This document shows, in pieces, positions 1 through 54,855 of a DNA stretch of 54,855 nt; position 1 is the stretch's first letter; each line of letters starts with the position of its first letter. The notes under the pieces were generated by a model. The model was not told the origin of the DNA. It did no database searches and saw nothing but the letters and a program-made list of their open reading frames with translations. Both the position numbers and the translations under genes were made by a program. Source of the stretch: Girardia tigrina (lineage: Eukaryota); assembly GCA_001938485.1 (NCBI GenBank), contig MQRK01231233.1, positions 40,534-95,388 on the forward strand, read 5' to 3'.

Positions 1-1400
1 TAATATTTGGTGTGTTTTTAATTAAACTTAATTCAATCACATTTACTCTAGCGCCGGTGTCTAAAAGACAGTGTACTTCTCTATCTTTAATGTAACAATC
101 TATACTTGGTCCTACCGTCCTGTTCGTCATATTTAATGTTAAGTTTTGTTATTTTTAAAATTTCTTCATTCTTCGTTTTGTTTCTTTTTTCTTCCATTTT
201 ACTACTAAAACAGTTTCCTTCACATTCGTCTTTCCAAAAATCTAATTTACAAACTTCGAGGGGGTTATTTCCAGTCATACAATTACATATACAATCACTC
301 ACACATTCACATACCCAATCGCACACACCATCATACTTATTTTTATCACTTAATGAAGCACACTGATCACCTCTCCTTGCGGTCGTGCCTCCTCGTTTCC
401 CTGATCCTTTTCATACATTTGTCTCTTATCTGCGAAGACCCTTTTTGTTACCTTCCCTTGATTTGATCTAGTCTCTTCGTATTCTCTATCGTCATTGCAT
501 TCATCAATTTCCGCAACTGGGTATTGACGATTTTGAGGTCTATTACGGTATCCTGCAATTTTTTCTTTCTTCAAATCGCTGTTTCTACTGTACTCTTCTC
601 TTTCATTAAATCTATTCTTATTGAGATAACATTGAGTTATATTTTCTGTTGCAGTGAGTACACTTCACATTTGGGCAATCTCTTCTTATGTGGTCTTCTT
701 CTTGACATGCATAACATTTTATAGTTCTGTAATAATTATTTTTCGGTTTGAATCCATTATTTCCTTGGTTCCTATTATTGTGTTCGTATTGTCTATGCGA
801 GGTTTTTTCGTTATGTACAGCTTTGCGTCTAGTTACGGTATTCCAATTATCCTGTTTATTTACCGTCGTACATGCTGCCAATATTTCCTCACTTTCCATT
901 TTACGTAGTTCGTACATATTGGTAACTACGCTTTTTATATCTTTGGTTTCATTTGTTCCTCTCAGTTTTAATTCTTTTTTGATTTCATATTTGTCAACCA
1001 TATTTAAACAGGCAAGGTTGAGTACTTCTTTTTTAGATAATTTTTCTTTTGTTAGTATATTCACAATTTCCTCTGCTTTTTGTATGTTTCTTCTGGGTTG
1101 GAGGATCCCTACGTAAGTTTAACTACTCCTTCATTGTATCCAGAATGGATTTTTCTTTAGTAAATGCAGCCTTCAATTTTTCTTTGTAATTTTTACCGTC
1201 CATCTCTGAATTTTTTTTATTACCGACGGTGTCATAAACACAGTCAGTATCACTATTTTCCTCTCTTCTGCTATACACCCATAATGTCGGAATAGTGTTC
1301 GAAATTATCAATAAAATCTTCCAAATCCGATTGTGATCCATTGAATTTTTCACATCCCATAATGTTCGTTGTCACATGAGCCGTGGTCGCCATATTAACA
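1..1400 (-). mobile_element. Ty3/gypsy gag remnant with zinc knuckles
   Basis: Broken ORFs containing CYACQEEDHIRRDC and CTHCNRK. A PBS-like TGGCGACCACGG lies at 1381-1392 on the minus strand. Confidence 0.7.
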
Positions 1401-2420
1401 ACATCACAATTTGAATGTAAACATTTATTGACAACACAAACAGATTCTTCAAAACAATTCTCAGAGAGCATCTTTCTTTGATTGATATAGTTTTAGATTT
1501 GTATTCAAATCTAAAGAAACAATGCATGGGAAATTTTTTAATATTAGCTTTTAATTTCTTATAATTTTATTAGATAAAAAGGCATTACGAAATTTTTTAA
1601 ATAAACATTAATTTTTAAAATATATTAAATTTAATAAGTTAAAATCGTTTACTAAAATATCATTAAAATTCATAATTATAAAACTTTAATTAATTAGTAC
1701 TTAAAATTAATTTCATTAGATTCAAATAATCAATCAAATAACATATCAATCTTATCTCAGTAGGAGAGTCACAAATCTAAACAGCATAAAAACAACAAAC
1801 TTATAACATTCCAAATTATCACTCACAATAATATAAACAAAAATTAAATCTAGTATAATCAAAACTCGAACAAATTTTTCACTTTTTTCCATATTTAGAA
1901 ATCATTTCGCTGATCTCTATTATTAAATAAATCTTTGATCGATTTATTTTAATAATAAATGTTTATTTTATTTTATTAATTCATTTATCCAATAAAATGT
2001 GTGTAGTTTAATGATTTAAAATGGATCTTCTTTTCACACATGAAATATGTAACCCGCAACTTTTCAGCCACTATCGTAATGTTGATATAATTTGTCATTT
2101 TATTTATTCAGTTATTTTGTTTTAATCAATATAAATAGTTCTCATTATTCGGTAAATTTGAAGAATGACTTTTGCAATTGTTTATTTGATACATTTAAAA
2201 GACATTCGAAATTTAATTAAAACGAATTTACCGACTGTCGTAAATTGCGACTGGAATTAAGACGGAAATTTTTCATCATATGTGATTTCACTTATAATCA
2301 AATGTTTTGATGAGTTTCATTTCTTGCAAAGTAACACCAATTTGACTTTTAACATTTTTATTATTACAAGTTTGATTGTCCTCAGGACAATCTTTGTTAA
2401 AGCTTTCCTAATTTTGCATC

Positions 2421-2603
2421 AGGGGCTGTCTATAAATTACGTCACGCGATTTTAGCAGATTTCAAACCTCCCCTCCCCCTCGTCACACTTTGTCACAGAC
2501 TTCTTTCACTAAATACTTCAGTATTTCGATTTGACATCACATTTCCCAAACCTCCCTCTCCCCCACGTCACACTTCGTCATAAAATTCTAACCCCCCTCC
2601 CCC
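2421..2603 (+). mobile_element. One end of a non-autonomous DNA transposon (PIF/Harbinger-like)
   Basis: Begins GGGGCTGTCTATAAATTACGTCACG, followed by repeated CCCCTCCCCC..GTCACA units. It is cut off by the LTR-like repeat at 2604. Confidence 0.55.
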
Positions 2604-2908
2604 TGTGAGAAAATGAAGAAATAAATAAATTCTTGAAGTGTTTACTTAATTCTTATTGGTTAAAAATTTAAATGAATATTATTTACTAAAAAATATTAAA
2701 TCAGTTTATTTATTTAAAAATTGCAAATAAAATTAATTAAATTATTTAAAATTTTACAATTATTTTAAATTAGATATAAATTTAAACATTAGATAATTTC
2801 AGATAATAAAAATTAAAATATTAATCATCCATCTGGTAGGAGAGACAATTCCAAATCAACGTACAACATTCAAATACAAAATATCAAACATTCAAAATAT
2901 TCCTCACA
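2604..2908. mobile_element. Solo LTR-like element, member of a dispersed family
   Basis: TGTGAG...CTCACA inverted termini, 305 bp. The right half recurs at about 1745-1827, 26160-26364, 32990-33092 and 42175-42240. Confidence 0.65.
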
Positions 2909-2913
2909 CAAAG

Positions 2914-3067
2914 AAAGAGGACAAACGTTTGCTAATAAAGACATTGAAGAATACAAAGAGACTGATACCATTGAGGCCTTTCAAAGTATTCCTTCTCGTT
3001 TAACAAGTCAGAATAGTCTGACATCTCGTACTTCTTCGATTTTCTTCTGCTACTCTCTGTGATTGCG
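2914..3067 (+). CDS. Possible upstream exon of the neuron navigator gene (Ser-rich; apparently frameshifted)
   Basis: Frame RGQTFANKDIEEYKETDTIEAFQSIPSRLTSQNSLTSRTSSI resembles the Ser-rich stretch before the NAV coiled coil. A good donor gtatgc at 3068 is in phase only if one T of the run near 3040 is removed. The 5' boundary abuts an LTR-like repeat. Confidence 0.4.
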
Positions 3068-3141
3068 TATGCTGTCAGATAAAACAATTATTATTTATTT
3101 TTTATGAATGCAATGATTAATATAATTTTTTAATTTCACAG

Positions 3142-3165
3142 ACAGAAGATAAGCAGACTCAAGAG
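3142..3165 (+). CDS. NAV: Neuron navigator micro-exon (24 nt, TEDKQTQE)
   Basis: cag acceptor and gtagg donor, phase 0. Matches the NAV 'ST(P/A)EEK..SE' segment that precedes IRKLRREL. Confidence 0.75.
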
Positions 3166-3219
3166 GTAGGTTATATAAGAATGATGGATTACTTGATCTA
3201 ATTATTTGATCCATTCCAG

Positions 3220-3294
3220 ATCAGGAAGTTGCGTCACGAGCTAGAAATGGCCCAACAGAAAGTAATAACTCTCTCCAGTCGACTCACGACTAAT
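3220..3294 (+). CDS. NAV: Neuron navigator exon (IRKLRHELEMAQQKVITLSSRLTTN), coiled coil
   Basis: ttccag acceptor and gtaagt donor. Closely matches NAV2 IRKLRRELDASQEKVSALTTQLTAN. Absent from the ORF track. Confidence 0.9.
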
Positions 3295-4054
3295 GTAAGT
3301 TTATTGTAAAATAATCTTTTGATACATTTATTTAGTCTCCTATAATTTCTTGCAAAAATTTTATCTTTTGAATGAAATTTTTCTCAGCAGAGATTTCTTA
3401 TGGGAATTTTGGATAAAATAAATTTACTAAATCTGGTTTCTATTTTTTTTAATTTAATTTGTTTAATACAGTAGAAAAAATGATGATGAGATTTTTCTTT
3501 TAATTAAAATTGTTATTTGAAAATTTAGAAATCAAATAAATATAAAATAACGACACGTCAGAATTTTCCAAGAGTATTTTGCACGATATTTTTATGAAAA
3601 TTAATATTTAATAAATAATTTTGAACGCAAATTTTTAATTATTAGTTGAAAAAGTAAAATTAATTAATATTCTTAAAATATATGAAAACACAAATTTTAG
3701 TGAGTGGTATAAAATTTTATTATTATAATAAAATAAAATAAATATTTATAATCTAAATTATTAGATAGACAGGCATGTTTTATGGTTGTGGCATCTTTAG
3801 AATAAGTACATAAAAATATTAATTAAAATATTGTGGGGGATATGTGAAAGTATTTGGTAATACTTTTATCTTTGGCTGATAATGAGATACGACATCTCCC
3901 GGAACAACAATAGCCACTTTTTCCATTCTTTTTATTAGCTTACTTTCTGTCCATGTATCCATGGAATTTAGAAACCTATTTTTTAAATGGCCTTCTACTC
4001 AATCGATTTTCACAATCTTCTATTGATCCCAATTTCTTATCACTCAGGAAATTT

Positions 4055-5077
4055 TAGAATGCGAGAAAAAGGTGGTAATCGCTTGGTACCAGGTCCGGAC
4101 TATATGGTGGATGCATTAAAACTTCTCCACCAAGCTTCGTGAGTTTCTGGCGAGTCACTACAGACGTATGTGATCTGGAGTTGTCGTGATGGAACACAAC
4201 ACATCCTCTGTTGGCCAATTCTCATCAATTGCTATCTTCAAACGGTCAAGTTGTTGACAGTACAGATCTGAATTTAGTGTTTGGCCATACAGAAGCAACT
4301 CATAATAAATGATTCCTTTGCAGTCCAACCAAATACACAGTAGAACCTTCCTGGCCGTTAGTCCTCGTTTGGCGACCGTTTGAGGTGCTTCACCGTGCTT
4401 TGACCACGATCGTTTTCGTACAATATTGTCGTATGTGACCCATTTCTCATCCCCAGTAACCATCCGTTTAAGAAATGGGTCTATTTCATTTCGTTTGGTC
4501 AAGACTTCGCAGATGGAAATTCGATCCATCATGTTTTTTGGTGTTAATTGGTGTGGAACCCAAAAATGAAGTTTCTTTTTGAATTCTGCTTTGCCCAAAT
4601 GGTTTAAAACCGTTTTGTGGTCGATCTTCAGCTCCTGTGCGATGCTACGACTACTAACATACCAGTCAACTTCGATCATTGCCGAGATTTTATCGACATT
4701 TTCAACGATAGGCCTGCATCTTTAACATCAAAAATGCCTCCACGGAATCGAAGAAACCAAAATTGCGTGTAATTAGCTGTTACAGTATTGGCACCATAAA
4801 CAACATTCACAATAACAGCCACATGGCTTGCATTTTCGCCTTTATGGAATAAAAACTGTAAAATGTACCGAATGTTTTCTTTGATGACTTCCATTTTAAC
4901 ACCCTGTAACTCAGAACTGAATAAAAAAAAGCAAAAAATTTTTTTGTGAAATTACTGTGAAATGTTACCTTGACAAAGAGCATAAATTTGAAATTGTTTG
5001 ACCGATAAATAATGAATTAAAATAATGGATTAAAATAATAGATTATAATAATGGATTACTTTTTCCCCAAACTATTA
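4055..5077 (-). mobile_element. Mariner (Mos1/SETMAR-like DD34D) element, frameshifted and 3'-truncated
   Basis: WVPHQL, VTGDEKWVTY and PPYSPDLVPSD motifs. A mariner-type TIR (AGTTTGGGGAAAAAGTAATCC on the minus strand) lies near 5053-5077. Confidence 0.92.
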
Positions 5078-5966
5078 TATTTATTAATAATATTCCTTCT
5101 CCATAAATCACGGCATAAATCAATCGTTTGTGAACAAATTTACAACATCAAAAGAAACCATAAAGTTCCTCGATTCAAGATTCGAAAGCAGATCAATAAA
5201 TTTAAAGCCATTCCGGCAAGAGAAATCAGACTGGAGTAAAGGTGTTTGTTTAAAAATCTAGATATTTCGCGTTGATCCAAAAATCAATGTAAAAACACCA
5301 TTCTCTTCTACTTGATAGAAAATAGTCTGAGGTTTTCGTGATTACGGAATAATTGCGTAATTTATCCTTCGATATTTATTATTTTGCAAAACATTTGATA
5401 GGGATCCATTATTTAAAGAGCATTTGAATCATTTCTATTTTTATTGCTTATATATGATTTTTTCATTGAAATGTTTTGTTTTCAAATACATCGAGCTAAT
5501 ACAGAATTCTCCTTATCCACAATGTCCCTTAAAAACTCGATGCTTCATATATTCGTCTCCCAACAAAAGGCTTCTTTTCTTTTTCTAAAAATATTCCCAT
5601 TTACCGTTAAACTGTTTCAACCCTTGAGTTCATGAGTCCTGTTTAAACAGGTTTGTAATTCTATTCAATAATATGTATTAAATTAGTTAATATTCAAATT
5701 TTAAAAGATTCCATTAAAAATGATTACTTTAGTCTTCCCTACTAATTTATTATCATATATATCTTGTTTAAGCTTTTCCTTTTGATTTTTAATGATATTT
5801 TTCAAATAAATTCATACGACAATGAAACTACAAAAATATTTCATTAACAAAGTCAATATTTGGACACTAAATATTTATTTTAGAAAAAAAGTAAAATGAA
5901 TCGCTATTTAAAATTACACATGAAACAAATCTTTAATCAACCGAACTAAAAGAAAATTTTTTTTAT

Positions 5967-7490
5967 TGGCTTTAGAATGTGATAATACTGAAAGTGGCAT
6001 AAACGCTACTTACATGGCGACCAACGCTACTTACATATATAAATATCAAGAAGGAGTCATGGAAACAGTAAAGATGAACATAAAGGCAGGTAAAAACAAA
6101 AACCTTGTGATTAAAGATGAGATAATAAAGACAAATAAAGGAAAGGTTTGGATACCAGAATCAAACAGAGAAGAAATGATTATGCAGGTACACACGTTGC
6201 TTTCTCATGTGGTGCGGAAAAAGTGACAAAATATATTGCAGAAAATTATGAAATGACCAACCAAAATGATATAATAAAGGAGGTAATAGGACGATGCGAA
6301 GCATGTCAAAAAGCAAAACCATAACGACGGCTACAAAAGAAAAACGAATAAAACTGGTCGCAAACGAGCCATTTGAGAAGTTATATATCGATATTTGTGG
6401 ACCACTAAAAGAGACATGGAGAAAGAAAAATTACATTGTCGCAATCATCGATCAATTCATTAGATATATTTCATTAAGAGCGGTTGGTAAACAAGACGAA
6501 ACAACCATAAAGAATACAATTATGACAAAATGGATTTTACGGTTTGGTGCTCCAAAAGAGATTCATACAGATTGTGGTAAAACATTCGAATCGAAGGCAA
6601 TAAAAGACATGGCTGAAAGCATGAGCATTAAAATGTGCTACTCAAGCCCTTACCATCAAAATACGAATGGAATAGTAGAAAGACAATTTCGGACAATTAG
6701 AGAATATTTAAATGCATCGCTACATACAAAGAAAGGATCAGACTGGGANNNNNNNNNNNNNNNNNNNNNNNNNNNNNNNNNNNNNNNNNNNNNNNNNNNN
6801 NNNNNNNNNNNNNNNNNNNNNNNNNNNNNNNNNNNNNNNNNNNNNNNNNNNNNNNNNNNNNNNNNNNNNNNNNNNNNNNNNNNNNNNNNNNNNNNNNNNN
6901 NNNNNNNNNNNNNNNNNNNNNNNNNNNNNNNNNNNNNNNNNNNNNNNNNNNNNNNNNNNNNNNNNNNNNNNNNNNNNNNNNNNNNNNNNNNNNNNNNNNN
7001 NNNNNNNNNNNNNNNNNNNNNNNNNNNNNNNNNNNNNNNNNNNNNNNNNNNNNNNNNNNNNNNNNNNNNNNNNNNNNNNNNNNNNNNNNNNNNNNNNNNN
7101 NNNNNNNNNNNNNNNNNNNNNNNNNNNNNNNNNNNNNNNNNNNNNNNNNNNNNNNNNNNNNNNNNNNNNNNNNNNNNNNNNNNNNNNNNNNNNNNNNNNN
7201 NNNNNNNNNNNNNNNNNNNNNNNNNNNNNNNNNNNNNNNNNNNNNNNNNNNNNNNNNNNNNNNNNNNNNNNNNNNNNNNNNNNNNNNNNNNNNNNNNNNN
7301 NNNNNNNNNNNNNNNNNNNNNNNNNNNNNNNNNNNNNNNNNNNNNNNNNNNNNNNNNNNNNNNNNNNNTAAATTAACAGGAAAATTTGTTTTAGAAATGT
7401 GAATTGTTATAGAAATAAATTTTTGGTGGTGTTAAATTATGGCTTTAGAATGTGATAATACTGAAAGTGGCATAAACGCTACTTACATAT
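5967..7490 (+). mobile_element. Gypsy integrase fragment between ~49-bp direct repeats, spanning an N gap
   Basis: HHCC remnant and rve core (LYIDICGP, IHTDCG, YHQNTNGIVERQFRT). Repeat at 5967-6015 and 7440-7488; TGGCGACCA follows the first copy. Confidence 0.8.
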
Positions 7491-8016
7491 GTAATTCCCG
7501 GAAATCTTATTTTTTTATATTCATGAACATGGACTTGTTAAATCGATTTTGTTCAAAAGACTTGTTTAAAGTAGAAAGCAATTTTAGTTGGTCCGTGGTT
7601 AAATAAACATCTCAACTATCAACGGTGTCCACACTTTTTCATGGAAAATAAATAGTATGGACACAGATCAAATTGTAAATGAGGCACGTCTTGGTAATGA
7701 GAAAAGATCTTGATTGATAAAGCAATTTTCATGACCATAAAAAACGAAAATTGGACAACAATATTCGTGACGAAATAGAAGATAAGTTTCCACGATCACT
7801 TTTAATTATAAGAATGTTTGCCGTTCATTTTATAAAGAACTGGAAACATTGCTATCCGTTATAAGACTTTCTTCCGCTGGATAAAAAAATTCGATTGATA
7901 GAGCATTTGTGAAAGTGGTTGATGTTTCGCTAGTATCGATAAAGTCATAAAATAGAGAGTCGATGCGTTGACATTTCTTCATTGACCCAAATTAGCGGGA
8001 TTTCGATGTCGATATT

Positions 8017-8091
8017 GGTGTTAATTGGTGTGGAACCCAAACATCAAGTTTCTTTTTGAATCCTGCTTTGCCCAAATTGTTTAAAACCGTT
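8017..8091 (-). mobile_element. Short mariner fragment
   Basis: Near-identical to about 4539-4612 (WVPHQLTP region). Confidence 0.8.
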
Positions 8092-9794
8092 AGTTTAAAC
8101 CTATAGAGGGAGAAGATGTGAATCAATGTGTGGTGTAAAATTATATGAAAATTGTGCAGATGTAAGTGTGTATATTTTCGATTGTCTGTTAATTGTAAAT
8201 GGAGTAATTGTAAAATTATTGTGAATATGGTGAATGTGTTTTTTGTCAGTGTGAAATGACAATTAAAAGTTCGATTTAAAAAATATTGTAAATCGTTTAA
8301 CTATGTATTTGTTTAAATGAATTGATTAATTAAAAAAGAAATATGGAGGTGATTAATTTTTGTGTCATTGTTTTAATAAATGAAATGTATAAAAAAGTTG
8401 GGATAATTTAAAAAACAAAGTAGAGTTGTATTTGGAATCCAGAGAAATAAGAATTAATAATTTTTGATTATTTTCAATTTCAAATATAAAAGGTAAAAGA
8501 GGAGAAAACGTTACTTAAATTTCGAAAATTTATCTAAATTTTATTGAAATATATGAATTTAGCGATGGTGGATTTCGAGAAAAATATAATGGTGATTCGA
8601 ATAAAAACAAAGTGCGTCAATTAATTATTAAAGGTTTTATGTTGATTCAATGTCTCGGTAATGGAGCGTTTAGTGGAGCGTAACAGAAATTATTAGAGAG
8701 AAAGTAAATTATGAGATAAAAATGTTTTATAAACAAGTCAACAATAGCAATATTAAATGCGGTTAATTCTCACTTCTTATTATATTATATTCTTATATTC
8801 GACATTTAACAATCTATCGAATTAGAATTTAGTGCTCGAGTTTATGGAGAACGGAGAACTGTTTAGTTTCTTGTGTATGTATCACCGTTGCAAGAAAGTA
8901 ACGGGTAAAGAATCATTCCTCCTTATGTGCTTCTACTCACATTAATAGTAAATTCTTTGAATTATTTTACTTCTAGAATGAGAACCAAAGTTTTCAAGAG
9001 TCTCTGGGCGAAGAAATACATAAATGATAACATAGTAATTCCTATTTATTGGAAGACTTCAATAATTGATTTATTTTTACTTTTCATAATAATAAATAAA
9101 AATTTAACTGAAAATTTTAAACCAGGATTGATTTACTATGAAAAATTAATTTGGTAAACAAATATTTTCAATGTTTATATTCATTACACTAAAGAAAAAC
9201 TGGAAATATTTTTAGACTGAAATCATTTTCAATATTAATTATTTTACAAGAAGTTTGACAATTATAAAATGAAACTATAAATGTATTTTATTGAAGAAAT
9301 ATATCGTTAAAATTTCCCAATAAAGAACAGAAGTAAAAAACTAAAAAATTGTCTATTCGAACGAAAATAAATAATTTGAAATTTATAAAATGAATAAAAG
9401 ATTTGATTATTTTTCTCTAATCTTTATTATTTGAAGAATAAATCGTTCACATAAGCAAGAAGATATGAAGACGATATTTTAGAAAATCAAAGTGTTATTT
9501 TTAGTAAATATAAACAAATGTCATTTCGACAATTTGGGATTGAGGTTGATTTTATTTGGGAAAGACAAGTACTTCAATTGTGGATTTCTGTAATCGTTTT
9601 GATACGGCGTGACTGAATCGTCGATCTGTTGAGATTGTTGACAAATTCGCTCCTGATTTTGTATATCTTATGTATAATTCTTTACATAGTCAGTAGAGGA
9701 AAAGGTTGAAAATGGTAACATAATAAAAATACAATATAATATATTTTAATATTATTTGAATAAATTCAATTTGTCTAATGGAATTTTTAATAAT

Positions 9795-10645
9795 AAAAAA
9801 CAATAAAGCAATTTTAATTTAAAATTTTTATTGGAAAACATGTTTCGCCACTTCTGTGACATCGTTAGTTCTGTAAAAAAAGTAAATCGCTGTTGTAGTT
9901 ATAGTCGGAAGACCATTGCGTTACCATGTCCTACATCAGAATACTCTAATATGATTGGACGAATCACTTTGCACGTTTAAACAAGGTTTATGAAACTTAA
10001 TTAACAGTGCTTCAGTAATAATCATTTCATAGTTACAGTCAAAATTACTAATAAAAACCCGAAAATCACTCTCATTTACTTCCTGTGAGTATCATAACAT
10101 TTTTTAATGTGATCTAAATTAGAACTTTTTCTACTTGATTGGGTATTCTCAGAAATTCTAGTACGGAGGTGACGATTTGTCTCTCCAATTTACAAGGATT
10201 CACACTAGTGACATTTAAACTGGTAGACTAAATTTGCTTTCATACTCAATTGTGTTATTGATTTATTGAAAAAGTAATCAGATATTTTGTTAGTGGGGAA
10301 AACCAATTTTGTTTTAACGCCTACTGGAGACTATTTTTCAAAAACTCTTAAAATCCTTTGATCCTTCAGAGTATGGAAATTTTAAGAAAAGTTTCTTTGT
10401 GTTAGTCTCTTCCTCAGAAGCATGTTATTAAACACAGCTTATTAAGTCACAGCTTGTTATTAAACTGGCAAATTGATTTTTCTAATCATATTAGAGTAGT
10501 CTGATGTAAGACATGGTGACGCAATAGTCTTTCGACTATAAATACAATAGCGATTTACTTTCTTACAGAACTGACGATGCCACAGATGTGGCGAAACATG
10601 TTTTCCAATGAAAATTTTAAATTAAAATGGCTTTATTGTTTTTAA
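9795..10645 (-). mobile_element. Penelope-like element 3' fragment with an inverted pseudo-LTR
   Basis: The minus strand encodes a decayed GIY-YIG segment (KANLVYQFKC..CES..IGETNRHLRTRISE). About 9795-9972 and 10468-10645 are inverted copies, each with a hammerhead-like core. Confidence 0.85.
10568..10605 (+). ncRNA. Minimal hammerhead ribozyme motif
   Basis: GAA-CTGACGA-T-GCCAC-agat-GTGGC-GAAA-CATG-TT-TTC. The inverted partner at about 9835-9872 has a mutated core (CTAACGA). Confidence 0.7.
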
Positions 10646-10647
10646 TA

Positions 10648-13235
<2,588 letters not shown>

Positions 13236-13492
13236 TATTATTATTTAATAATTTTAAAGTTAATTAATGAAAGTATGCTTTACATTGTGCATTTTTAATG
13301 TTAATTATTTGTAATTTTTGCCGCTCGTAATGTAAATTATGTCGATTATTAATGTTTTTTTGCTACATTATCCTGATAGTTTTTGAATATCCTGCATAAC
13401 TTTTTTATGAATTTACTATATTAGTTACCGTAGCACTTCCTGCAACTTAATATTTCCAAAAAAAATTATCCCAGTGCTACAACGAACTTTCA

Positions 13493-13777
13493 TACAACGA
13501 ACATCTCATTGAAAGGCCAAGATATTTCCAATGCAGACAATGATCGTTTGGAAATATTCCTACAAACGATCATTAACTTTCGATTTCTTGACGTTCTTTG
13601 ACACTGCCACAGGCAATAAGATTCTTTCGTTACTATTAGCCATTAAAAGTAATGTTATCATAAGAATCTTCCTTGTTTCAGTTACTTCCATAAATTAAGA
13701 AAGATTTAATAAATATTTCCAAACGATCATTGTCTGCATTGGAAATATCTTGGCCTTTCAATGTGATGTTCGTTGTA
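13493..13777. repeat. 66-bp near-perfect inverted repeat (foldback)
   Basis: 13493-13558 is the reverse complement of 13712-13777 with one mismatch. Confidence 0.9.
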
Positions 13778-14584
13778 GGAATGAGTGCCATGTTAATTAC
13801 TCCGCACGTTTTGTTTGCTTCTCAAAAATGCAACTCTTCTTATAAATCTATTTATTTAACAAACAATAAAATGTGATGACAATTTGAATTTTTCCGCGCG
13901 ATACAATCTGAATATTAAAACAAATACATTAAATAATTTTAATTAAAGTTGTCATACAAATAATTACATCAAAAGGGAGAGAACAACATATTGATCAAAT
14001 TTTAATCAACATACAATAATTGTTATATAAACCCATCACATAGATGACTAAAAAAAGCGTAAAAAGAGTTATAATTACTGAAAATATTCTCAATAAATTA
14101 AAATGCCTTTTTAATGACAAATCTCTTACTGAAAAAGCTGAAATAACTGATTAAGTTATCCCACCATAATTAGAAATATTAAAAGGGTTGTCGACTTTAA
14201 TGAAGAAACTAAATATTCAAAGTTGTACTTAAATGACAATTCTATGACCCAGATGGGATTTTTTCGAATATGTAGAGAATTGAAAGTAGCGTGATTAAAA
14301 TTAAAAAGAACAACATTATCAACTTATTTTAATTATTAACAAAGACATGATGTTCATGCTTAAATATGCGTATCAGTCATTAAATCATTATTATTTCTTG
14401 ATGAATATTGGTTCAATGTAATAATCGTAATAAATTATTTATTAATTACATCGTAGTAAATATTTAAACATAATAAAAATTTAGGAAATCAAAATATATA
14501 TGTATGAAATCATAATATGTAAATTATGAACACAAACCGGTCATTAAGATATCATATTCTGTTTAATTTAATTAGTGAATTTAA

Positions 14585-14798
14585 CCATCCAGTGTTAACA
14601 TTCCGTCTCTCAGACCGACACCCCACTTTTCTCATCAAATCATCGCGACACCTAAGTCGCTATGTTCTGCTATGCTTCTTTTTTACCAAAACGTACTTTA
14701 TGAATACAAAAAGTATGAACAAAGTAGCATTCTCTGAATTCGGTCTTACAGACGGATATTAGTACTAATGTAACAAAAATCGTGTTAGTACTGCAGGG
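14585..14798. mobile_element. piggyBac-type MITE
   Basis: TTAA|CCATCCAGTGTTAACA ... TGTTAGTACTGCAGGG|TTAA (imperfect TIR). Confidence 0.65.
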
Positions 14799-15876
14799 TT
14801 AAGAAGAGCGCCTATAGCATATATAGTTTTAAATTTGAGGTGCATTACTTCTTACAAATGACATGAATTTTGTTTAAGAAATCTTGCAGGAAATGATAAT
14901 TTTTGTTTTGTCTAAAAATCATTTATGCTAAAAATACTGTTTCATGTTCATGGAGGTTCAAAGCAGTAACAATTACTTAAACATTATTGCATTTCGGTGA
15001 TAGTCCGACAAATGTCAGACAGTTTAAAAAATTGCTGCGAGTGATTGTAATCTGTGCGATCTTTCCCGAAACAGTGAACCAATTGAACTGTATACATGGG
15101 TCTGTTAAATCACTCGTGAAAACTGATCCCCAAATACCATTTCATGAAATATCGGTAAAATCTGTGTATACTCAGTCGAGAATACGGAGATATTTGTATA
15201 ACATTGTAAGCATTCGTTGGTAATACAAAAACGCTAGTTGTTTTTTGTCTTTATCATTTGTAATATAGCAATTTTTATGTACGATTTTACGATATTTATA
15301 TCAATGAAAGTTAGCTTCAACAGCAGATTTTAATTAATTTTATTTTTCTTCATTTAATATTTTTATTAATTTATTGTTTTATTACTTTTTCTTAATATTA
15401 CAAATTGTTGACTCATTTGTGAGCCAGTACTTACCCAGTACTTGGTCAGTCAATTTTACCAATTTCGAAACTGGGTAGTTGGGTACTGTACATCAAGTAT
15501 GCTTTGACAAACAAGATTAGATAGGCAGAAAATTAACAGTTGCGTAATAGTTAGTTTTCAGTACTCAAAATTGTTGTAACACTGATAGCACTTATTTCTG
15601 CTGGGATAATTTACACTTATTTAATAGGATTATGACATTCCAAATACGTAAGAGATTAAATGAATAAAATTATGGGAGGAGAAAACGGAAAAATATCTAT
15701 TAGAACAGACTAAGTTACCTTATTAATGATCCTATTTTTTATCTTTTACAATTTTACCATGATTGTGATCAGTGATATTAGGTTAGTTTGAAAACACACT
15801 CTTACACGATATAAACATTATTTTTCAAATGTATCTGATTATTAATCTACATAGTTTTCGAATAAAATTCGTTTAA

Positions 15877-16128
15877 CCGTTTCAGGCCTACGGGGACGTT
15901 TAAATCTCAAGAGATTCCAACACAAGACTGAATTTTTCAAATGCGTTTACCAAGGGATTTATTCAGTCCATTCCGTCTTTTACTATTTCGATCACGCTAT
16001 GGTCATGCTGTAATCACACTATATACACATAGTCGCATATGTTATCAACAGATTGTTCCTCCGTTCAATACTATTCCACTTACTATTCCACTTTCTGATG
16101 TTTGTGGAAAAAAGTCGTCTTGAAACGG
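15877..16128. mobile_element. piggyBac-type MITE
   Basis: TTAA|CCGTTTCA ... TGAAACGG|TTAA. Confidence 0.7.
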
Positions 16129-16690
16129 TTAAAAACTAGACATAATTTCCAACTACATACTAACTTTCTCAAAACTTTTTCCTCTTATGGAGTAATTGAA
16201 AAGACATTACCCACAAAAGTAAGAGAGTGAAATTGGAATTTTTTGATAAAATCAGAATTGAACAGACATTTTCAAGGCAAGAGTTACTATTTTTTAGTTA
16301 ATAATAACTGAATTGCATGAAATGATTATAATGATATTATTTAATATTATTGCATCACGTTTAACATCACAAGAGACATTCATTGATCTTCGATAGATGG
16401 AAATGATCATTCGAAACAAATTAACATGTCATAATCAAATTAAAGCCTGAAAGTAAAAGTCAGACGAAATATCACACTAAAAAGTGATACAGGATATGAA
16501 TAATTTGAATTAGATTAATTTTAATGTAAATAATGTAGGTCGGAAAAAAAGGAAGATAAAAGATAAATAAAAGAAATCGTAAATATATATAAAGGAAAAT
16601 CGCATAAGAAAATTGGTTTAATTCTCGTGACATTTATGGCTGTCTGTTGTAGGATATTTTTGGAGAATTTATAAACTGTTTCTTGCAATT

Positions 16691-16694
<4 letters not shown>

Positions 16695-16726
<32 letters not shown>

Positions 16727-16776
16727 NNNNNNNNNNNNNNNNNNNNNNNNNNNNNNNNNNNNNNNNNNNNNNNNNN

Positions 16777-16824
<48 letters not shown>
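16695..16824. repeat. (TA)n microsatellite spanning an assembly gap
   Basis: Pure TA tracts on both sides of the Ns. Similar tracts lie near 22650, 23155, 47506, 49731 and 49871. Confidence 0.95.
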
Positions 16825-16827
<3 letters not shown>

Positions 16828-17664
16828 TATATTTTTGTCAACTGATTTTTTAAATCATGCTTGACAAAGAGATTAAATTACATTTAATTAACTTTCATTT
16901 TTCGAGAATAATTTTAAATTTAATTTATTTATTTTAATATTATTTAACTTTTTCCTTGAAATTGTGATTAAAATAATCATCTTTAATTTAAAGATATAAT
17001 TTACGCAGAATTTGAAACAATTGTCAATAGATTATAACAAATAAATAATACAATATGTATTTTAATACTATTAATTCATGAAAAAGAAAGAATTGTTGTA
17101 AATATTTGGCAAATGATGCTCAAAGGCGAACGAAAAATATTTTAATCTTTTATATTATAAATTAATTATATTTGATTATTATTTCTTTGACATTCCAAAT
17201 AGTAGTGGTGTTATACCTAAATGGTTCAGCAAAGTACATTGACCCGACATTATAATACCTATAAGGGAAGCATTTTTCGTTAAAATTTTACGATTCAAGT
17301 CTGTTGAAAGGCAGCTGCTGTAATACTATCCCGACAGGGAGATACCTTGTTGGAGAGGATCACTCTAAACAACCAAGTGTTAGATTACCCCTACTTGAAA
17401 ACTCCACGTCAAATGGGTAACTAAAAAATCAAGATTTAAAAAAAGTGTTGTAAGTGATCGACGAAAGAGTCACATTAAAACTTTAATTTAATAATAATAA
17501 ATAATTGTTTCTATTCAAAATGTTAAAAAATGTTCATTATTCATTTGTCTAGAATTGGAATTATCATATGACAAATGATTCATATTTTATTTTTTGTTTT
17601 ATTCATTAACCAATGATAATTGCATATTTAATTTCGCATTTATTTCATTGCTGTCTTTTCTTAG

Positions 17665-17748
17665 GCTCACATGGCATCAGCATTTGAGTTGAGTCTCATG
17701 AATGTCACTGAAAGACTTCAAAAACTATCAGAAACGTCTGAAAGAAAA
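17665..17748 (+). CDS. NAV: Neuron navigator exon (AHMASAFELSLMNVTERLQKLSETSERK)
   Basis: ttag acceptor and gtac donor, 84 nt, phase 0. Continues the NAV motif AHLVAAFEQSL..MT.RLQ.L. Confidence 0.9.
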
Positions 17749-17792
17749 GTACAAGAAAATAAATTCATTAACTTTTTTAATCGAAAGTTTAG

Positions 17793-18122
17793 GATCACGA
17801 GTTAATTCAACTAAAAAATATAATTGAGTCATTAAGACAACAAGGGTTTAATGGTAATGAACAAGCAATAAATATTGGTAATGAAGGTCAAACGAGTGTT
17901 TCGTTAGGGAGGAGTCTTAGTGCCACTGTTAGTCCTGCACATTTCCAGAATTCGTTAGGACGAATTAAGGATAATGAATTAAATAGGAATACATCAGAAT
18001 ACGATACAATTAACAATATAGGATTAATTGGGTCATCAGAATCTTGCACCAGTTTAGTCAGCACTGACATCAGTGGTTCTATTGAAGCAGATCATTTGAA
18101 AAAACAAGCGAAGAAAGGATGG
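17793..18122 (+). CDS. NAV: Neuron navigator exon (DHELIQLKNIIESLRQ...KKQAKKGW)
   Basis: Follows a 44-nt GT-AG intron; 330 nt open. Matches NAV DSEL.ELR.TIE.LK and KKK.W motifs. Confidence 0.9.
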
Positions 18123-18175
18123 GTACTCTTATTCTAACTTAAGTAACCAAAAGTCTTATTAAAATATCATTTTAG

Positions 18176-18321
18176 TTTCGCAGTTCGCTCGGAAAAGCTT
18201 TTCGAAAGAAAATTAAGCATCCTGATGTTTCTATGTCGGATATAGAAGGGGATTATTACGTTCATCAGCCCACAGATTTTCGATCACGCATTTCGAATGA
18301 CAGTCAGAATAGCTCAAAAAG
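18176..18321 (+). CDS. NAV: Neuron navigator exon (FRSSLGKAFRKK...SDIEG)
   Basis: Follows a 53-nt GT-AG intron. NAV motif (L/F)RSSF.KAF.KK and SDIE. Confidence 0.85.
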
Positions 18322-18366
18322 GTTTTTGTTTTATTTTTGTGAAAATAATAATGAAAGAATTTTCAG

Positions 18367-18719
18367 TTTCGTGCTAGACACTTCAACAAATACCATAGAA
18401 AATCTAAAACAACAGCTTCAAGAAAGGGATTTGAAGTTGACAGATGCACAGTTAGAAGCGTTGTCCAGTGCCCATCAATTGGAACAGCTAAAGGAATTGC
18501 TGAATGCTATGAGATGTGAAATGTCAACTCTTAGAGCGGACAATGAACGTCTTCAGAAATTAGTGCGAGTCGAGTCTGATACAAACGACGAAAGTAACTG
18601 TAACATTGGGGACGAGAGTTCCACTTCAAACAGTAAAGGAACTGCTTCACCTGATAGTAAAAGTGCGGCAAGTAATTTGAGGGAGTCTTGTTCGACTAAC
18701 AATTCTGTTGAAATGTTCA
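18367..18719 (+). CDS. NAV: Neuron navigator exon, second coiled coil (ERDLKLTDAQLEALSSAHQLEQLKE)
   Basis: Hallmark NAV motif KLTD.RLEALSSAHQL. The gtatgt donor at 18720 is phase 1, compatible with the next exon. Confidence 0.9.
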
Positions 18720-19019
18720 GTATGTTTTTGAATATTATAAAACTTAATTTTTAATAATAAATTTATTTTCAATTAATAGTTATGAATTTTAATAGATGTT
18801 TGAGGCACATCTTTGATGTCTTGAATTCATAAACATTGTTCCTATTTTCAAATAATTAAATAATTTTATGTATTTTCATTAATTGTTATATAATATTTAA
18901 GTTAGGCAATAACTTAGTATCACTGTTAAGAATTTAGATTTGTTATCTAATTTTACGATCTAACACTTTTTATATTTCCATCTGAATCGTTTAAAAACGT
19001 TTACAAGATGAAAACATTG

Positions 19020-19660
19020 AAGATCACAAGCAGATTATTAAGACACCATATTCTGAAGGGTTAAGAACATTTAAGAAATATATGTATATAAATAAAGGTA
19101 GTGTTAAAATTGTTTTATTCACATTCAAAGTCCAAAGCTTCTTATCAGATAAATCAAAAACGGTTACTGGATGAGAGTTAATCTATTATATAAATTTAAT
19201 TGTTCAAGTCTGTACAATGTTACATTAGTAATTTGCAGTGTACATTAGAGCGATAAAGCGTCAACTCGAAAGCACTTAGATTGGTGAATATTCACAGTCG
19301 AGTCAATGATTGGGTACGGTTCTTGATCACAGGTTGTGTTGTAAAAATAGAATCCCATTCATTTTTAAAAGATGAGTTTTCTGTTCTAAATAAGGACATG
19401 ATTAATGTTACGAGCGGTAGTTCTGTGAATCATTTTTGGTAATACAATCCAACCAGTCATTAATTAACACAAAATATATGCTAAGTGAAACCGTTTCATT
19501 GCTTAAACTTTTTAATTAAATAAAAATTACCATAATTAACCAAACATTTAATTCTCTTAGATTCTATTACTGTTACATTACCAATTTATCTTTTATTTTA
19601 ATTAATTTGTGCACAAACCTATAAGTTCTGAGGATGTAAGTAGACGTATCATATGATCAA
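19020..19660 (+). mobile_element. Degraded Penelope GIY-YIG 3' fragment
   Basis: Colinear similarity to 48240-48750 (ccatattct.aagg, tataaatttaattgt, ggttcttgatca, aaaagatgagttttctgttcta). A degenerate CTGAGGA core lies near 19628. Confidence 0.7.
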
Positions 19661-22080
19661 ATTTCCAAAAATGATTTAGTTAATTTATTTATCAGTAATG
19701 AAAATATAACATTCCGAAGACTCGAAAATATCAAAGACTTCGTAATGTACATAATTGAGTTAGTTAAACACATTTCAAAAGAAAAATTATAAAAAAGTTA
19801 AATATTTTCCTTAAGATGAAGTTCTTTTAATACAAATGAATTCGTAAAAATTAATAAATATGAAGAAAATAAAATATCACAACAAATATAATTAAATAGT
19901 TATTGATATCCAATATTTATAAACCCTGTAATATAAGAGTGAATGAAAGCTATCCTAGATTTTCTATTAATAATAGTTCAAATTAAAATAAAGACCCGGA
20001 AAACTTTCTTCACTCTGTATATTAACTACAAACCAAAAAAATATAAAAATAAGTAGAGTATTAATATAAACATATTATGGTAAATCAATGATAATCGTTA
20101 AGTACAACGAAATCCAACAAAGATAATCTAGATTACCAATAAATATAATAAATTAACGTTACTTATACAAGATCAAAGTAATTTGATAGGAATTCGTATA
20201 ATTTTTCTTTAAAGAATATTGTCTATTACGGTATGATATTAGGACAATTATGATTTAGACAATTGTTCGTTTCTATAACTTAGTAATGCTTCGCACTAAT
20301 GTATTCGAATCAAACGATATAAAGTATTTGGTAATAATGGTATAATGGCCACTAATAAACAGGAGACTATTGTTTCGGTGGTGAAGTAATGAATCAAAAA
20401 TAGTACTGGATAAGTCACAATCAAAATAATAATAACAGTCAAGATAAGAGAATCTTGGATGGTATGAATAAATTTCGTTGACAGATAATTTTTTTACTGC
20501 TGAATATAATTCTGGCAATAAATTAATAATCAATTATTGATTATTAATTTAAATTTAAATTGTCATAGGTAATTTAATGAAATAATTATAATTTGGATTT
20601 GGAAAAATAATAGGGGAAAAATATAAACCGTATTTTTTTCATTCTTTCTTTTTTTCTTTCATTGCTTTATAATTTTCTTGTATGTGATAAACCAAAAATA
20701 AACAAAGTATCCAGATTTGCAACAAAATAAAAAGAAATATGGTTAATATAAAAATAAAAATCATAAATCACAGTCTATGAGTCTCTCACACACAAGTACC
20801 AAAATCTACCACTCAGTACGAAAGACAGAACACAAAAAAATATGGAGTAAGCATTAAGAACAAGTCACAGAAGTAAAGTAAAAAAAGAAATTTTCACAAT
20901 ATATACAACCAAATATTTTTTGAAGATGTATTACAAACCCCTTAAGCGTTACTATCTCAGACTACAACATTCCACTCTATGGGGAAGAACTTTTCACCTC
21001 TAGGGTACATACCCGTTATTTACGATATGTGACAAGAATTTTTATGAATAAGCTTGGAAAAGTTGGTTATTGTGACTCATTGTATATGTATATGCAAGCG
21101 AGCGTACTCGACAAAAATATATTCATCATTCTTATTTTTGCATTCCTATTTTTCATTCAGGAAATATACGACACAACACATTAAGGCGTTAATGAAGTAT
21201 ATCGTTTTAATAACGGGATTCAGAATTCCAGAACCTCTGAAATAATTCATGAAATCTATAAACGAAAATATTTTATTTTAAGAACTTGAAATTACATTTA
21301 TTGGTAGATTTATTTTCAATGAATTATAAAAGTTAGATTGTTTTTCAATAAAATTTGTTTTTTCAATAATTATTTGAAAGTCATAAATTTCAAAATCAGA
21401 GGTCTTCAACAAAGGCAGAAAATTGTGATTATAAATATGTTAAATTTTTATCGTAAAAGCTCTTGACTTTCTCATTGGAAACATCCATTACAAAAACTTT
21501 ATGATACCCACATGGTCAAAGTGGACAGAGTTGTAAATAGATACACAATGGTGTTGGGTATGTTGCCCAAGAAATATTGTAAGAATTGTCTCGGCCATGG
21601 CTCCAATAGTACAACAATCTTTTTACAGCCCATTTAATTCGGTATGTCATAAAATATAAGCCTAATGTTTCATGAATCCCATTCTACCATAAAGGGACGC
21701 AAGAATGGGACAGTCCCTATTAGTCATGACATAAGTCATAAGTCATAGAGCAGCCGTATGCCGTAAATCACTTTTAAAAAATCGATTAAATTATTTATAA
21801 CAAATTTTATTCATATTCAAATTGACGATATGGTGCTCATTAAAACAAGATTTGTCTCTGATAATTTAAACAAACAATTTCATAAATTGATTGTACAACT
21901 TTTATATATGTAATTATTTGTTAAAGTTTTTAAATTATATGGAGAAGTCATTATTGGTCAGAATATCTATTCTTGAGGAAAAGTTTGTTGTGCCTTTTGT
22001 AGAAAATTAATCATTCTGCTTAATTATGTTATGTTGTCATCCTGTCAGAAATTTTGTTCTTAAACAATGAATACTTTTAG

Positions 22081-22642
22081 GTCATCTTTTCAAATTCTCC
22101 AGTCCCAACGAAATCAGTCTTGGGACGTACATATATTTTGAGGATGTGATCGTTTCCACAGCGAATGTCCAACATGTCACCAACAAAGTGTTAATAGGAT
22201 CATGTCACATATCAGAGCAGTCTACGTGGTCTCAGTTAGAATCACATATCAAATGCCTTTTCAAAGAATATTTAAATTTTAATGATCCTTTTGCCAATCT
22301 TGGAATCAATTCAGAGAGTATTGAACACTACAGTTTGGGATCAGTCCACAAAAGATTTATCAACGAAGACAATCAGGTTGAGGCGGATCTTCCCACGCCT
22401 TTTCATGCCATTAATACGGCGGAATTAAATTCTGAAGAAAATCAAATTAAAATAATACTGAGATACACCAAACTAAATAATCCTGTTTTGGACGCATTAG
22501 CCTTTGATACATTAATTCCAAAAACAGTTTTACATCGGTATGTATCGCTTCTGTTGGAGCATCGCTTGATTATTTTATGCGGCCCGTCCGGAACCGGCAA
22601 GACATATTTGGCAAATAAACTAGCAAAGCATCTTATTGTTCG
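22081..22642 (+). CDS. NAV: Neuron navigator exon, start of the AAA+ domain (Walker A GPSGTGKT)
   Basis: ttttag acceptor and gtaag donor. LAFDTLIPK..L.RYVSLLLEHRLIILCGPSGTGKTYLANKLA is typical of NAV/UNC-53. Confidence 0.95.
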
Positions 22643-23151
22643 GTAAGATTATATATATATATATATATATATATATTCGTATACCTGAATTACAATTATT
22701 TTTGGAATTTATTAATTTTAATGCTGTTATTATTATTAATATTATAATTATGATTATTGTAAAAGAGCTAACTGAGACGGATGTTTCAATGAACTCTCTT
22801 AACAAATGATATTAATAAATATATAACCTAAACCTTAATTTAACAAAACTATATTAAAGATAATACAAATTGTCTAAATAATTGACGTTAGAGAGATTCT
22901 TCTAGTAGGAATCGATTGTTTGGTTTAGTGGAATTATTTTTGTTGTTATTGTCGTTGATGACGACGAGTGAAGATGGTATTCGATGAATTGAGATTGAGA
23001 CAGCCATTGTTGTTGTGAGAATTACCGTTACCGAGCTTTTGGTTGATTAAGGTTTGTTGTAATCAACTAAAATTAACAAAAATTCCAAAGAATCCAGTCG
23101 CTAAAATTAATTATTGTTGAATGATTTTCATTATTAATTTATTAATTTCTA

Positions 23152-23187
<36 letters not shown>

Positions 23188-26100
23188 NNNNNNNNNNNNN
23201 NNNNNNNNNNNNNNNNNNNNNNNNNNNNNNNNNNNNNTACTGTCTTTCCCGTTTAATAAAAGAATAATGTCATTGATTAAAAAAAATCTTCTAATCAATG
23301 ACTTAATTATTGATTATTTTTAATGAAATTTTATGGAAGGTATTTCGATAATGATATCAGTAGATTTTCGAGAAAATAAACTGTTTTTAAAGTAATCGAC
23401 GATCGTGAAATAACCGAAAGAATGATGAAGAATAGCAAACAGAAACAATACATCAGTGTCATTCAAATAATATAAAACTACATATTAAAAATGATACGAC
23501 GTTGGAGTCTAAAAACGTAATTTAATCCTATGCAACATATCGAAAACCCATGTCTTTCAAGACTGGTTGAATTTAACAATCAATCTTCTCTACGAATAAC
23601 CGTGTCTCGATATTGGACGATATTTTAAGATCATTTCAAAAAAGGACTAATCATTATTACGTTATTTCGTTTGAAATGAAAACGATTCTTTAGTGTCAAA
23701 ACTCGATTACATTTGAAAAAAATCGTCTTTCTTCGTTATTTCGAATAATTTTTGTGGAGCTTTTTTGTAAAACTTATTCTTGTAATAAATAAATTGATTT
23801 TTTATAGTTTTTTATGAGATTTTTGATTTTTTTTGTAAATTTAAGTATTTTCAATAAATCTGTAATGTCTTGATATTTTTGACGTTTTTTTTGAAAAATT
23901 AAATGAAAAAATTAAACTTAATTATTCTTTTATTGAATGAAATTTCTTTTAAACATTGGAACACGAAGTTTTATATGATTCGTTAATTTTTTTAGTGTGT
24001 AATGTTATGTCTTCATGTACTAAAAATTTTTGCTAATTAATGGAGCGCTTGCTAATGAATGCAAATAAATTATGTGTGCNNNNNNNNNNNNNNNNNNNNN
24101 NNNNNNNNNNNNNNNNNNNNNNNNNNNNNNNNNNNNNNNNNNNNNNNNTGTGTCCTTATATAAAATTTGCAAATGAAAGCAACGATGGCTATTCAATGCA
24201 AATCTTTGTGATTTTATCCAATTGGAATTAGGTCAGTCTATTTTTAGGTAAGCTTTATTATATAACTTGCTAATTAATGACAATATCACGGTATTAAATG
24301 AGAACGACAGTAATATTTTATGCGTCAATGAATTGTTGACCAAGGCGTTTATATCAATATATGAAGCAGTGGATCCAAATATTACTAAACATGATGACCA
24401 TCTTCAAGAAGATTTGTGGAAACCATCATCTCTAATTCCAGACTTCGTTAATTTGTATTACTATGAGCAACCTTGTATTTCCAGAACATCGATATAGTTG
24501 TGTACAAACAGTTGTCTCACAAATGAAAATAAGAAGAATTAAAGTCCTATCTCATGGTCAGTTGCGTGCAAAAAATATGGAAACCAAGAATGGAATAAAA
24601 ATGCATGGCACGATGAAAATTGAAGACATCACAGTATTTTAAAGAAAAGGGAATGTGAACTCGAAGACAATCAAGTAGTGGTATTCAATCGGAAAAAATA
24701 CTGGTCAAAATAGTTATAGAAAAATAAAACTTTCAGAATATTTCAACAAATAACTTTTTGAGAAACATAGAATCCGAGAATATTTTAAACTTGAAGAAGA
24801 CAAAAAAATTAAACGTTTTAATTACATAAAAAATGATATTTATGCATAAATTTCCATCAAAATCAGCAAAGTTAATGTTATACTTGCAAAGAAGGTCGTA
24901 TTAGAAGGAACTGTATATTCTGTTTGTCTTGTAAGAACAGGGATTGTCCAGTTCTCAGTGTTTCGAGAAACAACGAGGAAGGGTTGACACGGATCGATTA
25001 TCAAATAATAAATGTGAAAATTGTGCGAAATACAAAATAAAAAATGAAAAAGAATAAGAAAGTAAGTTAAAAGCTAAAATTTTAGCTCTAATGACAGAAT
25101 GTTAGGAAAACTATTGCAACAAATAGATGAAGAAATCGATGAAATCAAAGAAAACTTTGAGAAAGAAGATACAACAAATATTCGGATGGAAGATGGGGAA
25201 TTTTTTACAAATGAATGTAAAATACTGATCTCCAATCACAGATGGATTTACTTTAAAATTTAAATTCATAAATATATAACTTACTATTAAAAAAAGTTTA
25301 TAAATATTTTAAAATTAATTTCGATATAACTAAAATACAGGAAATAACGAAAACAATTGTAGAACTTTGTCAACCTTGTCAAAAACGTAAAGTAACGATT
25401 ACGATATCCAAGAATACTTTCATAAAAAAGGTTATTTCCCATTCCAAAAATGGTTTTTAAGACTTGAGAATATCAAAAGATTTTATTGAAACAAGTATAT
25501 TTTGAGATTATTTTCAAATTTAGTCGTTATTTCTCTTCAAATGTTCTGACTAAATAATATAAAAAGAAAACTATCGAAATACTCTTGAAACTTTCATGAT
25601 ATACTGAGACTGTATACGATTTTTTCAATCAAAAGTTATGATGGATCTGGAAGAACCTTATATTATTCACTTACAATACAAGTAAACCCATATCATCACA
25701 ACAATAGCATCTTTAATGACAGATAGAAATGAAAAAATTTGAGAATAATTATTATCAGAAGATGAATAATCTTAAACTGAGACAACACAAAAGTAGATCG
25801 GAATGAACACAGCAGAATGTTCTTTTTTGTTTTCCAATAAATAGTAATAAAATGCAAAGAAATCGGAAAGATAAATGCGATAGTGTTAGAGAAAATCAAA
25901 TTAAATACATGTTATTGTTAAGAGAACTCACACATTTGATAGACCATTTATTACATTGACAATTTTGATCATCTCTATAACAATCAATAGTATCGCTCGC
26001 TCGTAAATTCATTACTCAATGTTTAATACTTCTCATTCCAATCTGAACTACCTTGAAGAAAATTATTTTATTTAATTTAAATTTTATTAGCTAAAATAAA

Positions 26101-29100
26101 ATTACTTTTTATAATCATTTTTGAACATTAATTGGATTTTAATTATTTAAAAATTTACAAAAATAAAATCAATAAAATTATTTAAACGTTACAATAATAA
26201 AAATTTGAATATTAAATCTAAATTTAAATAAATTAGTTTCAGATTATAAGAATTAAAATATTAATTATCCATCTGATAAGGAGAGACACAATCCCGAATC
26301 AACACACAACATTTAAACATACAAGCACTACAGAAAAACATCAACACACCAAATATTCCTCACAGTGGTAATAATAAAAAATGAAATAGAGAATTTCATG
26401 TGGAAGAAATTTCTTGTGAAGATGAAATTCAAAAAATAATAAAGGTGATTACCGTTATCATCGTCCAAGCAAAATTGATAAAAACGACATGATAGAAGTT
26501 AGGAATTGTGAGGATCCTCCATAATAAGTTTAAGTTATTATTAATAACTAAACACAACACCTTTTGAAAATTTATTATTATTAACAAATCAATAATTAAA
26601 ACATAATTAAATAATATTGTTTAATTACATTTTAATAAATTCAAATTGATAATTTAAATTTTAATTATAAAATTCTATGAGAAGTAAAGTTATTAACTTT
26701 ACATATGCCCCTGCAGAGGTTAGTCCGTACAAGTGAAAGTGGGCTTCAGTCGATCTATGGAAATTCTTCTTTGTTCTCCTTCTATATCGATGACAAAAGT
26801 TTTCATGTTATGAAAGCGTTTGATAACTGTATACGGGCTTTCATAGGGTTGCTTTAAGCAACCTGTAATTTCTTTTCGTACCCATACTTTACTGCAGTCT
26901 CTAAGGACTTGTGGTACAAAGATTCGACGCGTTGATTGTTTATGCAGGATACGTTGGCCGAATTCTCGAATAGAGTGCTCCACATATGATAGAGTATAGG
27001 ATTCCTAAGTGACTGTGTTATCGACTATATCACCAGGAAAGCTTGTAGATGAACCGTAAAGTAGTTGAGCTGGAGAAGCTGTTGAACCAGTAATGGTAGC
27101 ATTTCGTAATCCGAGTATCACGATAGGAAGATCCCGGCCCATGTTCGTTCAGATGAGTCTGAGTGAGTCTTTAGTGCGTTCTTTAAGGACCGATGAAACC
27201 TCTCGATTTTTCCGTTGCACTCTGAATGATACGCAATGGTCTGGCGATATTCTATGCCAAATACGCTGCAGACGTCTTTGAACTGGCTGGAAATGAATTG
27301 TCTTCCTTGATCTTGGATGATGATCTCTTGTGGATATAAGTGCTTTTGTTATTGCTGCGGACGTAATATCATTGAGGGGAACCGCTTCTGGTCAAGACGT
27401 GTGCATATCTATAAATGTAATTAAATATTTTTTACCTTCGACACTTAGTAGGGGACCAACAATGTCCATATGTAGGATTTTTAACCGTCCTCTGTTTGGA
27501 ATTGAGCTGAGTTTACATTTTGTATGCCTAGACACTTTTTGAGATTGGCATGGATAGCATTCTCGAATCCACTTGCGAATATTGAATTTCATATTTGGCC
27601 ATACAAGTCGTGAGCGAACAATATCAATAGTTTTATTAGTTCCGACGTGAGCTAGGCCGTGTAACCTCTGAAATTCCTGGAAAATAAATTTTGTAGGTAA
27701 TATGATACGTTTGTTTGTACAAGCAATGTCATAAAGAATTCCGTTATCTATGAGCATAATGAAGGTGGATCCTGACAGTAGTTCATTTTTTCTCGTTGCT
27801 GTTCGGTTACAATTTCATCTCTTGATAAAGCATATAACTCGGGTATTTCTTCGTGGTCATCGTTTGCCCTAGAAAGGAAATCAGTGACAATGTTTTCGGA
27901 GCCTTTGACATACAACAATTGAAAGGAGAATTGATTAATATATTCTATGTACCTCCATTGTCTGTTGGATGGATTCTTCATCGATTGGATGTACAGCAAC
28001 AGTTTGTGATCAGTAAGTATTTTGAATGTGGAACCCTCCAGATAATGTTTAAACTTCTTGACTGCAAGGTAGATTGCGAGAAGTTCGTGGTCAAAAGTAG
28101 AGTAGTTCATCTCGGATCTACCCAGTTTCCTTGAAAAAAAACGAAATTGGTGTTAGCTTTGAGTCGACTTCATGATTTAGGCTGGCACCTACTGCTGTAC
28201 CTGAGACATCTGTGCAGAGGATCAATTCCTTGCAATGATCAAACGTGCACTCATCGATAATTTCTTTTAATCTCTGTTCAATTGTGATGAAAGCAAGCTT
28301 CTGGGGGGTATTGAAATTGAATTTTGGTTTCCTTTTGTTCCTGTTAGAAGAGTGTAAAGCTGAGCCATAATTTCTGATAACTTTTGTATCATCCACTGGT
28401 AGAAAGTTGCTGCTCCTATAAATCTACGGAGTGATTTGGCATTATTCGGCTCCTCAATCCTTGTGATATTATCGATTCTTTCTGGAATAGGTTTGATGCC
28501 ATTACTGTAGATTTGAACCTCGAGAAACTTGCCTGTTGACGAACGAAAGACGCATTTGTCTTTATTTAACTCCAGAGATGCTTTGGCTAATGGATGTTCT
28601 TCGTGCTCTTTTCTGAATCAGAGAAAATAATCACATCGTCAATATAACAAGCAGAAAATCTTTCCAAGCCATGGAGTAGTGAATCCATGTATCGTTGAAA
28701 CATCTGCACTGCATTCCGTAATCCGAAAGGCATTGTAACGTATTCAGAAAGACCAAATCGCGTGGTTACTGCCGTTTTCTGGATGTCATCTTCGTGGAAT
28801 GGGATCTGATGGAAGGCTTTTCTTAAGTCCAACGTCGAGAATATTGATTTGCCAGATATTTTATCCAATATATCCACCATCCTTGGTAGAGGATATCTGT
28901 CTTGTTTTTTAACAGCATTGAGAAGGCGGTAATCACCACATGGTATAAAACTGCCATCATTTTTTTACTATGACCAGTGGTGAGGACCGTGAACTGGTAC
29001 AGCGTCTGATTGTGACATTGAGGAGTAATTGATCGAACTACTTTTGAACAGCTTCCGAAATTACTTTACCTATCCTTCGTGATCTTTGTACTCCAGGGAG

Positions 29101-30305
29101 TCCTGTAGTTTCAATTCTGAGCATTGGTTGAGAATGATGCATTGTGTTGGCCGATTTATTAAAATATTTCTTCTTGAAACCGGTCGCGGTCTGTCCATCT
29201 GAGTATATCTGATTGCGTTTACAATCGACCTTGATATCTTCTTTTGCAAGGAAGTCTGAATCCAGAATCGGACGTTGAACATCTGCAAGAATAAAATACA
29301 TTTGAACGACTTTTGGAATCCTGGAAGACGGAATTCAAATAAACGAGTGCCGTTTGTAGTGATCTCCTGGCCGTTAGCAGACACCATCTTCTGAATGTTT
29401 GAGTTACAATTTGATTTGAAGTCTTTTGACTGTAAAATCGGCTCCCGTATCGATGAGAAAGTTGATCACTTGATTATCAGTAATGCCAGGAACTGTAAAT
29501 ATGACTGAGATTTGATCCGGTGGTTTGAAATGGGTTGAAGATACCGGAGTCTCTGCAACCCTTAGTCTTTTCCCGAAGTATTTCGAGCATTCCATTCGCA
29601 TGGCTTCTGACATTTCGTGCAGCCTGTCTAAAGGTACGGTGGTAATAACAAGTATTTCAATCATACTGTGAATCGCCATTAGCATTGAGTTTTTTCTTGA
29701 GGAGATTGATTTCTTCTGTTAGTTGTTCACTTTGACTGGAGCGTTGATCAAACTGGATATTCGTTTCGGAGTCATTGATTGATCGTGGTTGTTTGAGATG
29801 AGATTGTCTGCTAATTGAGCTAACTCAGGTAGTGATAACGATTTATGAGTTATCAAATGTCGCTGAGTATCATTTGACAGTGCTCGAAGAAGGCCGTCCG
29901 AAGAATGTTGTCATTATTTCACATCATTCCGGCTAAGCGATAATGCCTCTGAAGGATCCTGAGATATTCTGATGGGTGACGTTCGTCCAAGCCATTGTTG
30001 TTAAACAGAATGTCAAAGTTGGTGGAAATTGGAACTTTCAGACTCTGGAGGATGGCATCACGGAGATGTGAATATCGCGACTTCGATTCACTGTCGAAAT
30101 ATTCCTGGAATTCAGTGAGGATCGCCGGAGGTAAGCTTGCTGTGACATGCATGAATTTGGTTGTTTCACTGAAGATCCGTGATAATTTGAAAATGGCTTC
30201 CACTTGCCGGAACCACATATCTACTTCATCAAAAAACGGTGGCAATTTGGCAAAGGTGTGGTTGCCTTCGAGCGAACCGCTTCTGACACCATTGTAAGGA
30301 TCCTC

Positions 30306-31005
30306 TGTTTCCGAATTGTCCCACAGAAGTGAGCATCTGGGCCCATAGAGATGTCTTCGGACTGCCAGTCGACGGTCGATATTCGGTTTTGAACGCATTT
30401 GTCGGTACAGATTTATCGATCGAGTTCGTTTTGAGATCGAATTGCGATTGTGATTTGTCGAAGAGAAACGAAATGTCATTGAGTTCTTTTGAGGGATTTA
30501 AGAGCGACTCGAGAACCAATTTAGCGGGTTTATTTGAGTTGTCTTTCGTTTTCCCTGAGTCTGTTGAAGAGAAATGACCGATGTCTTTATCGAACAATCG
30601 ATCGTTTATCGTTTTATTTGATTTATTTTTGGAGCTAATCTCCTCGATCCGATTGAAAGAAAGATCGAGTATTTGCAGTTTCTTAAGACCTTTAATATTC
30701 TNNNNNNNNNNNNNNNNNNNNNNNNNNNNNNNNNNNNNNNNNAGATTGACGAGACCGTCGAGATTTTCGATTCTTTCAATTTGATTGTGATGCAAATACA
30801 GATGCGTGACGCCACTCGACAGCATCTCTGTATTCTCGATCCTCGTGATTTTCTCTCTATCGAGGTACACGTGCTGCATCTCATCGATTCGCTTCATCTT
30901 TTCGTCGGTCGATAACTTGTGAAAGTCATACGACAAATTTCTCTGCACAATCAAATCGAAATTCAGAAACGGAGAAACAAACATTTGATTATTTAAATCG
31001 CTCAA
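30306..31005 (-). pseudogene. LRRC46-like (SDS22-type LRR) gene fragment captured inside a gypsy 5' LTR
   Basis: LIVQRNL...EMQHVYLDREKITRIEN...THLYLHHNQIERIENL...LQILDLSFNRIEEI resembles LRRC46 (LITKRNL, TVRLDREGITTIRNL). No intron is visible, but there is a 41-nt N gap. The first ATG is at 30984 and the frame reads on into the LTR/PBS to a stop at 30229. Confidence 0.75.
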
Positions 31006-31148
31006 TTTTCAAAATCGTGTCGGCAAAATTCAATGTTGTTATATTCAATTTATATATTTTAAAATGACACTATTTGATGGTATTCTTTCTCAAATAAAAC
31101 ACAAATTTCCAAATTCGTAAAGTTTACTTTTTTATTGATAAATAACAC

Positions 31149-31161
31149 GTTGCCATACAAC
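31149..31161. promoter_or_regulatory. RFX X-box-like motif GTTGCCATACAAC
   Basis: One perfect half-site (GTTGCC), an AT spacer and an imperfect second half-site, about 150 bp upstream of the LRRC46-like ORF. Confidence 0.5.
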
Positions 31162-32472
31162 ACTCAATTCAAACAATTTTTAATATTTTTTAACTTATAA
31201 TCACAAAAAAAAAACAAAATTCAACCCCACAATTTCCAATATATATAATAATTATAAAAAACAAAATTTAATTTCATAACTTCTAATTATATAATAAATT
31301 ATAATTTACTTATCAATTCTCAATATCCTCCATAATAAGTTTAAAAAGTTATTATTAATAACTACATACAACACTTTGAAAATTTATTACTATTAACAAA
31401 TCAATAATTAAAACAGCATAATTAAATAATATTGTTTTATAAAATTTTAATAATTAAAATTCAAATTGTTAATTTAAATTTTAATTATAAAATTCTATGA
31501 GAAGTAAAGTTGTTAACTTTACAGGAAAATTATTTATAAGAAATGTAGAGTGCTGAAAATATTTTAACAAGAGAATGTGAGATATTACAAAATTAAATTT
31601 TAGTGGACTTAATGAACGAAAGTAAAGTATTTTGCAATCAATAAATTATAAATTTTTATTATAAGAGTTAGCGAGTCGAAAAGAGGTTAACATTTGACCT
31701 TCATTTTATATTTATATATAAAATACCTTTGTGCTTAATTATCAGTTTATTTGGAAATATATTTTCATGTACAATTCTATCTTATAACAATTATTATTAT
31801 TATTATCATTATTATTATTATTACTATTCTTTTTTAAATATATCTGAAACCAAAGAAAACAGATTGTGTTAATTAAAATTTCTTATACAAATTATACTGA
31901 GATTTGCATTATTTTTCAAAAAATAATTTTATTTTCTAAAATATGATTGTATTTTTCTGTGACTGATTGTGAAATAATAATTATAAAATTTATTTTGATA
32001 ATTATTTTTTAAAATTTCATGATACAGAAAAAAGGTATTGTTTTAAGAAATAATGGATATTTTGAATTTTATTTGTCAAAATAAGCCTCATCTGAATGTA
32101 AAACCCTTGAGAAATTATTGACCAGTAAATCTTTTCTCGTTCAGATTATTAAGAACATTTAAACAAGTCCCATTTGAATTTTTATTACAATCACATTTAG
32201 AGTCATTATGACTCTCAGAAAGTATTTCATCGTTTATCATCTTTCTAATTGGTTTTCTTATTTCTGTTTTTAATCATGATTATTCGAACAATTTTTCTAA
32301 GTTATTTTTAAAAATATTTAACTTTTAAAAATATTAATTAAAAAATAATAATTTTTACAATTTCTCAATAAATCCAAAAATAATAAAAATGTCATCAAAT
32401 TATTAAAAATAAATTTAATTTAAATTTTACTAAAAATTATTAAACTTAATTTTAATTGTGAAATTAAAAATA

Positions 32473-32914
32473 CAGGTAGTCGTCGATTTACGACCACGAT
32501 TGGTTCCGACAGACCGGTCGTAACACGATTTGGTCGTAAGTTGAGGAGGCTATATGTACAGTACTGTGCAACTGGTACAACTGGTTTAATATTTGCAAAA
32601 CATACAAAATTACAAAATACAGGTTTAAAAAATACAATAGGAAACATTTTTTCAATTGCAAAACAACATATACAAATATATAGATATGTATGAAACATTT
32701 TATTGGCCGCTGGTGCTTGGCTGCGGATCATTGATGTCGTCATCTGAGGCAGCAGTTGGGGTTACCGGAGTTTGTTTTTTCATAAACATTGTGAGCTTTG
32801 TCTGAATTGTTTGTTTCTTTTTCTGGTATGCACTGTCGTACGCCGCGGCTAGCGATAGTGGTCGTAAAGTCGAATGGTCGTAAGTTGCATAGGTCGTAAA
32901 TCGACGACTACCTG
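32473..32914. mobile_element. Tigger/pogo-type MITE
   Basis: Perfect 23-bp TIR CAGGTAGTCGTCGATTTACGACC with TA TSD; no ORF. Confidence 0.92.
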
Positions 32915-33379
32915 TATGAACTTATCAAATGATTATTTTAATTATGTTCGAATAGTCAATGACTTTAAATTTAAATAAAAAATACCAATTTCTATCTGGG
33001 TGGGAGAATCACCATCCTAAAGTCAACATACTTAAATCAACATACAGCATCCATACATTTACACATTCAAACAATTTAAAATATTTCTCACACAGATAAA
33101 GGTATAGATGTAAGTACCATTATTTCGAGTAAAATAACTGTAATGCTCACTATTTTAATTAATTTTACCCGTGGAATTAGACATCCGAACTTCACATTTT
33201 TGGTCCCATCTTGTTTCAATCATTTCATGTTCCTCGATTCTGCGTTACCTTGCAACTTGAAATCACAAATAAATTGGAGTACAAAATACAAAAATGCAAT
33301 TATTATTTAATTAAAAAATAATTTACAATTTATTTAATGATAAAATGAAATCCGGATGATAACTTTTTATTGAAAACAA

Positions 33380-34950
33380 AACTCATCCATTAAAAAATAT
33401 ATTTAGTGACAATATATTTCGACGGATCAACCGTCATCTTTAGGTCACTAATTAATAATCGATTCACCTGTATATAAATACAAAAATGATGATTGTGTAA
33501 TCGATTTCATGAAATCATGCTAATCAAAAATTCTCAATAAGCTGGTTGAGACTGCTGATTGAACATTGATTTTAGGGCAACGTGACCTAATTAACAATGC
33601 TTCACACGACACTCTCCCAATAACTGTCAAAATGCTTACACAGAATTTTGAAATTATCAATATTAACATTACATTTACATTTTTTCTATGTTCTGCAATA
33701 TTACTCTTACTCTCTAGATATATCTAGATTCAAAATTAAAACATTTATTATCATCTGAATTTTTGTGTCGTGATAGTTTTGAATTTGCTGATTTCATTTC
33801 TAATTATAAAGTACAGAGTGAAGATGAATTTATGGTTTCTTTTGACATCTATAGTTTATTTACAAATGTTCCTTTGGTTGAAACTTTGAATTTGTGTTGT
33901 GATCTATGGAAAAATAATCATTCAGAACATCATATTGTCGACGAGGTTGGGTTTCGAGAGTTATTAAGCTTTGCAACATCAAATGTTCATTTCCTTTTTA
34001 ATAATGAGTGGTATAAGCAAAGTGATGGGGTTGCTATGGGTTCACCGTTAGCAGCAACGTTAGCTTCTGTTTTCCTTTCAAAGATTGAAAATAAAATTAA
34101 ATTGTTTGATGGAGATCAACCTTTAGTATATAAAAGATATGTTGATGATATATTTCTAGTTTTTAAAAATCAGGCTGATGTACTTCCATTTTTAATTTTT
34201 ATGAATTTGTTACATCCAAGTGTTACTTTTACAGTCCAAAATGAAAGGAATTGAGTCTTACCTTTTCTGGATCTTTTGGTTGAAAGAAAATCTCTTAGCT
34301 ACGAGACTGGAATTTATAGGAAGCAAACTGATACAGGTTTATATACTTCACCGGACAGTTTTTGTGAACTGAAGTATAAAAGAAACATGATTAAAGGTTT
34401 AATTTATCACTCCTGGTCGTTGTCTTCCACTTTTGTTAAATCTGTAGAAAGTGTTAATAAACTAAGTTCCTTGTTAAATCAGAATGGTTATTCTAAATCT
34501 TTTCTGGAAAAATTAATAAAGGAAACAGTAGATAAAATACTTTTAAAAGTTATTTCGAAAAATCAGAGTTTGGCTTCTCCTGATGGATCGAAAAGAGAAA
34601 TTGAAGTATCATTATATAGTAATAATGTGCCCAAATATTGCTTAACTGTACCTTATTCGGAAGGATTTAAAAACATTAAAAATGGATTGTTAAAAGTAAC
34701 GAACAATGAATTAAATTTAAAAATTATATCACGATCTCATATAATTCAAAATATGTTCAGTAATAAATCTATTACACCTTTAACACTTTGTTCTGATATT
34801 GTTTATGAGTATAAGTGTAATGGGTGCGATGCCACATACATTGGAGAGACTGCCCGTCATCTCTGTAAACGAATTCAAGAACATGGTCGAAAAGAGAGTA
34901 AGAGTAATATTGCAGAACATAGGAAAAATATAAATGTAATGTTAATATTG
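33380..34950 (+). mobile_element. Penelope-like element (RT plus GIY-YIG), 5'-truncated with an inverted 3' copy
   Basis: RT motifs SFDIYSLFTNVP, GVAMGSPL and RYVDDIF; GIY-YIG segment VYEYKC..C..YIGET.R.L..RIQEH; in-frame stop at 34254. About 33380-33680 is an inverted 3'-end copy with a hammerhead-like motif. Confidence 0.93.
33403..33451 (-). ncRNA. Minimal hammerhead motif with a core mutation
   Basis: TTAGTGAC-CTAAAGA-T-GACGG-ttgat-CCGTC-GAAA-TATA-TT-GTCACTAA: perfect 8-bp stem I, G-to-A change in the core. Confidence 0.65.
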
Positions 34951-37714
34951 ATAATTTCATTTAATGAGCTGATTATTTTGTTTTTTTTGAAAATGTATTG
35001 TTTTTGTAAATAAACATTAAATAAAAATTTTCGTTCTCAATCATGAAAGTAACATTTTTCAACGATCATCAATTTGGAAAAATCGTTGTTGAATTGAACG
35101 AAAGAATCAAAAAATGCGCTTATCACTAACTTTCAAAGAACTCTTTGACCTTCTCAAAGGTCAAATTTCCTTCTTCTTTGGAAATCACTAAACATCAAAT
35201 AAAACGGAAATCTTATATCGTAAGTATGCATAAAATATTACTGTAATGTTATTAATGAAAGTAGCTTCTATTAAGTCCTACTTATTAATAATAAATAATA
35301 AAAATTTTATACAAAACAAAGTGTTTTATTGTGTTAAATTTTTTTAAAAATTAATCTAATTTTTAAATAAATGTCAAAAAAAATCTATTTCTTAAATTAC
35401 CCTATGGTTAATTTGTTAACATTAATAATTTGTTTGTTTTTGTTAAATGAATTAATTATAAATTTGTTTTACTGTTAAAATACTTTTTCAAATTTTTTTC
35501 GATTCACTTTAGTCTATTATTATAATAATTATAAATAAAGAAATTTATTCAACACATTGCTGTCAATGTAAGGTTTTCCGTGACAAGATGCTATTCCCGC
35601 GGCGCGGCGTAGATTTCCGCGGGCCGCGGTAAACAGAGGGCCCTGCTTATTATTGAGTGTTAATGTTTTAAAAGAATGAAATTTTAATGATATTAGTAGG
35701 TAGTGATCAAAATAAAAATATAAAAGCATGAGTATTTAGCATTGTGGAGATTCGAGACACGAGGAAAGTCTCATAAAACATTTAAAATTGTGGAAATAAA
35801 TTAATGAATAAATAAATCCAACGACAAATTACAGAGAAATTTGAAAATCAAAAATGTATATTTTTTATTATCCAAAACAAAATTTTGCTGAATATTAAAA
35901 CAAGATTGTTTTTTAAATTAATTTTAAGAATTAATTTAATTTGTTGATCCACTTTATTTTTGAATCCCATGATAAAGAAGCAACAGTAAAAACTGGGTAA
36001 AAAGTTCTTTTTGGTAAAAATTTATTGCTGGTAAGAATTTATTGAAGGTTAGAATTTATTTATGGTTAAAAATTATTAATGATAAAAATTTATTGATTAT
36101 AAAAAATTTTAATAATTTATTAGACTCATAAATTGTTTTGGGATGTGGAAATTCACGATAAAAAATTGTTGATTAATGGTCACTACAAGCATAATTACCA
36201 TAAATAAGTGAGGTAATTACATGGACAATTTTTAGATGGTATGAAGGATGGTGTCATTGGTTATAATCCTAAGGATTAGTTAAATTCGAATTAGAAATTG
36301 TAAAGTTATACTTCAAATGCGTCAAAATCCTGTTACAGCATTGAGTCTGTAGTGGTTGATTATTTTGTTGACGCTTAATTTTTTGATACAAATTCATGAT
36401 TCTCGCACATGAAAGACATTTCAGCTCAAAATATTCCTTCACATGTTTTTAATCTCTCAATCCCACATGATTTTTCCACATATTTATTCTCCAAAAATTA
36501 TACAAATGACACTAATAATGTTAATTTATTAAATATTTGTTCCACATTACAAATATTATTTTGTGGGTGATCACAAATGACTTGTTCGGTAATGAACCAC
36601 TCACACTTGATATGATCGGCCCTTGAACCCGGCGAAGAACTAATGATCCGTATTTCAGATAAGAGAACTGTCGGCCTATCCCTATAAACAGTAAAGGACA
36701 AATCTTGATCACCCACGTACATCCCATCTTGATTCACAAAATGGGAATAATTTGATATTTATACACAAACGGATTCAAAGCGATTTAGACACTGTAGCCT
36801 CTGTAGACAAATATGTATGATTCTGTACATTAGTCATTAAGTGAATGACAATCCCATGGATACTTTATGGCATATTTAATCATATTTATTCATTAAATTA
36901 TTGTTGATGTTTATAATTAAATTAATTTATTATTTATTCCTGTTTTGATGTGATTTGGCTTTCACATAATCGGGAAACAATATGCACGATAATGAGGCTT
37001 GGATTATTTTGTGAAAGAGAATTGAAAAATAATTCATTCCAAAATTGATAAATCTTATTTTTTCAATTTGAGACAAATGCTGAAAGCAATTTAAAATATT
37101 TTGTGATAAAAATTGGTTCATGAATTATTCATAAATTCTATTTTATTTTAGTTCGTATGGAGAGTGATTTCGTTTACAATTTTCTAGAAAAAAATAATAT
37201 TTTTATTTAATTAGAGACTTACACAAATAAAATATTTTGTGTGGATAAAGAGAGCGAAAAGAATTAATGAAAGACATTTTCCCACATGATTAATTAAAAC
37301 TGCAATATTCCATCATATTCTTTCCTTTGTTGGACATTCCTTATGCGTTATTTATATTTTCGTTAATCATTTACGACCAACGTTATTTATATAAAGTATA
37401 TTTCATTGTGTTTCATTACTACTTCTAATTTTCTCCTATTTACGGATAGAAAAGTTTACTGTATTTTTAAGAATTCTTTACTATTATTCGTATTTGATTT
37501 TCCTCAATTATTTTTATAAATACTAATCAAATATTTCATATCCTCTGGTAAAAAGTATGTAAGTAATAAGGTAAGAAAATATAAACAATATTTAGATTAC
37601 TAATCTTATCTAATTCGCATAATATACAATATAACAAGAAATTTAAAAAACAATGGCAATTTGAAATCATAAAACCTTTTAGCCTTCATTTTTAACATTT
37701 ATTTTAGTAATTAA

Positions 37715-37939
37715 CCACTTCTGTGGTCAACCTCTTGGAAAAAAGTGGGTCAAAAAAAGCCACCTTTTTTTTACTATTATGTTTTTTTTATCATATTTTG
37801 AAATATAATAAATCGGTATAAGCTGGATTTGGGCAAATCACTATAAAAAGTTTCGTGTATGATTTGCCCGAATCCAGTTCGGGCAAATCACTGTGTCAGC
37901 AAAATACCTACCCGAATGGTATTCGGGCAAATCAAGTGG
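37715..37939. mobile_element. piggyBac-type MITE
   Basis: TTAA|CCACTT ... AAGTGG|TTAA, with internal direct and inverted GGGCAAATCA repeats. Confidence 0.6.
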
Positions 37940-38273
37940 TTAATTTCGACGGATTAATCAATGAATAGTAATAATAAAATCATGAAAATGTGATTTCCTC
38001 ATCCGCTAATATAAATCATAATCCGCTTGAATCAAAAGCTTCCCATTAACCTTCTCTTCCAACATTTTCAAATTGAACTTTAGTGATACAAATGATCGCG
38101 CTATTATCACTTTCATATAAACTATCAAACTAATGTTAATTTAGTCCTTTGATTGCGGGTAATCAACCAAAATTAAATACAATAAATGTTGAAAATGGTT
38201 TTCAATATTTTTTAACAATAACTACATTTATAATTGACTCCAGCTGTATGATGAAAGATGGTATGTAACTATA

Positions 38274-41208
38274 CGTAGGCTGTCCAAAAAGTTCGTAGCC
38301 TAAAAATAAAAAAAATATAAATTTGAAAAGATATATTTATTTACATTATTACATTTTTCCAACGTTTTTCTAACAATTTTATCCTTTAATTAATGATTTT
38401 CCTCGAGCTCTGCAAAATAACCATTTACAGCTGCAATAGCTTCATCATTCGATGTGAAAAGCTTTCCAGTAAGGAACTTTTTTAGATTAGGAAAAAAATA
38501 ATTGTTACTGGAAGCCAAATCTGGTGAATACGGTGGAGTATCAAGCTATTTGTACTTATATTCATTCAATTAAGCCATCGTCAAACCACTTACTTTTTTT
38601 TTACGCCAAACAATGTTGTTTCTCACAAATTATTACAACATCCAGTTGATTTAACAGTTGATACAACATCCAGTCTTGAGTAATATTCTGAGTTGACTGT
38701 TTTACCTTTTTCAAGATAATCGATCAATAAAACACATTTTTAATTCCAAAAAAATTGTTGCCATAAACTTCACGGCTGATTGAACTGTTTTAACCTTCTT
38801 TGGTGCACTTTCATCATCTTCAATTCATTGTTTTGACTGTTGTTTTGTTTCTGATGTATAATAGTGAGGGTGACCAAAAGTCAATAAAGTCAAAATTGAA
38901 ATGCAAAGTTATTTTTAAAAATTATACACAAATCTTATTTTTTAAGTGCAACCACATGGTGAAGGAAGTTATTAGGTCTAAATAAGGTCAAAATATTGAA
39001 AAATGCTTATTGTTGATTATTTAAAATAATAAATACACAATAAAAATTAAAAAAGCGAGAAATTTTTTTAATAAGTTCTATTTCATTGAAATAAATTTCT
39101 CGTTTTTTAATTTTTATTGTATATTTATTTATAACCATATAAAAATTAAAATGTAATTGTTTAAATTTATAATTTTTGTTCTACAATTTGCTAATAGCAC
39201 CTGTTTTAAAATGCACAAGATTAAAGAAAATGATACCCCTAAATTGCGCAAACTAAAAGCCGAATTTCCATTGGAATTTACTGACTCTCCGAATAAGCAA
39301 TTATATTCCAAGTTATGTGAATGTATCTGCGTGCAGAGCCAATATGAAGAGAATTAGTTTGGAAGAAAAACATGCTGTGAAAAATAAACTTATTGGAAAA
39401 CAAATATTCATGATCGTGTATGAAAGTGAGATTCATAATAATAAATATTTTTGTATATTAGTTGGAACATTAGTTGAGCCATCTAAAACATCGGTTTTGG
39501 AATGTCTGCAGTTGGCTACTTCTATCAACAGTAACTTAGTTGCTCAGCATATTGATGATGCTATTCGTTTTATTGATATTCCCAGGGAAAAATTCTGCTT
39601 ACTACTTACCGATGCAGCAACATATATGATATTATATGGTACTATTTTAAAAGCTATGTATCCATCAATAGTGCACGTCACATGTGTTGCACATCTGTGG
39701 CACAATTGTGCTCTAAGAATTCTTGCATCCTGTCCTGCAGTCGATGATCTAATAGCAATAATAAAAGCAGCTCTTGTTAAAAATCGTGATCGTCGTCTGC
39801 TTTTTTGATGAAATCGGACAAATACCTCAGCCGATACTTACACATTGTGGGACATGGCTTAGAGCAGCGATCTGGTACTCAGATCATTTGTCTGCAATTC
39901 GACATATTATCGAGAAAATCACAGATGGTGGAGTTCTTATTACCGGTGTTAGAACAGCCTTAACATATGAGAATTTAGTAGAACAGTTGATAAACATCAC
40001 AAAATATGCTTGTTTGTTAAACTATGTTGAAGTGACCCAAAGCAGCTCATATACTATAAGAGCAGCGTACAATGATTTAAGTACGGTATCTTTTCAAGAT
40101 TATCCGTTCAATATAACTGGTTACGTAGTAAAACGTTTAGAAAAGAACGAAATACTTGATGTTCTCCATCATAAAGGACTGCATATTTCTCCCATCACTT
40201 ATTCGTTGCTGTTTAACTGTCAACCCACCTCGGTTAATGTTGAACGCTGCTTTTCTATTCTTGGTAAAATTTTGCGGAAAGATAGGAATTTTATTCAATC
40301 AAATGCTGTTCACTATTTGCGTTTAGCATATAATAAAAACAAGGAAGATTAATGACATCCACTAATACTTCTTTTGTGTTTAGAAAAAATAAATTTGGTT
40401 TGGATTAAGTCTTTTTTCTATCTTAAAGATGTTCAGATAAGATAATTTGTATTAACTCTGTGTTATATTAAACTTTTTAATATTAAAAAAATAAAGTCAA
40501 ATATCTGTGATAATAAAGTCTAGAAATATATTTTTAAGTCAATTTTAAGGTCACCCTGTTAATAGTAGATCCGTGTTTCATCTGCATATATAAAACGACG
40601 TTTAAAATCCACTTTATTTTGTCTAAAACGATCCAAACAAGCTTGAGAATTTCTCAATCGAAAGCTTTTTTGATCGATCGTTAACAAATGTGGCACCCAT
40701 CTTGCGCAAAGCTTTTTTATATTTAATTCTTTATGCAAAATATATCCAACTCGATCTTTTGAGATGCATATTGTATCAGCTATTTCACGTACTTTGACAC
40801 ACCTATCATCTAACACCATATCATATACTTCACGAACGATTTCTGGTGTTGTCGCAGTTTTTGGACGTCTACTAAGTGGTTCATCTTCAATGCTTTTACG
40901 ACCACATTTAAATTCTGAAATCCAATTTTTTAATGTGGCATACGAAGGAAAACTTTCACGTAACACATTCAACGTATCAATATGAATTTCCTCTCCTTTT
41001 AATCCTTACATAAATTAATATTTATCGATTACTAAAAAAGTCAATATCAAGTCAATTTTAAATGGCTTTTAAACAAAGAAAGAAATGACACATCATAAAG
41101 AAATTTTGTGTGTTCATATGACATATATGACTTTCTAACACACCTATCTTTTTTGCAGTTTATAGCGCCATATCTGTGTTAGGCTGTGAACTTTTCGGAC
41201 AGCTTACG
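38274..41208 (-). mobile_element. Mariner element interrupted by a hAT element
   Basis: Imperfect 30-bp TIRs (CGTAGGCTGTCCAAAAAGTTCGTAGCCTAA) with TA TSD. Motifs WVPHLL, DETRIYY|YTSETKQQSKQ across the insertion, and PPYSPDLASS. Confidence 0.93.
38866..40558 (+). mobile_element. hAT-superfamily transposon, frameshifted
   Basis: TIRs GAGGGTGACC/GGTCACCCTG and an 8-bp TSD ATAATAGT/TTAATAGT. ORF pieces contain TDAATYM, HVTCVAHLWH and PTSVNVERCFS. Confidence 0.9.
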
Positions 41209-42375
41209 TATTAATCAAACAGAAACGTATCACAAAACACATTCATATATCCTCAAACATCATTCAAACATCTTTAAATAACCCTTGCATCGTGCAAAAG
41301 GCTTTTTATTGTTTTGTCACATTTGTTGATTCTATGCAAATAACTATTAATTGGTTCTTATAAAAATCGACTTTTCAAAGAAAATTCAAAATTTTGAAAA
41401 ATAAGAAAATTAAGGAGGTTAGTAATTTTAAAAATCCATGACTTTGTAATGCATATGATTTTATTTGTCAGACGCATTTGTTAAAAATGTTGTCGTGCAA
41501 AAGGGGAAAGATTTTTAAGTTTTTATTATCCTAACTTTAGTAAACTTTCAAGAATAAATAAGATCAATATTTCACTTCAACTGTAAGTAAGATTTATCAA
41601 TAATTTCCTTTCAAAGACATTCCCCTTGTCTTCGTTCATTTGCACATTGACAGTTGAATTATTTATCAATATTATTTTAATTTCTCCCAGTCAAATCATT
41701 TTTTATTTATTATTTTTTCAATATTTTCAATTATAGCAATAATTATATTTGATGCTTTTTATTTCCATTTTTATATCATTTAGTAGACAGAAATAATAGT
41801 TAAGTATTTATTAACATCATCAATATTATTTTTCGAACATTTATTACTATTACAAGTAAAATTATAATCACAACAATTTTTCAAATCACTTTCACTATTT
41901 GACATCTCTCTTGCTTAATATTTATCCTAATGCATAAAAACAAATCGGAAAATATTTATAATATAAATTAATTATCAGAACTCTCATTGGTTGAAATCAA
42001 ATATAAACATTTTGAAAAAGAGGTATTAATTAAATTAATATATTAAAATTTTAAATTACATTAAAAAATTAAATATTACATTTTAAAATTTAAATATTAT
42101 ATTTGAAACATATTTTAAATATTTGTCCTTTAAAATTAAATTAAATTATTTTCAATTAGTATGAATCAAAGAAAATACCAATCAGTCATCTTGGCAAGAG
42201 AGATACAATCCTTATCAACACACAACATACAAAATATAAAACAAATAAATCAGAAATAAAATAAATAATAATGCAGTATTAAAATAAATTCACAAAACTA
42301 TCAAATAAAGCATTTACTATTTTTTTGATTTAATTTTAATTTATTTTTTATTTTAATTTCTCTTCTTATATTAAG

Positions 42376-42618
42376 ACATGAACAAGAGGTTTCATCAGCG
42401 ACATTGGCTATGTTTACTGTAGACCATAAGTCAAACAAGGAGCTAAGAACATATTTGGCGACCATAGCTGACCAAACCCAATTTAATGTCGACAACAAGA
42501 ACCCCCGTAGTATAGGAAGTCGAAGTCCACCAGTTGTTGTAATTCTGGATAATTTGCATCATGTGAATTCTTTGGCAGAAATCTTCGACAGTTTTCTCAG
42601 TTCTAATATACAAAATAG
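42376..42618 (+). CDS. NAV: Neuron navigator exon (FTVDHKSNKELRTYL...VVILDNLHHV, Walker B-like)
   Basis: Phase-2 join to 22642 across a 19.7 kb intron. NAV motifs FNVDHKSSKELRQYL and VIILDNLHHV. Confidence 0.95.
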
Positions 42619-42664
42619 GTACAATTTGTCTTTTGATAAAAATGAATATCAATGATAATTATAG

Positions 42665-42736
42665 GCCTTACGTTATTGGTACCATGACTCAAGCTTCATT
42701 CTCTAACACCAACCTGCAAGCTCACCATAATTTCAG
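42665..42736 (+). CDS. NAV: Neuron navigator exon (PYVIGTMTQ...NLQAHHNFR)
   Basis: Follows a 46-nt intron; gtaag donor. NAV motif PYIIGTMNQ...NLQLHHNFR. Confidence 0.92.
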
Positions 42737-43391
42737 GTAAGATTTTTGATGACTCTATACATTTATTCATTCATTTGTGAATTGCTATTTCAACTTATGA
42801 ATGAAAAAGCAAATTTTTTTTAATTTGATTTTTATTTTTTAATCATTTAATAAACGTTGTGTTTATTTATTATAAAGGTAAAGAGAACTCATTGAGAAAC
42901 TTGATCTCAGGCTTATAATTGTGTTAAAAAGTAAACCTGGGAGAGTTTATGTTAGGATTAAAAGTTTATTCTGTTAATTGTCAACATTTATTTATTATCT
43001 CACAATACATACCTTTTTATAAAATATTGTATAAAGCATTATAGTTTTAGATATATCTAAGAGATTATAGTTTTCTAAAATGACTTTTAAGAGTAAAGTG
43101 TTCCTCTGGTAAATCGATGGACGTCGGCCCTCTCACATAAGTTTATATATTACTACAGCAAATTTTGTATAAAAGTGATGAAGTAAATAACAATTCTTTC
43201 TCCAAGACATAATTCAAGATTTGACATTTCTGACATTAAGAACACTTCATAAATTGCTGTTAATTGAGAACATAACAAATATTTTGTTTGTGTCATTAAA
43301 AAGAATGTTAAGTTTATGTTAATACTGTTTCCAGATAATTTGAAAATAGAAGTTTTATACAAAAAATTAAAAAATGATGGCAACTTATTTT

Positions 43392-44639
43392 TAAAAACAA
43401 AAATACGCCATTTGTTAAATAGACATTTAATTTTCAAGAAAATTAATTTCGACGGTATAACCGTCATCGCCAGGTCTCAAGAAACAAAATGAATTTTAAA
43501 TCTGCTTATATAGGCAAGCAGTGGTTATGACATCATTGGATTATTATGTCATCTAAACACGCTTAATAGGGTTTTCAAGAGACTCGTTTGCACATTAATC
43601 TTAGGATCTAAAGATCTGATATAAAGTTCTTCACAGGCCACCCTCTCTCAATAGTTTTTAAAACGAGTACACAGAATTTTAAAATCATTCATGTTTATGT
43701 TTTCGTTCGACTTACAACCCTTTCTGTGTTCTCCAATATTACTCCAACCTACATTCCGACCATGTTCTTGGATTCTCCTACAGAGATAACGGGACGTCTC
43801 TTTTGTGAATCTCGATACAAATATAATATGATTAGAGGACTAATTTTTCGATCTTGGGCATTATCATCAACTTATACAAAAAGGTGTGATAGCATTAACC
43901 AATTAATTAAATTATTGAATACAAATGGTTATTTAAAATCAATTGTTGAAAAATTGACCAAAGAAACAGTTGATAAATTTATTAATGAACCGATTAAAAT
44001 TAGAATCAGCCACTTTAAAATACGTTTTAAGCATTCCATATTCCGAAGGATTTGGTCAATTTGAACGAGCAATTTTAAAATGTATAAATAATGCCTTTAA
44101 TTTTAAAATAATATCACAAACATATAAAATCCAAACAGTATTTTGTAATAAATCTCCAACCCCATTTGGATTATGTTCGGATCTCGTATATAAATTTACA
44201 TGTAATGGATGTAAGGCCACATACATTGGAGAGACGTCCCGTCATATTTGTACGAGAATCCAAGAACATGGTCGGAATGTAGGTGGGAGTAATATAGGAG
44301 AACACAGAAAGGGTTGTAAGTCGAACGAAAACATAAACATGAATGATTTTAAAATTCTGTGTACTCGTTTTAAAAACTATTGGGAGAGAGTGGCCCGGGA
44401 AGAACTTTATGTCAGATCTTTAGATCCTAAAATTAATGTGCAAACAGGTCTCCCGAAAACCCTATTGAGCGTGTTTAGATCACATAATAATTCAATTATG
44501 TCATAACCACTGCTTGCATATATAAGCAGACGTAAAATTCATTTTTTTTCTTGAGACCTGACGATGACGGTTATACCGTCGAAATTAATTTTCTTGAAAG
44601 ATAAATGTCTATTTAACAAATGGTGCATTTTTGTTTTTA
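43392..44639 (+). mobile_element. Penelope-like 3' fragment with a ~410-bp inverted duplication
   Basis: GIY-YIG ORF at 43970-44506. 43392-43800 is the reverse complement of about 44229-44639, with hammerhead-like cores in both arms. Confidence 0.93.
44551..44597 (+). ncRNA. Minimal hammerhead ribozyme motif
   Basis: TTGAGAC-CTGACGA-T-GACGG-ttata-CCGTC-GAAA-TTAA-TT-TTCTTGA; stem I is imperfect. The inverted partner at 43434-43480 has CTGGCGA. Confidence 0.65.
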
Positions 44640-45262
44640 GAAGTTTTATAAGTATCTTTTTTAATAGATTTAACCCTAGAAAGACAAGCAAAAATATAGC
44701 ATTGTATACCAGAGGCATTGTATGCCCTCTTTTTATTTTATATTAAAGAATATTACAAAATTATATTCAAAAAAAATATACTAACATAGCAATTTGATTT
44801 TATTTTTTTACTTTCTATTTGAAGGGACCTTTTAGGTTCGTTATTTTTCTATGGTTAAAAAGGTTTCTGGATTTACAATCGAGCTCCGTTAATAACACAA
44901 CATTTAATTGTGTTTGAAAAAGTATTGGAGGATCAATTTGTGCAGTATACTCTATGTTATTCGTTAACAGTATGTATTGAGTTCATCACAATCAGGTCCA
45001 GCAACCATATTGAAGATATCAAAACTGTATTTCGATTCATTACAAATATTGAAAAGCTTCAATAGCAATATCTACCCGAATAAGAAGATTGAAAGAAAAT
45101 TAAACATACATTTGATTTGGTTCACGAACACGACGTCTAATTTTCTGGATGACAGTATTAAAACAGTATCAGATGCTTTGGAAGTTATCGGCATCCCATC
45201 ATCAATTTCCAGAACCATTTACGAAATGCAAATTAATCTTGATGGTACGTTGGACTGTAATA

Positions 45263-46229
45263 CAGGTTTAGCTCAAAAGTTTCTGCCGAAATTTAAATAA
45301 CAAATGAATATAAACAAAGTATTTAATCATCAACGTCACATAAGTTTTAAAAATATTCACCATCATGCTCAATGCATCGTCACCACCTTCCCGCTAACTT
45401 GTTGATGCAATCCTGGAAGAATTATTGCGGTTTTGAGTCAGCCTGAATATCGTGTATTGTTGAATATCGTGTATTACAGCAGGTGAACTGGCGTAATCCT
45501 TTCCTTGCAAGGCAGATTTCATTGGTCAAAAAAAGTAATAATCCGAGGGGTCCAGGTCTGACGAGTATGGTGGATGTTCAAGAATGTTGAGACGAAGCTG
45601 AGTTCTTCTCTTGTGTGATGGTAGCCGTATGGGGTCTCGCATTGTCGTGCTGGAGGTAGAGATTCTCATGAGAAATTCGTGTTCGCCGTTTTTCAAAAAC
45701 GGCTACATTCAATTTTTCCAATGCACTCAGTAAGTTTTCTTGTTGTATCTCGCGGATCTTCTTTGAGAACAGTTAGTATTTCCTCTTCCAAATTGTATTT
45801 CCACTGTGTGGCTCATCCTCACAGACAAAGTTTCCGCTATTGAATTTTGCTACCCAGTCGGAGCATGTTCTGAGGCCAACTGTGCCTTCACCAAGGATGC
45901 AGTTAATTTCTTTATGATTATTGGTAGTTGAGAGTCCTCTCTTCCAGTTGTAATAAATGATTTTTCTAATATCTTCTCGAGAAAGCTGCATTTTCAGTAC
46001 GAATACTCACTAGAAAAACGAAAAACATTCGTAATAGATTTAAACAATGCTTAATTTCATACAAATTAAGTATTTTATTATAAAAGTTCTGTTCAAATTG
46101 TGAAAATTTTAACATATATTGTTAACAAAAGTACTGAAGAGTACATGGTAAAAATTTCATTAACCGCGAATGCATAGAACTAATTTTAGAAAGCTTTATT
46201 CATCAGCAGAAACTTTTGAGCCAAACCTG
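45263..46229 (-). mobile_element. Internally deleted mariner element
   Basis: TIR CAGGTTT(A/G)GCTCAAAAGTTTCTGC with TA TSD. N-terminal HTH ORF, HDNARPH and HPPYSSDL remnants. Confidence 0.9.
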
Positions 46230-46774
46230 TATGTGTCCTTTTTCGTATTCTAAAGACGCAGAGTATCGATACGAAATGAAGATTCATTAATATTTCATCT
46301 AAGCAGATCAATTAAAGTTGTGCATTACTGCAAAAGATGCAAAGATGAGTTTTTTCAGATTAGCATTCCATTCTTCGAACAAATTTTTATTGACATATTT
46401 TTGGAGGTTATATTGATCGATTTTATTGATTACTACAACCCATTAATTGCTATCCAAAATAAGAAAAGTAAAGTAGTCTTTAGTTATTTTTATTAGTTTT
46501 AATTTGCCATTATTATTATCCATAATAGAACGTTATCAAAGTTATTCAGTTTTTAATGATCTGGGAATCTTTAAAAGGTACAACCAATTTCTGTATTCGG
46601 CTATCCTGAAGGTATCTCACTTCGTTCATAGAACATATTACCGTAATACGTTTACATAACTATACGTCTTTTTGCCTAAATTAGCCAAAATGTGATATAA
46701 GTATTTTTTATAAATTTAATTGTTTAAAGCATTTAATAAAAGTAAACAATTAAGTAAAATTTTTATTTTTCTAG

Positions 46775-47090
46775 ATGGGTTTTGTGTGCAAATCATATGG
46801 AACCAGTCAAAGGGTTTTTGGGAAGATATTTAAGAAGAAAGCTAATTCAGTCAGAATGGCAGGAAAAGAAACATGATGAGGCCTTGCTGACGACTGTTGA
46901 GTGGATATCAAAAGTCTGGCAACATATAAATAAATTCCTGGAAAGTCACAGTTCCTCAGATGTGACAATCGGACCAAGATTGTTTCTGTCTTGTCCTATG
47001 AGCATGGAAGGGTCACAGATATGGTTCACAGATTTATGGAACTACTCGCTTGTCCCATATTTACTAGAAGCAGTAAGAGAAGGATTACAG
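46775..47090 (+). CDS. NAV: Neuron navigator exon (WVLCANHMEPVKGFLGRYLRRKL...PYLLEAVREGLQ)
   Basis: Near-invariant NAV C-terminal AAA region (SSSDVTIGPRLFLSCP, WFTDLWNYS). ctag acceptor and gtaaat donor. Confidence 0.97.
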
Positions 47091-47505
47091 GTAAATTTGT
47101 TAGTGAATTACACTAATGTGTTCATTTGATTACATTTCCATTCCTTTACTTATATTTTTGCTTCTTGCGAATTATTAATTGTACTTTGAATCTTTTTCAT
47201 TATTTTTTGTGTAACTTGATATTAAAACAATTAATTTCACCGAACAAGCTGTAGAACTGAACTAGTCAAACATGGTTTGCATAATTAGTCTTAATTAAAG
47301 CTATTCAGGACTCTTCATACGGGGTATTGTACGACGTTTGAAAATCCCCTTCCAATTAGTATCAGGGTCTTCTATTCAAACGTAAAAACTGTAATAACTC
47401 TGCTTTTTTAACCGGTATTCTCTAATTATTGCATATTTCCTCAAATATGATGCCTATTTATGTTCACTTCATTCTGATGTAATATGTTATGATTGTTTTT
47501 TAGTC

Positions 47506-47534
<29 letters not shown>

Positions 47535-47537
<3 letters not shown>

Positions 47538-48937
47538 TTAACGCATTTTAAAAAAAAACAACGTTGGACATATTTCGGTCACAATCTTTAATCAGCTTTA
47601 GCAACTTTGATTGGGTTGTAATTAATTTTTTTCTATTATTATTAGTTTTTTAATAATTTATTTAAATTTATAATATAAAATGGTAACAAAAGTTTCCAAC
47701 TTTTTGGTTAATATTTTAATTAATTTTATTTATTTTTTTAAAAGATATTTTATATTGAGGTTGCTTTTCTTGCATATTTTGGATGTTAATCCATTGGTTA
47801 TAGTGTCTTATCAGCAATGATTCACAATACAACCTCTCACAATGTGAATCAATATTCTTCAGAAAAATAGAAAATTCATCTTTTGAAATATCACGAAAAA
47901 AGAAAATTTTAAATTAGTAAATTTTTCTGACCAAAATGGTGTTTGATTATTTAAAAGACTTTCCATTGTTTTTTCAGTACCTTATATATATATATATAAT
48001 ATTGAGACTTGTGAACGCAAGTGTAATATTTTGAAAATATAATTTGATTAAACCTTTTTTTTATATAATTATTGATCATATTTCGATGTATTAAAAGACA
48101 AACAATTTGAATTGAAAAAGGCTACAAATATTTACATTAATAACAATAAGAAATTAAAAATGATGAAGAAAAAACATAACATTAGACAAATTATGTACAG
48201 ATGTACGAGTTAAGAAACAATTAAGAGAAGAAAATACTGAAGAATACAAATAAATCATTAAAATTCCATATTCTAAAGGATTTAGAGCGTTTAAGAAGAG
48301 TATTTGTAGAACAATAAAGTTTCAAAGTTTCCTTTCAAACAAATCGAAAACAGTTTGTGGTTTGCAAGCTAATCTGGTATATAAATTTAATTGTCATGGG
48401 TGTCAAAACTCATACATCGGAGAGACAAATCGTCATCTCAAAGCCCGGATTAGCGAGCACTCGCAAATGAGTCGATCGAGAAAGGTTCTTGATCATTGGT
48501 TGTGTTGTAAGGATAGAACCTCATCCATTTCAAAAGATGAGTTTTCTGTTCTACAAAAGGGTTTTGATTCACATTACGAACGACAGTTTTGTGAATCTCN
48601 NNNNNNNNNNNNNNNNNNNNNNNNNNNNNNNNNNNNNNNNNNNNNNNNNACGAACGACAGTTTTGTGAATCTCTACTAATAAGACACTACAACCCATCAA
48701 TTAACATTCAGAATGGGCAAAGTAAGGTTATTTCAATACTTAAAATATTTAATTAAAATATTTTTGCCGTTATTACCCAATAATACTTTAATAAATAATA
48801 ATATTTAATTCGTAATATACCTTTTAAAGTTAATATATCTATTAAATTTGTATTAAAATTGCTGATGATGATGTATATCAACATCGAAACATGTCCAATA
48901 ATTATATAAAAAAAGCTTTAATCACATCATATTTTCA
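47535..48937 (+). mobile_element. Penelope-like 3' fragment with an inverted partial copy
   Basis: GIY-YIG segment (LVYKFNCHGC..SYIGETNRHLKARISEH) at 48362-48679. About 47780-47890 is an inverted copy of about 48525-48720. (TA)n tracts lie at the boundaries. Confidence 0.85.
48858..48899 (+). ncRNA. Minimal type I hammerhead ribozyme motif (intact core)
   Basis: ATTG-CTGATGA-T-GATGT-atatca-ACATC-GAAA-CATG-TC-CAAT: stem I ATTG/CAAT, 5-bp stem II, palindromic minimal stem III, GUC cleavage triplet. Confidence 0.85.
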
Positions 48938-49023
48938 ATATATATATATAAAGTTTCTTTAAATCAAATGGCAATTTCGTCAATAAACAAAAATAACACC
49001 ATTTTAATTTTAAATTTTTATTC

Positions 49024-49061
49024 GAAAACATGTTTCGCCACTTTTATGGCATCTTCAGTTC
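49024..49061 (-). ncRNA. Minimal hammerhead ribozyme motif
   Basis: GAA-CTGAAGA-T-GCCAT-aaaa-GTGGC-GAAA-CATG-TT-TTC on the minus strand. Confidence 0.7.
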
Positions 49062-49250
49062 TGTATTTAATTAGAAAGTTATTGTTTATGTAGAAAGATG
49101 ACCATTATGTCACAGTGTGTTACGTCAAAATACTCTAATATGATTGGACGAATCACTTTGTACATTTATACTAGGTTTAAGAAACTTTATCAAGAGTGCT
49201 TCAGTAATTGTCCTTTCATAATTGTGATCAAAGTTACTAATCAAAACCCG

Positions 49251-49494
49251 TTAGAGTTCAAACATATGGCTGAGCCACATCCGATGCGTTGCCACACCAG
49301 ATAATAATTTTGCCTCTTAGGCACTGAATTATCATTACTTCTGGGCGAGATTCAGACTTAGAGGCGTTCAGTCTTAATCTCTCGGATGGTAGCTTCGTAC
49401 CAATGACCTTTCGATCAAGCACATTTACCAGTGATCCGAATCTGNGGTTCCTCTCGTACTGAGCAGAATTACCATTGTAATGACGCTTTTATAT

Positions 49495-49548
<54 letters not shown>

Positions 49549-49595
49549 ATTGGTGGGTTAACAATCCAACGCTTTGTGAATTCTGCTTCACAATG
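49251..49595 (-). rRNA. 28S rRNA 3'-region fragment (pseudogene) embedded in a Penelope inverted-repeat unit
   Basis: Reverse complement of conserved LSU sequence: CATTGTGAAGCAGAATTCAC, GGGAACGTGAGCTGGGTTTAGACCGTCGTGAGACAGGTTAGTTTTACCCTACT, the sarcin-ricin loop AGTACGAGAGGAAC (49447-49460) and CTGAACGCCTCTAAGTC. 49251-49325 is inferred to be the following variable segment. Confidence 0.93.
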
Positions 49596-49653
49596 GTTAT
49601 CTTCACGTAATGGTCATCTTTCTATATAAACAATAACTTTCTAATTAAATACA

Positions 49654-49691
49654 GAACTGAAGATGCCACAAAAGTGGCGAAACATGTTTTC
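49654..49691 (+). ncRNA. Minimal hammerhead ribozyme motif
   Basis: GAA-CTGAAGA-T-GCCAC-aaaa-GTGGC-GAAA-CATG-TT-TTC. Confidence 0.72.
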
Positions 49692-49784
49692 AAATAAAAA
49701 TTTAAAATTAAAATGGTGTTATTTTTGTTTATATATATATATATAAAACAAAAAATAGCCATTTTTCCAAACAATTATTTTTAT

Positions 49785-49828
49785 TTAGCAATACTAGTTT
49801 CGCCATATTGGCATCTTCAGTTGACTAA
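49785..49828 (-). ncRNA. Minimal hammerhead ribozyme motif (separate family)
   Basis: TTAGTCAA-CTGAAGA-T-GCCA-ata-TGGC-GAAA-CTAG-TA-TTGCTAA on the minus strand; GUA triplet; flanked by (TA)n tracts. Confidence 0.75.
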
Positions 49829-51711
49829 TTGAAATTTCAGATTTAAGTCCCTTTTATATAGCGGGACCCTTATATATATATATATATATATATACATATG
49901 TGTGTGTGTTTATAGATATAATAAATAAGACAAGATATTATTTTAAATAAATATATCACTAATGCTTTTCATTTACAATAACTGACATTCGATGTTGTAA
50001 AATACAGGAAGTTAGTACCATTCAAATTAAAATAACTGATCCGGGGAGGATAATTTAACCAGTTATCAGATCAAAGAACTGAGTCTGTATTACTGGTATC
50101 GCCTGACTTGGTTATTTAAAATATTATTTAAAAATATTTTTCCTACATTAAGTTAAGGCCGAATAAAGGATGTCTAATTGTTAGGAGCCGGTTTGGATAA
50201 TATTCGATTAATATTCAACTAATAAATGCGTTGAAAATGGTCGTATATCTTCCATGGAAATTTATCGTAATTCCGCTGAAGTAATTTATCGTTAGTTCAA
50301 AATACTCATCAATATGAGGCAGCGCTATAGAAAATGCATGCAAGTTGTAAAATTATATAATAAATTTATTAATAATACACTGAAACTAGTTTTTATGTGG
50401 TCCTTTTTTATGCGATCTCATATGCACAAATAAAAAATCGCATAAGAACAGGTTTAGTGTAAAAATAATAATTATTTGGAATTATATCTTTTTCAAAATT
50501 TGACCGAGAATTCATAATTATCAAAATTTTATTAATGATATTACAAATTTTCATCTCCTTCTCTTTACATACTTTTTTCATTTGCATTTTCATTTCTCTT
50601 TTTTAAAAAAAATCTATTTTCATTTTTCAAATTTCATTTATTTAGTTAATCCCTTTTTCTTTTAAATTTTAAAATAATTGTAATTATTTTTAATTAAATT
50701 ATTAAATTGTGTTTATATTTATTTTGTCTGTTATTTCTTTTATTAACCATCATTAAACTTTTTTTCGATTTTTTATTATTAATTTTTAATATTTTTGAAA
50801 TATTTTTTTTTATTTTTTGTGTTTATAAAAATTTTAAATTGCTGTTTTTCTTAAAAAATTTATGTATATTTTTTAGATTTTTGAATTTATTTTGTTTTTT
50901 TTATTTTTTAAAATAATAATATTAGATTTGAATGTTCCAAAGAGTTTATTTTGTGAGATGAAATTTTAAATAACTCATTATAATTATCATTATAATAAAA
51001 GTAATTATTATTGTTAGAAGACAACGATTCTACTCTAAAATATATTTATTAAACTTACATACAAACATGCATACATAGTTTATATATTAAATAAAAGGAG
51101 AGTCAAAGTTTAACTCTGTTCTCGAACCGGTAATAGTTATAATACAAATTTAGAAATATTCTAAAGTTGTTGATTATGTAATATTTTATTTAATTAATTT
51201 TAATTTAATTTTGTAATATCTCGCAATTATTATTAACAACATTATGATTTTGTGAACATTTTCAGAACATTCATCACAATAATAATAATATAATTATTAT
51301 TATTAATTAATGATATGTTATTAAATTGTAAAATTACATTAACTTATTATTTAGATAAATATATAATATTTATTAATAGTGTCGTGTAATTACATGATGT
51401 TGTATATGGGTCTATCGAAAAGATCTAAAAGAAACATTTATGTCATCTGCTTTTGTAAATGATGAACATGTTCTAGTCGCATCGGTCATTCTAATTCTTA
51501 CATCAAAGTGCCGTTAAAGCGCATTTTCCGACCGCTATATTTGGCGGTTAATACTTATTCTAATACGATAATGCAATTATAATTAATATGTATTAAAAAT
51601 TTCATGAATGTCGTTTATTTGCATAATGGTATTAATAATTAAATGATTATTCCATGTTTGTGGATCTTTTTGTAATTTATGTCTGTCTATTTCATATTTT
51701 CTTGTTTTCAG

Positions 51712-52221
51712 ACATTTGGTCGTCGTTCTAATTGGGAAGATCCCGTTGACTGGATTCTTCAGACTTGGCCATGGGCATCATCAAATGTTAAAACTCGTAA
51801 TTCCGATCCCAGTTCATTAATCCGCTTACGGCCAGAGGATGTCGGATATGATAGTCAGATACCTTTAAATTTAACAGTGTCATCGTCATCTTCATCATCC
51901 AACTGCCAACCTGTCTCTTCATCACAACTAATACCACAAAACCAACATTCTAAATATCTACAAGATCCAAAAATTCTTTCATTTACTGGTTCTTCGCCTC
52001 ACAGACATCTGACATCAAACAATACATTTCCTCGTGCCGATCCCCTTCTCAATATGTTAATAAAACTACAGGAAGCTGCAAATTATTCGACCAGTCCTAG
52101 CAGTAATGATAGTGATGTACCTTCAAGTAAATCAAACTCATTATCCCGAATAAACTCGTCGATCAACTCTTCCGGACAGACGTCTCAAATACACAAGATC
52201 TTCAAAACTGATATTCTTTAA
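51712..52221 (+). CDS. NAV: Neuron navigator terminal exon (FGRRSNWEDP...LRPEDVGYD...DPLLNMLIKLQEAANYS)
   Basis: ttcag acceptor, phase 0. Conserved NAV tail motifs WEDP, LRPEDVG and DPL.NML..LQEAANY; stop at 52221. Confidence 0.95.
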   Translation, partial: TFGRRSNWEDPVDWILQTWPWASSNVKTRNSDPSSLIRLRPEDVGYDSQIPLNLTVSSSSSSSNCQPVSSSQLIPQNQHSKYLQDPKILSFTGSSPHRHLTSNNTFPRADPLLNMLIKLQEAANYSTSPSSNDSDVPSSKSNSLSRINSSINSSGQTSQIHKIFKTDIL

Positions 52222-53036
52222 CTGATAGTATATTTAAACAGTTGTCGATGTATTGTTTCTATTGGGCATCCCATGTCAACCAAATGTACATTTTTAAACG
52301 GTTTCCTGAGATTCTAGTAGATAATGCAGCTCTAATTATTGCTCATGTTTATAGTCGATAATTTATTATTATGTCGGGGAATATTCTAACAATATCTTAT
52401 TTGATTATTTTATATTCTAGAGCTGATTTTATTGTTTTATCATTGACACGTGAAATTAACATTTTGATTTTTCCTGGTTTAAAAATGTAGATTTGGAATG
52501 TGACTTTGAATAATTATTACATTTTAACAAGGCTACGTGTTTTGATTCTGGGGTTAGTCCGGCGAGCCCATATACTTGTAGGGGTTAGGGAGATCACAAA
52601 TTCGGCTTTGGATGCAGAGAACATTTTATTTTCCGATTTCGCAAACCCTCACATTTTAAACTCTCATATTAAGTTATATGTGACCGACCAGCTATTTCCA
52701 CAACCAATTGTCACTGTGAGGAATGATGTTGTTTTTGAGAGGAGTTTCTCCTTTCCTGATGGATCATTGATTAATACTTTTTAGTTATCATTTGAAAGTG
52801 ACTCAATTTGATTTTAAATTGTAAAGATTAAATTATCTTTAAAATTTATTAACAGTTCATTTAAATAATTAATATTTTTATGAGTAAAATTTGTAAAATA
52901 AATTTAATAAAATTCATATTTAAAAATAAGTAGTTTTTGTTAATTTAATTTTAGCCAATAATACATTCGATAAATGATTTTAATTATTAACTAAATTTTG
53001 TGTGTTTCGATTTCAGAAGTTTAAATGAAAAGTATA

Positions 53037-53718
53037 TCAATCAAGAAAGATGAATAACTCGCGAATTAACACGACAGTGGAGACAAATAGAAGCAAAAAC
53101 TGGGTGGATATACTTCCTGAAATTGAATTTTGTTTAAATGCTGCTGTCCAAAAATCATTAAAAATGAGTCCGGCCGAAATAGTTTTCGGTTTTAAAATCA
53201 ACAGAGAATGGGGTAGCACAGATAGAACTAATAACAGAGATGAATGAATACAAGCAGCTATAAAAAAATAAAAAATAGTTAATTATCAAAATGAAAATCG
53301 GGGTAACAGACATTTTTAAATAAATGAGGAAGTTTTAGTAAAAAAAGAAAGTCGTGTGAAAGACGATAACAGATATGAAGGATCTTATCGAGTAACTAAA
53401 AAGATTCACGATCGTAGTTATGAGTTGGAAAATAATACTGGAAAAATAATACGTAATATAGCGTGGCTAAGATCTTTTAAGAAAGGGGGGATGTTAGGAA
53501 TAATACTATCGGTCACTAAGTATTATAAATTATTATTATCACATTATTGTTTAGAATTATCATTCAAATCTTTATTAATTTATTTAAAATTAATTAAATA
53601 TGGTTCCAATTATTCCGTAATTAATTCTCGCAAGTTTTATGTTTTGTTTTAATCAGAATAAAATTTTGGTAACAAGTTTGAATTCGTCTTGTTAATTCAA
53701 TTTAGATATCGACTAACA
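53037..53718 (+). mobile_element. Gypsy 3' end: integrase C-terminus, PPT and 3' LTR
   Basis: WVDILPEIEFCLN..SPAEIVFG and YEGSYRV motifs. PPT AAGAAAGGGGGGA at 53479-53491; LTR TGTTAG...CTAACA at 53492-53718. Confidence 0.85.
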
Positions 53719-54510
53719 AATACCACATTTATTTATTTATAAAATAAGCATAATTATGAGAGGTTAGTTAAAAATTCATATCACCAAATAATTAATTGAG
53801 AAAATTCAAATTTAATATTACAATTATAAAAAAATTTTTCAAAAATTTTAATGGAAACGGAGCTTTTTCATAAAGGATACTATGAATTGCATTTTTGTGT
53901 TCTGCACTACAAAAAAGAAGCTCTGACACTTACCACATTAATTCAAAAGAGGAGATTCTTCATTTCAAAGAATAAATTAAGTAAAAATTTACAACATTTT
54001 ATAGAAAGATCAAATAAAATCAATTATTGAATATTTAAAAAGCGTTGCAATAAATAAACATTTATTAAAAAGTTGTTCGACTTTTATTGTAATTTTGAGT
54101 CATAAAAATTTTTATAATTATAATAATCGTGGTGGTAATTTACATAAAACAGTAAAAAATAGAAACAAATTAATGAATTTCAATTTTCAACAAAAACAAT
54201 TTTATATAATCTCAATTAACATTAATTTCAATAAATTGTTTCCTCTAATGTTCGATTTTTATAATTATAACTATTATGATATTCGTTTTTTGTAATCTAC
54301 ATGAAACCGTAAAAGATAAAATCCATTACGGAATTTCAAAAAAAAATTTCCATCATTTTACAGAAACTCTATTAAATAATTTGCATCAATTTAAATCAAC
54401 TTATTATTTTATTAATTACCGAAATCACAAATTTCAATGAATTGCGCCCCCAAAAAAACAAATAAATCCTAATTTTGTTTAAATAATCCCATCAAATTGA
54501 CCCGCGCAAA

Positions 54511-54855
54511 ATGCCAAGTTACTACGATTTGAATATCGCCGAGTCGAGCAAAAGCAAAGACATCGTCCGTTACGTCCGGTGCGGTTACACGCGTCTCGCA
54601 CTCAATCGAATCGTCAACGTCGACGATTTCTTTCCCGTTGAAACGGACTCGAAGAAATCGTCGAAAGAGAAACGCGCCCAATTTCGACAGTCGTGCGAGT
54701 CGCGTCTCCGACCGCCGGACGGGCGCGCGCTTATCGACCGAGACGTGCGAGAGGCCGCAGCGAAACTGGGCTGCCAAGTCGAGCTGTTCTCGAGGCTCAC
54801 GATCGCCGCGGCCGATCTCAACGCGCTCACGAACTTCCTGCGGGAATTCGCGACC
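54511..54855 (+). CDS. RPP30: Ribonuclease P/MRP protein subunit p30, 5' part, runs off the window
   Basis: ATG at 54511 opens MPSYYDLNI...CGYTRLALNRIV...VELFSRLTI with no stop to the window end. Matches the Rpp30 pattern (F/Y)DLN...GY..(I/V)A.N...I.(T/S)RLTI. Not in the ORF track because it is open-ended. Confidence 0.85.
   Translation, partial: MPSYYDLNIAESSKSKDIVRYVRCGYTRLALNRIVNVDDFFPVETDSKKSSKEKRAQFRQSCESRLRPPDGRALIDRDVREAAAKLGCQVELFSRLTIAAADLNALTNFLREFAT

Follow-up and report, generated by a model that had tools for sequence, protein, structure and literature searches.

An intron of the neuron navigator gene of Girardia tigrina carries what reads as a single-copy, 5'-truncated insertion of a Penelope-like element (PLE) with a piece of 28S rRNA at its inner joint, and this rRNA most likely entered during the PLE insertion itself. 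The unit runs from 48951 to 49731 and consists of the 3' end of a young PLE, a 28S rRNA piece of 345 nt and a PLE arm in inverted orientation. The mechanism that we favour, and that a preliminary description of this DNA had proposed, is a jump of the PLE reverse transcriptase (RT) from its own RNA onto rRNA; we hold it tentatively, as somewhat short of an even chance. Positions are those of the window, the whole 54,855-nt stretch analysed here (positions 40534-95388 of contig C231233, MQRK01231233.1), which comes from an assembly of 1.43 Gb in 255,254 contigs.

Anatomy and setting of the cassette

The window holds two inverted arms (48983-49110 and 49605-49732) of 128 nt and 97% complementarity. 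The cassette had been placed at 48983..49732 and is real in the sequence, with its left end 32 nt further out, at 48951, owing to a PLE tail (Table 1). On the minus strand, Rfam matched 49332-49483 to LSU rRNA, sarcin-ricin loop included (71 bits, E 3e-18), and BLAST against other genomic 28S pieces extended the match to 49251-49595, in agreement with the roughly 345 nt of 28S that had been described from 49250. This piece, which includes one N, spans the peptidyl-transferase region and the sarcin-ricin loop and reaches into a 3' expansion segment. Its 3' joint is clean, with a 1-base overlap with the PLE and no filler, while its 5' joint shows a short imperfect match between arm and 28S and a filler that resembles both and was likely templated locally. 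An inverted PLE 3' terminus does end the cassette, as had been noted, with the amendment that the 9-nt filler precedes it. One of the differences between the arms falls at a site that is polymorphic in the PLE family (11/28 copies), and the two arms may derive from different RNA molecules; elsewhere in the family, too, the arms of a single insertion often differ by 2-3% (L014, L025, L029, L040). The product has no intact ORF and shows no sign of further copying.

Table 1. Features of the cassette and its surroundings, in window coordinates
Feature	Position	Strand	Basis or remark
3' end of young PLE family, 300 nt	48951..49250	-	about 97% identity to 29 other copies
Content of the long arm	48951..49250	-	end of putative GIY-YIG-type coding region, 3' repeat and 33-nt tail (48951-48983)
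Predicted minimal type-I hammerhead core, long arm	49025..49058	-	motif scan
28S rRNA fragment, 345 nt plus one base common to PLE	49250..49595	-	Rfam and genome search
9-nt filler at inner joint, between 28S and right arm	49596..49604		sequence; likeness to both neighbours
Inverted PLE arm, 127 nt, without tail	49605..49731	+	4 mismatches to long arm
Predicted minimal type-I hammerhead core, inverted arm	49657..49690	+	motif scan and fold
Left (TA)n flank	48938..48950		preceded by 3' end of another hammerhead-bearing repeat (core 48862, +)
Right (TA)n flank	49732..49744		followed by inverted end of a third hammerhead-bearing repeat (core 49820, -)
Neuron navigator intron, 4,621 nt, phase 0	47091..51711	+	PF25408 split across two exons; GT at 47091, AG at 51710-51711

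The cassette is located in a TA run between the ends of two other hammerhead-bearing repeats. The host gene was identified as a neuron navigator on the plus strand by its Pfam domains (PF23092 and PF25408) and its GT/AG intron; since the 28S lies on the minus strand, the navigator pre-mRNA contains antisense rRNA, as had been claimed. In that pre-mRNA the cassette would fold into a long hairpin, and it is probably neutral intronic debris, the single intronic copy itself probably doing nothing. At least three PLE families are nested in this one intron between 47500 and 49870, where they meet at TA runs, and further inverted PLE copies occur in the window at 9795-10645, 33649-34959 and 43389-44642.

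In a motif scan both arms retain the letters of a hammerhead core (CUGAnGA...GAAA, enclosing a 5-bp stem; start at 49058 on the minus and at 49657 on the plus strand), which bears out the earlier reading of the arms as predicted hammerheads. The further claim of a ribozyme-bounded unit does not follow. The two predicted cores are on opposite strands, so that any transcript holds only one of them in sense, and the predicted arm-arm duplex is worth about -182 kcal/mol, compared with -13 to -20 kcal/mol for each arm folded alone, a pairing that would bury the hammerhead core; with opposite-strand cores and paired arms, no RNA from the cassette is ribozyme-bounded. A retrozyme identity was ruled out, as there are no two same-strand hammerheads and the arms pair. 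The navigator pre-mRNA does contain several minimal hammerhead cores in sense, at 48862 and 49657 and also at 10571 and 44558 (+); those at 48862 and 49657, separated by 795 nt, have an identical palindromic loop and might in principle form a dimer, with the arm hairpin competing.

The source PLE family and its insertion habit

The family of the arms is young and abundant. A genome search returned 881 candidates, the best copies being 97-98% identical, and a 22-mer from its hammerhead has 2,082 matches genome-wide. The left part of the cassette is a PLE 3' end, as described, and not of the family found at 9795-10645, which shares only 77-81% identity with the arms and is a diverged relative. 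Upstream of the point at which the cassette's copy breaks off, other copies have a frame with the motif letters ...YIGETNR...EH...DH..., and a YIG, a CxxC and two His can be read by eye in the frames of L021 and L036. Pfam finds RVT_1 in L021 (E 2.6e-13), in sequence common to other family copies, and no GIY-YIG match on the L021 frame; a similar element in the window, at 43958, gives a GIY-YIG match below the cutoff (E 0.0012). On these sequence features, we provisionally assign the arms to an EN+ Penelope-like element.

The outer anatomy of the cassette is ordinary for this PLE. The arm family has two 3' termini, 33 nt apart, and all 27 other two-armed copies (13/13 among the 29 best matches and 14/14 among 80 further stretches) pair one long with one short outer end; the cassette obeys this rule, with a tail on its left arm only. 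The family's 3' flanks are AT-rich (0.954, n=29, against a background of 0.716; p 2.5e-12), like the TA run around the cassette. Other copies are truncated within about 40 nt of the cassette's break point, and four (L023, L029, L038, L040) have arm and body lengths as in the cassette and no insert. Inner joints of the family show overlaps of 2-4 nt or fillers in most cases read, with short fillers like that of the cassette in L020, L029, L036 and L042. What sets the cassette apart is that 28S occupies the exact truncation/inversion joint, where body and inverted arm normally meet.

A single chimera

The unit had been thought either a one-off or the founder of a 28S-derived non-autonomous family, and possibly one product of a general capture system. 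It is a one-off. Each of the two 24-mers across the 28S/PLE junctions occurs once in the assembly with up to 2 mismatches allowed, and a genome search with the joined region revealed no second chimera among the 40 scored of 1,245 candidates. From the 28S side, the family arm is present at 1 of 115 distinct 28S loci (drawn from 158 fetched), and a PLE end lies within 30 nt at 2 of the 115, the cassette and L101, when five PLE-end references, all from the window, are used. From the PLE side, 28S was absent from all 29 best-matching copies and from the 78 parsed further stretches, and Rfam, applied to the 29 copies and to 40 of the 80 stretches, reported neither rRNA nor snRNA, only microRNA matches below the cutoff. 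None of the 27 other two-armed copies showed an RNA cargo of the classes covered by these checks (28S, rRNA, snRNA), with N gaps in the interiors of 6 of the 27. These copies are 13 of the 29 best matches and 14 of the 80 stretches, which come from the first 100 listed of the 2,082 matches (14 two-armed, 43 with no terminal arm, 21 uninformative, 2 unparsed). The interiors of L231 and L267 hold 144-238 nt outside the reference pieces, alike by eye, which is probably another part of the PLE. With single-copy junctions and no cargo in 27 copies, we reject a 28S-derived family and find general cargo capture by the arm family unsupported; nor do the free 28S pieces described below lie in the AT-rich target of a PLE.

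Dispersed 28S pieces

The 28S in the cassette belongs to a large population, hundreds of dispersed pieces being present in the assembly (examples are L083-L111 and L141-L180). A 22-mer just 5' of one 28S stem-loop, which we take to be helix 97, has 280 matches genome-wide, against 59 for a 22-mer placed 8 nt further 3' and 54 for one placed 630 nt upstream; the last count is probably somewhat too low, since most of its matches needed the single mismatch permitted. The 71 loci fetched from the 280 reduce to 50 distinct ones; in these, 43 of the 47 3' ends that could be used lie inside a 10-nt window (the motif sets a lower bound on where they can lie), and 13 of 45 usable 5' ends lie near a U-tract. 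Most free pieces stop about 290 nt short of the 28S 3' end, with no tail. Of 41 pieces that run longer, 13 were scored as ending no more than about 20 nt from the modelled mature 3' end, at least 2 of these visibly running on, and 4 more were scored beyond it, which suggests an RNA origin without establishing it for every piece. The flanks inspected show no A tails.

These pieces do not insert in the manner of the PLE. Their flanks have an AT content of 0.728, against a background of 0.716 (p 0.51), so the PLE endonuclease is unlikely to have placed them, and the PLE as maker of the free pieces is unsupported. A flanking repeat of at least 9 nt is found at 9/100 pieces, against 1/300 controls, and templated joints at 10/100 per side, against about 4% of controls. 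The single exception to their placement is L011 (C236939): its 28S piece, which reaches the modelled mature 3' end, lies within a TA run bounded by PLE ends, next to the two other PLE families that also border the cassette.

Alignment separates the dispersed pieces into two sequence types, suggesting two rDNA paralogue families. The cassette carries the less common type among the pieces aligned and differs from the column majority of 8 same-type pieces by 6 substitutions and 8 deleted positions. Free 3' ends also form a secondary cluster, in which 13 nt hold 7 of the 24 interior ends (scan p 0.014, leaving out the cassette); the 3' end of the cassette's 28S lies in it too, as would suit a template of RNA that has preferred ends.

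Other repeats are also among the partners of 28S. At L077:1381-2760 (C216475), at least 1.1 kb of sense 28S is joined precisely at the 5' terminus of an abundant LINE of APE type (1,220 candidates); 11 other fetched copies of this LINE follow an ACAAT-ending flank, with no 28S, and L077 is likely a second rRNA-retroelement chimera. 18S rRNA is joined to 28S pieces in the same sense in L170 and inverted in L074. At L101:790-1139 (also L105 and L174) 28S directly adjoins the final 60 nt of a different PLE family with hammerheads; the remainder of that copy lies about 540 nt upstream, and the 28S probably inserted into an older PLE copy. One 28S insertion with the same flanks occurs in four contigs (L064-L067, L103 repeating L067), either because it was copied along with its host repeat or through redundant assembly.

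Origin of the chimera

Our proposal for the origin of the cassette would begin with the PLE protein nicking both strands of a (TA)n run. Priming at the two start sites would then yield two cDNAs, of which a single one includes the 33-nt tail; the long cDNA would stop after 300 nt and continue onto a 28S rRNA molecule through the 1-base overlap, the short one would stop after 127 nt, and the inner ends would be sealed by microhomology-guided end joining, leaving the 9-nt filler. In the in vitro work of PMC11167929 (accessible text), a PLE protein nicked both strands and extended them, the tail being defined by its two start sites, and the PLE hammerhead was dispensable for insertion. Of the origin put forward in the preliminary description, the PLE arms, the usual PLE inversion and capture in one event, which is likeliest given the tail asymmetry and the low chance of a later hit, have held up better than the jump itself, to which we would give slightly less than even weight. 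The accessible PLE literature covered offers no demonstration of template jumping by a PLE RT.

Position bears on timing. Across the genome, chance would place a later hit within 50-100 nt of such a joint 0.003-0.03 times, and one anywhere in an inverted copy 0.04-0.18 times, in an estimate that assumes 350-700 inverted copies (from 2,082 ends) and ignores fragile palindrome centres and other PLE families that would equally catch a reader's eye; these low expectations favour capture during insertion. As to mechanism, the clean 3' joint of the 28S, set against the filler at its 5' joint, can be read as one continuous PLE-to-28S cDNA whose far end was closed by end joining. Some observations carry less than they might seem to. 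The tail rule supports a single event for the arms only; free 28S pieces also have templated joints, so those of the cassette are not diagnostic; and their ability to insert without PLE help, as judged by flank AT, counts against the RT jump, as does L101 with its 28S piece probably interrupting an older PLE copy. That the 28S has the same sense as the PLE RNA had been offered as an argument, and has little weight, since the two PLE ends face outward and the statement would be true of either orientation. The missing target-site duplication (TSD) around the 28S is no more telling, being the rule in 91/100 28S pieces, which leaves the TSD test for a later insertion powerless. TA runs on both sides hide any TSD of the cassette, and neither an empty-site allele nor an allelic contig is present in the assembly.

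The closest competitor keeps the single event and changes the source of the rRNA: a free 28S cDNA or DNA piece made by another enzyme would have been patched between two PLE cDNA ends by end-joining repair. Free 28S pieces are indeed abundant (the 280 matches to one 22-mer), lack A tails, have a flanking repeat of at least 9 nt in only 9 of 100 cases, and lie in DNA of background composition or joined to other rRNA, such as 18S in L170 and L074. The cassette's 3' joint, with 1 base of overlap and no filler, is weak evidence to the contrary, as most inner joints of the family have overlaps of 2-4 nt or fillers. We consider such repair unlikely, if a serious contender.

Alternatively, a two-armed PLE copy may have come first, its palindrome centre breaking later and taking up 28S with loss of the old joint. 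Insert-free copies with the same arm and body lengths, the four named above, would provide the precursor, 28S pieces do occur inside other repeats (L064-L067, L101), and the absence of a TSD has no power against this history. It is opposed by the expected numbers of later hits, both at the joint and across the inverted copy, and by the youth of the family (about 3% divergence), which leaves little time; we judge it decidedly unlikely.

An assembly or library artefact joining three abundant repeats has to be considered because the assembly is fragmented, the 28S part includes an N, each junction occurs once, and the junctions are known from assembled sequence; two DNA sequencing runs contain 0.54 of the window's words and are uninformative on the junctions. 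Against it, the joints offer 1 shared base or a novel filler, which is not enough for a misjoin by overlap; the 28S has changes of its own, a short deletion among them, as a consensus built from rDNA reads would not; and the outer ends follow the family's tail rule. The junctions are therefore real-looking as far as their sequence features go, and we give the artefact a small probability. A fused 28S-PLE RNA that existed beforehand, by read-through from a PLE in rDNA or by RNA ligation as proposed for U6/LINE-1 and 28S/LINE-1 chimeras (PMC13174262, accessible text), and was then retrotransposed, is very improbable, as no second locus has the 28S|PLE junction in this assembly, from which rDNA arrays may be missing.

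Capture by an RT jump during PLE insertion thus remains our preferred reading of this locus, and the population of free 28S pieces raises a broader one. Hundreds of tailless pieces with one sharp 3' end and non-PLE targets point to a specific rRNA fragment templating at DNA breaks. Reverse transcription of one defined 28S fragment, about 250 nt long and ending at one stem-loop, might occur in this genome again and again, with the product pasted into DNA breaks. Targets would include unfinished retrotransposon ends (the PLE here and, at L077, the LINE of APE type) and other rRNA copies (18S), and the cassette would then be one snapshot of this process as well as genomic evidence of Penelope RT jumping onto cellular RNA. 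As a whole this is a speculative and somewhat unlikely synthesis. The genome-wide 28S hotspot is nevertheless a more interesting lead than the cassette, and may matter more.

Comparison with known systems

The comparisons that follow extend as far as the accessible text of each cited report. In its basic design, with a piece of cellular RNA joined to the 5' side of a retroelement 3' end, the cassette resembles the U6/L1-type chimeras. Human 28S/LINE-1 chimeras (n=18, median 269 nt, 83% sense; PMC13174262) likewise consist of a 28S stretch of a few hundred nt ahead of a truncated element, and like U6/LINE-1 chimeras they are rare one-off loci; template switching, RNA ligation or twin priming have been invoked to explain LINE-1 chimeras (PMC13174262). 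Unlike these, the cassette is carried by a PLE, has no poly(A) and, lying in a TA run, no definable TSD, and it is closed by a second, inverted PLE end, which is why orientation is not diagnostic here. SINE28 also consists of dispersed copies from the 3' part of 28S, but its copies reach the 28S 3' end, many with simple-repeat tails, whereas the cassette is single-copy (PMC4994717).

Among PLEs, the body truncated at its 5' end, the inverted arm, the one-sided tail of 30-40 nt and the AT-rich target are those of Penelope/Poseidon-type insertions with inverted pLTRs (PMC4209133, PMC3846280, PMC8557442, PMC11167929), and opposite-strand hammerhead pairs 100-700 bp apart are known from described PLEs (PMC4209133, PMC3846280, PMC8557442); the foreign rRNA piece at the inner joint is what those insertions lack. 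Non-LTR retrozymes are also hammerhead-bearing, PLE-related and non-coding, but they are tandem repeats with same-strand ribozymes, while the cassette has opposite-strand cores and one copy (bioRxiv 10.64898/2026.07.22.740005). In Adineta vaga, host genes and spacers are framed by PLE terminal repeats, so that non-PLE sequence between such repeats has a precedent; there direct pLTRs with a TSD enclose host DNA that contains introns, and here inverted arms enclose a short rRNA piece (PMC3846280). The accessible text of a review of transposable elements in rDNA makes no mention of Penelope (PMC10946416), and we found no report of a PLE-rRNA chimera in the literature searched, the scope of which excluded subscription journals and supplements.

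The PLE transposition cycle is poorly understood, and how the inverted ends form is an open question. Foreign RNA at an inner joint marks the order of events in a PLE insertion, and template jumping can be tested in vitro; if our reading is true, the cassette documents, at the level of the genome, that a Penelope RT is capable of jumping to a cellular RNA. 28S/LINE-1 chimeras and PLE-framed host genes were already known, and it is the combination of PLE and rRNA that is apparently new.
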